A DNA stretch of 64,000 nucleotides. It comes from an uncultured Poribacteria bacterium (GTDB lineage: Bacteria; Poribacteria; WGA-4E; WGA-3G). A program made the position numbers and the translations under genes. The stretch lies in the NCBI GenBank assembly GCA_951813565.1, contig OX638351.1, positions 3,712,001 to 3,776,000 of the forward strand, given 5' to 3'. Positions 1 through 64,000 of this stretch are shown here, piece by piece (within the stretch, counting starts at the first letter, position 1; each line of letters opens with the position of its first letter). The notes under the pieces are model-generated. The model saw nothing but the letters and a program-made list of their open reading frames with translations, searched no databases and had not been told where the DNA came from.

Positions 1-470
1 GCAGCGGAACAGAAGTTAGTAACACGGATAAATATGTGCCGCAATCTGCTATTTTTGATAGATCACGCAAAAGGGTCGTGTTAACGTTTTCTACTAATGT
101 ATTCAATGCAGATAACTATTATGAGATTGAAACGTTTCAACTTTCCGACATATATGGAACTGAGATTCCTAAAGACAAAGGAACGTTGGCGGTAGAATTT
201 CCTATACAATCTCACGTAGAAATGATTGTTTATCCAAATCCTGCACGAAATAATCAAGTTACGTTTGATAGATTACCTGCAGGTAGCAGTGTTTACATTT
301 ACGATGTGTCGGGGAACCGTATCGCATCCCTTATTCCAACTGAAGATGACATAGCAGGGAATAGGTGCAGAAAAGTCTGGTCGTTAGATGGAGTCAGCAG
401 TGGTGTGTATATTTATGTATTAGAAACTGAAACGGGGCAGCAGGTTGGTAAACTTTCTGTTATTCGATAA
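1..470 (+). CDS. C-terminal part of a large secreted protein ending in a T9SS/FlgD-Ig-like sorting domain (5' truncated by the window edge)
   Basis: C-terminus has VYPNP...IYDVSG...SGVYIY...GKLSVIR, typical of T9SS type A sorting-like domains; reading frame is open back toward the window start. Confidence 0.7.
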   Translation, partial: SGTEVSNTDKYVPQSAIFDRSRKRVVLTFSTNVFNADNYYEIETFQLSDIYGTEIPKDKGTLAVEFPIQSHVEMIVYPNPARNNQVTFDRLPAGSSVYIYDVSGNRIASLIPTEDDIAGNRCRKVWSLDGVSSGVYIYVLETETGQQVGKLSVIR

Positions 471-497
471 ATTTATAGTAAGTCTATATTTTACCAA

Positions 498-1065
498 CCG
501 TAGGCGCGATTTTAAATCACGCCTACAAGAGAGTGTTTTTATATTTTAACGTGAACTTGATAATTAGAATGAATATAAATGTCCGTTGGGTAGAGCGAAG
601 CGAAACCCATAAATCAACACTATGAATGCCTGAATCAACGCCAAATGCGCCTGTGGCATTTGGCGCATGCTGCGTTGATTTGGATTTTCTGCTTGAATCT
701 CGTTCAATCGGGCGGACAAGGTCTCCCTCCCACAATGTCTGAGTATTCTATCGGGCTTAGAAAGCCCTCCCACAATGTCTGAGTATTCTATCGGGCTTAG
801 AAAGCCCTCCCACAAGAAAAAATCCAGCATTTTTTTCTTAAGTTTACACCTATGGGTAGAGCGAAGCGAAACCCAACAATTCAACCGTCTTGAGAGTCCT
901 AAAGAGTTGGGTTTCACTTATTTTTTCGGAAATATCGTCCTCAATAGCTCAACAACCTCTCTTTACGGTCTGTTTTTATTGTCCATTTCCGTTCTACCCC
1001 ACCGAATGCCATAGGCGCATTCGGTGTTGATTCCCTACGGGATTTATCAAACTCACGTTATTTTA
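498..1065. repeat. Intergenic mosaic of REP-like palindromes and MITE ends
   Basis: GGGTAGAGCGAAGCGAAACCCA occurs twice (~588, ~854); 40-bp direct repeat CTCCCACAATGTCTGAGTATTCTATCGGGCTTAGAAAGCC x2 (~727-808); end motif CTTAAGTTTACACCTATGGG recurs elsewhere in the window. Confidence 0.75.
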
Positions 1066-1135
1066 AATTCTATTACGTTGCAAATCAAAGAATATCTTGA
1101 GAAGGGCAACCAAACTGAAACACAATCAGTCCGAA

Positions 1136-3019
1136 TTACTTTTTTATCCCGCGTAGATTTAGAAATGAGGAACTGAAACGAGGAATTTTCTGAGAATCTG
1201 TCTCGTAAATATGAGATAAGACACCTAATATTCCTGGTCGTGATTTCCTTGTATGGCGCATCTTTTTTACAAGTGCGTTTTGAATAACTTTAGCACCTAT
1301 ATCCGGATGCTTAGATTGTTGGACGATCTCTGCCAAGTGATAGTGAGCCGGAACATAATCGCTTTGGAGTCGGATAGCTTGTTCTAAAACGTTTGTTGCC
1401 TTATTCAATCGACCACTCTTACCGATAACCCACCCCAACGTATCGTGATAAGAAGGAACATCCGAATTAAGCCTAACTGCGGCGTATGCAAGTGCTTCAG
1501 TAAGCAGATGTTTCTGCTGATACCCATCTGAATAGAGTTGCGCAAGATTGTTGTAGGCTTCTGCTTCGTTAGGGGCAATTTCTATGGCGGTTTCATACGC
1601 AAGCCGTGCTTTGTGAAGATGCCCAAGACGTTTGTACGCTGTACCGAGAATGTTATAGGTCTTATAATCGGATGAAACTTTCTTTTCGTGCGCCGCTCCG
1701 TTAGATGGATACGATGCTTCAGCAACAAATGGCTGATACACTTGAGTTCCCCGAGTCTGCAGATAGAATTCGTATGCCTCCACTGCAAGGGCGTATTGGT
1801 TTTCCTGAAAATGTGCAAATCCCAGATTCTTATATAAGACAGGATCCATTGAATCAATTCCTCGGATAAGTTCAAACATTTCAATTGCACTGCGGTAGTC
1901 CGATTGTTGTATGAAGAAACTTCCGGCATCTAAATAGTGTTGAGGATTTTCCACAAAAGCAATTTCTGTACTGGGAAGATACGGTGGGCGAGGACGCCGT
2001 TGCATTTGCGAATACACCAGGGCGACTGTTGCAGCAGCGAGCAAACAAAATAAGACAAGATAGAGCCGCGTGCGTGAGACCAATTGCTTTGAGAGATACG
2101 CATTAGGTCGCAACATAATAGCGAAAACGCTCGGATTAAATTTTTGATCCTCTTGTTCATAAATGACAACAGAAGTATTTGGGACCAGGACCGGTAGTGC
2201 AGGTGTAGAACTATGCTTATGAAGCGTTTTTACTTTTGGTGGTGAATCTTTGGGGGGATCAGTATCCTCTTTTATCTCGGTTGCGTAAGTTTCTGAAGAC
2301 GCTGCGGAGTCAGAGGGTTCTTCGGGTGTTGTTTCATCAGTTTTTGGTGTTTGTTCTATTACTAAATCAATTATCGGTGTTTCAATTTCCTCATCCGGAG
2401 GGATATTTTCTCCAGCATGAGGCAAGGGTTCGGCGGTATCTTCAATAATTAATTCATCAGAACTCGGTGACAACTCGTCGGAATAGTCTTCGCTTTCAAC
2501 TACGTTTTGGCTGGTAGTTGTTTGGTCCGACGTTGGTTGTTCTAATTCAAAATCGTATGAGTCGCTAAGATCCTGCGTATCTGGAGGATCGCTAATTTCC
2601 GCTGTCGTTTCTGCGGTGTCTGTTTCTGGATGTCTGGCGACGATTAGGTCTACGCTTTTCTGAACTTCCCTACGAGTTAAAGGTGAAACTTCTGTTCTTA
2701 AAAGAGATTCAAGTGTTGGCAGCGCATCTGCAGTACCTATGCTTCCAAGTGCTTCAATGAGAGTCCAGCGAGTTAAATCGCTATCTTCTTTTTTTAAGGC
2801 ATCTACAAGCGCGGATGTTGCCTCTGAGAAATTGCATTTCTGCAGTGCATTCGCTGCTTCGCGCCGCACACCAGAAGCAACATCGGACAACGCTTTCAGG
2901 AGAAAAGGCAGAACTGTGGTGCCGCCTATTTCTGCAATTTCTAAAACCGCTGCTCTACGAGTCGCTATTGGCTGCGAGGTATCTGTTATATTCTGTGTGA
3001 GTTTTTCAAATGATGCCAT
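1136..3019 (-). CDS. HEAT-repeat / acidic linker / single TM / TPR protein
   Basis: N-terminal HEAT repeats (VRREAANAL, RWTLIEALG), D/E/P/T-rich linker, hydrophobic segment LYLVLFCLLAAATVALVY, C-terminal TPRs (TYNILGTAY, AYNNLAQLY). Confidence 0.8.
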   Translation of the reverse strand: MASFEKLTQNITDTSQPIATRRAAVLEIAEIGGTTVLPFLLKALSDVASGVRREAANALQKCNFSEATSALVDALKKEDSDLTRWTLIEALGSIGTADALPTLESLLRTEVSPLTRREVQKSVDLIVARHPETDTAETTAEISDPPDTQDLSDSYDFELEQPTSDQTTTSQNVVESEDYSDELSPSSDELIIEDTAEPLPHAGENIPPDEEIETPIIDLVIEQTPKTDETTPEEPSDSAASSETYATEIKEDTDPPKDSPPKVKTLHKHSSTPALPVLVPNTSVVIYEQEDQKFNPSVFAIMLRPNAYLSKQLVSRTRLYLVLFCLLAAATVALVYSQMQRRPRPPYLPSTEIAFVENPQHYLDAGSFFIQQSDYRSAIEMFELIRGIDSMDPVLYKNLGFAHFQENQYALAVEAYEFYLQTRGTQVYQPFVAEASYPSNGAAHEKKVSSDYKTYNILGTAYKRLGHLHKARLAYETAIEIAPNEAEAYNNLAQLYSDGYQQKHLLTEALAYAAVRLNSDVPSYHDTLGWVIGKSGRLNKATNVLEQAIRLQSDYVPAHYHLAEIVQQSKHPDIGAKVIQNALVKKMRHTRKSRPGILGVLSHIYETDSQKIPRFSSSFLNLRGIKK

Positions 3020-3519
3020 AATTTATTTACAGGTACATCTTGTGCGTCCATTTACAGCATTGCAAATGGAACTGATACGATTCTCACATAATTTACTCTA
3101 ATATCTCTATTAGGTCGCACTGTGCTGAATCTGTATAAATGTTATTCCTAATAAAACGATTTCTTACGCAAAAAGATACACCTTTTGCCAATATCATCTC
3201 TTTACCCTTTATGTAGGTTGGGTTTCGCTTCGCTCTACCCATAACTGTCAACTTAGGGAAATATTTCTTGTGGGAGTGAGTCAACACCAATGCGCTTTTT
3301 GGCATTTGTCGGGCTTACCATAACTGTCAATTTAAGGTATTGAATCCGTTTTTAACGGTTGTTATAGCCTCGTAGAGGCGGTATGTTTATAGAAAAGGCG
3401 TTGTCCTGTGTTCTTGAACCTCGTAGAGGCGGTATGTGTATAACTTATATGTCGCTCCTACGGAGCTCAATCAGAAATATAGAAAACTAAAAACCCTGTC
3501 TCTCTTGACTATAATTGAC

Positions 3520-3548
3520 TTGACATTTCCAAAAAATATCTATATCAT
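3520..3548 (+). promoter_or_regulatory. sigma70-type promoter for the dppA-like gene
   Basis: TTGACA-17bp-TATCAT upstream of GGAGA RBS and ATG 3581. Confidence 0.6.
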
Positions 3549-3580
3549 GAAACATATCTTTTAGGTCATTGGAGAGATTT

Positions 3581-5239
3581 ATGACACAAAAACTTTTTGA
3601 ATGTTTTTTTAATCAAGGGGTCAGAAAAAATCACAATATTTCTTGTCTGTTGTTAAGATTATCCCTAATAATTTTTCTGTTATCAACCCTTGCGCTATCG
3701 ACGGTTTTCTTATCTTTGCCAGCAGAAGCCGACTCTCACGCAAAGGGAGGCACATTTATTTTTGGTCGTGGTGGCGACTCTGTTGGATTAGACCCAGCCC
3801 TTGAGGAAGATGGAGAATCTTTCAAAGTCTGCGATAACATCTACGATACACTTGTTCAATATAAAGATGGAAGCACTGAAATTGAACCCGGTCTCGCTAC
3901 GAGTTGGAAAAGTTCAGAGGACGGTTTGACATGGACATTTCACCTGCGTAAAGGCGTAACTTTCCATGACGGAACTCCTTTTAACGCTGAAGCAGTTCTT
4001 TTTTCGCTTAACCGACAACATGATAAAACACACGCCTTTCATGATGTTGGTGGAAGTTATGTTTACTGGATTGCTACAGGGTTAGCAGAGATTGTAGATA
4101 AAATTATTGCTGTTGACGAGTTTACAGTCCAAATCCACCTTAAAACTGCTTATGCACCTTTTATTTATACCATTGCGATAACTTCCTTTTCCATTGTCAG
4201 TCCAACAGCAGTTAAAGAATTAGGCGATGAATATTCTAACAATCCAGTTGGCACGGGTCCCTTCAAGTTTGTTCAGTGGGATAGGGGCGATAAAATAGTG
4301 CTTGCAGCAAACGATAATTATTGGGGTGGACGACCAAAGTTAGATAGAGTGATTTTCCGTTCTATTCCCGATAACGCTGTAAGACTCATTGAACTACAGC
4401 GAGGGGGTCTCCATGCGATGGAGTTCCCAAATCCAGATGATTTGCAACAAATTCAAGATGATGAAACGCTTGAGCTGCTATCTCAACCGGGGACGAATAT
4501 CGGTTATTTAGCAATGAACCTGGACAAACCACCTTTGGATAACCTTAAGGTGAGACTTGCAATTAACCATGCCATTAACAAATCCGAGATAATCAAGCAT
4601 CTTTATCAAGGACTCGGCATACCAGCGAAGAATCCGATCCCACCGACAATGTGGAGTTATGACGATACAATTGAGGATTTCAACTATAATCCGAAATTGG
4701 CAAAACAACTTCTCGCCGAAGCAGGATATCCGAATGGCTTTGAAACGACACTCTGGGCATTACCTGTTCCACGTCCCTATATTCCTGACGGACGCGCACT
4801 TGCAGAAGTTCTTCAGTCTGAACTTCGAAATGTTGGTATTGAGACGAAAATCGTAACTTATGACTGGGGCACATATCTTGAGAAAACCAAAAATGGCGAG
4901 CACGATATGGCAATGCTCGGCTGGAGTGCCGACCTCGGTGACCCAGATAACTTTTTCTATTTTCTCTTGAGTAAATCTTCAGCGGAAAAACCCGCAGGAA
5001 ATATCGCTTTTTATCGTAGTGATGCGATGCAAAATGTTTTGGAACAGGCAAGAGCAACCTCAGATAAAGAGAAGCGAATATCACTATATCAACAAGCACA
5101 GCAGATATTTCACAAAGATGTGCCGTGGGTACCGTTAGCACACGTAAAACAGATTTTAGTCGTAAATAAAAAGGTAAAGAATCTTACACTTCATCCATTA
5201 AATTGGAAATATTTCCGAAATGTTTCACTTGAAAGGTAA
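3581..5239 (+). CDS. dppA: ABC transporter dipeptide/oligopeptide substrate-binding protein (SBP family 5)
   Basis: Signal peptide; motifs LDP, IYDTLV, PGLATSW, LRKGVTFHDGTPFNAEAV, PVGTGPF, RPYIP typical of DppA. Confidence 0.9.
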   Translation: MTQKLFECFFNQGVRKNHNISCLLLRLSLIIFLLSTLALSTVFLSLPAEADSHAKGGTFIFGRGGDSVGLDPALEEDGESFKVCDNIYDTLVQYKDGSTEIEPGLATSWKSSEDGLTWTFHLRKGVTFHDGTPFNAEAVLFSLNRQHDKTHAFHDVGGSYVYWIATGLAEIVDKIIAVDEFTVQIHLKTAYAPFIYTIAITSFSIVSPTAVKELGDEYSNNPVGTGPFKFVQWDRGDKIVLAANDNYWGGRPKLDRVIFRSIPDNAVRLIELQRGGLHAMEFPNPDDLQQIQDDETLELLSQPGTNIGYLAMNLDKPPLDNLKVRLAINHAINKSEIIKHLYQGLGIPAKNPIPPTMWSYDDTIEDFNYNPKLAKQLLAEAGYPNGFETTLWALPVPRPYIPDGRALAEVLQSELRNVGIETKIVTYDWGTYLEKTKNGEHDMAMLGWSADLGDPDNFFYFLLSKSSAEKPAGNIAFYRSDAMQNVLEQARATSDKEKRISLYQQAQQIFHKDVPWVPLAHVKQILVVNKKVKNLTLHPLNWKYFRNVSLER

Positions 5240-5242
5240 AGT

Positions 5243-6952
5243 ATAAAGAAAATAACTTTTGTTGTAATAATACTCGCTTTTTCATTTCTGTTATTAACAG
5301 GAATGAATGCACAAAACGGAACCGTCCCAGGTGATGTTAACGGGGATGGTGTCGTGAACATCCTTGATTTGACCTACGTCGCCTCACATTTCGGTGAAAG
5401 TTTTGACCCAACACAAACACCGAACCCTGATGTCAACGGTGACAGCATTGTCAATATCTTAGACTTAGAGCGTATTTCATAAATCTTATGTAGGGCGAGG
5501 TCCCTGTGCCTCGCCATCTCTCAAAAGTGCAAACAACGGGCGGGCACAGGGACCCGCCCCTACAATAGAAGTGCGTGTTAGAAAAAACAGGGCGAAATCT
5601 AACAAAATTATATTTATGAGATACGCTCTAGTTATTGTTGCCAGTATGATAGGTAAAAGCGAACCCGAAATAAGCGCCCTGATTTTTGGGCGGGGTGGTG
5701 ATTCTATTACGCTTGACCCATCACAGATGCTTGACGGGGAATCAGCGAAAGTTTGTGATATGGTCTACGATACACTTGTCCAATATAGGGATAATACAAC
5801 CGATATTGAACCCGCATTAGCGGAAATGTGGGAAAGTTCTGCAGATGGTTTAACGTGGACTTTTCGCTTACGACAAGGAGTCGAATTCCACGATGGCACT
5901 CCGTTAAACGCTAACGCAGTCGTCTTTTCATTGACTCGCCCAAATGCACTGTCCGGTAGTTTTTACGAAGAATTTATAGATCGGATTACGCCGTTAGATG
6001 ATTTGATTGTTCAGATTTCTCTCAAAACACCTTTTGGGCAGGGAAACCAGCGATCAACAGACTTATCTTCCGATCTATTCCTGATAATGCTGACAGACTT
6101 ATGGAACTCCAGCAAGGTAATATCCATGTTATGGAATTTCCGAACCCTGATGAATTGGCAATGATTCGCGGTGACGCAAGGCTTGAACTCTTAATGTAAC
6201 CGAGTCTGAATGTTGGCTATTTGGCGATGAACATGGAAAAACCACCGTTTGATAATCTAAAGGTACGACTCGCGATTAACCATGCAATCAACAAAGCCGA
6301 GATTATTGAAAGCCTATATCAGGGCACAGGTGTCCCCGCGAAAAATCCAATTCCACCGACATTATGGAGTTATGATGATTCAATTGAAGATTATGCCTAC
6401 GATCCGGAACTCGCGAAACAACTGCTCGCTGAAGCTGGTTATCCCAATGGATTTGAGACGACACTCTGGGCACTCCCTGTGCCACGTCCCTACATCCCGA
6501 ACGGACAGGCACTTGCAGAGGCACTGCAATCTGACCTCCGAAACATCGGCATTGAGGCAAATATCGTAACTTACGACTGGAACACCTATATTGAAAAGAC
6601 CAAATACGGTGAACACGATATGGCAATGCTTGGCTGGAGTGCTGGTGGTGATCCTGATAGTTTTCTCTACTATCTTTTGAGTAAAACGACAGCGCAGAAA
6701 CCGGCACTCAATATAGCCTTCTATCAAAGCGATGAGATGCAGGATGTGTTGGACCGCGCAAGGATGAGCACAGATAGAAGTGAACGCATTGAACTTTATC
6801 AACAAGCACAAGCAATTTTCCATAGAGATGTACCGTGGGTGCCGCTGGCACATGCACAACGACTTTTGGTCATTGATAGAAGTGTTAAGAATATCAAACT
6901 TGCGCCTGTCGGATGTAAATATCTCCGTCGTGTATCGCTTGAATCGGAATAA
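5243..6952 (+). pseudogene. Decayed dockerin-DppA fusion paralog
   Basis: Signal-like IKKITFVVIILAFSFLLL (start now ATA); dockerin repeats GDVNGDGVVNILDL and DVNGDSIVNILDL; MITE insertion at 5468-5628; DppA homology with an internal deletion/frameshift near 6035 and an in-frame TAA near 6197; 3' part 6221-6952 highly similar to the upstream dppA. Confidence 0.85.
5468..5628. mobile_element. 161-bp MITE with TA target duplication
   Basis: TIRs GAGCGTATTTCATAAAT / ATTTATGAGATACGCTC (1 mismatch), flanked by TA on both sides; removal restores GAC TTA GTT ATT (D-L-V-I) of the dockerin. Confidence 0.85.
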
Positions 6953-6981
6953 GAATTTTCCAAAGTATCCTAACAAGATTA

Positions 6982-7281
6982 CTATAGTTTGGACAATTCT
7001 TGTCTCGTGAAAGTTGAGTTTTCAATGGAAGTCTATTTTCTACGAGTTTTGCATATCGGTGGAACATCATGAAAAATGCCGCACTCCAGCGAAGTGCTAT
7101 GCGTCGGAAATCACGGACCGCTCCGCTGGAGCGGATATGTCCGTTCATAATGTGGCTATAAACATATTGCTCCGCTGGAGCAAAGAGGTTCTGTTTTGTT
7201 CGTTGTGTCTTGATTTGGTGAAAAAATTAGTGAACTAATTCCTTATATCAACTCACGTTTAAAAAATTGTCCAAAGTTTAG
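6982..7281. mobile_element. MITE, CTATAGTTTGGACAATT family (IS4-like ends)
   Basis: TIRs CTATAGTTTGGACAATT / AATTGTCCAAAGTTTAG; internal CGCTCCGCTGGAGCG palindromes; same ends as 39645-40011. Confidence 0.75.
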
Positions 7282-7287
7282 TAACAA

Positions 7288-7510
7288 CCTACATTCCGCA
7301 CTTCGAATTTCCGATTTTCGATATTTATTTCTCAAACCTGCGTGGCACCTACATCGAGCAAGCAAGTTCAGGTGAATTAGAGAAAAAGAAAAGTGACAAG
7401 TGGAATCTTAATTCACGGCACCAAATCTCTATTATCCGTTACGGATCCTTTCGTGACACGGGTTTGTCCTATAAATATTAAATTCTGATTAAACAACTGC
7501 GGAATGTGGG
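7288..7510. mobile_element. Non-autonomous IS1634-related MITE
   Basis: TIRs CCTACATTCCGCACTT / AACTGCGGAATGTGGG, 6-bp TSD TAACAA; right end matches the left end of the IS1634 at 14333. Confidence 0.85.
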
Positions 7511-7534
7511 TAACAAAATTAATAGGAATAATAA

Positions 7535-8560
7535 ATGTCAGAACCCGAATTTCGCGTAGGTATAACGCGCGACTTCCTCAAACCTGACGGAAGTTCAGAT
7601 TTAGATAACATTGCCGGTCCACTATTTGAAAAAGCAGGTTTGGACTGGGAATATATTGCAGAAAATACACCCGCATTATCCGCTGCACAGGTGAAAGATT
7701 ACGACGCGCTCTTGGTGTTGGGCGCGGGCATCACAGCAGAAACGTTTACCGATGTTGACAAATTGGCAATCATAGCAAGGTTTGGAGTCGGATACGATAA
7801 GGTAGATGTGCAAGCCTGCACCGAAAACGGAGTTTTATTGACAATCGCACCGGATGGCGTACGCAGACCGGTTGCCACTTCTATCCTCACTTTTGTTCTG
7901 TCCCTAAGCCATCAGTTGTTGATAAAAGACCGACTTACCCGAACCGGCAGATGGACAGATACCAAAGACTATATGGGCATGGGTTTAGTCGGTAGAACAC
8001 TCGGTCTTGTCGGAATGGGCAATATCGGAAAAGAGACATTTAAACTGGCAAAACCTTTCGGCATGCGCCATATCACTTTTGATCCCTACGTCACACCGTC
8101 TGACGCTGCTGAAGTCGGGGCAGAAATAGTAGACTTGGATACCTTGATGCAAACTGCTGATTTTGTCTGTGTCTGCTGCCCGTTAACTGAAGAAACGCGG
8201 CGACTTGTTGATGCCAGATGTATCGGGTTGATGAAACCGACCGCTTACCTAATAAACACCGCACGCGGTCCGATTGTTGACCAGAAAGCACTCACTGATG
8301 CACTTCAAAACGGACGCATACAAGGCGCAGGCCTTGATGTCTTTGAGCAGGAGCCGATCAGCGATGATGATCCACTCTTAAGTCTGGATAACGTAATCGT
8401 TACCCCACACAGTATCTGTTGGACAGATGAGTGTTTTGATGGTAACGGTAAGAGCGCGTGTGAAAGTATTATCACCGTTGCTTCTGGGCAAATGCCAACG
8501 TGGATTGTGAACCGAGATGTTATAGATAGTCCAAAACTGCAGAAAAAGTTGGCACGATGA
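7535..8560 (+). CDS. D-isomer-specific 2-hydroxyacid dehydrogenase (SerA/glyoxylate reductase-like)
   Basis: RFGVGYDKVD, GLVGMGNIG, INTARGPIVD, GAGLDVFEQEP and TPH motifs. Confidence 0.9.
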   Translation: MSEPEFRVGITRDFLKPDGSSDLDNIAGPLFEKAGLDWEYIAENTPALSAAQVKDYDALLVLGAGITAETFTDVDKLAIIARFGVGYDKVDVQACTENGVLLTIAPDGVRRPVATSILTFVLSLSHQLLIKDRLTRTGRWTDTKDYMGMGLVGRTLGLVGMGNIGKETFKLAKPFGMRHITFDPYVTPSDAAEVGAEIVDLDTLMQTADFVCVCCPLTEETRRLVDARCIGLMKPTAYLINTARGPIVDQKALTDALQNGRIQGAGLDVFEQEPISDDDPLLSLDNVIVTPHSICWTDECFDGNGKSACESIITVASGQMPTWIVNRDVIDSPKLQKKLAR

Positions 8561-8776
8561 GTTTTGTGTTAAGAACACAGTAGGATTTACATGTGTCTTA
8601 ATAAGGGTGATTTAGGGTAATCTATAGCATACAAGATACAGTAAGTTGACCTACACGCACAGTAGTACTTCCCACCCACAACAATATCTACTCTCTCAAA
8701 GGTTGATGCTGCTTCGGTAATATGTTTTTCCCAACTTGCAGAATTATGCAACCTTTTCCTCGCCATTCGCGTCACT

Positions 8777-8942
8777 ATAGTGAACTTTGAAAATAAAGAG
8801 ACATATTTTCTGTAGGAGCGATCTCCGAATCGCGACGAATCTCACTGATAGTCGGGAATCGGAGTTCCCTCCCGCCAAATGCCAAACGCGCATTTGGCGT
8901 TGATTCACATCTCAAAATGTCTCGTTAATTCTAAAGCTTATA
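8777..8942. mobile_element. IS630-like MITE carrying a REP doublet
   Basis: Left end TATAGTGAACTTTGAAAATAAAGAGACAT resembles the IS630 end TATAGTAGATATTGAAAATAAA; imperfect inverted copy at ~8917-8942; internal GTAGGAGCGATCTCCGAATCGCG palindrome. Confidence 0.55.
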
Positions 8943-9297
8943 CCATTTCTAAATTATAACTTCCCATTTACAAAAAACGCGTTTAATGTGAATGTCGGAC
9001 GCACATTCACCAAGCGCAATTCATTGCGCCTCTTATCAGGGTTATTTAGTTTTCTATATTACTGACGCATTTTATCACATGTGTTAATGCTTTATAATAG
9101 TATCGTCCGTTGGGTAGAGCAACAGCGAAACCCATAACTGTCAACTTAAGAAAAAATGCTGGATTTTCTCTTGTGGGAGGGGTTCGTGACAATTGAATGC
9201 CTCTGCCCTTAATAGTTACTACATTTGACTACTTTCCCCAAATATGGTATTATTTAAAAAATGAAAACTTGTTGTGCGTATTTCCGCACCTGTAAAG

Positions 9298-9501
9298 TTA
9301 GTCGGTAGTCGGACGTGGTGGGTTACCCCAGAGGCCGCTGATATAGCCAACGCGGTTGAAATCAGATACTTGGTGTGTGGTCAACACATTTGGATTCTTG
9401 GAAATGCTTGGGTAAAATTGGAGTTCACGACCCATTTCAGCGAGTTGTGCTGGAGTCGGCATAATTTTATCTGTTTTATAAGAGACCCGTTGGGTTGACA
9501 T
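9298..9501 (-). pseudogene. N-terminal fragment of a phytanoyl-CoA dioxygenase (PhyH)-like gene
   Basis: LTTHQVSDFNRVGYI resembles the PhyH N-terminal LT.EQI..F...GY motif; truncated immediately afterwards. Confidence 0.5.
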
Positions 9502-9594
9502 TGTTGTTTTACCTAATCTAAATTTTGAATTCATTTTACCATAAACACATCCAAAGTAGAAGAACTATAATACATTTTGAATTGAGGTTAATTA

Positions 9595-10719
9595 ATGGCG
9601 CATGCATATACCCCCGGACTTAAGGTCACGGAGGGGACGACAATTGAGAAAAAACGTAGGCTCCCGCTTGAAGGCGAAGTCCTTGTTGAAACTGGTGCTG
9701 CGGTTAAGGCTGAGGATATCGTGGCAAAGGCAGATTTGCCGGGCAACGTGCAGTTGCTAAACGTTGCCAATCTACTCAGTGTTCCACCGGAAGAAATCGC
9801 AGAATACATGCTCAAACCTGTAGGCGAAACTGTCTCAGAAGACGAAATTATCGCTACAACAAAAGGACTTTTCGGACTTTTCAAATCGCAGGCACATTCA
9901 CCGATTAGCGGCACGATTGAATCAATGTCCGATGTCACAGGACAAGTTATCCTTCGCGAACCTCCTATCCCTGTTGAACTCAAAGCATATACTGATGGCA
10001 CTGTGACTGAGACTATCCCAAAAGAAGGTGTCACTGTAGAAACTTATGGCACTTACATCCAAGGCATCTTCGGTGTTGGCGGTGAAACTTTAGGCGACTT
10101 AGTTATTGCGGTCAATTCTTCAAGTAAGGAGTTGACTGAAGAACAGATTTTGCCAGAACACAAAGACAGAATCCTCGTTGGCGGTGCACTCGTCACAACA
10201 GACGCAATTCAGAAAGCGATCCAACTTGGCGTCCAAGGCATCATCGCGGGCGGTATTGATGATGCGGATCTACGGCAACTTCTCGGCTATGAACTCGGCG
10301 TGGCAATTACCGGTTCTGAAGAACTCGGCATTACACTTGTCATCACCGAAGGATTTGGAAGTATCGAAATGGCGGAACACACTTTTGCACTGCTCAAGGA
10401 GCGCGAAGGCATGAAAACTTCCATCAACGGTGCAACCCAAATCCGGGCGGGTGTTGTTCGTCCGGAGATTGTTATCCCGTTCGTTTCCGAAGATGAAGAC
10501 ACAACCGCTGATGCTCTCGTAGGAATGTTAGAGATCGGCAGTCCTGTACGTGTTATTCGTGAACCGCATTTCGGAAAATTGGGACGCGTCACTGAATTGC
10601 CTATTGAACTACAACAATTGGAAACGGAAGCAGAAGTGCGGGTGCTTCAGGTTGAATTTGAAGACGGAGAAAAAATAACGCTGCCACGTGCTAACGTTGA
10701 AACAATTGAAAAGAGATAA
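9595..10719 (+). CDS. Conserved hypothetical protein with barrel-sandwich-hybrid-like repeats and a C-terminal KOW-like domain
   Basis: 374-aa ORF with RBS; EVLVETGAAVKAEDIVA / LKPVGETVSEDEIIA / SPISGTIESM repeats; C-terminal GSPVRVIREPHFGKLGRV; function unknown. Confidence 0.6.
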   Translation: MAHAYTPGLKVTEGTTIEKKRRLPLEGEVLVETGAAVKAEDIVAKADLPGNVQLLNVANLLSVPPEEIAEYMLKPVGETVSEDEIIATTKGLFGLFKSQAHSPISGTIESMSDVTGQVILREPPIPVELKAYTDGTVTETIPKEGVTVETYGTYIQGIFGVGGETLGDLVIAVNSSSKELTEEQILPEHKDRILVGGALVTTDAIQKAIQLGVQGIIAGGIDDADLRQLLGYELGVAITGSEELGITLVITEGFGSIEMAEHTFALLKEREGMKTSINGATQIRAGVVRPEIVIPFVSEDEDTTADALVGMLEIGSPVRVIREPHFGKLGRVTELPIELQQLETEAEVRVLQVEFEDGEKITLPRANVETIEKR

Positions 10720-10742
10720 GCCATCTTAACTGGAGATACGCC

Positions 10743-11153
10743 ATGCCAGACACAAACGAAAACACACAAGAACCCCAACAGCGAATTAATCGGCATTTCT
10801 TACGTTATCTACGTGAAGACGCCAAACTTACACGGGAACAACTTGCACAGGAAATGGATGTCGAAACCGAGTTAGTCCATCACTGGGAATCGGGAAGACG
10901 ACAACCGAGCCAAAGACACCAATTTGATTTAGAAAAATTGTTCGGTATTGAAGCAGGCGCACTCTGCCTCGAAATGCCACAACTCCTCATTGAAGATTTC
11001 AGCGCCGCATATTTTGGCGATGAAGACGCACGCGCAAGAATTGATTGGGTAGATGAGAAAAAACGATTAGCACAAGTACTTTCTATAATTCCGTCCACGA
11101 AAAAATTGCCAACCGCAGAACTTGTCACAGCGTTGCTCGAAGAACTCCTATAG
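10743..11153 (+). CDS. XRE-family helix-turn-helix transcriptional regulator
   Basis: LRYLREDAKLTREQLAQEMDVETELVHHWESGRRQPS. Confidence 0.85.
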   Translation: MPDTNENTQEPQQRINRHFLRYLREDAKLTREQLAQEMDVETELVHHWESGRRQPSQRHQFDLEKLFGIEAGALCLEMPQLLIEDFSAAYFGDEDARARIDWVDEKKRLAQVLSIIPSTKKLPTAELVTALLEELL

Positions 11154-11304
11154 CGAATATTCACACTGCCCCACTGTTTTTTCCTTTTTGGGTGAATTTA
11201 GCAGAATTGATTGAAAATCCTAACCCCTAAAATTTCCTTTTAACGCAACTTTTTACATAATTTGCATAATTGTTGTCAAAAAACTATAATTTATTGTTAA
11301 TTAC

Positions 11305-11396
11305 TTGACATTTATTGATTATTTATGTATAATTATTGTTAATATAACGCAATTCAGTGTTAATTGCTTGACATTTGATTGCATCTATTGTATAAT
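11305..11396 (+). promoter_or_regulatory. Two tandem perfect-consensus sigma70 promoters with repeated operator-like boxes
   Basis: TTGACA(11305)-17-TATAAT(11328) and TTGACA(11368)-17-TATAAT(11391); ATAATTATTGTTAAT-like boxes overlap them. Confidence 0.75.
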
Positions 11397-11432
11397 TATT
11401 GTTAATCACTGAGAGATAACGCACTAAAAAGA

Positions 11433-11790
11433 GACGCGCATGGTGCGCGTCCTCCACTGACGAGTGAAAAACCACGGTGCATCGAGCAAACTCTCATAAC
11501 AGGCATGCCGTTGTGGCATGTTGCACAACAATCGGAGGTTATAGATGACTCGAGACATCATCACTAATAAATGGTTTATTGGTGCTATTGCCCTCCTGAT
11601 AATAATTGCTGGTGCGTGTTATTTATGGTACCGATATGACACGGCACCTTATAGACAAGAGGCAGCCGAATCCGCTAAGTTACTCCGTCAACGGGAAGCA
11701 ACCCAAAAAGCGGAGACTGAGAACGCGGAAAAACAGGCAGCCGATGTGACACCTGCGGAAAGCACAACGCCAACCGCAGAGAAATCTATC
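11433..11790 (+). repeat. Direct repeat copy 1 (leader plus constant 5' coding region); copy 2 at ~13193-13545
   Basis: Near-identical sequence from GCGCATGGTGCGCGTCC through the RBS and roughly the first 80 codons of the two MTRDIITNKW genes. Confidence 0.9.
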
Positions 11791-12327
11791 AACGGGTCAA
11801 CCGCTGAAGTGGAAAATAACACCGAAGCGGACAAACAACAGTCAGATACGCCAGCGGAAACACAGGCCGCAGCGGATGTGCACACCTCACTATACGGGTT
11901 AGGTGCTTATCCTGAGATCCCGAAGGGGTTTTATTCTCAGGATCCGGAAGTCGTATTTGGTGGCGGTAGTATCGAATTTGAATTAATGGCGCGTGTTCGT
12001 ATAGAACTATTTAAACGCGGTATAATCACGACGAGTGTGACAATGAGTGATCAAACAGGTTTAGTATATCCTATTGTAGAAGGTGAAGTTTATGTAAGTT
12101 GGGGATACGGTAATTTTCCCGGTATAGGCGAGCAAAGATACGCTGTAGAAATTTCGGGTTCCCGTAAAACGATGAGTAGGATCAGAAATAATGTAAGGAA
12201 TCGGGAGTCACCGCTTCCTGTAGAAATTCGGCAAATTACCGAGCTTGATATTCCACAAGATGTCGTTGTCAAAACGGTTCAGGAAGGCATAGAACCGTAT
12301 AAATTTCTGAGTCTAAAACAACCTTAA
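11545..12327 (+). CDS. Membrane-anchored protein of unknown function, pair family component A (copy 1)
   Basis: N-terminal TM, low-complexity stalk, conserved GxGxYPxxP, ELMxRVRIxL and GIxPYKFLxL motifs shared with 13304 and 38230. Confidence 0.8.
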   Translation: MTRDIITNKWFIGAIALLIIIAGACYLWYRYDTAPYRQEAAESAKLLRQREATQKAETENAEKQAADVTPAESTTPTAEKSINGSTAEVENNTEADKQQSDTPAETQAAADVHTSLYGLGAYPEIPKGFYSQDPEVVFGGGSIEFELMARVRIELFKRGIITTSVTMSDQTGLVYPIVEGEVYVSWGYGNFPGIGEQRYAVEISGSRKTMSRIRNNVRNRESPLPVEIRQITELDIPQDVVVKTVQEGIEPYKFLSLKQP

Positions 12328-12355
12328 CCTTAAATCCAAAATAAGGAGTATTTCG

Positions 12356-12880
12356 ATGAAGAGATTCTTAATTTTCACAACAATTGCAATAAGCCTATTT
12401 TCTATTGCATACATTTCAGTAGCTAGAAACAATGGTGGATCGGGATGGGCTCCCATTAATATGGGTAGATATACAGGATCAGTAGCGTGGGGACATGATG
12501 CGGGTATAGATTTATATTCTAATGCTTATACAGGAGTATTTAGACGCGCTGCGGATCCAGATAGTGAGATCGAAGCTGAACGAAAGGTCGTCTACAATTG
12601 GTCTGCATCTGCTAATGTTGGGTATAACGGAAATGATGAAAGTACTAAAGGTGACTATAGCGTACATGCTAAAATACTCACTTATTCTCAAGATAGATCC
12701 GGCAAATGGGATGGTGGAGACCTTGATATAAATGGAGGATTTTATGTGCAAATGTCTCCACCACCAGATGGCGTTGTTCTTGATAGAAATGATTGTTCGT
12801 CATATGGTGGGGCTAATAGAAGACGAGGCTTGCTAGGAAAAGTTGTAGATTACACAGTGGCATTTGTTAATTACCCTTAG
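12356..12880 (+). CDS. Secreted hypothetical protein, pair family component B (copy 1)
   Basis: AGGAG RBS, Sec signal MKRFLIFTTIAISLFSIAYISVA, G/N/D/Y-rich mature part. Confidence 0.75.
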   Translation: MKRFLIFTTIAISLFSIAYISVARNNGGSGWAPINMGRYTGSVAWGHDAGIDLYSNAYTGVFRRAADPDSEIEAERKVVYNWSASANVGYNGNDESTKGDYSVHAKILTYSQDRSGKWDGGDLDINGGFYVQMSPPPDGVVLDRNDCSSYGGANRRRGLLGKVVDYTVAFVNYP

Positions 12881-12936
12881 TACTGAAGTTGTATGGTACC
12901 AGTGTTTACATACTCTGGTAGTATTTATCGTAACAC

Positions 12937-12974
12937 AGGCAGGTATCCGCTTGGGTATCTGCCTTTACTTTTTT
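12937..12974 (+). terminator. Intrinsic terminator after cassette 1
   Basis: AGGCAGGTATCC-GCTT-GGGTATCTGCCT hairpin followed by TTACTTTTTT. Confidence 0.7.
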
Positions 12975-13303
12975 ACCTACCTTCCAGTTTTTTATTACGT
13001 TTTTGTTCCCTAAATCTCTGCTATAAATTTAGTGGCGATTTCACCATACCCACAATATCAGAAAAATAGCACAACTTCGCATAATATCCCATCACCCGTT
13101 TCACATAAATTATTGTTAATTGCTTGAGCATTTTGTTTCAGTTCTTGTATAATTGTTGTTAATTACTGAAGATACCTCACCGAACACACAAAGCGCATGG
13201 TGCGCGTCCTGCACTGACAAGTGGAAAACCACGGTGCATCACAAAAAATCTCTCATAACAGACATGCCGTTGTGGCATGTTGCACAACAATCGGAGGTTA
13301 TAG

Positions 13304-14029
13304 ATGACTCGAGACATCATCACTAATAAATGGTTTATTGGTGCTATTGCCCTCCTGATAATAATTGCTGGTGCGTGTTATTTATGGTACCAACACGATA
13401 CGGCACCCTATAGGCAAGAGGCAGCCGAAACCGCTAAGTTACTCCGTCAACGGGAAGCAACCCAAAAAGCGGTAAACAACGAGGCAGAACAAGCAGCCGA
13501 TGTGACACCTGTGGAAAGCACAACGCCAACCGCAGAGAAACCTATAACCGAAATGACTGATGAAGTGTTGGAAATAGGTGCGAAAACCGATACTGCAGTG
13601 GAGAATGTTTCTGCCTCTAAGCAGGGAACGGAAAACGCTGAAGAAGTACGCGTTTCTCCTCACGGTTTTGGACCTTATCCAGAGGTACCAGAGGATTTTC
13701 CTAAAAACGTTGATTGGTCTGACTATGAAAATGACCTCCCCATCTATGAATTAATGATACGCGTACGAATCAAATTATGGAAACAAGGACACCGTACTGC
13801 AGGTATCGGTGAAGAAAATGGGTTGCTGTATCCTATCATGCGCGGTACCGCTTACATCCAGTGGAGTGATGATGGCAAAGAAATAATCGGAATCACAGGA
13901 CATCCAGAGGATATGTCTGACACTGTTGTTGATCAAATATACGAGTCTGGCACATTTCCAGCGTGGCTTACAGTTATTAATCGTGAAAAAGCGGGTATAG
14001 ACCCGTATAAATTTCTTAACCTACAATAA
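13304..14029 (+). CDS. Membrane-anchored protein, pair family component A (copy 2)
   Basis: N-terminus nearly identical to 11545; C-terminal domain diverged but keeps the family motifs. Confidence 0.8.
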   Translation: MTRDIITNKWFIGAIALLIIIAGACYLWYQHDTAPYRQEAAETAKLLRQREATQKAVNNEAEQAADVTPVESTTPTAEKPITEMTDEVLEIGAKTDTAVENVSASKQGTENAEEVRVSPHGFGPYPEVPEDFPKNVDWSDYENDLPIYELMIRVRIKLWKQGHRTAGIGEENGLLYPIMRGTAYIQWSDDGKEIIGITGHPEDMSDTVVDQIYESGTFPAWLTVINREKAGIDPYKFLNLQ

Positions 14030-14045
14030 CAAGGAGTCAATTCTT

Positions 14046-14354
14046 ATGAAAAGGATTTTCAGTTTTCTCATTCTCGTTTTGATAAGTAGTACTGTTTTTT
14101 CTCACCACAAACCGTGGGAAAATCGGGTGCAACACGATTACGACACATATACACGAGATAATACTTACGCAACGGCAATTGATCAGTACCCTCTTAATAC
14201 TGCTCCAATACTCAGGTCACGTGCTCGGACATCAGCCAAGAATAATAATGATGAAAATTATCATCGATGGGTAGCAACCTCGGATGTAAGGTGCAATAAC
14301 GATGAATATAAAGGTCATTGGGGTTTTAGTAACCTACACTCCGCAGTTGTTTAA
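14046..14354 (+). pseudogene. Secreted protein, pair family component B (copy 2), truncated by IS1634
   Basis: Signal MKRIFSFLILVLISSTVFS; last codons read into the IS left end starting at 14333. Confidence 0.7.
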
Positions 14355-16052
14355 TCAGATTTTGAGTATTTATGTTATACTCTTTATATCTTGCATATAA
14401 GGAGGTAATATCATTACTCAACCTACTTTTACAACTCAGCGTTTAGATCACCTCGGCATAGTTGCCGGTGTGTGTGATCGTATTGGCTTGATAGACACGA
14501 TTGATACTTTTATTGGTCCAACGAAACGGAAAGTTTCAGTGGGTGAAGCTGTGTCCGCAATGATCTTGAATGCTTTAGGTTTTGTTTCACGCCCTCTCTA
14601 CTTGACACCAGAGTTTTTTGAAAATAAACCTGTAGACCTGTTGATCCGTCCTCACCTCTGTGCTGCCGATTTTACGGACGATAGTCTGGGGCGTGCCTTA
14701 GATACACTTTATGAAAATGGGGTCACTGAACTTTTTGCGACGATTGCGTCCAAGGCGTTATCAACATTTGACATAGACCATCGTTTTGTTCATCTGGATA
14801 GCACTACTTTTAGTTTTCATGGGAACTATGATACCGAAACAGATGATGAACACGCGATCCAAATCACTCACGGGTATAGTCGTGATCAGCGCCCTGATCT
14901 CAAACAAGTGGTTGTTCAACTTCTATGTTCTTATCGGTCTCAGTTCCCTGTATGGTTCAAAGCACTTGATGGAAATCAGGCTGATAAAACAAGTTTTCCT
15001 GACACGATCCGAGCGTATCTGGCTCAAATGCGTGGCAGTGATGCGCCCTATTTTGTAGCGGATAGTGCGCTTTATACTGCCCGTAACATTGCTGTGCTCA
15101 GTGATGTGCGTTTCATTACGCGTGTTCCTGAAACACTCAAAGCTGTCAAAGAACTTTATCAAACTATCTCTACTGAAGATATGCAGCCAGCACCGCTTGA
15201 GGGGTATCGTTATCTTTCGGTGGATAGCAGCTATGGAGATATCCCGCAAAGATGGCTAATTGTTTATTCCGAAGCAGCGTATCATCGTGAAGTGGCGACT
15301 TTAGAAAAAAAGATTGCCAAAGCACAGACTGTTGCTGAAACATCTCTCAAACGCTTGCGAAATAAATCGTTTGATACCAACTCAGCGGTTGAAGCTGCCG
15401 TGTCAGAAATATCCAAGTCTTGGAAGTATCATAAACCATGCGTCTCCATTATCTCTGTTCCACATTACACAACATCGGGACGACCGAAAAAAACAGATAA
15501 CCCCACACACTTTCGTTATCGTATTGAGGGCGAAGCTGTTGCGAATATAGAAGCGATTGAAAAACTCAAACGCAGCAAAGGCAGATTTGTGTTAGCTACC
15601 AATGAGTTAGATACAACTTTACTTGACGATGCCACTATTCTTGAAGCCTATAAAGCACAGAACATCTCTGTGGAACGCGGTTTTCGGTTTTTGAAAGACC
15701 CTTTATTCTTTGCCAATAGTCTATATTTAGAAAAACCCCAACGGATCATGGCATTACTGATGGTGATGGGACTTTCGCTACTTGTTTATGCGCTTGCGGA
15801 ACAATGGGTTCGGTTGGAATTAGAAAAACAGGAACAAACAATACCCAACCAAGTCGGTAAACCCACGCAAACCCCAACGCTCCGACGCATCTTTCAAATG
15901 TTTGAAAATATTGACGTATTATTGATAGAACAAAACGATCATATACAACGCACTATCGTAAACCTAAATGTAATACAGTCTAAGATTATCAACATATTAG
16001 GAATAGAAGTCAAAAATGTTTATTTTCCAGATCCATAACTGCGGAGTGTAGG
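14333..16052 (+). mobile_element. IS1634-family insertion sequence
   Basis: Perfect TIRs CCTACACTCCGCAGTT / AACTGCGGAGTGTAGG enclosing the transposase; no matching TSD. Confidence 0.9.
14413..16038 (+). CDS. IS1634-family transposase
   Basis: RLDHLGIVAG, HLDSTT, GYSRDQRPDLKQ, VADSALY, VERGFRFLKDP; frame extends upstream of GTG 14470 to ATT 14413 behind GGAGG. Confidence 0.9.
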   Translation: MTQPTFTTQRLDHLGIVAGVCDRIGLIDTIDTFIGPTKRKVSVGEAVSAMILNALGFVSRPLYLTPEFFENKPVDLLIRPHLCAADFTDDSLGRALDTLYENGVTELFATIASKALSTFDIDHRFVHLDSTTFSFHGNYDTETDDEHAIQITHGYSRDQRPDLKQVVVQLLCSYRSQFPVWFKALDGNQADKTSFPDTIRAYLAQMRGSDAPYFVADSALYTARNIAVLSDVRFITRVPETLKAVKELYQTISTEDMQPAPLEGYRYLSVDSSYGDIPQRWLIVYSEAAYHREVATLEKKIAKAQTVAETSLKRLRNKSFDTNSAVEAAVSEISKSWKYHKPCVSIISVPHYTTSGRPKKTDNPTHFRYRIEGEAVANIEAIEKLKRSKGRFVLATNELDTTLLDDATILEAYKAQNISVERGFRFLKDPLFFANSLYLEKPQRIMALLMVMGLSLLVYALAEQWVRLELEKQEQTIPNQVGKPTQTPTLRRIFQMFENIDVLLIEQNDHIQRTIVNLNVIQSKIINILGIEVKNVYFPDP

Positions 16053-16389
16053 TTTAAACTAATATTTCTACATAAATTGCATAAATTGTCGCATAACGTT
16101 ACCTCTCTAAACCATAACTCTGAGTAACACACATTAACTAAAAATTCTTAAAACTAAATAACCCTGGTTGGTATTGCTTTTGTTTGAATCTCGGATTATT
16201 GAGGAAGGCTCTATAGTGCGTCTTAAGAAAAAGGCGTTTGTAGTCGCGCAATTGATTGCGCCTCTTACACATATACATGTGAACGTGGCAACTTGAATGT
16301 CTCTGAAATAAAGGTTGAAATCTGGGAAGAAAATAAAGTGAAACCCAACATTACCGTTTATTTATGTGATGGAACGATATGTTGAGTTT

Positions 16390-17301
16390 TATAGTAAATC
16401 CCGTAATTACTTATACACTTTTATAATATCATCAATAGAGGTCTCAGCGTTGTATTGACGTATCCGCTTGATGTTGGCGAAATCCTTCTCAATCGGGTTC
16501 AACTCCGGTGAATACGGCGGTAAAAACAACAAACTCGCACCGCAATCCCGGATCAATGCCGCCGTCTGTGAACCTTTGTGGAAAGACGCATTATCCATAA
16601 TCACAACATGGCTATCGTCAAGCAATGGACACAACATTTCCGAAAGCCAACTGTTGAAGGCGACCGCGTCGCAACTGCCCTCGAAAAGCACAGGTGCTGT
16701 GAAACATCCATCAAGCCTTGCAGCAATCAGCGTCGTGGTGGTATACCGATGGCTTGGCACTTTATCTTCAACACGGACACCTTTCGGGGCATAAGCATAC
16801 CGACGGAAAGTGGTTTCAGTGAAACCACTTTCGTCAAGATAAACCGGTGTTTTGCCATGCGCCTGTGTCTCTTGTTGAAGTGCCGAAAGATACTCTTGGC
16901 GTTTTATCGGACACTGTTCTTTGTAGGTCGTGGTCTTTTTTTTCGCGTGATATTGAGTTTTGAGAAGGCATAAAAGATGCCATTTGTTGAAACACCGAAG
17001 TGTTTAGCACGTTCGGCGAGTGTGGAATCTGGGAAATCGGCAACATGTTGCTGAAGTGCGTCATAATCAATATCTCGGGGCCCTTTGGGTCCCGGTTTTT
17101 CACAGGCGAAGGGGTCTTCTGCTTCCAACCAGTTATAGATCGTTCTTCTTGAGACACGAAAAGTGCGTTCTGCGGCGGCTTTACTGCCACCATTATTGAT
17201 GAAATCAAGCACGCGTTTGCGTAAATCTGTTGAATATGCCATAATTATAAAGGCTAGCATAAATCCCAGAAAATGTAAACTTATTTTCAATATCTACTAT
17301 A
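16390..17301 (-). mobile_element. IS630-family insertion sequence
   Basis: TATAGTA ends; two overlapping ORFs: HTH part MAYSTDLRKRV and DDE part YLDESGF...IMDNASFH...LPPYSPELNPIE. Confidence 0.9.
16407..17242 (-). CDS. IS630 transposase expressed via a frameshift at an A8 run
   Basis: OrfA 16904-17242 joins OrfB at CGAAAAAAAAGACC (T8 at 16936-16943 on +), giving RKKKTTTYKE. Confidence 0.8.
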
Positions 17302-17345
17302 ATAGTACGAACTTCTCCGTGGACCTACGGTTAGTATCGGATACA

Positions 17346-18209
17346 TCAAGAGGTTCCATCTTCACTATCAGCGACTTGCGTCCGAAGTCGTTCTAACTCA
17401 GCTTCTAACGCCTGTCGCCGTTCAGCTTCCTGTTTAGCAAGTGTCTCTGCTGCTTGTCGACGCTCTGCTGCTTCTGCTGCCATTGCCTCTGCTTGCTCTC
17501 GCAGGTGTTGCTCTTGTTCTCTGAGTTGTTTTTCTTGCTTACGGAGTTGTTGTTCTTCCATAGAAGTCGTTATCGGTGTGCCATCAGGAAGGGACGGGCG
17601 CAATAGTCTTACATGTGTCAATAGGTCATCTTTCCATCGAAACCAGAGATTTAACGCATTACTGAACAATCCACCTTCGGCATCAGGCACAATCTCAGTA
17701 TAACTCCCAGAAGTACTCCGCTGCCAACCGCGAAATTCCGCTGGTTTCTCCATTTCAGGTTGATGGATAAAGTATTCTTGAACACCTATTTCAGTCATAT
17801 ACAAGTCTACTTTTTTCTGACGATCCAGATGTGCAATTGAGTCAGAGAGAAATTCAAAAACAGCAACGGGCACCGCACCTTCTGCCCACGTATAGAAACT
17901 ACGGCGCAATGGGTATTTATCAACACCAAACACGATGTGGATATCGGGGGCAACACATTTTGTGATGTCACCTTCGCTATAATAGATAAAACTGTCAACG
18001 GCAATGTGAACCAGATCGTTGATTGCGAAATATCGCTTGAGTTGGTCAGATAACGTAGTTATCTGTTCAGCATGAAAATCGGTTTCAGCCATAGGTTCGT
18101 CGTCCTCACACGGATAACCTTCTATGTAAATGGTCAGTTTTCCACTCGCTTTTGGAAAAACTGGCATATACTTTTTTTGTTTAATTCTGAAATCGTTTAG
18201 AGTATCCAT
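17346..18209 (-). CDS. Uma2-family (PD-(D/E)XK) endonuclease with coiled-coil tail
   Basis: PMAETDFH, VAPDIHIVFG, VFEFLS, GVQEYF motifs; E/Q/A/R-rich tail; GGAG RBS before MDTL. Confidence 0.85.
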   Translation of the reverse strand: MDTLNDFRIKQKKYMPVFPKASGKLTIYIEGYPCEDDEPMAETDFHAEQITTLSDQLKRYFAINDLVHIAVDSFIYYSEGDITKCVAPDIHIVFGVDKYPLRRSFYTWAEGAVPVAVFEFLSDSIAHLDRQKKVDLYMTEIGVQEYFIHQPEMEKPAEFRGWQRSTSGSYTEIVPDAEGGLFSNALNLWFRWKDDLLTHVRLLRPSLPDGTPITTSMEEQQLRKQEKQLREQEQHLREQAEAMAAEAAERRQAAETLAKQEAERRQALEAELERLRTQVADSEDGTS

Positions 18210-18343
18210 GATTTTCTCCGTTGTGTATTCAGGGCAAGAACTATTTAAGGAACACTCAGGCTGTTTGAAAATATCACAAAACAGTCTTATCATTTCTTTT
18301 GATTTTAACAGAAAATACATGATTTTTCAAGGTAATTGTGAAC

Positions 18344-18704
18344 GGGTGTGTAAAGTTTTTGTAGAAATCCGCACAACTCCTATTGTAGGGGCGGGACTCT
18401 GTGCCCGCCCGTTGTTTGGAAACATCAGTTAAGGCGAGGCACAGGGACCCCGCCCATAGGCGTCAATTTAAGCACACAATTACCAGATTGCCTCTTGTGG
18501 GAGGGCTTTATAAGCCCGATTTATATGTATTTATCGGGGTTGAAAACCCCTCCCACAAGAGGGTATATCCTTAAATTGACGGCTATGGGGCACCAAATCA
18601 ACGGTATGAATGCCTTATGGCATTCCCCGGGACCCCGCTCTACAGTGGAAAACGCCGCGTAATCATTGCAAATTGAACCTATGTAACCAAATATTTACAC
18701 ACCC
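18344..18704. mobile_element. Composite MITE with a nested second MITE
   Basis: Outer TIR GGGTGTGTAAA / TTTACACACCC with 8-bp near-TSD TTGTGAAC/ATGTGAAC; inner element 18453-18589 with TIR CCCATAGGCGTCAATTTAAG / CTTAAATTGACGGCTATGGG. Confidence 0.75.
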
Positions 18705-18777
18705 ATGTGAACAAAAAACGCGAGGTACAACAACCTCGCCCTACAAGTTTTCCAAGATTTGTATAATGGTTAATAGC

Positions 18778-21648
18778 CTACGCAAGATGTTCCTTCAAAA
18801 ATCTTCCAGTGAAAGACTTACGCACCTTCGCAATTTCCTCTGGCGTGCCTTGCGCTAAAACCTGTCCACCCTTATGTCCGCCTTCCGGACCAAGGTCAAT
18901 CACATAATCAGCAGTCTTAATCACGTCCAAATGATGTTCAATCACAATCACCGTATGACCAGAATCTACCAGTCGTCCGATACTATCCAAAAGTTTTTGA
19001 ATATCGGCAAGATGCAGCCCAGTCGTCGGTTCATCAAGGATATAAAGATTATGTTTCCCGCGCTTGATTTTGCTCAGTTCGTTAGCGAGTTTAATCCGTT
19101 GCGCTTCACCACCTGAAAGGATAGGCGCAGGATGCCCAATTTTGAGATAGCCGAGACCGAGTTCATTCATAACACCTAATTTATGGCAAATCAGACGTTG
19201 GTCAACAAAGAATTCAACCCCATCCTCAATTGACATCTCAAGGATTTCGGAGATATTCTTGTCGTTATAGGTAACTTCAAGCGTATCTTCATTGTAGCGT
19301 GCACCCTTACACGTTGGGCAAATCACTTCAACATCCGGCATAAAGTGTAGTTGCGTAGTGATTGTGCCTTCACCGTGGCATTCTTCGCATCGTCCACCTT
19401 TGACATTAAAGCTGAATCGTGAGGCTGTATAGCCACGTAATTCTGCTGCTGGTGTGCTTGCAAAAAGCTTGCGGATATTGTCGTAGAAACCGATGTAGGT
19501 CGCAGGGTTAGAACGTGGCGAACGTCCAATCGGGGATTGGTCAATGTTAATTACATCGCTGATGTTTTCGTGCCCTTCAAGTTCATCGTGCTCGCCATAG
19601 AGTGTGCGACTATCGTGGTAAATAGAATAGAGCCTTTTGTAGATAATCTCGTTGAGAAGCGTGCTTTTACCCGATCCAGATGCACCGGTAATACAGATAA
19701 ACGCACCTAACGGAATATTAACACTGATATTTTGCAGATTATTTTCTCTGGCGCCAGTAACGCTGAGAAATTTGCCGTTTAAGGCGCGGCGTTCAACAGG
19801 CATCGGAATCTCGCGCTTCCCGCTCATATACAGCCCCGTCAAGGAATCATCGCTTTTAATAATCTTTTCAAATGGACCTTGGATGACAACATGCCCACCA
19901 TGGACACCTGGACCAGGCCCCATCTCAATGATATGGTCTGCAGCGCGAATCGTGCCTTCATCGTGTTCAACGACAATTACTGTGTTGCCAATATCGCGCA
20001 GTTTACGTAGAGTCTCAATCATCTTCACATTGTCTTTCGGATGTAAGCCGATACTCGGTTCATCAAGCACATACAGCATGCCCATTAACCCCGATCCGAT
20101 TTGTGTTGAGAGACGGATACGTTGCGATTCACCGCCAGAAAGCGTCGCGGAACGCCGATTGAGATTTAGATAGTCAAGACCGATACCAAGTAGTAATTCA
20201 ATGCGGTTGACCAATTCTCTAATAACCCGTTCTCCCGCTTCGCGCTGTTTTTCAGGTAAGTCCGTAATTTCAGATAAGAAATCACGTAACTGTTCAAAAT
20301 GTAATTCGCCAACATCATGGATAGTCTTGTCATCAATAGTAACAAGGAGTCGTTGTCGCTTAAGTTTCATGCCGTGGCAATCGGGACAGGTGTGCTCAAC
20401 CATCACTTTTCGGAGGTAATCCTCCATACCTGAATGTGCCTCACCCTGCTTTCTATAACGCCTATAACGTCTGTCAATACGAGTGATAATTCCATCAAAT
20501 CGGACAGGCATACCGATGTGTCGTTCCTGCATCGGTTTTGCGTCTTCTGCCTGACAGAGCGGAAATTCCTCGCCGCGTGTGCCGTAAAACACAATATCTA
20601 CAATCTCGTCTGGAAGATCGGCAAAAGGCATATTCAGATCAATTTTATAGTGTTGTGCCAGACTATACATCATCCGACCATCCCATCTATCTGGTTCATA
20701 GTTGAAGGCTTGCTTTACAAACGCACCATCTGCAATGCTTCTTGTTTTGTCGGGGACGAGTAGATTGGGATGCACCTGTAGGTAAGTACCGAGACCGGAG
20801 CAAGTTACACAAGCACCAGTCGGTTCATTAAAGGTAAAATGATGTGGTCCCAATTGACACATCAATACGCCGTGTTCAGCACAGCCAAAATCTTTCAGCA
20901 GTTCATCAACGTTTGTATCTTCGCCATCAGGCAGTTGCACATGAAAACGCATAAAACCTTCACCGACCAACATAGCATGCTCAAGCGCAGCTAAAACCTG
21001 TTTATCAACGTCTTTTTTGATAAAAAATTTGTCAACGATAACCTGAATATCGTATACCTTATCTTGGTCTAATTCGATTTCTTCACTAATGTCGTGTTCA
21101 ACACCGTCAATACGAACATGTCGGCAACCTTTAGTCCTTATATCGTCAAAGAGGTATTCATAATCTTCGCCATAAATTTTGAAGACAGGCGCATGAATCT
21201 CTACTTCGGTGTCGTCTGGAAATGAAAGGAGTCGTTCCAAAATTTGATAGTGCGATCGGATCGGGATTTCTTTTTCACAATAAGGGCAATGTGATACACC
21301 GATAGTCGCGAAAAGCATTCGCAGGTAGTCTTGCAAATCGGTCATTGTTCCCACGGTAGAACGCGGGTTCGCTGTGATTGTTTTTTGCTCAATAGAAACA
21401 ACAGGCGACAACCCGTCAATAAAATCAACGTCCGGTTTTTTCAGCTGCGTGATAAACCGTTTGGCGTAAGTAGACATTGATTCAAGGAATCGGCGTTGCC
21501 CCTCAGCATACACAGTGTCAAATGCTAATGAGGATTTACCTGATCCGCTAATACCTGTAACAACAACGAGTTGATCGCGTGGGATCTCTAATTCTATATT
21601 TTGCAGGTTATTTTCTCGCGCGCCTTTAACTGAGACCGTTTGCCTCAT
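18778..21648 (-). CDS. uvrA: Excinuclease ABC subunit A
   Basis: [40 protein letters not shown], second Walker [10 protein letters not shown], Zn fingers. Confidence 0.95.
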
Positions 21649-21911
21649 GTGTTTCCTCCTTGCTTACCAATAAATTCAAATAGATAAAAAATTAGTACGG
21701 GTGAATGGTCTTTTTATATGCAGTTATTGAAATGGGAATTATCTGATTTATTCCATGCAAAATTACGATAAAATAACTCGTATAGTTACGTGGGAGTTTG
21801 TAAAAAATCAATGCTAAATGTGCACTTAAAAGTAGTAGGCACGCTCCGCGTGCCGTAAACTAGTTCAACAATGCGTAATAAATTATGCTAATGCTCTCAA
21901 CCAACGATCTT

Positions 21912-22153
21912 TCATCTGCGACCTTCGTTTTTCCATTCCATTATCTCTTCAACCGTGCCAACAGGATGTTCGGCTATCAATTCAATTAATCTTGAGTATG
22001 CTTCCTCTGCATCTTTTTTCGCAATATCAGAGGGCGGCATCATGACCGCGACCACTTTCCCTTTATTCGTAATTGAAAAACTTTCACCATTTTCAACCCG
22101 CTTTAGAAGACTTAATAAATGGGTCATTGCTTCATTAACGCCTATTCAGTCAT
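21912..22153 (-). pseudogene. Phd/YefM-family antitoxin, frameshifted near the start, orphan
   Basis: EAMTHLLSLLKRVENGESFSITNKGKVVA is Phd-like; RBS-led start reads ATG ACT GAA TAG (one base short of MTEIGVNEA); no toxin follows. Confidence 0.7.
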
Positions 22154-22184
22154 TTTATACTCCTTATTTTAACAGATATGGAAA

Positions 22185-24470
22185 TTATTCAACATCCAAC
22201 TCTCGTATTATAGATGTTAGATCCCATAAAAGCATTGTATCATCAAAGCCAAAACTGGCAAGTGTTTTCCCATCATCACTAAAAGATAAACCTGTAATTT
22301 TTCTTGAATGTCCAGGAAGTGTTTTTATACTTTCTCCAGTACGTAAATCCCATAGGTTTATAATGTCACTATCGGATCTCGAATTCATCCTGGCGACTTC
22401 AGTTGCCAATGGTAAACCGTTAGGGTAAAACATAACATACCAGAAAATATGTTCATCGCCAGAAATTGATTGTATTTGTTGTCCGTTATCTATATTCCAT
22501 AAACGGACAGTTCCGTCTTTTCCCGTACTTGCTATTGAACGTCCATCAGGACTAAAGTTTATACTGGTAATAGCATCTGCATGACCATCTAATGTCAGTA
22601 CCTTTTTCCATGTAGAAACATCCCATAGATGGATAATTCCCTTCTTATCACCGGTGGCAAGTCTACTACTATCTGAATTAAACATTAAGACCATTATCGA
22701 ATCAGAATGTGTTTCGCGCTGGGATTCTACCCCCTGATCCGTGAGAGTCTTCTTAAGTTTTCCTGTACTTATATCCCATATTAAGATCGTTCCGTCTTGC
22801 CCTCCACTGATAAGTGTCTCTCCATCAGGACTAAATGCCACACTTTCTATTAGATTATTATGACCTGTTAGCGTCTGTGTGTGTCTACCGGTAGCAACAT
22901 TCCACAGACAAATTCCCTTATCTTCGCGTGAAAAACTCCAACTTGCGAGTAGACTACCATCCATACTAAACACAACTCGGTTAATCCGTCCTTTATAGCC
23001 TTTTATTGTTCGCTTGTGTTCACCTGTAATGGCATTCCAAAACCGAATTAACCCATCCTTACTTGCATTCCAACTCGCTATTGTTTCTCCATCTGGACTA
23101 AGCAGAACATCATTTGGCCATGTGCCATTAGAGCTATTCGTCTTCCCCATAAGTGTATGCAACCGTTTCGTAGCGGTATCCAACAGAGATATAGCTCCGT
23201 CAGCTTCTGAAATGATTGCTTTCTCTCCATTAGGAGTGAAAGCAATATAATAGGTATCATACTGTATATGATGAGAATTATCTCTTGGATTAAAATTTGA
23301 AATAGTTCTCTTAAGTTTCCCTGTCGCAATATCCCATATACGAATTTCCCCTGGATAATCTACAGTTGCCAGAGTCTTTCCATCAGGACTATAAGATGCA
23401 TTCGTAAGGTAACCGGTATATCCCGTGAAACGTCTACGTTTACCTGTTGCTATATCCCACATTCGAATTTCGTAACCGTTAACCAAACTAAGAATCGATT
23501 TTCCATCTGGACTAAACAGAATATTTTCTACTCCTCTTACATAACCTGTCTCCTTGCTGTCTTCATTTTTTTCGGAAAAAGTCTGTTTAAGTTTACCAGT
23601 CGTTGTGTCCCACAAGTGTATCGTTCTGGATTCACCAGTAGTAACGAGTATACTTTTATCAGGACTGAAAAACGTCCTTTTTATCTTTTCATTTTGAAAA
23701 TTCTTATCGGAAATAACACCTTGAATTGCAAATGGTAGTTTTAGTTCCCTTGAGACAATATCCCAAAAATTAATCGTCATATCACTGCTTCCGCTAATTA
23801 GTGTGCTTCCATCCGGACTGAATGATAAGAAAGTAATATTATCCTGGTGACCTGTTAGCGTTCGTATGTGCTTCCCTGTTTTAACATCCCACAAACGGAC
23901 TGTCTGATCCTTACTCCCACTTGCAATGATCTTGCTATCTGGACTATAAGACAAACAGCCAATATAGTCTTCATGTCCTTTGAGTATGTGTTTGGAAGTG
24001 TTTGTCTTAGAATCCCGTATATGAATTTCCTTGAAACTTATAGTTGCAAAAGTGTTTCCGTCTGAACTGGATGGCCCATAGCGTGGAAAATCATGCTTCT
24101 TTTTTGACGATTTTTCTATTTCCGGTAAAGTAACATCCCAACGCGTGATTTTATGGCTGAACCTTTCCATACCTATAAGAACTGTCCCATCACCATTAAA
24201 ATACACTTTCTCCATTTCCTGATGACTTCGAGTAAACAGTTTCCGTTCCTGATATGTTTCAGTATCATATAACCAAATACCAATAGTAGTAGCAACTGCC
24301 AGTATTGTTCCATCAGGTGAATATTCCATATCATTGATCCGTCCCTTTCCAAGACGGGCGATTGCACCATCAGGTAACTCCCATTGTGTGTACCCTTGAG
24401 CATATATATTGAGTATGCCGATTTGAAGAAGGTGTAACAAGCTAATTATAGATAGTACTGTTTTTATCAT
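22185..24470 (-). CDS. Secreted WD40-repeat protein
   Basis: Signal peptide, QWELPDGAIARLGKG N-motif, many GH...FSPDG...LWD repeats. Confidence 0.92.
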   Translation of the reverse strand: MIKTVLSIISLLHLLQIGILNIYAQGYTQWELPDGAIARLGKGRINDMEYSPDGTILAVATTIGIWLYDTETYQERKLFTRSHQEMEKVYFNGDGTVLIGMERFSHKITRWDVTLPEIEKSSKKKHDFPRYGPSSSDGNTFATISFKEIHIRDSKTNTSKHILKGHEDYIGCLSYSPDSKIIASGSKDQTVRLWDVKTGKHIRTLTGHQDNITFLSFSPDGSTLISGSSDMTINFWDIVSRELKLPFAIQGVISDKNFQNEKIKRTFFSPDKSILVTTGESRTIHLWDTTTGKLKQTFSEKNEDSKETGYVRGVENILFSPDGKSILSLVNGYEIRMWDIATGKRRRFTGYTGYLTNASYSPDGKTLATVDYPGEIRIWDIATGKLKRTISNFNPRDNSHHIQYDTYYIAFTPNGEKAIISEADGAISLLDTATKRLHTLMGKTNSSNGTWPNDVLLSPDGETIASWNASKDGLIRFWNAITGEHKRTIKGYKGRINRVVFSMDGSLLASWSFSREDKGICLWNVATGRHTQTLTGHNNLIESVAFSPDGETLISGGQDGTILIWDISTGKLKKTLTDQGVESQRETHSDSIMVLMFNSDSSRLATGDKKGIIHLWDVSTWKKVLTLDGHADAITSINFSPDGRSIASTGKDGTVRLWNIDNGQQIQSISGDEHIFWYVMFYPNGLPLATEVARMNSRSDSDIINLWDLRTGESIKTLPGHSRKITGLSFSDDGKTLASFGFDDTMLLWDLTSIIRELDVE

Positions 24471-24529
24471 TTGTAAAACCTCCCATTACATTCTCTTCAT
24501 AACGATATGTTCCGACTATGTTATTTTAG

Positions 24530-24650
24530 CAGGACTTACGCAAAAATGAAATAGACGGTAAAATTGCACACATACCGCCAAAGAACGCACAATGAATTGT
24601 GCTACTACAAACGCTGTAACGCTTGAAAACCTGTAAATGCGTAAGTCATG
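24530..24650. mobile_element. Small MITE between the WD40 genes
   Basis: TIR CAGGACTTACGCA / TGCGTAAGTCATG; TTTAG on both flanks. Confidence 0.6.
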
Positions 24651-24651
24651 T

Positions 24652-26793
24652 TTAGTTTCCCAACTCCGTGTTCTCGTCATTGTTCGTCTGAGATAACACT
24701 GTCAAATCCCATAAGAGTGTTGTGCCATCATTACCAGAACTCACAAGCGTTTGTCCATCTGAACTGAATTTTAGGTAAGTAACATGACCAACATGCCCCG
24801 TAAAAGTCTTAATTCGTTTCCCTGTAGTAACATCCCATACATTGATCACACCATCAACACGTCCGCCTACAAGGATAGTACCATCAGGACTAAACGACAA
24901 CTGAACGATCTGCCTTATGGCGTCTTTACTATGTCCACCGATTATATATTGATTGTTAAGGATACTTATTTCTTCTCCAGTATCAACATTCCACAAATAG
25001 ATACTTCCATCTATATCTGCCTTCACCAACATTTTATATTCTGAATTTAAAGCTAAAAAACTAAACATACTTGGTTTTTCAGGAATTATCTTTTTCTGTT
25101 TGCTTGTAGTAACATCCCACACAACAATTTCTGAATCAGTACAATATGCAAGTATACTCCCATCAGAACTGATTGGTAGATTAGCAGGAAAATGAATTGT
25201 GTATATAACCTGTTTGGATAATGTTATATGTGATCCTGTCTCTAAATCCCACAGATAAAGGGAGTATGGTTGATCTTTATTATTCTTTCTTGAAAGTGCG
25301 AAATTACCATCTGGACTGAACCCTATATCCTGACTATATACACCTACTCTAAAACTAAACTTCTGTCTACCCTTTATAACATCCCATAGACGAACCATCT
25401 TGTCATTCCCATAACTAATAAGTGTTTCATCATCTTTGAACATAACATGTGAAACTTGATCAGTATGTCCTCTTAACGTCTTTTTATGTTCCCCTGTGGT
25501 AACTGTCCATAGCCGAATAGTCTTATCCATACTCCCACTTGCCAGAGTCTTTCCATCTGAACTGAAGGATAGACTAATCACCCGCTTCTTATGACCGGTA
25601 AGTACAGTCTGTGCTTCTTGTGTGTTTACATCATAGATAATTATGTGATTGTTTCCATAAGTCGTTGCAGCTGTAATTTTATCTTTACTAAACACTATAT
25701 TCTTTGAAGCAAATCCACCACCATGTCCAACAATAGTCCTCTTATGTTTCCCTTTGTTTAGATTCCACTGATGGATAATTCCATACAAACTTGCGCTTGC
25801 TAAAGTTTCTCCGTTTGGACTGAAGGAGATTCTATGTAGATATTTAGAATTTGTCTTGAAAGTATGCTTCCGTCTTCCCGTGGCAACATGCCATACACGT
25901 ACTGTTTTGTCTTCACTTGTGCTTGCAATGCTACTCCCATCATGACTGAAAGTTAAACTCAAGATAGGTTTCCTGTGTCCTTTTAGGGTCTTATGTAATG
26001 TTTCTGTTTCAGCATTCCACAGACGCACCGTCTTATCCCTACTTCCAGAGGCAATCATTGTCCCATCAGGACTGAATGAGACACATGTGATACTCTCCTT
26101 ATGTGCATCATTTATTTTCTTTTGCGTTTTAGTTCCTAAATCCCTGAATTGGATTGTCTTGTAATTTCCATTAACCACCGATATCCGATCTGAGTGGAAT
26201 GTGATATCAGATAGGCTTTCTAAATGCGTATTCAATAAAGACACATTCAAATCCCTTATATACACACTTTTTTCTTTATCCCAAATATGCAAACCATGAT
26301 TACTCCAACAAGCTAATGTCGTACCATCAGGATTAAAATATAATCCGATAATATCATACCTATGTCCCATAAATGTATGCATGAGTTTACGGGTTTCAAC
26401 ATTCCATAGTCGAACCAATTTATTTCCACATGCAGCCGCAAGTGTTTTTCCGTCATGACTGAAGCTAACAGAATTCGTGCCTTCTCTGTTCTTTGTAAGG
26501 AGTGCGAGTTCATTACCACTATTCGAATCATAAAGCCAAGTTCCTGTTGAACTGGCAACAGCGAGTATAGTACTGTCTGGAGAATACGCCAAGTCTTTTA
26601 CAGTCCCCTTACCGATACGTGCTTTCACACCTTCCGGTAAATGCCATTGTGGAGTATTTAATTGTGCCGTATTCACATTAAGTAGATCCGGTGGTGAAGG
26701 ATAACGAAATAGCCAAATAGTTACAACTATGACGATAACCAAAAATATGATAACTAATGCATTTTTCATCTCATTACATCCTTTACAAACCAT
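24652..26793 (-). CDS. Membrane-anchored/secreted WD40-repeat protein
   Basis: N-terminal TM, QWHLPEGVKARIGKG, multiple WD40 repeats. Confidence 0.92.
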   Translation of the reverse strand: MVCKGCNEMKNALVIIFLVIVIVVTIWLFRYPSPPDLLNVNTAQLNTPQWHLPEGVKARIGKGTVKDLAYSPDSTILAVASSTGTWLYDSNSGNELALLTKNREGTNSVSFSHDGKTLAAACGNKLVRLWNVETRKLMHTFMGHRYDIIGLYFNPDGTTLACWSNHGLHIWDKEKSVYIRDLNVSLLNTHLESLSDITFHSDRISVVNGNYKTIQFRDLGTKTQKKINDAHKESITCVSFSPDGTMIASGSRDKTVRLWNAETETLHKTLKGHRKPILSLTFSHDGSSIASTSEDKTVRVWHVATGRRKHTFKTNSKYLHRISFSPNGETLASASLYGIIHQWNLNKGKHKRTIVGHGGGFASKNIVFSKDKITAATTYGNNHIIIYDVNTQEAQTVLTGHKKRVISLSFSSDGKTLASGSMDKTIRLWTVTTGEHKKTLRGHTDQVSHVMFKDDETLISYGNDKMVRLWDVIKGRQKFSFRVGVYSQDIGFSPDGNFALSRKNNKDQPYSLYLWDLETGSHITLSKQVIYTIHFPANLPISSDGSILAYCTDSEIVVWDVTTSKQKKIIPEKPSMFSFLALNSEYKMLVKADIDGSIYLWNVDTGEEISILNNQYIIGGHSKDAIRQIVQLSFSPDGTILVGGRVDGVINVWDVTTGKRIKTFTGHVGHVTYLKFSSDGQTLVSSGNDGTTLLWDLTVLSQTNNDENTELGN

Positions 26794-26816
26794 ACTTCTT
26801 AGTTCAATTATCTTGA

Positions 26817-27044
26817 TTATAGCAATATTTCTATCTTGTGTCTAACCCAATACTTAGTAACCGTTTTGTTGGCTGATTGTGGAATATCCCAAAGTAATAT
26901 TGTACCATCCCAACTTGCGCTTGCGATAGTTTGTCCATCTGGACTCAACAAGACATCGATCCCATAGATATATGTCCATTAAATATCTTCTTGAGTTTTC
27001 CAGAGTAAACATCCCATAATTGGACTGTGTCATCAGAACTCACA
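26817..27044 (-). pseudogene. 3' remnant of a third WD40 gene
   Basis: SSDDTVQLWDVYSGKLKKIFNGH then frameshifted SPDGQTIASASWDGTILLWD. Confidence 0.75.
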
Positions 27045-27270
27045 CTCCAAAGAAGTCTCACAATCGCTACTACGACTGCAAATGCGGTTTCAAATACCAT
27101 AGAGACGGTATTGGGCGATGAACATACGCAAAAAGTATCTGGGACATCTCGGTGTCCCCGTAGTGGCGGACATAACACCGCCCGTCGGATTTCGTTTAGA
27201 AACACGATGTGGCACTGCTTGAGCAGGGAATGATCCCACGAGGAACAAAAGAATCACTAGTGGAGTGTCT
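27045..27270 (+). pseudogene. 3' remnant of an IS200/IS605 TnpB gene and decayed right end
   Basis: Reads HNRYYDCKCGFKYHRDGIG / MNIRKKYLG (Zn ribbon plus RuvC-III) with a frameshift. Confidence 0.65.
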
Positions 27271-27425
27271 ACCGAAATTTTGCGGGTAAAGGTCGCGATT
27301 CGGAGATCGCTCCTACAGAACACCCCTCTTTGTAGGAGGGAACTCCGATTCCCGACTACTGACACGAATCGCAATTTTAGTGTAGACAGAACACTAGCGC
27401 TTTAGTACGGTGAGTATGTCAATAC

Positions 27426-29300
27426 TTACAAAAAAGGATTTTCAATATCGTAATAATATGCAGGCTCTTCCACCGAAACTTTACTGTCCTTAGTTAGTCG
27501 GATAGGGGAAGAAAATTGCTCCAGAATCTCCTTATGCACCAGCCATTCACACGCCATATTAATCCACAATCTACGACTACCGAAATGATCATGGATATCA
27601 GATAACGAACACTCACCTCCCGACTCCTCTAAAAAATCGAGTAACGGCTTAAAAAAAGTCTGCACATTATCTTCTAAGTATGTGTCAATCTCTTGTAACA
27701 CCTTGCCAAGGTTTTCCTCATTTTTCTGTATATTGATAATATCGGTGAAAATCGCATTAAAAAACTTCGGATTGTGCTTGATCGCTTGATAGATGACCTT
27801 CCGTTTTGGGGTTTCATCATGCATGATGGTTTCAATACCAGCTAATTGCTTGACTGCAAACATTAAATAGTAAAATGTATAATCGTAATCCTTTTTGACA
27901 TAGTACCACTTTTCTGTTTTGGCAAGTATCGTAGTTACAAAACTCGCTGTGTTAAATAACTGTGATTGTTTATCCCGTTCACCAATAATATCCAAGTCCT
28001 TATGCAAATCAGCAAGCGTTGGGTCTTTAGAATGGAGAATTTCACTTTGAGCAAGAATAGAATGGATATTACTACCCTGCAAGTTCCTTTCCAACATTTT
28101 TTTATAAGCATTTCGAGTATGAAGTCTAACCCGAATCGGCACCCCTTCCTCGATTAATTGACACTCTCTTTGATGAAACTTCGTCCCGTCTCTCATAATA
28201 AGCGTAATATGGACATTTGTCTTCTCCCACACGTTGTCTTCAGCCAAATTACTTGTGAGAATAGCAGCAACGATGTACCGATCCTCGGCAATAGTATCTG
28301 TAAACTTTTCTACTGCATTTTCAATATCGGGATGAATATCAGATTTGAGACGAGGTGGATGCAATTCTGGTTCGGTATCATCGCAGTAATAAGCGGGTTC
28401 TTCCAATGCTATTTGGCTTTTCGCGGTAAGTTTCATCGGGGCAGATACCTGCTTGATAATACCTTTCCATGTCAACCATTGGCATATCACATCAACAGAC
28501 GCATCGCGGAATTTAGAATGGAAATAGGCATTCATCTCTGAGTTTGTCCGAGGCCCTTTTTGTTCTGCGAAGTAATCAAGAATCGGTTGGAAAATAAACA
28601 GACGTTCGTCAATGTAGGCATTGATTGCATCAAGTGCCTCTTGAATAACTGCTTCGCTCTTTTCGCAATTTATCAGATCAGTATAAACATACTTGAAGAA
28701 ATCCGGATTGTAGTTGAGGGCTGGTTGGATGACTTCTCGCGCAGGAATCTCGTTGTTCAATAGTACCTCTATTCGTGCTAATCCTTCTACAACAGACAGA
28801 AGCGATAAGAAAGAGGTTATTATATCATTATTAACGTAAAACTGCTTTTCGGCATAGATAAGTGTTGGCAGGGTCTCGGCAATAACGTTCAACACTTGAA
28901 GCTGCTTATCACGTTCACCGATACTATCACGACTCGCGTTCTTATCATACCATTCCTTGATAGAATCATCTCGTGAAAAGAGAAGCGTGCTGTGAGAAAA
29001 ATAGGAATGCATGAACGAGCCCTGTTGAGCACTCTCTATATTTCGTTTAAAGGAGCTACGCGGTGACAAACCCGCATGTATGTTCACACCATTTTCAACA
29101 AGCGAGAAGAACGATTGTGTCGGACGAATGTCGTCTTTTCCTATGATTTCAACGTCCAAATCCGATTTCTCCCATACCTGTGCATAAGAAAAACTTCCGG
29201 CAACTATCGCTGCGAGGATGTACGGATCTTCCTGTACCTTTTCAACAAGTGAATCTACTGCTTCATAATACTGTTGTTCGACAGCATCTTGGGATTTCAT
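27426..29300 (-). CDS. Protein with two tandem Pol-beta-type nucleotidyltransferase-like modules
   Basis: Module 1 ILAAIVAGS...VWEKSDLD; module 2 IVAAILTSN...VWEKTNVH; both end in LT..S...EEPAYY. Confidence 0.7.
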   Translation of the reverse strand: MKSQDAVEQQYYEAVDSLVEKVQEDPYILAAIVAGSFSYAQVWEKSDLDVEIIGKDDIRPTQSFFSLVENGVNIHAGLSPRSSFKRNIESAQQGSFMHSYFSHSTLLFSRDDSIKEWYDKNASRDSIGERDKQLQVLNVIAETLPTLIYAEKQFYVNNDIITSFLSLLSVVEGLARIEVLLNNEIPAREVIQPALNYNPDFFKYVYTDLINCEKSEAVIQEALDAINAYIDERLFIFQPILDYFAEQKGPRTNSEMNAYFHSKFRDASVDVICQWLTWKGIIKQVSAPMKLTAKSQIALEEPAYYCDDTEPELHPPRLKSDIHPDIENAVEKFTDTIAEDRYIVAAILTSNLAEDNVWEKTNVHITLIMRDGTKFHQRECQLIEEGVPIRVRLHTRNAYKKMLERNLQGSNIHSILAQSEILHSKDPTLADLHKDLDIIGERDKQSQLFNTASFVTTILAKTEKWYYVKKDYDYTFYYLMFAVKQLAGIETIMHDETPKRKVIYQAIKHNPKFFNAIFTDIINIQKNEENLGKVLQEIDTYLEDNVQTFFKPLLDFLEESGGECSLSDIHDHFGSRRLWINMACEWLVHKEILEQFSSPIRLTKDSKVSVEEPAYYYDIENPFL

Positions 29301-29483
29301 GATTCGTTCTCCTATTCCTATTCAACATCTTATGTGTCAGCGAGTATAGAAATCAATAGACATTATTGTGAGTTAAGGCGTTTGTAGTAGCGCAATTCAT
29401 TGCGCCTCTTCAAACTCAACAACGGCACGCGGAGCTTGCCTACTACTTTTAAGGTATATTTGACATTGAATTATTTACACACC

Positions 29484-30635
29484 TCAGATAATTGTATGCT
29501 TCTGCCGATATACCTTACCTCCTTTAATAACAACGATAGGTTCAAGTTTTTGTCTACAGGTTTTAGCCTTACCACTTGCATCAACCAATTGGAATTCACC
29601 CTCGCGCATCTCAAATACAACGGCATCTCCCCAAGCACCTGCTGCTAACGTTCCAACCTGTCCCGGCATTAAAATAGTGTCTGCAGGTACACTGGTCACT
29701 TTCGCCAATGCATCGTCAAGCGACATGCCGAGGTAAAGGAATTTATTTACGACATTGACCAGATCGTATACCGGACCGTTGATATTATAAACATGCAAGT
29801 CTGATGAGATAGTTGTAGGTTCAACACCTTGTTCCATCGCTTTTTCAACTACATCCCAACTGAAAGAACCGGCACCGTGCCCAACGTCAAAGATAACACC
29901 GCGTTCAATCGCAGCGTGTACGGAATCTCGAATTTTACCATTTTCACCTAAAATACCGCATGCCATATCGTGGAAGCAGTGCGTAAGTATGTCCCGCTTA
30001 CCCATCACTGCCAGTATATCATCTATAGACTGACACCAAGCATCTTGTGGGTGAACCATCATCGGAAGTCCAGCAGCGTCTGCAGCCTCGCGCGCTTTGT
30101 GCAGCGGTTGCATGCCAGCGCGTTCTCCAACAATTGATTCGCGTGTCAATCGCACCTTAACTCCTAAGATTATATCACGGTGCTGTTCTATCATTCGGCA
30201 TGCTTTGTCAACATCCGCATAGTCTGGATTTTCTAATTCGCCAATTTCCCGTGTCAGCATACCTTGTGAAGAGATGTTCAATTGCGCCAAGATTCGAGTG
30301 TCGCTTACATCTATAACGTATTTACGAAAGCCAGGAAACGTGTCTGCCCCTGCCGACCCAGCATCAACAACCGTCGTCGCGCCCCGTGCTAAACAAGTGG
30401 GATCGGGTTCAATACCGAAATGGCTGACACCGTGAAAGACATGAACATGCAAATCAATTAAACCCGGCGTGACATAACACCCATCTGCGTTCACAACATC
30501 TCGTGCCTCCGATGAGGGGATGTCATCACTGACGGTTGAAACGCAACCATCTGTAAATGCTACATCTTTTGGAGCATGGATACCTTGTGTTGGATCAATT
30601 AAAGTTCCACTTTTGATAATCAGATCATAATTCAT
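29484..30635 (-). CDS. Amidohydrolase/deacetylase-family metallohydrolase (dihydroorotase-like)
   Basis: PGLIDLHVH, GATTVVDAGSAG, GVKVR, THCFH, FDVGHGAGSF, TISSDLH. Confidence 0.9.
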   Translation of the reverse strand: MNYDLIIKSGTLIDPTQGIHAPKDVAFTDGCVSTVSDDIPSSEARDVVNADGCYVTPGLIDLHVHVFHGVSHFGIEPDPTCLARGATTVVDAGSAGADTFPGFRKYVIDVSDTRILAQLNISSQGMLTREIGELENPDYADVDKACRMIEQHRDIILGVKVRLTRESIVGERAGMQPLHKAREAADAAGLPMMVHPQDAWCQSIDDILAVMGKRDILTHCFHDMACGILGENGKIRDSVHAAIERGVIFDVGHGAGSFSWDVVEKAMEQGVEPTTISSDLHVYNINGPVYDLVNVVNKFLYLGMSLDDALAKVTSVPADTILMPGQVGTLAAGAWGDAVVFEMREGEFQLVDASGKAKTCRQKLEPIVVIKGGKVYRQKHTII

Positions 30636-31393
30636 TCGTGATTGTTCTCATTTTCTTCAATAGGTAGTTTCAAATGTGTCCGAACTGCTTGGCGCACTTC
30701 TCCACAGATCTGCATCGCATGCTCAGCATCTTCAGCAGTCGGCAATTGTCCTAAGTAACGTGTATCCACAGCATGTTTTGATAATTCTGCAAGATCAGCT
30801 TTCCAAGAATTCCAAGAAGGTTGTGAGGGTAGAATCAGACCCAATAATTCTACTAAATTGTGTGTCCTTGAAGCAGGGATATTCGCCTCTTGAAGCCATG
30901 CTTTTAGATATTTTTCTGCACATTGCTGAGCATGAAAGCAGATAATACGATATATCGGATTCGGACCTTGCTGAATTTGCTTTGCAGCATCGTAATCGCC
31001 TTCAGCTATTTCTACCCATTCCAAAGTTATTGGATTCAATTCAGTATTCTCTTTTTTAAGAGGTTTAACATAAAAATCTTCAGATTCATATAGCACTTCC
31101 CCTTTTTCAGTGACTTCGCGGAGAAACCAATCGTTGTGTGAAATGCGATAAGCGATCTCTTCTGGTGAACGTACGAGAAGGTCCATGCTGAATCGGCGCG
31201 GAATCCGTTCCCGAATCTCTGATGCTTGGCGGCGCGCTTCCGATTTCTCTACCGGCATCACGACTAACAGATCTACATCAGAATATTCCGAAGGCGTGCC
31301 ATACGCATAGGAACCAAAAAGAATAACTTGCAGCGGCGCAAACTCACGCACGATGTCATCACATGTGGCTTGAATGTCTTTGCGGCTAACCAT
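30632..31393 (-). CDS. Fused minimal nucleotidyltransferase (MNT)-HEPN protein
   Basis: ILFGSYAYGTPSEYSDVDLLVV followed by ICFHAQQCAEKYLKA...RTHNL...DTRY. Confidence 0.85.
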   Translation of the reverse strand: MVSRKDIQATCDDIVREFAPLQVILFGSYAYGTPSEYSDVDLLVVMPVEKSEARRQASEIRERIPRRFSMDLLVRSPEEIAYRISHNDWFLREVTEKGEVLYESEDFYVKPLKKENTELNPITLEWVEIAEGDYDAAKQIQQGPNPIYRIICFHAQQCAEKYLKAWLQEANIPASRTHNLVELLGLILPSQPSWNSWKADLAELSKHAVDTRYLGQLPTAEDAEHAMQICGEVRQAVRTHLKLPIEENENNHE

Positions 31394-31428
31394 CTATTTG
31401 CCTCTGCTTGCAATGAATTTATTAGGTT

Positions 31429-31770
31429 TACAGTAAAATCTAAAAACACCTGGACATTTTCTTAAGGTTAGCGGCGTTTAATGTGAATGCCATACGGGGA
31501 ATGCCAAAAGGCATTCATACCCGGTGAATGACTAAAGACGAATGTGCTTGGTAGAATACGCTTTTGGTATTCTACATGATTCGCCATGATTCATACCGTT
31601 GATTTCTTGATTTGGCGCATTCACCAAGCGCAATTCATTGCCAAATCAACGCCAAGCGCACTTGGGCGAATACGCGTATGGTATTCGCCATGACTTGTCG
31701 CCTCGGACATTTATGGTGTGTTTGAAATCCGCATAAGAACAGAATGTCCAAATAATTATGGGTTTCACTA
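31429..31770. mobile_element. IS630-like MITE filled with palindromic repeats
   Basis: Imperfect TIRs TACAGTAAAATCTAAAAACACCTGGACATT / AATGTCCAAATAATTATGGGTTTCACTATA. Confidence 0.5.
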
Positions 31771-31787
31771 TAATACCCCAACATCGG

Positions 31788-32521
31788 CTATACATGTGGC
31801 GCTTTTTCAGGATTTGCCAACTGATTAATATACGCTTCTTGGTAGGTTCCCCAATTTTCAGTGGGTGGAATATCAAAAAGACCAGAGGTCCAAACTTGGG
31901 GCTTCTTTTGAATCCGCATCAACATATCGCGAGCATTGAGGCAACGGCAATAATCATGAAGGTTTTCAATAGTAATGTTTTTATCAAGAAATTTTTGTAG
32001 CCACTCACTGCGTGGATAATGTTCATCCATTTCGGTCAGTGGAAGCAATTTGCCACCATATTTCAATACTTCAACACCGTTCAAAACATGAACTTGACTG
32101 ATAGTGGATGCAGCGTGCCGTTCTTTGTACTGCGTGTCAAAACGTTTTACCACTGACTGCACTCTATCAGGTTCGGTGGGTTGTTCAACGGATGTCCGGG
32201 TTTCAACATGAATTCTTTCCGAATGGTTTTCGGCAGCATCTCTGAGTTCTTCCATTCGTTCGCGAATTCTTTCAACCCTTTCCTCTGCGTTGTCTCGGAA
32301 TTCCTCAACTTGCTCTTGAATTCTTTCAACTTGCTCCTCCGCAGTTTCCGCTTTTTGTTCCATTTGTTCGCGGATTCTTTCAACCTGCTCTTCGGCGTTT
32401 TCTCTGGATTGTTCAAGTCGTTCCTGAATTCTTTCAACCTCTTCCTCAATGTTACGACTATATTCTTCTGATTCTTCTTGAAGTTTTTGAATCTGTTCTT
32501 CAACAGTTCTCCGATGCTCTT
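31788..32521 (-). pseudogene. 3' part of a coiled-coil repeat protein, 5' end cut off by IS605
   Basis: 18-aa repeats (AEEQVERIREQME-like); frame stays open upstream of the called Met up to the IS right end at 32522. Confidence 0.75.
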
Positions 32522-32613
32522 GTCATAGGTACCCACTACCTAAAGGTAGGGGCTTGTGCTTCCTTGCGACTGCGGTTTTCTCAGAGAGTTGACCGTCTTA
32601 GTGTCGCTCCACT

Positions 32614-33726
32614 TTAGGCAGCCAAGCCTGCCCGTTTGATATTGATAGCAGCGTTGGTGTCTCGGTCGTGGTGTGAACCACATTCGGAACATGTCCACTG
32701 CCTATCAGAAAGAGAGAGTTCTTTGTTATGGTATCCACAATCACTACAAGGTTTTGTTGTTGCTATCCATTGAGAGATTTGCACAAGTTTTTTGCCGTGC
32801 TTCGCACACTTCTGTTCCAATATCTGAAGAAACTGGTAGAAAGAATGGTCAGAAACTTTACGCCCCCATAATCGTTTCATACCGTCAAGGTTCAGCGTTT
32901 CAAAAATGAGTGTGTCAAACTCTACACAAAGTTTTGAGGCAAGTTTCCATTGCCAATCTTCTCTTTGTCTGGCAACCTTTCTGTGTTGCCTTGCTAAAGC
33001 ACGGCACGCACGATAATAGTTGTTAGAACCTTTGACTTTACGACTGAGTGCTTTGTTGAGAGATCGCAACGTGTTGAGTGATTGTTTGAAAAACTGCGGG
33101 GATTCTATTGTGTCCCCTTCGTCGCTTGTTAGGAATGTTTTGTTTCCGTAATCAAATCCTGCGCTCTTACCCGTCTTGGGTTTGGGTTCGGAATCCTCAA
33201 CATTCTCACACGAAAAGCATATCCAATAGTCACCGCACCTGTCACGTTTGATTGTGATCGTCTTGATGACACCTTTGATTTCACGGTGTTTGTGAAAGGA
33301 AAACCATGTATCTATACAGTTGATTTTGATACGGTTCCCTTCAAGTTTGTAACCCGCTTGTGTGAAGGTCATGGAGTTGTATTTGTGTCTCGGTTTGATT
33401 TTCGGTCTACCCACTTTACGCGTTGTTTTGCCCGCTTTTCGGTCTTCGATATTCTCAAAGAAAGCGTCTTGAGATTTACCATAACGTAGGACAACGTCTT
33501 GAACAACTTGACTCGGCAAGTCCGCCCAGTGTGGTTTAGTTGTTTTTTTGAGTTTCGCAACATGTGCCTTCAGACGATACGCAGACAAATTTTTGCCGAA
33601 CATGCGATAATACCTACGTGCCAAACGCATGATATGCACATGGATTTCCCACATATCATCAAGCATATTGCCGAGTTTGATTGTGTTAGATTGGTTTTGA
33701 AGTTTGAACTTGTCCGCTTTTCTCAT
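32614..33726 (-). CDS. tnpB: RNA-guided endonuclease TnpB
   Basis: RuvC residues GFDYG, IFETL, HDRDTNAAINI; Zn ribbon CSDCG...CSECG. Confidence 0.92.
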   Translation of the reverse strand: MRKADKFKLQNQSNTIKLGNMLDDMWEIHVHIMRLARRYYRMFGKNLSAYRLKAHVAKLKKTTKPHWADLPSQVVQDVVLRYGKSQDAFFENIEDRKAGKTTRKVGRPKIKPRHKYNSMTFTQAGYKLEGNRIKINCIDTWFSFHKHREIKGVIKTITIKRDRCGDYWICFSCENVEDSEPKPKTGKSAGFDYGNKTFLTSDEGDTIESPQFFKQSLNTLRSLNKALSRKVKGSNNYYRACRALARQHRKVARQREDWQWKLASKLCVEFDTLIFETLNLDGMKRLWGRKVSDHSFYQFLQILEQKCAKHGKKLVQISQWIATTKPCSDCGYHNKELSLSDRQWTCSECGSHHDRDTNAAINIKRAGLAA

Positions 33727-34142
33727 TGTCCGCTTTGACCTTCAATATAGTCTTTTATCACTTGAAGTGTTACACCACCACAGGAACTCACAAACTTGCT
33801 CCGTGTCCAAAGAGAGGGCAAACGACTTTTCAAACTTGGGTATTCTTCACGTAAAACTTTAGCCGTATAGCCTTTGATTTTTCCAACGATTTTATCAATA
33901 GAATGCATTGGCGGGATTTCTATGAGCAAATGGACATGTTCAGGTTGTGTTTCAACCTCACGGATTTGATACTCATACTCGTCTTGTTTTTCTTCTATGA
34001 GTTGTTTCAGTCTACCTTGTATTTGTGTCTCCAAAACCTTACGCCTATACTTCGTACACCAGATAACGTGATATTGGCAACTATAGACTGTTTTGTTGCT
34101 TGTTTTGTAATTACGTTTCTTATTAGCGATTTTTAGTGGCAT
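33723..34142 (-). CDS. tnpA: IS200/IS605 Y1 (HUH) transposase
   Basis: YHVIWCTKYRRKVL, EHVHLL, LWTRSKFVSS, YIEGQ. Confidence 0.93.
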   Translation of the reverse strand: MPLKIANKKRNYKTSNKTVYSCQYHVIWCTKYRRKVLETQIQGRLKQLIEEKQDEYEYQIREVETQPEHVHLLIEIPPMHSIDKIVGKIKGYTAKVLREEYPSLKSRLPSLWTRSKFVSSCGGVTLQVIKDYIEGQSGQ

Positions 34143-34252
34143 AATATCTTACCTTTTCATTACAGTATATGATATATTATACCATATTTTGATTAGATTG
34201 TAAAATATATTTTTTATTAAGTTTTTAGCCGTCTACATCCCCTACCTAAAGG

Positions 34253-35931
34253 CTTACTATTACCCATAAGTTTATGGAACATGTCCATCAATAAGGTTCT
34301 GACCGATATTGTTTTGTGTGTATTGGTGAAAAAGAGCAAAGGTGTCAGAAATATCACTAAGCCTTTGCCATCCTCTCCAAATAACGGTCACTCCAGGTTT
34401 ACCATCGGACTTTCGTCCTAAAAAGCCACCCAGTTTGGCGATCCAAACAACGACTTCAGACACAGTTGGTAGTTTTTTCGGTAAAATGTGCGTCTTATGT
34501 GTTATACAGTAAAGTGCTTTCCACTCAACTTCAGTCAATATATGTGTGCAGTCCGTATCCGGTGCCTGCCGATTGATGATTGTCAACCAATAAAGACGCC
34601 AAGCAATCACGCTCAGCAGGGCAATAAAGCGTAGGAGTCTCTCTTGGGTTTGGAAGCGGACTTCCTCAACTTTCGTTCCTGATTTGAGGATTTTGAAATA
34701 GACTTCAATGTGCCAGCGTTGCGTATACCAGTCTACCCGTTCAATCGCATCTGAGAAATCTGTCACTTTCACATTTGTAAGGAGCAGCCATTCCACAGGT
34801 GTTGTGCCATCGGGTGGGTTCGTCTCTATCACCCATACGAGATATATTTCCACAGCAGGCAGCTCTTGGGAGCGTGATGCTTGCGAACGATGCGGTGGGA
34901 GAAGCGTCGTTTTTGTGAAACTAACGCTCAGAGTTGCTTCTCGGGCAGGTTGGGCACCACGCGCTGCAACTTGTATGCTAAACTCACCAGCAACCGGTAG
35001 ACTTTCTGCTAAAGCACGCAATCTACCAACATCATTATCAACCACACGATCTTGCGCAGCACGCATTACAAAAGGCATCTCTTGTGCTTCAACGAAAAAC
35101 TCATAAATATCAGCTTCACGATCACAAATGCAAATCACCTCAACACCTTCTGGGGCTTCGGATTTTATTGCCGACACTGCTTCAATCCACTTGTAGCTCT
35201 CTTTTTCTACCAGCGGTCTGGATTTCCGTTTTTTTTCTTGTGTCGGCGCATCCCGAACCCACACTTTATCTGTCAAACACCCAAGCGGGAGCCCCGACCC
35301 ACTCACGATGAGTGTCGTGTGTTTGACAAAACCATAATGGTGATGAGACGAGGCACCAATCGGACCTAAACCTTCTGTTGACGGGTGATCGGTGTAATCC
35401 AGATAGGTTGTATCTTGTATAGCAAACACACGCTGATACGCACACATCCGCGCAATCGTCTGTCTAAAGTGAGGTGCCAATATCTTCTCTGAAGAAACCT
35501 TTTCATTATCAAATAAACGATAGGCACCCTTCACCGATGCCCAATCGCCACACGCAGCGTTGATGGTTGCGGTAGGATGTGCCGCCAACGCATCTGCAAC
35601 GCTGAGCAACCTTTTATTTAGACGGGCATCTCCCAAATCAAGACCCGTAAACTCTTCAATACTCCAAGATGTAGATAACTCTTTCTTGTTTGTAGACATC
35701 ATTATTCACTCCAATGTATCAGATCCATAAGTGTTACTTGTGTTGGTAATAATATCTATTGAACATAACACAAATGTTCTTGATATGCAAGTATATTATG
35801 ACCCAATGACCCAAGCGAAAATACACTTATCTTGACAGCACAGGTGAATGTAAATCAAGAAAATAGATGTCTGCACTTTATGTCGAATTTATGATCAATA
35901 GTAAGAATTTCGACTTATGGGTAATAGTAAG
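34253..35931 (-). mobile_element. IS4-family (IS50/Tn5-like) insertion sequence
   Basis: Perfect 19-bp TIRs CTTACTATTACCCATAAGT / ACTTATGGGTAATAGTAAG; no TSD. Confidence 0.92.
34272..35702 (-). CDS. IS4-family transposase (Tn5-like)
   Basis: LGDARLNKRL, IQDTT, CDREADIYE, YTQRWHIEVYFKILKSG (YREK), LGGFLGRKSDGKPG. Confidence 0.95.
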   Translation of the reverse strand: MMSTNKKELSTSWSIEEFTGLDLGDARLNKRLLSVADALAAHPTATINAACGDWASVKGAYRLFDNEKVSSEKILAPHFRQTIARMCAYQRVFAIQDTTYLDYTDHPSTEGLGPIGASSHHHYGFVKHTTLIVSGSGLPLGCLTDKVWVRDAPTQEKKRKSRPLVEKESYKWIEAVSAIKSEAPEGVEVICICDREADIYEFFVEAQEMPFVMRAAQDRVVDNDVGRLRALAESLPVAGEFSIQVAARGAQPAREATLSVSFTKTTLLPPHRSQASRSQELPAVEIYLVWVIETNPPDGTTPVEWLLLTNVKVTDFSDAIERVDWYTQRWHIEVYFKILKSGTKVEEVRFQTQERLLRFIALLSVIAWRLYWLTIINRQAPDTDCTHILTEVEWKALYCITHKTHILPKKLPTVSEVVVWIAKLGGFLGRKSDGKPGVTVIWRGWQRLSDISDTFALFHQYTQNNIGQNLIDGHVP

Positions 35932-35940
35932 CATTTAATT

Positions 35941-37078
35941 GAGGGGTGTGCATAATTGAATTTAGTCAGGATATAGGTTATACTCTTATCTTAAAGGATA
36001 AAAGAAAGGGGTATTAACCATGTGTTATCCTGACCAAAAGTATTATATCATGTTTTTCTTTCAACGCTACAAAGATTTTGAGGTGTCTATCAAATACAAT
36101 CAAACTAAAGGTAAAGGGAGACCTAAAATACATTCTGATAGTTCACTTGTTGTCTTCTTCGACTTTATGGAACTTAGAGGTATAAATCGGTTCAAAGCAC
36201 AGCATCTATTTCTTCTCACACATGCAGACTGGTTGAAGCGGTTCAAGTTCAAAAGTGTCCCTGATCGAACGACCTTATCCCGTCACTATAAACAACTAAC
36301 ACTGCGTATTGAGCAGTTTGTTGAGTATCTCGGTGATTTGGGTGTATCTTTGGACACTCAGACCCCCCGAGAAGTTGTGTTTGAAGACAAAAGTCTCTAT
36401 AAAGCACAAGGCAGCGTTTGGCATCAAAAAGACCGAAAGGCAAACCACATCCCCGAAGGATTGCGCAACCTGGATACAGATGCAAGTTGGTCAACAAGCA
36501 AGTATCGCGGATGGGTTTATGGGTATGGACTTCATCTCACAACTACTGCCAACGGATTTCCACGGTTCGCCGATGTTTATACTGCTTCTGTGAGTGAAAA
36601 AACGGGACTTGACCAAAAGATTGATGCGCTGCTTGATCGGAATATTAGGTATATCGTAGCAGATGCTGGCTATACTGACTTTGCGCGTATCCAGACACAC
36701 GCAAAAAACGGATTATTCCTTTTGACACCCATAACGGGTGCTAAAAACAACAAAAAGTTAGCTTATCTTGAGGCGATTGAAACATCACCACACCTACAAG
36801 CATATCAAGAACAACGCAAAACAGCGATTGAACCGGTTTTTAGTCTGTTGAGCGAACTGACAGGAACAGATAATAATCAGAAACAACTTCCGGTGAGCCG
36901 TATTGAAAATGTCAAACCCTTTTTATTATTGTCAATCGTCCTGCTACAAATAGCAATGTTAGTCAACCTAATTTGGAACTTACCAAGTAGAGAAGTTTCA
37001 CGGATGATCGCTTTATTTTAATAATAAACTCCGTGTGAAAATATACTATTTTGTTATGAGTATTTATGCACACCCCTC
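35941..37078 (+). mobile_element. Insertion sequence with a DDE_Tnp_1 transposase (family uncertain, IS982/IS5-like)
   Basis: Perfect TIRs GAGGGGTGTGCATAA / TTATGCACACCCCTC. Confidence 0.85.
36020..37021 (+). CDS. DDE transposase
   Basis: PDRTTLSR, DTDASW, GWVYGYGLHL, VADAGY, RKTAIEPVFS. Confidence 0.85.
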   Translation: MCYPDQKYYIMFFFQRYKDFEVSIKYNQTKGKGRPKIHSDSSLVVFFDFMELRGINRFKAQHLFLLTHADWLKRFKFKSVPDRTTLSRHYKQLTLRIEQFVEYLGDLGVSLDTQTPREVVFEDKSLYKAQGSVWHQKDRKANHIPEGLRNLDTDASWSTSKYRGWVYGYGLHLTTTANGFPRFADVYTASVSEKTGLDQKIDALLDRNIRYIVADAGYTDFARIQTHAKNGLFLLTPITGAKNNKKLAYLEAIETSPHLQAYQEQRKTAIEPVFSLLSELTGTDNNQKQLPVSRIENVKPFLLLSIVLLQIAMLVNLIWNLPSREVSRMIALF

Positions 37079-37863
37079 ATATAACTAAATCCATTTACAC
37101 TATTTAAAATTCTGTCTTACTTCGCTGATGGGGTAGTTGACAACAACTCCTCACGACTAAGCGTTAACGGGGAAGTGCCTCGCTGTGAGCGATATGCATC
37201 GGCTGGCTGGCTTCGCATGATTATAAGGTCGTCACCATCCCGCTCAATGCTATCACCCGCGACCAATGCAGTCTCCAATTTTCTCATACTGGTTAAAAAG
37301 TTTACTGTTACTCTTCCTGCTTCCTGCTTCCTGCACATTGATAATCCAACCATTATCTGTTTTGACGCGGTTAAATCGCAGCGGAATATCCATGGATTGC
37401 AGCTGATTGACGTTTACAATAAATCCGCTTCCTGAAGCGTTATGATCTGTATTTTCAGCAAGTTCGTTATTACCATTTTCGTCTGCCATTTTTGTCTCCT
37501 TTTGCAGAAGTATTAACTTATTATTACGTGAGTTTGATAAATAGTTAGGATTTCTACATTTCCTCTTAAAGTCCTCTGATAAGGGGGATTTAGGGGTTAA
37601 AAACACCAAAATAACGATTTTTTCAGCAAATATGCCCGTTCTCTGTTCAATTTTTGCCTGTCCAGTTAATTATCAAACTCACGTTATTATTGTAATTCTA
37701 CCTAAAGATATAGATGTTTGTCAACTCCTTTTGTCAGACCCGTTCAATTCTCCGTTAGTTTTACTGTCTGCTCAAGATTTCTTCACCTTAAAAGCGATCC
37801 CCGGTTACAATTTCTCACTAAAGTGAGCAAAAACTAAATATCTCTACAATAATTAAAAAACAG

Positions 37864-37894
37864 TTGACAAAAATTGTGTGTGTGTGTGTACAAT
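37864..37894 (+). promoter_or_regulatory. Candidate promoter with a (TG)7 microsatellite in the spacer
   Basis: TTGACA-19bp-TACAAT with TG x7 at 37875-37888. Confidence 0.45.
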
Positions 37895-38229
37895 CATAGA
37901 CAGATATTGTAAAATATCTTGATGTTTTGTGCATTTTTAGCAAAAAATTAACATTGTTCGCTATTTAATCTATATTTTATCTGTAATACCAAATTAACAG
38001 AATTCGTCTTGTTTTTCCAGTGTTTTTTCTACTCTTCCGCTCCAGCGGAGCGGTATGTAAAGACGATGAATCAAATGAATTTGGTATAAGCATACCAGTG
38101 AAGTCAAAGGACCTCATGAAGCGAACACTAACTCACATTCAAAGTGCCTAAACGACAAACGTTATAGTGAGTCATATTTTACAACAGACTTCCCTAACAA
38201 GGGAGTCACAATCTAAAGGAGGTGCAACA

Positions 38230-39000
38230 ATGTTTTGGCGCAAAAATTGGCATTGGCTGCTGGTACTTATTGTTGTTATTGGCGTTGGTGGGTTTATTCT
38301 CTTGAAACCTAAGCCTCCTACCGCTGAGAAAAAAGTCTATAATGTACCAGACTTTAGTCAGGTTCGTAAGGATGCGTCCAGTAAAGGTGATAAAACACCA
38401 ACGGAACAAACCGTTGCAGAGAACACAGAAACCCCAGAGGAAAAACCACTGGATCCTGCAAACGAAACTTCCGAAACACCACTTGAATCTCCTGGGGAGA
38501 GTGTTCCCTTAGAAGACGTTGAGAACACGACAACACCTGAAGCAGGTGCCGATGATTGGCGAACTGGCGACTACGGTGAGTCGCTTTTTGGATATGGTCC
38601 TTACCCGAAAATTCCTTCGGATTTTCCTGAAAGGTATAGGCCTATTTGGACTCACGGTGTTATTAATCTTGCGGGGCTGCCAGAGGAAATTAAGGAACAT
38701 AAACGCGTTGAGGAATTGATGTATCGAATTCGTATCAAGTTATGGAATGACGGGCGCACCGATATCACATCTATCAGTTTGGACCCTACCACAAATAAAG
38801 TATATCCATTTACGGCGAATACGGTAGTTGTTGGGTACGAAGGCACAGGAGCTGCAAAACGAGTCTTTTCTATCTCTGCAGACCCTAACTTTTCTCAAGA
38901 TTTAATCATACGAATCCAGTCTGGTGAAAAACCGCCAGGTATTCAGATAATAGATAAAGATACTGGTGGATTTAATGTGTATGAATTTTTAGAATTATAA
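38230..39000 (+). CDS. Membrane-anchored protein, pair family component A (copy 3, divergent)
   Basis: AAAGGAGG RBS, N-terminal TM, E/T/P stalk, SLFGYGPYPKIPSDFP, ELMYRIRIKLW, GFNVYEFLEL. Confidence 0.8.
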   Translation: MFWRKNWHWLLVLIVVIGVGGFILLKPKPPTAEKKVYNVPDFSQVRKDASSKGDKTPTEQTVAENTETPEEKPLDPANETSETPLESPGESVPLEDVENTTTPEAGADDWRTGDYGESLFGYGPYPKIPSDFPERYRPIWTHGVINLAGLPEEIKEHKRVEELMYRIRIKLWNDGRTDITSISLDPTTNKVYPFTANTVVVGYEGTGAAKRVFSISADPNFSQDLIIRIQSGEKPPGIQIIDKDTGGFNVYEFLEL

Positions 39001-39019
39001 TCCATTCGGAGGAATTAAG

Positions 39020-39553
39020 ATGAAAATTAAAGGTTTTTCTTTACTCAGTTGTTTGTTAGTTTACATAGTTGTCGTGCTTTTTACACTTGGCGGCAGTCGG
39101 ATTGGAGAAACACATAATTCGGAGGCACTTGATGGACTTTCAGTTAGTGGCAACACGTTTGCCCTAGGTTACCCACGGGGAAATGGAAATATAGACGTAG
39201 ATGTAGGTGGTGCCGGAAGTGGACATGCACCAATAACGGTAAACAACAATTCTACAATTGCGTATTTTGACCTTGAGGTAACAGTAACCGGCAAAGAACC
39301 GAAAAGTGAGACACAATTCGTACACGATGGTAGGATGGTGTACGTAGTTGAAAGTAATGGCTTCGAAGCAGAAGCAGGCCAAGCTTCAGGCAAAGCGGGA
39401 CTTTCCCTTTACGGATCCTTGTCTTATACGGATATTGATACGCTAAATACTATCTATTATGTACATCACCATGAGTTTGAAAGCAACTATCCACCAAATG
39501 ACTACGACGAGGATAATGGTGCTAATTTAGGAATGCAAAGCGATATCCATTAA
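39020..39553 (+). CDS. Secreted hypothetical protein, pair family component B (copy 3)
   Basis: GGAGG RBS, hydrophobic signal, G/N/D-rich mature part, followed by a hairpin at ~39603-39637. Confidence 0.75.
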   Translation: MKIKGFSLLSCLLVYIVVVLFTLGGSRIGETHNSEALDGLSVSGNTFALGYPRGNGNIDVDVGGAGSGHAPITVNNNSTIAYFDLEVTVTGKEPKSETQFVHDGRMVYVVESNGFEAEAGQASGKAGLSLYGSLSYTDIDTLNTIYYVHHHEFESNYPPNDYDEDNGANLGMQSDIH

Positions 39554-39644
39554 GAGTTATCAAATGCATGATTAGCAAACCACTTAATCTTAACCCTACT
39601 AAAAGAAGAATGCCTTTCACATACAGGCATCCTTCTTGAATTTA

Positions 39645-40011
39645 CTATAGTTTGGACAATTTACATATTGTTCGAGGACTTGCTGAGAAACTGTTAGGTG
39701 TCCAAAGCAAAATATTGGACACCTGTCGCCCCGCTGGGGCTTTAGACAGCGGCAATTACCTTCTTCTATATACCTGTCGCCCCGCTGGGGCTAAGGTGTC
39801 ATCTTATATTATTTATATTTTCTGCGATTTTGCTTGCTGAAAGAACTCGTCCAAAAATACCTTTTGGGCAGCCCAGCGGGGCGACAGGTGTATAGAAACG
39901 CGGTAAACAACCCGCTTCAGCCCCAGCGGGGCGACAGGTGTCCAATATGAAAACTATATGTTTTTCTCTAACCCAACCTCACGAAAACAGCTAAAATTGT
40001 CCAAAGTATAG
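39645..40011. mobile_element. MITE, CTATAGTTTGGACAATT family, with 9-bp TSD
   Basis: TIRs CTATAGTTTGGACAATTTT / AAAATTGTCCAAAGTATAG; TSD TTGAATTTA; four internal ACCTGTCGCCCCGCTGGG copies (2 direct + 2 inverted). Confidence 0.88.
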
Positions 40012-40021
40012 TTGAATTTAA

Positions 40022-42427
40022 ATGAAGTGCTTATTGAATAGATATTTCAAATATCTATGCGCAACAATATTATGCTTCGGTATTCTATTCATCGCGTACT
40101 GGATTCGCATTCAAAATGTTGCGAACATTCCTGATGGGCAGTTTACCGAGAACGATGCATATCTCCACTATTGGCAAGCACAACTTATCTCCGAAAATGG
40201 TAGGCTGCCTGCACGTGACTTTCATCGTTGGATGCCTATGGGTAGAGATTTTGGACAAAGCCTAAATCTCTACCCCTATATTCTTGCTTACACTCACAAA
40301 ACGATTGCGTTATGTTTCCCGAATGTATCACTCTACCACGTTACGCTCTACACCCCCGCCATCTGTTTTGCACTCGGGCTCGGCGTACTTTGTATTTACC
40401 TTTATAGTGCTTTCGGACCGCTTTTTTTCGGCATCGTTGGTATAATTTTGGCAACATTACCTGGTACCATTATCCGCAGTGCTGCTGGATTTAGTGACCG
40501 TGATAGTTGGTGTCTGCTGCTCGGTATTCTTGCCATCACAACCTACCTTACCTCTCTACAGACACAATCCATTCGTAAATGTCTACTATGGACGCTCGTA
40601 AGCGGAATTAGTGTTTTATTTGGAGGACTCTCTTGGGAAGGGTTTGGTGTTTTTGTTAGCGTTATCCTGTTTGTAGAGCTCTGGCGATTTCTTACTTCGG
40701 AAGCAGAGGATGGATTAAATTTTTATTTGTTATGGGTATTAACCTTCGTGCCAACGCTTTACTTTGCATCCCCTGCGTATCGGAGTGGACAAGGTTATGC
40801 AACGCACCTTGTTGCATTTGTACTGATTCCACCGCTGCTCCTTTTCATGCTCCGCTTGCTCCGACATATCCTTATCACTAAAACACCTATTGTTAACAAG
40901 TTCGGTCTAAATGCACGTCTCCTTGCCTTTGCCTTAACATTGGTAAGTTTTTTCGGAGCACTCAGCTATGTTTTGACACAACTTGATACTTTCGCTAACA
41001 CTACTGTTCCCTTAAGTCAAAATCGACTCATGCAAACCGTCAGTGAATTAAAAGCACCTGATTATAGTTATTGGGTGTACTTATATGGTAACATCTTTTC
41101 CTTAGGAAGTGTCGGTGTCATATTGATTGCTATTCACAATTGGAAAAAAATAGGCACTGCTTTTGCTGTTCCACTTGCTTTGTTCGTGATTGCCACTTTT
41201 GGTCGAGAACATCTTGATGTAGGAATAGGTACAAATTTCAGCAATATCTTCTATTTCACTGCAATTGCTTGTTGTGTTATTGGTTTTCTTCTTGTCGCAT
41301 GGAAGCGAAATAAACAAACAGAAAACGAACTCATTTATGTAGCATTCACCGCATGGTTTCTTTTATGGGGCGCACTCTCCCGTGACACATTACGATTCGA
41401 TTTCTATCTGGGACCCGCCCTCGCTTTCTTTACTGCTGCCTTCATACATTTTCTCTCAAACATTATCAGTGAGAAACTAAGTCATCCAGCACCGGAAAAC
41501 AAGACATTGAATCAACACATCCCACATTCTGTCCTAAAAATTGGAATTTCAGTACTTTTACTTGTCCCTCTCCTATTCTGGACACCTGCAGCACACACCA
41601 AACGCACCTTGTATGTTGCAAAACAACTTCGTAAACCAACTCCTGGCGAAACACCTATTGCAAAGACATTCCACTGGATGAAATCAGAACTCCCTGATAC
41701 CGCTGTTGTTGCTGCGAGTTGGATATACGGTAGCCAACTGAACGTTCTTGGCGGGGTCAAAACCATTATTGACCAAGACCACTATCTGCAACATTGGATT
41801 TATCTCTACAATCGGTATGTTTTCTGTAACCCCAATAACGATGAGGCATTAGAATTCTTAAAAACTCACAACGCTACACATATCATGTTAACCCAACACA
41901 ATATCCTCAACAGTGATGTACATGCATTCGTTGGTAATCATAAAAATTCCGAGCAGTTTAAACCAATATCACTTCAAATTAGCACTAACAAAGCGAAGAT
42001 ACCACAACGCCTCTTAACATCACAACATACTCCATTTAGATATATAGACGTGATAGATTGGAATGCCACAACCCCTGATTTCTTAAATGCCCGCCTAAAA
42101 AACGGTCAAACTACAACGCTTCCTTATGTCGCCCTTTTTAGTAAGCAACGCAAAACATCGCCTACTCAAAAAGTTGGAAATCAACATGGCGGTGTCGTGT
42201 TCTATTTTGATGAACAGCAACACCTTGAAAAAGCTTACTATCTCCCAGCTGCAGGGTGGCATAGCCTTGCCATTCGCCTCTATTTTCTTGGAGACCTACC
42301 TAACATCTTTATTCCTGTTTACCCAACAGATAAAGAAACCACTGCAGATGTTAAGATTTGGAAAATCCGTTATCCATCAGGTATAAAAGAAAATCTGAAA
42401 TATCTCGAAATAGAGTCTGCAGAGTAA
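40022..42427 (+). CDS. STT3/AglB/PglB-like oligosaccharyltransferase-fold membrane protein
   Basis: ENDAYLHY, WMPMGRD, RSAAGFSDRD, SWEG, many TMs, VVAASWIYGSQL at the WWDYG position. Confidence 0.75.
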   Translation: MKCLLNRYFKYLCATILCFGILFIAYWIRIQNVANIPDGQFTENDAYLHYWQAQLISENGRLPARDFHRWMPMGRDFGQSLNLYPYILAYTHKTIALCFPNVSLYHVTLYTPAICFALGLGVLCIYLYSAFGPLFFGIVGIILATLPGTIIRSAAGFSDRDSWCLLLGILAITTYLTSLQTQSIRKCLLWTLVSGISVLFGGLSWEGFGVFVSVILFVELWRFLTSEAEDGLNFYLLWVLTFVPTLYFASPAYRSGQGYATHLVAFVLIPPLLLFMLRLLRHILITKTPIVNKFGLNARLLAFALTLVSFFGALSYVLTQLDTFANTTVPLSQNRLMQTVSELKAPDYSYWVYLYGNIFSLGSVGVILIAIHNWKKIGTAFAVPLALFVIATFGREHLDVGIGTNFSNIFYFTAIACCVIGFLLVAWKRNKQTENELIYVAFTAWFLLWGALSRDTLRFDFYLGPALAFFTAAFIHFLSNIISEKLSHPAPENKTLNQHIPHSVLKIGISVLLLVPLLFWTPAAHTKRTLYVAKQLRKPTPGETPIAKTFHWMKSELPDTAVVAASWIYGSQLNVLGGVKTIIDQDHYLQHWIYLYNRYVFCNPNNDEALEFLKTHNATHIMLTQHNILNSDVHAFVGNHKNSEQFKPISLQISTNKAKIPQRLLTSQHTPFRYIDVIDWNATTPDFLNARLKNGQTTTLPYVALFSKQRKTSPTQKVGNQHGGVVFYFDEQQHLEKAYYLPAAGWHSLAIRLYFLGDLPNIFIPVYPTDKETTADVKIWKIRYPSGIKENLKYLEIESAE

Positions 42428-42538
42428 ATAGGTTCTATCTTTAAACGCCATAAACCTTCGCTACACATAAAATCTATTGACAGTGACCACCGTATCAGGA
42501 TATAATTTGAGAGATTATATAGAGAAAGCATATACAAA

Positions 42539-44848
42539 ATGCAGTTTACATACTTTTGGCCAGCATGGGCAGTTATACTCGGTGTTATCATTGCGGTTTG
42601 CATCACATTATACGGGTATCTCAGAGTAGGCCAACCTTTACATCGTTTACGCCGTTATTCACTCATTGCCTTACGATTTTTAGCCGTTACGATTTTACTG
42701 TGTTGTCTATTAGCACCAGTAATTATAGAAAAGAAAGACGTTACCCCTACGCCCCATCTTTCCATATTAGTTGATACTTCCCGAAGTATGCAATTAGAAG
42801 ACAATTATCTTGGAAAAACCGATACCTCACGTATGAGTCAAGTGAAACAGCTACTGTCCAACGAATCAAGCCAATTTTTAGAAGCATTAAACAGTGAATA
42901 CAAAGTACATCTCTACCGTTTCGATTCAGTTCTCTACCAAGATGCAACCACTGTCGAAAATATTGAACCGAAAGGCACACTTACGGATATCGCCTCAGCT
43001 ATCCGTGAAACAGTGCAGGCGTGGAGAGGACAACCGAACGCAGGTATTGTGTTAATAACTGATGGAGCGCATAATACCTCAAGGTTTTCAGTAGAAGATA
43101 TCGCCGCTTTGAATACACCTGTTTATGCTATAGGTGTCGGTTCACCACAACCACCAAAAGATGTCCAGATACAAAACGTTGATGTTTTGCCTATTGCCTA
43201 CACGGGACATGAAACTGTCATTCGCGTAACTATAGCGCAGACAGGATATAAAACTGAATCAATTAGAGTGTCGCTCCGTGAATCCAATACCAATCGCCTC
43301 GTTGATGCTGCAATGCTTACTTTTCCTCAAGTGAGTGTAGAACAATCGGTTACTTTGAATGGACAACGTATCACGAAAGGCACACAACATATTGTTGAGC
43401 TAAAGCTGAAGCCTGAGACCGAAGGAAATTTTCAGTATAAGGTGGTCCTCCCTACGCTTGAAGGTGAACTGACGAATGCCAACAATGAAAAGACGTTTTC
43501 TATAAAAGTGGTAAAAGCAAAGCTCAATGTCTTTTATCTGGAAGGCAGACCCCGTTGGGAGTACGCCTTTCTCAAGCGCACCTTAGAACGCGACCCAAAT
43601 ATTGAAGCTACTTTTGCAGTTTTGACGAAAAAAGCACCTCCTGAATCAGTCCTCGCGCGTAACGATGGGTATTACCCACAGAACCTCAACACACAACTTT
43701 CGCGGTTTCCTGAAACACGCGAAGAACTCTTCAAATACGATGTGTTGATTTTAGGGGACTTATCTGCTGGGCACTTCACAACCGCGCAACAACAGGCGAT
43801 TGTTGACTTTGTGGAACAACGGGGAAAAGCAGTTATCTTTCTTCCTTCACACAACGGATTAGGCGTAAATGGATTTAGAAATACCGGACTTGCGAGCATA
43901 CTGCCTATTCTAATTCCAGCAAATGGATGTCAAGAACAAGAGAGAGAATTTTCACTTGACCTAACACAATCGGGCATGTTTCATCCAATGCTGCAACTTA
44001 CTGACGATATAGAACGCAATGCTGAAATCTGGCAGAACCTCCCTGCACTTTCCCGCCTTTTTCGCGGTTTTCAACTGAGAGCAGGCGCGACTACACTCAT
44101 CCAAAAACAAACTGGAGAGCCAATACTGATTTTTCAGCGGGTTGGACTCGGAAAAAGTCTTCTTTTCGTTACTGAAGGTGTATGGAATTGGGACTTTGGC
44201 GTAAACATTTTTAAAGACACAACTTATCAAACAGTATACCCCCGTTTTTGGGCACAAGTGCTGCGTTGGATGTCGCAGCAATCAGACGAAAATCGGATAT
44301 ATATTACAACCGCAGCACCGACTTATGCACAAGGCGAAACTGTTCAGATAAACGTTAGAGCATACGCTTATACCTTGCAGCCTCAAAATAATGCCGAAAT
44401 TCAGTTGTTTGTAACATCGCCAAGCGGTTCAACATTTCCGCTGAGAACGCGCACTGAGGCTACAGAAAACCAAACTGCTAATTCAGGCAACTATACAGCG
44501 CAATTGAAGGCAGAAGAAAAAGGAACTTACAAGATTCGTGCTGTTGGTCAAACAGGGAATATGCCTTTGGGAGAAGATGAAATTGAAATTCACGTCCAGC
44601 CACAACTCATAGAATTGGAAGCACCGCAATTGAATGAAACGCTACTCAAGGAACTCACAGAGCAGACCGGAGGTGCATATCTCACTATGGAGGACGCTCA
44701 CGCTCTTCCCGATAAGATTAACACTGTTCAAGATTCTGTCTTTGTTGATACTCAACGCGATTTATGGGCACATCCTCTCATTCTCATCGCTATTGTTGGA
44801 TTGTTAGGGACTGAATGGTTTATACGAAAACGCATTGGACTTGTATAA
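42539..44848 (+). CDS. Membrane protein with vWA and glutamine-amidotransferase-like domains
   Basis: LVDTSRSM MIDAS, GTLTD, LITDG, EGRPRWEYAFL, YDVLILGD, C-terminal TM EWFIRKRIGL. Confidence 0.8.
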   Translation: MQFTYFWPAWAVILGVIIAVCITLYGYLRVGQPLHRLRRYSLIALRFLAVTILLCCLLAPVIIEKKDVTPTPHLSILVDTSRSMQLEDNYLGKTDTSRMSQVKQLLSNESSQFLEALNSEYKVHLYRFDSVLYQDATTVENIEPKGTLTDIASAIRETVQAWRGQPNAGIVLITDGAHNTSRFSVEDIAALNTPVYAIGVGSPQPPKDVQIQNVDVLPIAYTGHETVIRVTIAQTGYKTESIRVSLRESNTNRLVDAAMLTFPQVSVEQSVTLNGQRITKGTQHIVELKLKPETEGNFQYKVVLPTLEGELTNANNEKTFSIKVVKAKLNVFYLEGRPRWEYAFLKRTLERDPNIEATFAVLTKKAPPESVLARNDGYYPQNLNTQLSRFPETREELFKYDVLILGDLSAGHFTTAQQQAIVDFVEQRGKAVIFLPSHNGLGVNGFRNTGLASILPILIPANGCQEQEREFSLDLTQSGMFHPMLQLTDDIERNAEIWQNLPALSRLFRGFQLRAGATTLIQKQTGEPILIFQRVGLGKSLLFVTEGVWNWDFGVNIFKDTTYQTVYPRFWAQVLRWMSQQSDENRIYITTAAPTYAQGETVQINVRAYAYTLQPQNNAEIQLFVTSPSGSTFPLRTRTEATENQTANSGNYTAQLKAEEKGTYKIRAVGQTGNMPLGEDEIEIHVQPQLIELEAPQLNETLLKELTEQTGGAYLTMEDAHALPDKINTVQDSVFVDTQRDLWAHPLILIAIVGLLGTEWFIRKRIGLV

Positions 44849-45318
44849 ATACTTTTTATTTGGATTGACGGTGTTTGTAGTCGCGCAATTTATTGCGTCT
44901 CTTACACTGGTAGAAAGGAAACTGTAGGTTGGGTAGAACATATGCGAAACCTATAGTATCAACTTAAGAAAAAAAATGCTGACTTATCTCTTGTGGGAGG
45001 GCTTTCTAAGCCCGATTTATTACCCAAGGTAGGCGCGTTTTGATGAAGATTAATTTATTAATTCAGTAATTTTAGAGAAACTCCGATGCGGTTGGGAAAC
45101 CGCACCTACCGGGTTTGGAAAAAATTAGAATTACCGAAATATTTTCTTAAGCTTCATTCAGTTTGCGTTCTATGGATGCACAAACTGCAAATTTGTGCTA
45201 CAAGGTAGCACATTAGGTTATAACACTATTTTCAATGATTACTTCTCATTACAGAACCGTGTTTGTAGTCGCGCAATTCATTGCGCCTCTTACATAATAA
45301 AATTGAAAGAATTAGGTT

Positions 45319-46026
45319 ATGTCTGTGTTTGGAAAAATTTGGAAACTATTGCAAATAGACTATTTAAAACTAACCCTTATTGTTTTTTGTTCTTTACTGT
45401 TTTGTGTTGTGGTTAGCACACAGGAAGCAGGTGAACTCTTTACGATTGCGCAAATCCAGTACGGCGGTGGTGGTGATTGGTACGGTGATCCCTCCACTAT
45501 CGGAAATTGGCTGCGTCTACTCCGGGAAAGGACAGAGATTGAAACTGCAGATGATCGGGTTATCTTAAAGTTAACTGACCATACACTTTATCAATATCCG
45601 ATGCTCTATCTCGTAGGACACGGAAATATTCGTCTTACAGAACAGGAGGTTTTAGCACTACGACAATATCTTACAAACGGAGGTTTTCTCTTTGTGAACG
45701 ATGATTATGGATTAGACAAAAGTTTCCGCCGTGAAATAAGTCGGGTATTTCCGAAGCAGGATTTGCAGCCGATTCCTAATTCACATCCAATATACCACTG
45801 TTTTTACGATCTACCGGGGTTACCTAAAATCCATGAACACGATTCAGAACCAGCACAAGGTTTTGGTATTTTTCACGATGGTCGAATGGTACTTTTTTAC
45901 GCTTATAGTGCTGATATTGGTGATGGGCTGGAAGACCCAAGAGTACATCCAGATGACACACCAGAAGTCCGAGAACTTGCCACAAAGATGGCTGTAAACA
46001 TAGCAGTGTATGTGCTTACGCAATAG
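45319..46026 (+). CDS. DUF4159 domain protein
   Basis: YGGGGDWY, YPMLYLVGHG, GGFLFVNDDYG, GLPKIHEHD, DIGDG. Confidence 0.8.
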   Translation: MSVFGKIWKLLQIDYLKLTLIVFCSLLFCVVVSTQEAGELFTIAQIQYGGGGDWYGDPSTIGNWLRLLRERTEIETADDRVILKLTDHTLYQYPMLYLVGHGNIRLTEQEVLALRQYLTNGGFLFVNDDYGLDKSFRREISRVFPKQDLQPIPNSHPIYHCFYDLPGLPKIHEHDSEPAQGFGIFHDGRMVLFYAYSADIGDGLEDPRVHPDDTPEVRELATKMAVNIAVYVLTQ

Positions 46027-46089
46027 ACGTTTTCTGTCCCTACAATTTGGAAACATTAATCTCCATAAGAGCGAACAAAGGAAATCAAA

Positions 46090-49000
46090 ATGCCAAATCA
46101 AAACATAAATCAGATTTACCAATCCATCATTGCCAAACTTAGTGCTGTGCGCCGAACTTGGCGATGGCTCATTTTATCCGAAAGTTTTCTCAAATGGGTC
46201 AGCATGCTTGCATTTGTAATGACAGCAGTGCTTCTCTGTTTTCAGCTCCCGCTCCACCATTTTTTGCGTAGTAGCATTGTTATGCTTTCTATAGGTGCTG
46301 CTATCTACATCACTATTCGACTGCTTATTCGCCCACTATTACGCAAATTACCTCATTCGACGGTGGCCGCATATCTTGAGAAAACGTATCCAACTATCCA
46401 AAATAGAATACTTAGCACTGTCCAGCTAAAACCGACACTGGAAGACAATCGATTGGGGTACGCACCAGAATTTGTTGAGCAGCTAATTTCGCAAACACAA
46501 CACGATATTGAGAAGATTGAATCGAAAAAGATTTTTCAGAACGAATTCCTAAAAATAAAGCGGCATGCAGGGATAGCTGTAATCGCTTTGGGAATCTTAA
46601 TGCTTACAAACTTTCTCTTACCTTCTGCATTGAAAGGGTTTACCCAAACATTCGAAACTTTACCAAAAACGCCAATGGAAGGGTTTACAGCGCAGATAGA
46701 AGAGGTCCGCCCCGGGAACATTCAAATTAAGCGAGCTGAAGATGTTACCGTCACCGCAAAAGTCAGTGGGCATCTTGATGCCCCTGTTCATGTTTATTAT
46801 CGTCTGGCAAATGAAAATGTAAACGTGCCAGAACCTTCAAATACAGACATCAATACCCAAAAAGATGAAAATCAATTACCTCATCTGTCGGATAGTGAAA
46901 CATGGCAATCTTTGCTGATGAATCGGGAACCCACTGATATTCTGTATAACGCGACTATTGAAAACATTGACCGATCGCTGCAATACTATGTTTCAACTAA
47001 AGACATAGCATCTGAGCAATATCAGATTGCGGTCCGCCATGAACCGATTGTCAAAACCTTTCAACTCCAACTGAACTATCCTGCATACACACAACTGCCT
47101 TCCCAAACGCTTGAAGCGAATACGGGTAATACCGAAGTTCTCTATGGAACAGAAGTCGTCCTTACAGGAGAAAGCAATAAGCCGCTTACAGAAGCACATC
47201 TGGTTTTTGAAGAGGCTGATCTCATCAAGCTTAGCATCGAAGAGTCAACCGAAATAAAAGGGAGTTTTATAGCAAAGCAAGCAGGAAAATACCACATTCA
47301 AATTCAAGATACAGATGGTTTGACAAACACCGATCCGCTCACATATACGCTCAATGTTTTCAAAGATACTGCCCCCCAAGTAGAGATTATTGAACCCGGC
47401 AAAGACCTTGTTTTAGATAATGATATGCTCGTGAAACTCAAAGTTGAAGCAACTGATGATTACGGTATTCAGGCACTTCAATTGGTACATCGCATTCAAA
47501 AAGAGAATACCGATGACATTACTGTTACGCTAAAGCAAGTTCCCACATCCACTGCACCACCACAAACATCGCATTTTCTCACATATACTTGGGATATTGA
47601 CCCACTCGGGCTATTTCCGGGTGAAGTGCTCTCTTACTATGTACAGGCACTTGATATTGACGATGTTTCTGGTCCCAACATCGGTAAATCGCGCACGTTT
47701 ACGCTTCGTTTTCCGACACTTGACGAATTATATGATGAACTTGCTGCTGAACAGGAAACTGAACAACTCAGTCTTGATGAATTATTTGACGAACAGACGG
47801 AAGCTACTGGAATAGTTGACGAACTTCTGGATAAAATCCGAAAGTTCAGAGAATTGTCACTCTCAGACGAGAAACTGATGCAGCAGGTTGTTGAATCGCA
47901 AAAGGAGATTGAGCGGAAGGCAAACGAACTCATCGCAGAAATGGAACAGACAGCGTCTGAAATGGAGAAAAACCAACTTTTTGAACCTGAAACGATACAA
48001 AAATATCAAGAACTCCAAGAGTTGATGAAGGAAGCACTATCTGAAGAACATCAGGAACTCTTGAAAAAATTGAGTGAGGCATTAGCAAAACAACAATTAT
48101 CTGAACAAGAAAACGCAATGACTGAAGCCAATTTTAATCAGGAACAGTTTCAACAACAACTTGAACGGATGAAATCGCTCTATGAACAGCTTATTATGCA
48201 ACAGAAACTTGAAGCAGCTGCAAAACAGGCGCAAGAACTCGCGGAACAGCAAAAGCAGCTGATGGATTCATTAGATACATCTGTGCCAGAAAAAACAGCA
48301 GACTCATCAAAATCGGAGTTGAATGATGCTGCACAAAAGGAAGATCGGATTAAGCAAGAATCTGACAAACTTAGCGATAAATTGGATACACTCGGCAATG
48401 AAATGTCTGAAATGGCAAAATCCCAAGAAAATGCTGCACCACAAATCCAGCAAGTTGCTGATGAGGTAAAGCGGCTAAATCAATATGCACAGGATCAGAA
48501 ACTTTCTGAAAATCTGCAAGATACAAGCGAAAGTTTGCGGGATGCCCAGAAACAAGATGCGCAGCAAACCGGTAGACAAGCGGAACAAACCATGACAGAA
48601 TTGGCACAGGGGTTAGATAATGCTTTGGAATTTATGGAAGGCGCAAATTCCAACCAAGCATTAACCGCAATGCAGGAAGCAGTTAAAAGTGGTCTCTATC
48701 TTTCTCACCTTCATGAAAAAGTCATCAATCAAACGAACGAACTCATAATCACAAACCTGGAGGATTATATTGAGAGTGAAATTCATCAGCTGCAACAGCT
48801 CGCCGCAGATGAAATCAGTGCCGCCAAAGGTATAGCGCAGCTTGCAGATAAACTTTGGGAACTTGGAAAACAGCAGATGGAGATTGATCCGAGGATAGTA
48901 TGGAGGCTAAATGCTTCCAGCGATGCGCTGAACCGTGCCGCACGCGCACTGGAAGATAGACAGACGAGTCTTGCGCTCCCTATTCAAAGAGGTGGTCTCG

Positions 49001-49635
49001 CTGACATCAATCAAGCAGTTTTTGACTTACTTAACGCTATGGCGCAAATGAATCAACAGATGGGGGCAGGCGGACTACAAGATATGCTGGAACAACTACA
49101 ACAACTCGCGCAAAGTCAAGAACAGCTCAATGAAATGGCACAAAACCTCAGTCAGCAGATGCGAGAACGTGGACAAACACCCAGCTTACAGCAAAGACTT
49201 GAAAGGATTGCTGGCCAACAACAACTTATCCGTGAGGCAACAGAAAGGCTGGCAGAAATCGCTGAAAACGCTGCGGAGATACTTGGAAGCCTAAAGGATG
49301 TTGCTGAAGAGATGGCGGAAGTCGAGAAAAAGCTTGGACAAGGCACACTCGATGACCAAGTTATTGACCAACAGCAACGTATTCTGACCAGAATGCTTGA
49401 CAGCTTAAAATCACTACAAAAACGCGATATCGGCAGGCAGCGGAAAGCACAAGTTGCCAAAAAACCTACTGCGACGCCACAAGAGGTACCGCCACTGCAT
49501 CCTGAACTATTAGAAATCGTCCGCAAACTTGAAACCACACCCAACGCCAAGGAATTGGAAAATATCCCATTTCAATACCGTGAACAACTTAGACAGTATT
49601 TCAAAGCACTCTCACAAAAGACAGTGGGTGAATAG
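46090..49635 (+). CDS. DUF4175-like membrane-anchored Ig plus long Q/E-rich coiled-coil protein
   Basis: N-terminal TMs, YPAYT, ATDDYGI, long Q/E helical region, C-terminal PFQYREQLRQYF. Confidence 0.75.
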   Translation: MPNQNINQIYQSIIAKLSAVRRTWRWLILSESFLKWVSMLAFVMTAVLLCFQLPLHHFLRSSIVMLSIGAAIYITIRLLIRPLLRKLPHSTVAAYLEKTYPTIQNRILSTVQLKPTLEDNRLGYAPEFVEQLISQTQHDIEKIESKKIFQNEFLKIKRHAGIAVIALGILMLTNFLLPSALKGFTQTFETLPKTPMEGFTAQIEEVRPGNIQIKRAEDVTVTAKVSGHLDAPVHVYYRLANENVNVPEPSNTDINTQKDENQLPHLSDSETWQSLLMNREPTDILYNATIENIDRSLQYYVSTKDIASEQYQIAVRHEPIVKTFQLQLNYPAYTQLPSQTLEANTGNTEVLYGTEVVLTGESNKPLTEAHLVFEEADLIKLSIEESTEIKGSFIAKQAGKYHIQIQDTDGLTNTDPLTYTLNVFKDTAPQVEIIEPGKDLVLDNDMLVKLKVEATDDYGIQALQLVHRIQKENTDDITVTLKQVPTSTAPPQTSHFLTYTWDIDPLGLFPGEVLSYYVQALDIDDVSGPNIGKSRTFTLRFPTLDELYDELAAEQETEQLSLDELFDEQTEATGIVDELLDKIRKFRELSLSDEKLMQQVVESQKEIERKANELIAEMEQTASEMEKNQLFEPETIQKYQELQELMKEALSEEHQELLKKLSEALAKQQLSEQENAMTEANFNQEQFQQQLERMKSLYEQLIMQQKLEAAAKQAQELAEQQKQLMDSLDTSVPEKTADSSKSELNDAAQKEDRIKQESDKLSDKLDTLGNEMSEMAKSQENAAPQIQQVADEVKRLNQYAQDQKLSENLQDTSESLRDAQKQDAQQTGRQAEQTMTELAQGLDNALEFMEGANSNQALTAMQEAVKSGLYLSHLHEKVINQTNELIITNLEDYIESEIHQLQQLAADEISAAKGIAQLADKLWELGKQQMEIDPRIVWRLNASSDALNRAARALEDRQTSLALPIQRGGLADINQAVFDLLNAMAQMNQQMGAGGLQDMLEQLQQLAQSQEQLNEMAQNLSQQMRERGQTPSLQQRLERIAGQQQLIREATERLAEIAENAAEILGSLKDVAEEMAEVEKKLGQGTLDDQVIDQQQRILTRMLDSLKSLQKRDIGRQRKAQVAKKPTATPQEVPPLHPELLEIVRKLETTPNAKELENIPFQYREQLRQYFKALSQKTVGE

Positions 49636-49660
49636 GTTAACACTATAATTGGAGTTCAAA

Positions 49661-51316
49661 ATGCATATTAAATTTAAAATTCCCTTAATCTTATTCCTAA
49701 TTCTCTTTATTGCTATTTCTGCCCGTGCTCTCACTGATACAGAAATAGACGCACTCATCGGTAGTATGTCAGTTGAAGAAAAGGTCGGACAGCTTCTTAT
49801 TTTTGGCATAGGCGGTAAACAAGTAGGGACGGTTGCCAAAGCACATATTGTCAAACGTTTTGTTGGCAGTGTTATTCTTTATGATCGGAACGTCCAAGAC
49901 CCCGCACAGGTGGCAGCGTTAACGTTTGCACTCCAAAAAACTGCTCAAGAAACACCCAACGCTATTCCGTTGTTCATTGCAATTGACCAAGAAGGTGGCA
50001 CTGTCGCGCGGTTACGTAAGGGTGCTACAGTTTTACCCGGTAACCTTGCTTTAGGTGCTACACGATCTGTGGCATTGGCAGAAAAAGCGGGGGAACTCAC
50101 TGCTATTGAATTAGCAACTGTCGGCATTAACCTAAACTTTGCCCCCGTTATGGACGTTAATACCAATCCACACAATCCGGTTATAGGGGTTCGCGCCTAT
50201 GGAGAATCTCGAGACCTCGTCTCGCAACTTGGAACTGCTTACATCCGTGGATTGCAGCGATACGGTGTGCTTGCTACAGCCAAACACTTCCCCGGACACG
50301 GCGATACCAATGTCGATTCGCACAAAAAATTACCTATTGTTACACATAATAAAAAGCGGATCAATACCATTGAATTGGCACCTTTTCACGCTGCAATTAA
50401 AGCAGATGTAGCCGCTATTATGTCAGCACATATCCTCTATCCAGTACTCGACCGAGAGATGCCAGCAACGCTTTCATACCCAATACTCACGAGACTCCTC
50501 CGCCAACAGTTCGGTTTCGACGGACTTATTATCACAGATGATTTAGAAATGAAAGCGATTGATGACCAATACGAAACAGGCAACGCTGCTGTCTTAGCGA
50601 TTCAAGCGGGTGCTGATATGGTTATGGTTCCGTGGACTCTAAAAAAGCAGCAACGCGTTTATAACGCACTCCGCCAAGCTGTGCACCGCCGAGACATCAC
50701 TGAAAGACGACTCAACAACTCCGTGCGACGTATCTTAAAAAGCAAAGATGCTTGCGGTGCTTTTGATAAACCGTTAGTCCCTATAGAAAATCCAAATGCT
50801 ATAAACTCGCCTCTTGCCGTTGTGGGAAGCAGACAACACAGAGAAATCGCTCAAACTATCGCAACACAGGCGATAACCCTCGTCAAAAACACAGGCGGTA
50901 TACTCCCTTTGAGCCAAGAACCACAAGAACCTGTTTTAGTCATTAGTCCGGCACGTGAATTTTCTAACACTTTCCTCAAGGCACATACGGATATTACCCA
51001 CATAAACCCTGTTTTAATTCCCGCGCAATTGAACGCGAAGCAGTTAGCACCGGTACTGTTGCTATCTAAACCCTCGCTTATCGTAGCAGGAATTGTCAAC
51101 GCGCAGCAAGCCAACCTTATTCACGAATTGAGCCAAAAAACCGATATCCCGATCATCGTTATTTCGCTTAAATCGCCCTATCTACTTGGCAAATGCCCCG
51201 ATGTCGCCTGTGCTATCGCTGCATACGATGGCAACTACTTTTCTGTTGCTGCTGCTGTGGATGTGTTGTTAGGTAAAAGACAAGCAACAGGAAAATTGCC
51301 AGTTACAATTCCGTAA
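49661..51316 (+). CDS. nagZ: Beta-N-acetylhexosaminidase, glycoside hydrolase family 3
   Basis: IDQEGG, NFAPVMD, KHFPGHGDTNVDSH, ITDDLEM; signal peptide. Confidence 0.9.
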   Translation: MHIKFKIPLILFLILFIAISARALTDTEIDALIGSMSVEEKVGQLLIFGIGGKQVGTVAKAHIVKRFVGSVILYDRNVQDPAQVAALTFALQKTAQETPNAIPLFIAIDQEGGTVARLRKGATVLPGNLALGATRSVALAEKAGELTAIELATVGINLNFAPVMDVNTNPHNPVIGVRAYGESRDLVSQLGTAYIRGLQRYGVLATAKHFPGHGDTNVDSHKKLPIVTHNKKRINTIELAPFHAAIKADVAAIMSAHILYPVLDREMPATLSYPILTRLLRQQFGFDGLIITDDLEMKAIDDQYETGNAAVLAIQAGADMVMVPWTLKKQQRVYNALRQAVHRRDITERRLNNSVRRILKSKDACGAFDKPLVPIENPNAINSPLAVVGSRQHREIAQTIATQAITLVKNTGGILPLSQEPQEPVLVISPAREFSNTFLKAHTDITHINPVLIPAQLNAKQLAPVLLLSKPSLIVAGIVNAQQANLIHELSQKTDIPIIVISLKSPYLLGKCPDVACAIAAYDGNYFSVAAAVDVLLGKRQATGKLPVTIP

Positions 51317-51428
51317 AGCCAATTCGAGATACATCTTTTTGCAGGATATATTACCAATAAGACGCATCGAATATTGTAAAATCCAATAAAATCCCAATAT
51401 GTTTCCAATAACCCGCCACATATTCTAT

Positions 51429-51457
51429 TTGATTCACACAAAAAAGTATCGTATAAT
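51429..51457 (+). promoter_or_regulatory. sigma70-type promoter for the candidate ncRNA
   Basis: TTGATT-17bp-TATAAT, with no credible ORF downstream for over 1.2 kb. Confidence 0.65.
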
Positions 51458-51463
51458 TAACAC

Positions 51464-52330
51464 GTGTATAAGAATGCAACGCCCAATACGGCTACGCGAG
51501 CGTTCGATACTCTAAGAGGTGGTGAGGTTCCCTGAAAAGCGACCACACGGGAACACAACTTTTACAACCACAACAGTCGCTCGAAATCTCGATGGTGAGC
51601 CGTGGGCAGTCTCTTTGGATCCGCGACACCAAACGGAGACGGAACAACACCAACACGGAAAAAGATCGCGTCCATACTCAAGGAGTCGTGGGGAGTTTTC
51701 CAATGCCGAACGACACCAAATGGAAACTCAAATATGTCCGAAACGTCAATCTCAAATTGTTGGAGGGGTTTATAACCCGACAGCATCCTACTTTTGTGGG
51801 AGCGGTTTGTAACCCGATAATATCCCACATCTATTGTGGAAGGGGTTTGTAACCCGATAATATCCCACATCTATTGTGGGAGCGGTTTGTAACCCGATAA
51901 TATCCTACATCTATTGTGGGAGGGGTTTTCAACCCCGATAATATCCTACATCTATTGTGGGAGGGGTTTATAACCCCGATATATGAGATACGTTCTACAT
52001 ACCCACAGGAACATGTCGTTTAAAATCTCACTGGAGTTGCGGAGGTTCAACTGACACTAACGGCCTCAGAAACCGAACCAACCTGATCATAGTATCAAGT
52101 TGACACGTTGTCTCATGGCGCGCTTCACACCCGTGCTGGGAGCAGCCCAATGTCTACTTGAAATATGATGTCTTCCGTAGAAAAGGACCGTTAAAATCTC
52201 AAAGAGTCGTGGCGTTTCTTGAGACACCGCAGCATCTCAAAAACGAACCATCCACGTCAATTGCTGCGAACTCCCAGTCCGTAAAGCTGGAACTCGTGAA
52301 GCTGACTTTGGGCTTTGCATTCCGTTTTTT
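51464..52330 (+). ncRNA. Candidate large structured ncRNA with five tandem pseudoknot-like modules
   Basis: Promoter; closing stem GAATGCAAcGCCCAA..CGGCT.CGCGAG (51472-51500) with CTCGTG.AGCTG..TTGGGCtTTGCATTC (52293-52322); T7 tract; five GAG...CTC modules of identical topology but different, complementary sequences. Confidence 0.75.
51756..51981. repeat. Tandem ~40-bp REP-derived repeats (about 5 copies) inserted in the ncRNA
   Basis: TTGTGGGAGSGGTTTRTAACCCGATAATATCCYACATCTA units; same core as REP-like elements at ~18496, ~44991 and ~62928. Confidence 0.85.
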
Positions 52331-52336
52331 TGCGCC

Positions 52337-52547
52337 GATTGCTGCCTTATCTTTCACATTTGTAGGGCGTGGTCTCTGTGCCCCGCTGATTGCTGCCTTA
52401 TCTTTCACATTTGTAGGGCGTGGTCTCTGTGCCCCGCTGATTGCTGCCTTATCTTTCACATTTGTAGGGCGTGGTCTCTGTGCCCCGCCGATTGCTGCCT
52501 TATCTTTCACATTTGTAGGGTGGGGTCTCTGTGCCCCGCTGATTGCT
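52337..52547. repeat. Tandem 51-bp repeats x4 (REP-derived)
   Basis: GATTGCTGCCTTATCTTTCACATTTGTAGGGCGTGGTCTCTGTGCCCCGCT repeated without spacers. Confidence 0.9.
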
Positions 52548-52722
52548 GATATGTGCGTAGGTATAAAACTGGGTCAAACCCAACAGGAACAAAAAAACAC
52601 GAAAACACGTCCCATTCCTTATGCTGCTTGTCATTAGCACGTCCATGGGACGTAACAAACGTCCTACTAAACACGCAATAATTACATTGCTATTTTTTGG
52701 TGTTTATGTTAAAATAAATTGC

Positions 52723-52962
52723 ATGGAAAGAAAAGATTTACAGAAGAATAAATCAGAAATGCAAAACGAACTTTTACCCGAATATGATTTAAAAAAGTTA
52801 CGGACCCGAGGGGTAGGTCCTGGGCGCAAATCTTTTGCTGGTAAACCTATAATCAAATTAGAACCTGACGTTGCTGAAGTATTTCCAGATACTGCGGCTG
52901 TAAACGAAGCACTACGATTTCTGATTCGCGTGACAAAAGAAAACAACGCAGCAACGAAATAA
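52723..52962 (+). CDS. BrnA-like antitoxin, orphan
   Basis: ELLPEYDL...IKLEPDVAEVFPDTAAVNEALRFLI resembles antitoxins normally paired with BrnT; no toxin upstream. Confidence 0.65.
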   Translation: MERKDLQKNKSEMQNELLPEYDLKKLRTRGVGPGRKSFAGKPIIKLEPDVAEVFPDTAAVNEALRFLIRVTKENNAATK

Positions 52963-52984
52963 AATATAACTGTAGGGGAGCAGT

Positions 52985-53803
52985 ATGGGACAAAAAACAC
53001 GACATCTTCTCGGACTTTCAGGAGGAAAAGACAGCTCAGCACTTGCCGTTTACATGCGCGACAGAGTACCAGAGATGGAATACTTTTTTACTGATACCGG
53101 TAAAGAATTGCCAGAGACTTACGAGTTTTTGGACCGCCTTGAAGCATTCCTCGGCAAACCGATCGCACGTCTCAACGTGGAACGCGATTTTGACCATTGG
53201 TTGACGCTGCACGGTGGATTGCTGCCATCGTCTCAAGTCCGTTGGGGCACCATCAAACTGAAAATAAAACCTTTTGAGGCATACGTCGGTGAAGATAAAG
53301 CGTTCCACTACATCGGTATCCGTGCTGACGAAGATCGTGTCGGCTACAAACCGCTGAAAACGACATCCCACCAAAACATTCTCCCCAAATATCCATTCAA
53401 AGAGGATGGCATCACCAAAGAGGACGTTTTCCGCATCCTTGAGGAGAGCGGGCTTGGTTTGCCCGACTATTACAAGTGGCGCACGCGTTCTGGGTGTTAT
53501 TTCTGCTTTTTCCAACGCAAATCCGAATGGGTGGGACTCTTAGAGCAACACCCCGACCTTTTTGAACTTGCCAAAGAGTACGAGAAGTTTAATTCGGAAA
53601 CAGGTGAACGATTCACGTGGAGTCAGGGTAAAAGTTTAGAGGAGTTAGCAGATCCAGAACGGATAGCGCAAATCAAGGTAAATACTGAAAAGGCGAAGGC
53701 ATCTAAGAAAAAGGAAAAACCGAATCGCCGCCTGATAGAGATATTAACCGACGTTCACGATGATGAGGATGACGAGGAACCTTGTCTGATTTGCCATAAA
53801 TGA
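52985..53803 (+). CDS. PAPS-reductase-family protein (SspD/DndC-like)
   Basis: LSGGKDSSALA PP-loop, DTGKELPET, IGIRADE, RSGCYFCF, C-terminal CLIC. Confidence 0.8.
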   Translation: MGQKTRHLLGLSGGKDSSALAVYMRDRVPEMEYFFTDTGKELPETYEFLDRLEAFLGKPIARLNVERDFDHWLTLHGGLLPSSQVRWGTIKLKIKPFEAYVGEDKAFHYIGIRADEDRVGYKPLKTTSHQNILPKYPFKEDGITKEDVFRILEESGLGLPDYYKWRTRSGCYFCFFQRKSEWVGLLEQHPDLFELAKEYEKFNSETGERFTWSQGKSLEELADPERIAQIKVNTEKAKASKKKEKPNRRLIEILTDVHDDEDDEEPCLICHK

Positions 53804-53819
53804 TATTGTGGAAGTTCCA

Positions 53820-54710
53820 ATGGACAAAGAACAAATTCTTGAGAAATTTAACACCTTGCGTCAGTGGGGCAATAAAGGGGAGAGAGCACCACACAAACCC
53901 TTGTTAGTGCTTTACGCCATTGGCAAATTACTACGCGGTGAAGATAGACTTATTTCATACAAGGACGATATTGAGGAGAATCTAAAAAGTTTATTGAGAG
54001 AGTTCGGTCCGAGGCGTAATTCCTATTATGCACATTTCCCTTTTTGGCGATTGCAGAACGATGGAATCTGGGAAGTCACCGATAGCGAAAAAGTAGGTCT
54101 AACAGACAGTAAGGATGCTTACGTAACTGATCTGAGGAACTACAACGTTGCGGGTGGTTTTCATGAGACTATCTCCAAACAACTCCAAAACGATTCTGAA
54201 CTCACGGTTGATATTATTCACAGTCTTTTAGATGCTCATTTCCCCGCATCATTCCATGAGGATATCCTACAGGCAGTTGATATTGAACTGCCACTCCAAG
54301 CGTTTGAGACGAGAACGCGTCCATCCAATTTTCGTATAAACATTCTCAGAGCTTATGAATATAGGTGTGCAATTTGTGGTTTTGATGTAAAATTGGGTGA
54401 TTCGCCTGTTGCGTTAGAAGCATCTCATATCAAATGGCAAAAGGCAGGTGGACCTGATGAAGCTGTGAATGGATTGGCTCTCTGCTCACTCCACCATAAG
54501 CTGTTTGACCGTGGGGCATTCACATTGTCCAAGCAACGACATATTTTGGTATCAGACGATGCACACGGAACAACAGGGTTTCAGGAGTGGCTTATGGACT
54601 TCCACATGAAAAGAATAAAATTGCCGCAAAGACGATCCTATTATCCAGAGGAAGAGTTTATCGGTTGGCACGTCAGAGAGGTGTTTAGAGGGGATTACCG
54701 GGAATTGTAA
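53820..54710 (+). CDS. SBD-HNH phosphorothioate-dependent restriction endonuclease-like protein
   Basis: N-terminal RAPHKPLL...FPFWRLQNDGIW (sulfur-binding-domain-like); C-terminal CAICG...EASHIKW...NGLALCSLHHKLFDRG. Confidence 0.8.
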   Translation: MDKEQILEKFNTLRQWGNKGERAPHKPLLVLYAIGKLLRGEDRLISYKDDIEENLKSLLREFGPRRNSYYAHFPFWRLQNDGIWEVTDSEKVGLTDSKDAYVTDLRNYNVAGGFHETISKQLQNDSELTVDIIHSLLDAHFPASFHEDILQAVDIELPLQAFETRTRPSNFRINILRAYEYRCAICGFDVKLGDSPVALEASHIKWQKAGGPDEAVNGLALCSLHHKLFDRGAFTLSKQRHILVSDDAHGTTGFQEWLMDFHMKRIKLPQRRSYYPEEEFIGWHVREVFRGDYREL

Positions 54711-54770
54711 TGCTTGGATTTAGTGTCATAATTATTGTCAACAATAATTGAGCGTACAAGGAGAATCTCA

Positions 54771-55379
54771 ATGAACGAACAAGAAGGCGTTGATTTCCTA
54801 TTAGTGGAACATGCAAAAACCCTTGATTTAATACAACACTATGACAATATTAGAGTCTCCCACATGAGATTTGCGGCCTCCTACCACTCAGTAATCGGCA
54901 CTTTAGTATTTGCTATCTACCGATATTTATACTTTAATGATCAACAGTCAAATGCCGTAACACTTGAAGTGCCAATCTTTCTTGGTAGTTTTCTCATCAT
55001 TTCCTTTTTAGTTGGAATTGCCAGCGTTGCGATGCTTGCTCAAAATAGAAGTTATTTTGTTATAGCAGCAAGACAAGCAAACACTATCAGAGGTGCTTTG
55101 TTTAAACGAGGCAGCCTTGCTTCAAGTATTCAAAGTGTTTTTCCTACGAATCCAGATGAACCTAAAATGTTTAACCCTAAAAGTACACACTTAGTTACGC
55201 TTTTCTTGTTAGGAGTTGTTAACAGCATTTCGTTTGCTTTTGGTATTTTATTTTTTGTTATGGCGGCAAACTTTAGTTTATGGTTGTATTTCTTTCTGCC
55301 TATAACCTGCGGATTAATCGTTCTTATAGGACAGTTTCTTTTGGTCAAATTTGTCTTTTTAAAAGAAAAATCATCATGA
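54771..55379 (+). CDS. Hypothetical membrane protein (about 4 TM)
   Basis: AGGAG RBS, four hydrophobic segments; stop overlaps the next ATG (ATGA). Confidence 0.7.
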   Translation: MNEQEGVDFLLVEHAKTLDLIQHYDNIRVSHMRFAASYHSVIGTLVFAIYRYLYFNDQQSNAVTLEVPIFLGSFLIISFLVGIASVAMLAQNRSYFVIAARQANTIRGALFKRGSLASSIQSVFPTNPDEPKMFNPKSTHLVTLFLLGVVNSISFAFGILFFVMAANFSLWLYFFLPITCGLIVLIGQFLLVKFVFLKEKSS

Positions 55380-56233
55380 ATTCTAATCTCGAAATTGTTG
55401 TTTGGGATGTCCAGCACGGAAACGCTATTTACATGAAAACTCCTAACGGAAAGCACGTTATGTTTGACATTGGAACAGGAAGTTATGAGGATGGGCAGGA
55501 GTTTAGTCCGTTAAACTATCTAAAAGATGAATGGGATGTAGATTGCTTGCATTATCTTGTGATTTCTCATCCACATGCTGACCATATAAGCGACATAAGC
55601 AATATGTTTGATCTTGAACTCAAACCTAAAGCTTTAACACGTCCCAAAAACATTGATTCAGATCTGATAAGTAATTCTAATCAGGATGAATACTCAGACC
55701 TTGTGGATTTATATTTGGAATTGGACAGGACTTATATCAATCCAGTTTCTAGTGAATCAGATCCTTCAAATCCATCTAACAATGGCGAGGTAGAAATAGT
55801 TTCTTTTTGGCAAGACGAGAGTGGAACGAGCAACCTTAATAACTATAGTATCGTTGCAGTGATAGAATACGCGGGTGAGAAGATTATTATTCCGGGTGAT
55901 ATTGAAGAAGCAGGTTGGAAAGTATTACTAGAACGTGAAGATTTTCAACAAGCTATAGAAGATACTACTATTTTTGTTGCATCCCATCATGGAAGAAAGG
56001 CAGGATATCATAGTAATGTTTTTGATTATTTTGAACCTGATGTCGTGATAGTTTCTGATGGGAGGTATTCTGATACAAGTGTTACCGATAGATATCGGAA
56101 CTATGCTCAAGGCTTTGAGGTAAAAAGCAGAAGCACTGAAGAATCAGAAACGAGATATGTGCTTACGACTCGCAATGATGGAGTAATCTATATTAGAGTT
56201 GAAGATACCAGTAAGGTGATTACAATAAAGTAA
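55376..56233 (+). CDS. Metallo-beta-lactamase-fold (ComEC/Rec2-like) hydrolase
   Basis: DVQHGNA, FDIG, SHPHADH, NNYS, PGDIE, SHHG. Confidence 0.85.
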   Translation: MNSNLEIVVWDVQHGNAIYMKTPNGKHVMFDIGTGSYEDGQEFSPLNYLKDEWDVDCLHYLVISHPHADHISDISNMFDLELKPKALTRPKNIDSDLISNSNQDEYSDLVDLYLELDRTYINPVSSESDPSNPSNNGEVEIVSFWQDESGTSNLNNYSIVAVIEYAGEKIIIPGDIEEAGWKVLLEREDFQQAIEDTTIFVASHHGRKAGYHSNVFDYFEPDVVIVSDGRYSDTSVTDRYRNYAQGFEVKSRSTEESETRYVLTTRNDGVIYIRVEDTSKVITIK

Positions 56234-56473
56234 GGAGCAACGAACATGTAAAGCGAAAATCACTGAAATGCACAAAAGTATTCAAGCTCTTGCTTTATAT
56301 GACACCAAAGATAATTATTTTCTCGGATAATACAAGTTCTGAAATTCTACAACAGAAAAGCGATGACATGCTCCCTCCCAACACTTTCCACTAAGAAAAC
56401 TTCCCTTGACAAACCACCACCCCCTCAAGTATAATCAATAAAAGAATTTGTCCGAAAAGGCATAGCACTGAGC

Positions 56474-57343
56474 ATGGCACAATATGATGAGATCGTGAAG
56501 CATCTGATGGATCGGTTCGCCGATGAGTTCGCCATGCTATCCTTTGGCACGTCCGATGTCCAAGTTTTAGAGACACTTGACACCGAACAACAAACGATTA
56601 AAGTGCATCGCAATGACATGACATATAAGGTGCGATGGCACAATGAGACAGTCCTGCTTCATATAGAGGTGCAAACGGAGGATAGCAGAGATAAACCGAT
56701 GCCGTTGCGCATGCTCGCTTACGCAAGTGAACTCCTGTTACGTCATGAACTTCCTGTGTATTCAGTGGTGATATATCTAAGTCCAAATGCGGGGCAGACC
56801 GACCCGGGCGGTTATCGTTATGGAAATGATGTCTTTGGTTTGCAGTATAAGTATCAGGTGATTCGGTTGGCGGATTTAGATGGTGAATCGTTTTTGGAAG
56901 CAGCATCGGTTGGACTGTTGCCGTTCACGCCTTTAATGAGATCGCCTACGGGCATGAATACGGAAGTATGGTTGCAAAAATGTGTTGAGAAGACAGAGGC
57001 AGCACCAGTTGACGCACAGACGCGTGGAACGCTGTTCTTTGCGCTATCAACGTTGGGCAGCATAGCCCATGACCTTACATTTTTACAAAAACTGATATCG
57101 GAGGAAATGATGCGAGAATCTCCCTTCATTGAACACTTAATGCAGAAAGGTGCCCGTGAAATGGCAATCAAGAATATACAGTCTGTGCTAACAAAACGCT
57201 TTCCACAGAGCAATGTACAACCCATAGAACAGGCACTTGAATCTATTCAAGACATTGATCACTTGACAGCGCTGCATCTCACGGCAATTGACACACCGAG
57301 TGTTACAGCATTCTTACAGGAATTGAACGGATCGGAAGTGTAA
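56474..57343 (+). CDS. Rpn/YhgA-like PD-(D/E)XK nuclease (putative transposase family)
   Basis: YDEIVKHL, RND, LLHIEVQT, MPLRMLAY, PVYSVVIYL, MRESPF. Confidence 0.75.
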   Translation: MAQYDEIVKHLMDRFADEFAMLSFGTSDVQVLETLDTEQQTIKVHRNDMTYKVRWHNETVLLHIEVQTEDSRDKPMPLRMLAYASELLLRHELPVYSVVIYLSPNAGQTDPGGYRYGNDVFGLQYKYQVIRLADLDGESFLEAASVGLLPFTPLMRSPTGMNTEVWLQKCVEKTEAAPVDAQTRGTLFFALSTLGSIAHDLTFLQKLISEEMMRESPFIEHLMQKGAREMAIKNIQSVLTKRFPQSNVQPIEQALESIQDIDHLTALHLTAIDTPSVTAFLQELNGSEV

Positions 57344-57401
57344 ACCATAATCTGTCCGAGTTATCTCTGGCAATTATCAAAACAAAGGATCGGAAACACC
57401 G

Positions 57402-58337
57402 ATGCAGCAGCCCAAAGTCACCGTCCTCGGCAGTGTAAACGTTGACCTTGTGATACGCGCTGAACGGATGCCAAACAGAGGCGAAACCCTCATCGGAGAA
57501 ACGTTTGACATCTTCACAGGTGGCAAAGGCTTCAATCAGGCGACAGCCGCTGCCCGATTAGGCGCAGACGTCACGCTTATCGGCAGAATAGGCGATGACC
57601 CGTTTGCTGATGTCCTACGATCCGCAATAGAATCCGAACATATTGACAGCCGATTTGTCAAAACCGATGCAGAGAACGGTACCGGTATCGCAACCATCGT
57701 TGTTGAACCGGATGGCGACAACAGCATCATCGTTGTGCCACGCGCCAATATGCAGCTCACATCAAAAGACATAATAGACGCAGCAGATAGCATTGCAGAA
57801 GCAGACGTTCTACTGCTACAATTAGAAACACCGATAGAGGCATCACAAACAGCAATAAACATTGCTAAAGCAAACGATACAATAGTCATACTTGATCCTG
57901 CACCAGCGCGTCCACTACCGCAGAGTCTGTTAGCACAGGTGGACATTCTCACACCGAACGCAACGGAGGCGGCACTACTATCGGGACATACTGTAAACAC
58001 ACTTGAAGCAGGAATCGTTACAGCAGAAACATTACAATCGCAGATAGCAACAGACGGACATTCTGCTGTTGTGCTAACATTTGGAGAACAAGGGGTCCTG
58101 CTTTGCACACCAACGCAATCCACACACATACCAGCAATATCGGTTGATGCAGTGGACACAACCGGTGCGGGAGATGCGTTCAGTGGTGCGTTGGCAACGG
58201 CACTCGCAAATGGAAATGATCTATCTGAGGCAGTGAGGTTTGCCACAGCAGCAGGTGCAGCCGCAGCCACAGTGCTCGGTGCAACACCTTCAATGCCGAC
58301 TCACGAGAAAATTGAGGCAATCCTTTCAGAAGGGTAA
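57402..58337 (+). CDS. rbsK: Ribokinase
   Basis: GSVNVDL, GGKGFNQA, LLQLE, DTTGAGDAF PfkB signatures. Confidence 0.9.
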   Translation: MQQPKVTVLGSVNVDLVIRAERMPNRGETLIGETFDIFTGGKGFNQATAAARLGADVTLIGRIGDDPFADVLRSAIESEHIDSRFVKTDAENGTGIATIVVEPDGDNSIIVVPRANMQLTSKDIIDAADSIAEADVLLLQLETPIEASQTAINIAKANDTIVILDPAPARPLPQSLLAQVDILTPNATEAALLSGHTVNTLEAGIVTAETLQSQIATDGHSAVVLTFGEQGVLLCTPTQSTHIPAISVDAVDTTGAGDAFSGALATALANGNDLSEAVRFATAAGAAAATVLGATPSMPTHEKIEAILSEG

Positions 58338-58614
58338 ACATAACGACAGAAACAGAAATTTTGATTTTCTGCCCAAACCTCTTCTTGTAGGAGCGACCTC
58401 CTGGTCGCGACCCGACAAATCATGCAGCATGCCATACGGGGAATGCCATAAGGCATTCATACCGTTGATTTGGCGCATGCTGCCAAGCGCATTTGGCGTT
58501 GATTCGAGGTCGCTCCTACAGAATATAAGAGGTGCTAAATGCATAGGCGCATTTGGCGTTGATTTGGAACACGTTCAAAGGTATAAATTAACTGCAGACA
58601 CGTAGGAGAAAAAA

Positions 58615-61488
58615 ATGAAAAAAATAACAACCCTACTCATAATATCCCTTACAATCTTCGCAATCACCACCGCAACCATAGCCCAAGAAAAATGGCAACA
58701 AGAGATGCAAAAAGATTTCGCGAAGGTACTAAAAGCAAACAAAGATGCACCCCAAAAACATCGCGAATTAATTGCAAAATGGCAAAAAGAGGGACACATC
58801 GCGGAACTCATCCAACGCTATGAGACAGAAGAAGTTAATCGCGCAAACGATGCAGCATTCATCTACGGATTAGGTTACGCCTACGCCCTCACCGACACAA
58901 AACAGAATCAAAATGCCGAAGAAAAGGCAATCGGCTACTATAAAACCGCACTCCAGCTTGACCCATCGCTGTTTTGGGCACATTACAGTCTCGGTGCTAT
59001 CTACCAAAAACAACAAAAATACGACCAAGCACTCACCAAATTTCAAACCTGTCTCACCTTAAATCCAGAATACTATCCCGCGCATTACTACATAGGCGAA
59101 ATCCATCTCAAACAAGGCAAACATACCGAAGCGCTCCGATCCTTTGAAGTTGCACAAACTTTAAATCCGAAGTGGGAATACCCAATTTATGGTAAGGGAT
59201 TGGTTTACCTTGACCAAGGCAATCTGAATCAAGCACGAGAAACATTTGAACGTGCCATTCAAAACAACCGCAAATTCGCACCCGCATACATCAAACTGGG
59301 TCAAGTGCTTGCAAAAGAAAAGTTCTTTGATGAAGCACTACAAGAATACCAAAAAGCAGCAGAATATCAACCTTACACCGCAACAGATGTCTTTGATCTC
59401 GCAGTCATTTTTGCTGAGGCAGACAACACAGATGGCGCTGTCCAGTTGTATCAACGTGCGTTGGAAATTGACCCAACGCACGGCCCCGCAAATTTCGCTG
59501 TCGCTGATATTCTCTACACGCGAGGCGATGTCAAAACCGCAGTTATCCATTATCAAAAAGCAATCACCGGTAAACCTGCCCTCAAAAACAGATTTTTTGA
59601 ACCTTTACAACCCTACTTCACAGGAATTATGGACGTAGATGAGGCACGCGGACTGCTTGAAAAGGCAATGGCTGTCCTTCCAGAAGACCCGCGTTCCTAC
59701 TTCTATATGGCGAAACTTGAAAAAGATACCAGTAACCCAGAAAAAGCCATAGAGCATTACAAAAAGACGCTTGAGATTATTGATGCTGACCCAAGTTATC
59801 TTGAGCTGCAAATTCCGCACGGACACTTCCATGATTCGCATGTCCAATTGGGTGATCTGTATCGTCAACAAGGCGATTTGGACACAGCGGCAACACATTA
59901 TCGGCGTGCACTTGAACTTGATCCCGCATTAGCCACCCGTTTCTGGGAACAAGGCAAAACCGCTTTTGATTCGGGCAACTATAAAGATGCAGCTGAGTCG
60001 TTAAACGTCCATATCATCCTATTCCCTAAAGATATTGACGCCACCTATCTTCTGGCACAGACTTATGACGCGAATGAGGATAAAGCAAACGCGCTTGTCT
60101 ATTACGAAAAAACATTGCAGTTGGATGCCAATCGACCAGATGTGCTTTACAAGATGGTTCATATCTATCGCGAAGGCGAATCGCATCAGAATGCGATAGA
60201 TGCATTGAAGAAAATCATCGCTATTGACTCATCGGACGCGCAGGCGCACTATCTATCTGGACTCTCTCATCTTGCACTGGAACAGCACGATGCTGCCCTA
60301 TCAGCGTTTCTGGAAACCGCGCGCCTCACACCCGACAATGTCGCAGCACAATATCATGTTGGCATGTTATATGAAAAGAAAGGTGATATTGACAACGCCA
60401 TTGTGTATTTTGAAAAAACTATTGCGCTTGATCCAGAAAACGCAGAACCGTTCTTCAGACTCGGTGGCATCTATCAACAGCGCAAGGATGAAGACAACAT
60501 GATCCGTGTATATCAACCCGCGTTGGTACTTGAACCTAATCATCCAAATGTTCACCATACACTCGCTGCTATCTTCGAAAAACGGTTCAAGAGCGGTCCA
60601 GAAGATAGACAAGCAGACAACATCCAACAAGCATTTCATCATTATGCATTAGCAAACGAGCATGATCCGGAGCATTTTGACTGGCACTTTAGCTACGCTC
60701 GGTTATTGGACACCCACGCTGAAACACTTGAAGACTTCCATAAGCATGCTGAAATGGCGGTTAAAGAGTATACCGCAACAATTGCGCTCAATCCAGGATA
60801 TGTTGACGCATATTTCCATCGCGGCATGATTACAAACCGATATAAACGGATAGGAAATACGCTTTACCGTAGCAGTCAGATTTTAGAAGACTTCAAGCAG
60901 GTTGTGGATTTAGACCCCAAAAATGTTGATGCACACTACTATATCGGAACACTGCAACTCTGGATTGAGCAGCACAAACTCGCTGAAGAGACGTTCCAAA
61001 AAGTGATACAACTGGATCCGAAATATAAAGGCGTTCATACACAACTTGGAAAACTTGCTGAACGGGAACAAAATTGGAAAAAAGCAATCCAGCTTTATGA
61101 AAAAGAGATAGCAATTGATGATAAAGCCATTGAAGCATATCAACGTCTCGGCGACCTATACTATAATTCTGAGTTGGATTTAAATAAAGCAAAAGATATG
61201 TTAACGAAGGCACTGGCATTAAACGACTCGCATGTTCCCTCCATTATAGTGTATGCTAACGTGCTTTACAGTATGGACCAGCTTGGCGCAGCAGCCGATC
61301 AGTTTGAACTTGTGCTACAATTGGAGCCTCGCAATTTGACCGCGAACTACAATCTCGCCTTGATGTATGAATATACAGAACGAACAGAATTAGCAAAAGA
61401 ACAGTGGAAACAATTTCTTAAATTAAATCCACCTGAACAGTGGAAGGTTGAGGCAGAAAATCATCTCAACAAACTCGGTGTAAAATAG
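58615..61488 (+). CDS. Secreted tetratricopeptide-repeat protein
   Basis: Signal peptide followed by roughly 20 TPR units. Confidence 0.9.
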   Translation: MKKITTLLIISLTIFAITTATIAQEKWQQEMQKDFAKVLKANKDAPQKHRELIAKWQKEGHIAELIQRYETEEVNRANDAAFIYGLGYAYALTDTKQNQNAEEKAIGYYKTALQLDPSLFWAHYSLGAIYQKQQKYDQALTKFQTCLTLNPEYYPAHYYIGEIHLKQGKHTEALRSFEVAQTLNPKWEYPIYGKGLVYLDQGNLNQARETFERAIQNNRKFAPAYIKLGQVLAKEKFFDEALQEYQKAAEYQPYTATDVFDLAVIFAEADNTDGAVQLYQRALEIDPTHGPANFAVADILYTRGDVKTAVIHYQKAITGKPALKNRFFEPLQPYFTGIMDVDEARGLLEKAMAVLPEDPRSYFYMAKLEKDTSNPEKAIEHYKKTLEIIDADPSYLELQIPHGHFHDSHVQLGDLYRQQGDLDTAATHYRRALELDPALATRFWEQGKTAFDSGNYKDAAESLNVHIILFPKDIDATYLLAQTYDANEDKANALVYYEKTLQLDANRPDVLYKMVHIYREGESHQNAIDALKKIIAIDSSDAQAHYLSGLSHLALEQHDAALSAFLETARLTPDNVAAQYHVGMLYEKKGDIDNAIVYFEKTIALDPENAEPFFRLGGIYQQRKDEDNMIRVYQPALVLEPNHPNVHHTLAAIFEKRFKSGPEDRQADNIQQAFHHYALANEHDPEHFDWHFSYARLLDTHAETLEDFHKHAEMAVKEYTATIALNPGYVDAYFHRGMITNRYKRIGNTLYRSSQILEDFKQVVDLDPKNVDAHYYIGTLQLWIEQHKLAEETFQKVIQLDPKYKGVHTQLGKLAEREQNWKKAIQLYEKEIAIDDKAIEAYQRLGDLYYNSELDLNKAKDMLTKALALNDSHVPSIIVYANVLYSMDQLGAAADQFELVLQLEPRNLTANYNLALMYEYTERTELAKEQWKQFLKLNPPEQWKVEAENHLNKLGVK

Positions 61489-61766
61489 TAGGCACGCTCC
61501 GTGTGCCGTCCGCTTCTTGTGGGAGGGCTTTCTAAGCCCGGCTGCAAAGTAGCAGGCATACTCCGTCCGCCGTCCGCTTCTTGTGGGAGGGCTTTGTCCG
61601 CCCGATTGAACGAGATTCAAGCAGAAAATCGGGGTTACAAACCCGCAGCATGCCACACGCGCATGCTGCGTTGATTCACTCCTACAAGAAAATCTATCCC
61701 TAAATTGACGCCAATGGGTAGAGTTTGCGAAACCCAACAAATTATTCCTGCTAAGGTAACCACACC

Positions 61767-62429
61767 GTGATAGCAATTGAAACCTTTCGCGAGACACTCA
61801 AAACGGAAATCATTGGAAAATCACATATAGAATTCCACACCGATGTCTCATCAACCAACGATACTGCGATTGCTCGCGGAAAAGCAGGCGACGTTAAAGA
61901 CGGAACACTTATCATCGCAGATCACCAAACAGCGGGGCGCGGCAGATACGGCAGAACATGGGAAGCACCACCCGGAAAATGTATACTCGCTTCTGTTATT
62001 TTTACGCATCGTTTGAAGCAGGAACAGGTGCATCTGCCAAACCTCATCGGAGCGCTCTCTATCGCGCAGGGAATACATACTATTACTGGACTGACAGCAC
62101 GGATTAAACATCCAAATGACGTGCGAATTGCAAAGAAAAAGGTTGCGGGTGTACTAACAGAACTTGAATATGACCAGCATCGTCACCCTTTTTTCGTGTT
62201 GGGACTCGGTGTCAATGTCAATATCACCGAGGCGGAACTTCCATCAGCACTTCGGAAAACTGCAACATCATTACAGATTGCCGCTTCCGAGATAGGCAAC
62301 ACTGAAATCTGTCGTCCAGAACTACTCAAAGCGATATTGTCTCATCTTGAGGAAAACTATTTGCACCTGAAGTCTGGAAATCTCCCATTAATTGATAGCC
62401 AATTGAAAACATGGGAAGAAGAGGAATGA
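61767..62429 (+). CDS. birA: Biotin-protein ligase (catalytic domain only)
   Basis: SSTND, QTAGRGRYGRTW, KHPND, KKVAGVL, GLGVNVN; no N-terminal HTH. Confidence 0.88.
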   Translation: MIAIETFRETLKTEIIGKSHIEFHTDVSSTNDTAIARGKAGDVKDGTLIIADHQTAGRGRYGRTWEAPPGKCILASVIFTHRLKQEQVHLPNLIGALSIAQGIHTITGLTARIKHPNDVRIAKKKVAGVLTELEYDQHRHPFFVLGLGVNVNITEAELPSALRKTATSLQIAASEIGNTEICRPELLKAILSHLEENYLHLKSGNLPLIDSQLKTWEEEE

Positions 62430-62863
62430 AAATTCTTGTCAGTGCGTGCCTGCTCGGTGTCAATTGTCGATACGATGGAGGCAATAGCCGTAACGAAAAC
62501 GCGATCAAACGTCATCAGACAGATGAACTTGTCCCTGTTTGCCCAGAAGAAGCAGGCGGACTCTCAACACCACGTCCTGCCGTTGAAATCGTGGGCGGCG
62601 ATGGAAATGATGTTTTAGATGGCAAAGCAAAAGTGCTGACTGTAGATGGCGAGGATAAGACCGAAGAATTTCTGAAGGGAGCACGCCATGCGCTCGCTTT
62701 GGCACAATCACAAGGAGCGACGTGCGTTATCCTCAAATCCAAAAGCCCGTCTTGCGGTTGTGGCACAATCTATGACGGTTCGTTTTCGGGGACGCTCATC
62801 TCAGGGGATGGCGTTACAACCGCACTACTGAAACGCCACGGAATAGAGGTTATTTCAATGTAG
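62426..62863 (+). CDS. DUF523 (2-thiouracil desulfurase-like) protein
   Basis: ILVSACLLG, CRYDG, VCPE, LKSKSPSCG; ATGA overlap with birA. Confidence 0.88.
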   Translation: MKILVSACLLGVNCRYDGGNSRNENAIKRHQTDELVPVCPEEAGGLSTPRPAVEIVGGDGNDVLDGKAKVLTVDGEDKTEEFLKGARHALALAQSQGATCVILKSKSPSCGCGTIYDGSFSGTLISGDGVTTALLKRHGIEVISM

Positions 62864-63036
62864 GGTAGATATACAATGCAGGTTATTAAGTTTTCCGCTA
62901 TTCCTTGAAATTCGTTGTGAGTCATTCTTGTAGGAGGGGTTTTCAACCCCGATTTACCCCGACTGTAGCGCGTTAAGACCAATGTTGCAGTCTAACAATC
63001 TGAAACTGAATAGCCATAATATACGATCCCAACGCT

Positions 63037-63810
63037 TTAGCCAATCAATTTCCGTACTTGTTCCCCAATATCAGGACTGCGCATCAGCGATTCACCTACC
63101 AAAATGGCGTTTACACCTGTTTCGCGTAAGGATTCCACATCTGCCCGCGTATAGATACCACTCTCACTCACAACAACTTTTCCTGCAGGAATAGATTCAC
63201 GCAACCTGAATGTCGTTGCTAAATCGGTATGAAACGTCCGCAAATCCCGATTGTTGATACCGATAATCTCCGCGCCAACGTCTAACGCTATCTCCAATTC
63301 CGCTTCTGTATGCACCTCCACCAGAAATGCCAACGAAAGTGATGCAGCAATATCCATAAATTCACGTAGTTGTTCTGGCGTTAACACCGCCACGATAAGC
63401 AGAATCGCATCCGCACCTGCTACACGCGCCTGATAGATATGATAGGGATCAATCATAAAATCTTTTCGCAATAGTGGCACCTCTACACTTTGGCGGATCA
63501 AGGAAAGATATTCAAGATTTCCATCGAAAAAGTGAACATCTGTCAATACAGAAATGGCTGCAGCTCCGTTCTCTGCATACGTCTCAGCTATTTGCATAGG
63601 CTCAAAATCTTCGCGGATAATGCCTTTGCTTGGAGACTTTTTCTTTACCTCAGCAATAAGGTTGATATTGCCAGGCTGTGCAATCGCACTTCGAAAATCC
63701 TTTGCAGGCGGTAGGTTTGCTAACTTCGATTCTAATGTGCCAAGCGGCACCTGCTCCTGTTCAATTTGAAGTTCTTTCTGTTTATGAGCAATAATGGTGT
63801 CTAATATCAA
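63037..63810 (-). CDS. trpC: Indole-3-glycerol phosphate synthase
   Basis: IAEVKKKSPSKG, SVLTD, LRKDF, GINNRDL, SESGI, LVGESLM. Confidence 0.95.
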   Translation of the reverse strand: MILDTIIAHKQKELQIEQEQVPLGTLESKLANLPPAKDFRSAIAQPGNINLIAEVKKKSPSKGIIREDFEPMQIAETYAENGAAAISVLTDVHFFDGNLEYLSLIRQSVEVPLLRKDFMIDPYHIYQARVAGADAILLIVAVLTPEQLREFMDIAASLSLAFLVEVHTEAELEIALDVGAEIIGINNRDLRTFHTDLATTFRLRESIPAGKVVVSESGIYTRADVESLRETGVNAILVGESLMRSPDIGEQVRKLIG

Positions 63811-64000
63811 CAGATTTCCTTAAAAGTAGCAGGCACGCTCCGCGTGCCGTCCGCAATTTGGCGTTGATTTAACGCTTTGTAAGACGCTATCAACGATGTT
63901 TCCAACAATTATAACATCTACAAGGCTATAATTGCAGGACTAAGATCATTTATTTGATACCGATTTCAACCCTTCTAATTTTTCCAACGCGCTTCCCGAA

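What the first reader, a model, noticed from the sequence alone, without database searches (positions are those of the whole stretch)
51429..52330. Candidate undescribed ~870-nt ncRNA built from five tandem same-topology pseudoknot modules
Seen in sequence: a promoter TTGATT-17-TATAAT (51429-51457), then an interrupted ~25-bp stem pairing 51472-51500 with 52293-52322, then T7. Inside are five modules, each starting GAG and ending CTC after an A-rich stretch, joined by 3-6 nt linkers. Each has an outer helix P1, an inner hairpin P2, and a P2 loop complementary to the segment after P1. M1 51516-51590: GTGGT/ACCAC, GTTCCC/GGGAAC, AGCGAC/GTCGCT. M2 51597-51679: CCGTG/CACGG, GTCTC-TTTGG/CCAAA-GAGAC, CGCGA/TCGCG. 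M3 51683-52029: GTGGG/CCCAC, GAGTTTTCCA/TGGAAACTC, AACGACA/TGTCGTT. M4 52034-52200: TGCGGA/TCCGTA, GGTTC-CTGA/TCAG-GAACC, TAACGG/CCGTTA. M5 52204-52273: CGTGG/CCACG, CGTTT-TTGAGA/TCTCAA-AAACG, CGCAGCA/TGCTGCG. The helices differ in sequence between modules yet keep complementarity, which amounts to internal covariation. I do not see hallmark sequences of tmRNA, RNase P, SRP, group I/II introns or hammerheads. Inference: a stand-alone multi-domain RNA, possibly a multivalent protein sponge or antitoxin, a precursor cut into five small RNAs, or an exonuclease-blocking array.
Basis: partly seen in the sequence, partly recalled or inferred. Interest (0 to 1): 0.93.

Follow-up and report, generated by a model that had tools for sequence, protein, structure and literature searches.

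The report
Transposon-borne modular pseudoknot RNA gene
This is a gene for a large, so far undescribed non-coding RNA made of a chain of similar knotted modules, found only in sponge-symbiont bacteria (Poribacteria), where a jumping-gene cassette copies it to new places just upstream of host promoters; what the RNA does is still unknown.

Summary
Window 51429-52331 carries a sigma-70-type promoter, a 25-bp terminal helix, five tandem modules with the same P1/P2/pseudoknot topology, and a U-tract. Each module beats all of its dinucleotide shuffles. In 28 distinct homologous copies, 26 of 88 tested pairs show compensatory double changes. Rfam gives no hit for the window or for six homologues. 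tmRNA and RNase P lie elsewhere in the genome. The family is confined to one Poribacteria family: 28 of 99 sampled genomes, against 0 of 51 in eight other families. It has 3 to 6 modules and 1 to about 20 copies per genome. The new finding is that the RNA gene is the only conserved cargo of a roughly 1.4-kb non-autonomous element. That element is bounded by the inverted repeats of an ISKra4-family (Mutator-like) insertion sequence, makes 8-bp target duplications, and sits 15-17 nt upstream of host promoters. Function is inferred only. Most likely it is a stable, multivalent protein-binding scaffold or decoy. CsrA is absent and Hfq is not clearly present, so the partner is unknown. Transcription has not been shown.

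The parts
51380..51411 (+). Three (T/C)CCAATA boxes about 10-11 nt apart, upstream of the -35 hexamer. Possibly a regulator-binding or UP-like region.
   Evidence: Read. The same boxes are seen upstream of the promoter in the G029, G030, G024, G012, G036 and G023 copies. They are not seen in the G005/G021 copies. Their function was not tested.
51429..51457 (+). Sigma-70-type promoter TTGATT-17-TATAAT.
   Evidence: 10 of 12. -35 and -10 boxes stand at the same place in all 21 copies printed. Transcription itself has not been shown.
51472..51500 (+). 5' arm of the terminal (closing) helix.
   Evidence: Pairs with 52293-52322 as 8+6+5+6 bp. The MFE fold predicts it. Compensatory changes occur at 8 of its 25 pairs among 28 copies.
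51516..51590 (+). Module M1. P1 is 51519-51523/51567-51571, P2 is 51527-51532/51549-51554, and the pseudoknot is 51538-51543/51576-51581. It is the most conserved module, loops included.
   Evidence: 0 of 200 shuffles; double changes in P1 and in the pseudoknot.
51597..51679 (+). Module M2. P1 is 51600-51604/51654-51658, P2 is 51609-51618/51629-51640, and the pseudoknot is 51622-51626/51666-51670.
   Evidence: 0 of 200; double changes in P1 and P2; the pseudoknot is invariant.
51683..52029 (+). Module M3. P1 is 51688-51692/52002-52006, P2 is 51693-51702/51721-51729, and the pseudoknot is 51709-51715/52014-52020. Its long loop is 272 nt.
   Evidence: (0 of 60). Orthologous modules keep the topology with other helix sequences, for example CCGTTG/CAACGG and GATGACA/TGTCATC in G005/G021.
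51756..51981 (+). Tandem 40-nt repeat (5.7 copies) of a dispersed REP-like element, inserted in the long loop of M3. It is not part of the conserved RNA.
   Evidence: The other 47 matches of the element in its own genome fall within this repeat-bearing part of the query (positions 331-530). A near-identical metagenome copy (L119) is about 120 nt shorter here.
52034..52200 (+). Module M4. P1 is 52038-52043/52174-52179, P2 is 52044-52054/52066-52079, and the pseudoknot is 52058-52063/52188-52193.
   Evidence: (0 of 60). The G012 orthologue has pseudoknot ATCGG/CCGAT where G000 has AACGG/CCGTT, which is a double change.
52204..52273 (+). Module M5. P1 is 52208-52212/52252-52256, P2 is 52213-52224/52235-52245, and the pseudoknot is 52228-52234/52262-52268.
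   Evidence: 0 of 200; double changes in P1, P2 and the pseudoknot.
52274..52290 (+). Conserved hairpin H6, CCAG-UCCGUAAAG-CUGG.
   Evidence: (paired in 26-27 of the 27-28 copies with letters at each of its four pairs).
52293..52322 (+). 3' arm of the terminal helix.
52325..52331 (+). U-tract (T7), the likely 3' end or terminator tail.
   Evidence: A T-rich run follows the helix in most copies of genus g1. The g9 copies carry an extra hairpin here instead. Termination was not tested.

Best explanation
SHOWN. This is a gene of a new family of large (about 0.33 to 1.0 kb) non-coding RNAs restricted to one family of Candidatus Poribacteria.

- The RNA is read from its own sigma-70-type promoter.
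- Its two ends are clamped by a helix of about 25 bp.
- Between the ends lie 3 to 6 paralogous modules. Each has an outer helix P1, an inner hairpin P2 and a 5-8-bp pseudoknot between the P2 loop and the strand 3' of P1.
- The modules are joined by a conserved junction, AAAAUCUC-N3-6-GAGUCGUGG.
- The loop between P2 and the 3' strand of P1 tolerates insertions of up to about 290 nt.
- The gene is the only conserved cargo of a non-autonomous transposon of about 1.35-1.7 kb that carries the terminal inverted repeats of an ISKra4-family (Mutator-like DDE) insertion sequence. The cassette duplicates 8 bp of target and lands 15-17 nt upstream of host sigma-70 promoters. This explains the 1 to about 20 copies per genome and the patchy distribution.

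INFERRED. The RNA acts in trans as a stable, multivalent scaffold or decoy.

- The clamped ends and compact pseudoknots would make it long-lived.
- Each module would present the same fold and junction motif, so that several copies of one, still unknown, protein are bound or titrated.
- Module number would tune the capacity.

The confidence given (0.4) is for the whole statement. The identity part alone I hold at about 0.9, and the mechanism at about 0.3-0.4.
For: Structure:
- Each of the five modules beats all of its shuffles.
- Whole-RNA z-score is -6.5.
- Compensatory changes occur in P1, P2, the pseudoknots and the terminal helix: 7 pairs in M1+M2 against 2 or fewer in slid controls, with 0 of 500 shuffles reaching the score; 26 of 88 pairs on 28 copies.
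- A P1/P2/pseudoknot solution was found in 67 of 70 module segments from 16 elements of two genera, with different helix sequences.

Not a known RNA:
- 0 Rfam hits at gathering score in the window and in 6 homologous loci. The only hit at E<=10 is snR76 at E 3.3 on the other strand, outside the RNA.
- tmRNA and RNase P are elsewhere in the genome.

Not coding:
- 0 Pfam families below E 0.09 for the 5 overlapping ORFs.
- Module number and lengths vary between copies.

Distribution:
- 14 of 40 genomes of the genus.
- 28 of 99 genomes of the family and 0 of 51 in 8 other families.
- 20 of 21 exact-pattern hits among one genome for each of 185,579 species carry a 'Candidatus Poribacteria' title. 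The 21st was not confirmed.

Cassette:
- Inverted 18-21-nt ends identical to those of a 1459-bp IS. The IS is present in 12 copies in G000, and its ORF matches NF033572 (ISKra4) at E 2e-71, 241 bits against a cut-off of 205.
- Of 23 copies examined, 8 have both ends, 7 the left end only, 1 the right end only and 7 neither.
- Target duplications are seen in 4 of those 8.
- In genus g9, similarity between copies starts exactly at the left repeat in 4 of 5 copies.
- A promoter-like site begins 15-17 nt beyond the right end in 8 of 10 cassettes, against 92 of 2000 random positions.
- These traits match published ones of this transposase group: IRs of 18-39 bp, DRs of 8 or 9 bp, and insertion upstream of sigma-A promoters (PMC3942029, passages read).
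- Flanking genes are unrelated among copies.

For the scaffold reading (indirect):
- Module number varies from 3 to 6 while M1, M2, M5, H6 and the clamp are always kept.
- The junction is the most conserved repeated sequence.
- The long loops accept insertions without loss of the helices.
Against: - No transcript, 5' end or 3' end has been seen.
- No partner protein is known.
- The two classic sponge targets are out. CsrA is not found in this 95%-complete genome. Hfq gives only a sub-threshold match, 21.7 bits against a cut-off of 27.
- No protein gene co-occurs with the RNA inside the cassette.
- Wobble statistics do not fix the strand: 101 G-U against 81 A-C cells. The strand therefore rests on the promoter and the U-tract.
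- The window's own copy has no inverted repeats, deviates in the conserved M1 loop (CUGAAAA where the other 26 copies aligned there keep G at that position), and carries a 226-nt repeat insertion. It could be a decaying copy.
- Truncated copies exist in G017, G031, G021, G074, G095 and G077, so the RNA is dispensable.
- High copy number could reflect transposon spread rather than any benefit.
Confidence: 0.4

Rival explanations
1. Precursor RNA. The array is cut at the conserved junctions (AAAAUCUC-N3-6-GAGUCGUGG), by a host endoribonuclease or by self-cleavage, into single pseudoknot RNAs that are the active species. These would act as small regulators or as protein-bound units, in the manner of type III antitoxin processing.
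For: The junction is the most conserved repeated sequence, and it also precedes M1 (ACUC-UAA-GAGG). Modules are autonomous folds and their number varies.
Against: A long terminal helix that clamps the 5' and 3' ends is conserved in all 28 full copies with compensatory changes. That would be pointless if the RNA were only a precursor. No Rfam self-cleaving ribozyme matches. The CUGANGA...GAAA of M1 resembles the hammerhead core only superficially: the strand before CUGA pairs inside what would be stem II, and the other modules lack the motif (read). No processing data exist.
Confidence: 0.15
2. Cis-acting element of the cassette. Because the cassette lands 15-17 nt upstream of host promoters with the RNA gene pointing at them, the RNA gene could serve as a transcriptional buffer made of a strong promoter plus a very stable terminating structure. 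Alternatively, as an exoribonuclease-resistant 5' block on read-through transcripts, it would shape expression of the gene downstream.
For: The position and orientation relative to host promoters hold in 8 of 10 cassettes. The first downstream ORF called within 2.5 kb is co-oriented in 12 of 17 copies (my count; ORFs of 70 aa or more, including possibly spurious small ones). The fold topology, with the apical loop paired to the strand 3' of the stem, is that of plant-virus exoribonuclease-resistant RNAs (recalled, not tested).
Against: A buffer needs no 3 to 6 conserved pseudoknot modules kept by compensatory change across two genera. Seven of 23 copies, and the window's copy, have no cassette ends yet keep the RNA intact. 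Resistance to RNase J or to any other nuclease was not tested.
Confidence: 0.15
3. Type III-like RNA antitoxin. The tandem pseudoknot units would neutralise an endoribonuclease toxin.
For: It is a tandem array of pseudoknot units ending in a terminator, as in ToxI-type antitoxins (abstracts seen in the listing). Mobile-element carriage would suit an addiction module.
Against: No toxin gene follows the array. 0 of 12 downstream ORFs match a toxin model in PADLOC. 111 flanking ORFs from 17 copies share no family. The small ORF after the G005 copies is not conserved in length or in other genomes. The units are 67-100 nt and differ in sequence, whereas type III antitoxin repeats are recalled to be near-identical and much shorter.
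Confidence: 0.04
4. No RNA function. The complementarity reflects DNA-level features of a transposon-derived repeat (hairpins used in transposition or replication), or a neutral, decaying passenger.
For: It is multi-copy, patchy and dispensable, with truncated copies. These genomes are full of palindromic repeats. G-U does not clearly outnumber A-C.
Against: Pseudoknotted helices kept by compensatory substitutions between two genera, while loops and insertions drift, indicate selection on a folded single strand. A consensus promoter and a U-tract are kept in the copies. DDE transposons of this group need only their terminal repeats, and the autonomous IS shares nothing else with the cassette.
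Confidence: 0.06

Closest known systems
STAXI motif (Rfam RF01728; Weinberg et al. 2010, PMC2864571; passage read)
   Same: [quoted passage not shown] It is found near genes of mobile DNA, and its function is unknown.
   Different: There is no sequence or model match (Rfam includes STAXI). STAXI is listed for Enterobacteriales. It has no terminal clamp helix or own promoter in the passage read. Here the modules are 67-100 nt or more, have an extra outer helix, and number 3 to 6. The vehicle here is a DDE-transposon cassette.
Type III antitoxin RNA arrays (ToxI, CptI, TenpI; abstracts seen in the listing)
   Same: Tandem RNA units, each folding as a pseudoknot, followed by a terminator. They are often on mobile DNA.
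   Different: No adjacent toxin gene is present. The units are not near-identical repeats. A terminal helix encloses the whole array. It fails the membership test.
Large 'ornate' bacterial ncRNAs of unknown function (GOLLD, ROOL, OLE, raiA; PMC12286853 and PMC12968392, abstracts seen in the listing)
   Same: Size class, rich conserved structure, no known function, and for some an association with mobile DNA (recalled).
   Different: There is no homology (Rfam). Those RNAs are single integrated folds. This one is a chain of paralogous modules whose number varies. Oligomerisation was not tested.
Protein-sponge RNAs (CsrB/RsmZ for CsrA, CrcZ for Hfq; recalled)
   Same: Stand-alone, strongly transcribed RNAs that repeat one binding unit many times. 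Copy number and unit number vary between species.
   Different: Their units are short GGA or A-rich motifs in simple hairpins. CsrA is not found and Hfq is not clearly present here. No partner is known.
Mobile insertion cassettes / MITEs, and plant Pack-MULEs (the vehicle, not the RNA); ISKra4 group of prokaryotic Mutator-like elements (PMC3942029; listing)
   Same: A transposase-less element bounded by the IRs of a resident IS, carrying a passenger. It makes 8-bp duplications and inserts upstream of sigma-A-type promoters.
   Different: Among the papers listed, the passengers named in titles and abstracts are protein genes. Here the only conserved passenger is a structured RNA gene. I found no such case in the papers I saw, which was not an exhaustive search.

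Membership tests
Any Rfam 15 family (including STAXI, tmRNA, RNase P, 6S, hammerhead, HDV-like, pistol, twister, GOLLD, ROOL, OLE, raiA, HEARO, group II intron) | Covariance-model score at or above the curated gathering score. | tested here: not met
   0 matches in the 64-kb window. 0 matches in six homologous loci of two genera. At E<=10 the only hit is snR76, 16.5 bits against 55, on the other strand and outside the RNA.
tmRNA / RNase P RNA (pseudoknot-rich RNAs with paired ends) | A single housekeeping copy per genome that matches the family model. | tested here: not met
   The genome has its own tmRNA (178 bits) and RNase P RNA (282 bits) at other loci. The element is absent from 26 of 40 genomes of the genus.
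Type III toxin-antitoxin (RNA antitoxin array) | An endoribonuclease toxin gene directly downstream of the repeats. | tested here: not met
   0 of 12 downstream ORFs hit a toxin model in PADLOC. There is no shared family among 111 flanking ORFs.
Type III toxin-antitoxin (RNA antitoxin array) | Near-identical short tandem repeats (recalled: a few tens of nucleotides). | tested here: not met
   The modules are 67-347 nt with different helix sequences. Tandem Repeats Finder reports no array over the modules.
CsrA/Hfq sponge RNAs | The cognate protein is encoded in the genome. | tested here: not met
   CsrA (PF02599): no match. Hfq (PF17209): 21.7 bits, below the cut-off of 27. The genome is 95% complete.
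Non-autonomous ISKra4-group (Mutator-like) element (the vehicle) | Terminal inverted repeats identical to those of a resident autonomous IS, and no transposase inside. | tested here: met
   The 26-29-nt ends of the G005f cassette match both ends of the 1459-bp IS at 96-100% identity, with no other significant similarity. The IS ORF is NF033572, E 2e-71. Both ends are present in 8 of 23 RNA copies. The window's own copy has none.
Non-autonomous ISKra4-group (Mutator-like) element (the vehicle) | Target-site duplication of 8 or 9 bp (PMC3942029). | tested here: met
   8-bp duplications in G005b, G005f and G012b, and 7 nt in G021c, which is 4 of the 8 copies with both ends. There is none in G005g, G021b or G012a, and an imperfect one in L092.
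Non-autonomous ISKra4-group (Mutator-like) element (the vehicle) | Insertion about 15-17 bp upstream of sigma-A promoters in a fixed orientation (PMC3942029; stated there for TnGBS and several ISKra4 members). | tested here: met
   A -35/-10-like pair starts 15-17 nt beyond the right end in 8 of 10 cassettes. The same holds for 4 of 12 autonomous IS copies and 92 of 2000 random positions.
Exoribonuclease-resistant RNAs (xrRNA) | Blocks a 5'-3' exonuclease through a ring-like pseudoknot fold. | not testable with these tools
   Only the topology (apical loop paired with the strand 3' of the stem) is alike, and the comparison is recalled. It needs an RNase J or Xrn1 assay.

The most novel reading that the evidence does not exclude
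A DDE-transposon lineage (a bacterial 'Pack-MULE') persists and spreads because of its single cargo, a modular pseudoknot RNA that works for the element. The RNA could, for example, bind its Mutator-like transposase or a host factor at the promoters it targets, or form an RNA-only or RNP assembly whose size is set by module number. That would be a new class of transposon-encoded structured RNA, unrelated to the guide RNAs of IS200/IS605, IS110 or IscB elements.
Probability: 0.2. Interest if true: 0.9.

Novelty: categorically new. Interest (0 to 1): 0.8.

Why it matters
If the RNA is expressed, it adds a new architecture to the short list of large bacterial ncRNAs: a clamped chain of 3 to 6 paralogous pseudoknot modules whose number evolves. 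It comes with unusually clean comparative support, from dozens of paralogous and orthologous modules.

It also shows that a Mutator-like bacterial transposon can carry a structured RNA gene as its only conserved passenger and plant it next to host promoters. This links mobile-element biology with RNA structure in uncultured sponge symbionts.

The many natural module variants make the fold directly testable by probing or cryo-EM. The cassette is a ready-made system for asking what a transposon gains from an RNA.

Tried and rejected
- **Expression.** The look-up of sequencing runs listed no RNA holder. Six runs from 2 studies hold the stretch, none on record as RNA. Read laying was not used, so expression is untested.
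- **Earlier notes.** Nothing was found near the place, by sequence or by words.
- **Viral contigs.** 0 exact-pattern hits.
- **Metagenome scan.** Only 4 hits, of which my nhmmer profile confirmed 3.
- **A conserved small protein after the RNA.** The MLTQY... ORF of the G005 copies varies from 68 to 149 aa and is absent elsewhere, so I rejected it as a gene.
- **Hammerhead and HDV-like readings of the modules.** Rejected on topology and on Rfam.
- **Similarity of the M1 loop to the transposon end.** A shared 9-mer is not kept in the G005 copies, so I dropped it (my reading).
- **Solitary modules elsewhere in G000.** A crude regular-expression search found none that were convincing, but it also missed the true modules, so it is uninformative.
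- **Exact insertion boundaries from empty sites in G000.** The intergenic regions are too diverged.
- **Inverted repeats in the G096 copies.** None found, 0 of 5.
- **MAFFT alignment of M5 across subgroups (A4).** It was not structurally consistent, so I compared helices copy by copy instead. Three of 70 segments gave no solution, and some solutions are off register (for example M1 of G021a).
- **Structure count on the 1298-column alignment.** The call failed on a mistyped string length. I replaced it with my own count and the tool on a 183-column alignment.
- **6S RNA.** No match, but the control detects 6S in only 5 of 14 genomes, so this says little.
Full report
**What is in the window.**
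Between a GH3 glycosidase gene (49649-51316) and a small ORF lies about 1.3 kb without a credible coding frame.
- A TTGATT-17-TATAAT promoter stands at 51429-51457.
- A terminal helix of 8+6+5+6 bp joins 51472-51500 to 52293-52322.
- Five modules lie at 51516-51590, 51597-51679, 51683-52029, 52034-52200 and 52204-52273.
- A run of seven T stands at 52325-52331.

I add two points. A conserved hairpin (H6) lies at 52274-52290. Positions 51756-51981 inside M3 are a 5.7-copy tandem array of a 40-nt repeat. The other 47 matches of the element in its own genome all fall in this repeat-bearing part.

**Is it more than chance?**
I searched each module for the best-scoring structure of the stated topology. 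P1 encloses P2, and the P2 loop pairs with the strand 3' of P1.
- No dinucleotide shuffle reached the observed score: 0 of 200, 0 of 200, 0 of 60, 0 of 60 and 0 of 200.
- The whole RNA folds at -284.4 kcal/mol against -239.8 +/- 6.9 for shuffles, z = -6.5, and the MFE structure contains the terminal helix.

**Homologues and covariation.**
BLAST and a covariance model built here (R1, from M1+M2) found the element in 14 of 40 genomes of the genus. In a sample of 150 other genomes of the phylum it occurs only in the same family.
- Genus g1: 12 of 37. Genus g9: 16 of 57.
- Eight other families: 0 of 51.

An exact-pattern scan of one genome for each of 185,579 species returned 21 stretches. Twenty are titled 'Candidatus Poribacteria', and my profile did not confirm the other. 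I collected 28 distinct full-length copies.

On M1+M2 (18 distinct sequences):
- 97.4% of cells are paired, against 30-45% when the partners are slid by 1-3 columns;
- seven pairs change on both sides, against 2 or fewer in slid controls;
- the covariation score is 0.177 against 0.053 or less, and 0 of 500 column shuffles reach it.

The sequences are related, so these shuffle counts are not probabilities.

My own count on the full alignment finds compensatory double changes at 26 of 88 pairs across the terminal helix, M1, M2, M5 and H6.

Copy-by-copy parsing of 16 elements from both genera gave a P1/P2/pseudoknot solution in 67 of 70 segments, with quite different helix sequences for orthologous modules. 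For the M5 pseudoknot these are CGCAGCA/TGCTGCG, CACAGC/GCTGTG, GCAGCT/AGCTGC and GCAGGAC/GTTCTGC. A few of those solutions are off register.

It is A-C in 15 of 28 copies for M2 and mostly unpaired for M5. The alternative local hairpin across the junction has one compensatory change (CTC/GAG to CTT/AAG) but breaks at the next junction. I treat GAG and CUC as conserved sequence, not as a proven helix.

**Anatomy of the family.**
- Copies have 3 modules (G036, G023b), 4 (G005, G021, G010, G030, G024, G012, G061), 5 (G000, G029) or 6 (G023a and most g9 copies).
- The clamp, M1, M2, the last module and H6 are always present.
- M1 is the most conserved part, loops included.
- Insertions of dispersed repeats always sit in the loop between P2 and the 3' strand of P1: in M2 of six G005 and two G021 copies, and in M3 of G000.
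- The junction AAAAUCUC-N3-6-GAGUCGUGG is the most conserved repeated motif.

**It is not a known RNA and not coding.**
- Rfam 15 gives no match at gathering score for the window or for six homologous loci. The only sub-threshold hit is irrelevant.
- The genome has its own tmRNA and RNase P RNA elsewhere.
- The five overlapping ORFs have no Pfam family below E 0.09.
- Searches for 'Poribacteria' with 'non-coding RNA' or 'pseudoknot', and for 'Poribacteria-1', found no description of this RNA.

**The vehicle.**
Some genomes hold many copies: G005 gives 22 model hits, of which about 16 are full. G127 gives 14, G096 gives 10 and G021 gives 6. The genes around the copies are unrelated (111 ORFs). 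In most copies the two flanks map to distant places of G000.

In G005 the repeated unit runs from about -270 to +1150 relative to the RNA start. It ends in inverted copies of GGGTGTGTAAAGTTTTTG(G/T)CA.
- These are the ends of a 1459-bp insertion sequence present 12 times in G000.
- The 439-aa ORF of that IS is an ISKra4-family transposase: NF033572, E 2e-71, 241 bits against a cut-off of 205.
- IS and cassette share only the terminal 26-29 nt.
- Of 23 RNA copies examined, 8 have both ends, 7 the left end only, 1 the right end only and 7 neither. The window's copy has none.
- Four of the 8 complete cassettes are flanked by a direct duplication: AAGGTTAC, AAGTCCAG, CTAAAAGA, and 7 nt in G021c.
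- In genus g9, similarity among G127 copies begins exactly at the same left repeat in 4 of 5 copies. G096 shows none in 5 copies.
- The end sequence occurs in all 40 genomes of the genus, 8 to 461 times, against 0-2 for the reversed control.
- A -35/-10-like pair starts 15-17 nt beyond the right end in 8 of 10 cassettes, against 92 of 2000 random positions.

Passages of PMC3942029 state the following for prokaryotic Mutator-like elements:
- IRs of 18-39 bp;
- DRs of 8 or 9 bp;
- insertion 15-17 bp upstream of sigma-A promoters for TnGBS, and upstream of such promoters for ISLre2 and several ISKra4 members.

The cassette therefore behaves as a non-autonomous ISKra4-group element. Comparing five cassettes from G005, G021, G012 and G127, the RNA gene with its promoter is the only content they share.

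**How it most likely works.**
Shown: a structurally constrained, promoter-equipped RNA gene spread by a transposon.

Inferred: a trans-acting, long-lived, multivalent scaffold or decoy.
- The clamp and the pseudoknots should protect the RNA.
- Modules are semi-redundant, since their number varies.
- Modules tolerate large loop insertions.
- Modules repeat one junction motif.

All this fits a unit-per-partner design better than a single integrated machine. The partner is unknown. CsrA is not found and Hfq is only a sub-threshold match. I give this reading about 0.4.

Rivals are processing into single modules (0.15), a cis-acting buffer or exonuclease block at the targeted promoters (0.15), a type III-like antitoxin (0.04; no toxin gene), and no RNA function (0.06).

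Evidence against all functional readings:
- no transcript has been seen, and the run search listed no RNA holder;
- truncated copies exist;
- wobble counts do not fix the strand.

**Comparison and novelty.**
The nearest published architecture is the STAXI motif, a pseudoknot repeated two or three times near mobile-DNA genes (PMC2864571, passage read). Its model does not match, and it lacks the clamp, the outer helix and the transposon cassette. Type III antitoxin arrays share tandem pseudoknots but require a toxin gene, which is absent. GOLLD, ROOL, OLE and raiA share only size and mystery (abstracts in the listing).

The vehicle is a known kind (mobile insertion cassette, Pack-MULE-like). Its cargo, a structured RNA gene, is not something I found described in the papers I saw. 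I rate the RNA as categorically new. The caveat is that its function is unknown and that supplements of the cited papers were not read.

Noticed in passing
window 52333-52548: A 51-nt unit repeated 4.2 times (96% matches) directly after the RNA. The unit holds a 'TTGTAG + GC-rich hairpin' element that is dispersed in these genomes. The G029 copy has a single related unit at the same place.
   Followed up: partly
window 52570-52664: A small hairpin (TGGGT-CAA-ACCCA) followed by three direct ACGTCC sites, one of them in the palindrome ACGTCC-ATG-GGACGT. The same layout follows the RNA in other copies with a different motif: ACGTCAC in G030/G024/G036/G092/G095, CGTACC in G005, ACGTACA in G021b/c, and TTCATAGCA in G127/G135/G077. 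It looks like an operator or iteron array with swapped specificity. No cognate protein gene was seen.
   Followed up: partly
window 52985-56233: A defence islet downstream. It contains an SspD-like PAPS-reductase protein (PADLOC SspD, E 7e-117), a phosphorothioate-dependent HNH restriction endonuclease (NF045808, E 6.5e-105) and a PDC-M48B metallo-beta-lactamase-fold protein. No SspABC was noticed next to them.
   Followed up: partly
G000:C1:4479-5937 (locus L172), outside the window: A 1459-bp ISKra4-family insertion sequence, present in 12 copies of 1457-1459 bp in this genome. 152 end-like sites are present in all, many as pairs 170-630 bp apart, which look like MITEs. The ends occur in all 40 genomes of the genus.
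   Followed up: yes
loci L030, L041-L043, L090, L094 (G005) and L029, L045 (G021), inside module M2: A MITE-like insert of about 75-105 nt (starting TACTATTTCTAA and containing TTTGTAGCACAAAC...) sits in the long loop of M2. The same element truncates M1 in decayed copies of G031 and G021.
   Followed up: partly
20-kb loci L053-L069 compared with G000: In most copies the sequences left and right of the RNA cassette map to distant parts of the G000 chromosome, so the copies sit at synteny breakpoints. The same G000 segment (about 395.6-398.7 kb) borders the RNA in two other genomes, on opposite sides.
   Followed up: no
G000:C1:4711769-4711854, outside the window: A second, short tmRNA-model hit (64 bits) besides the full tmRNA.
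   Followed up: no
window about 725-815 and 18492-18561: Further copies of the 40-nt palindromic repeat that is amplified inside M3. The window coordinates are derived from the genome coordinates.
   Followed up: no
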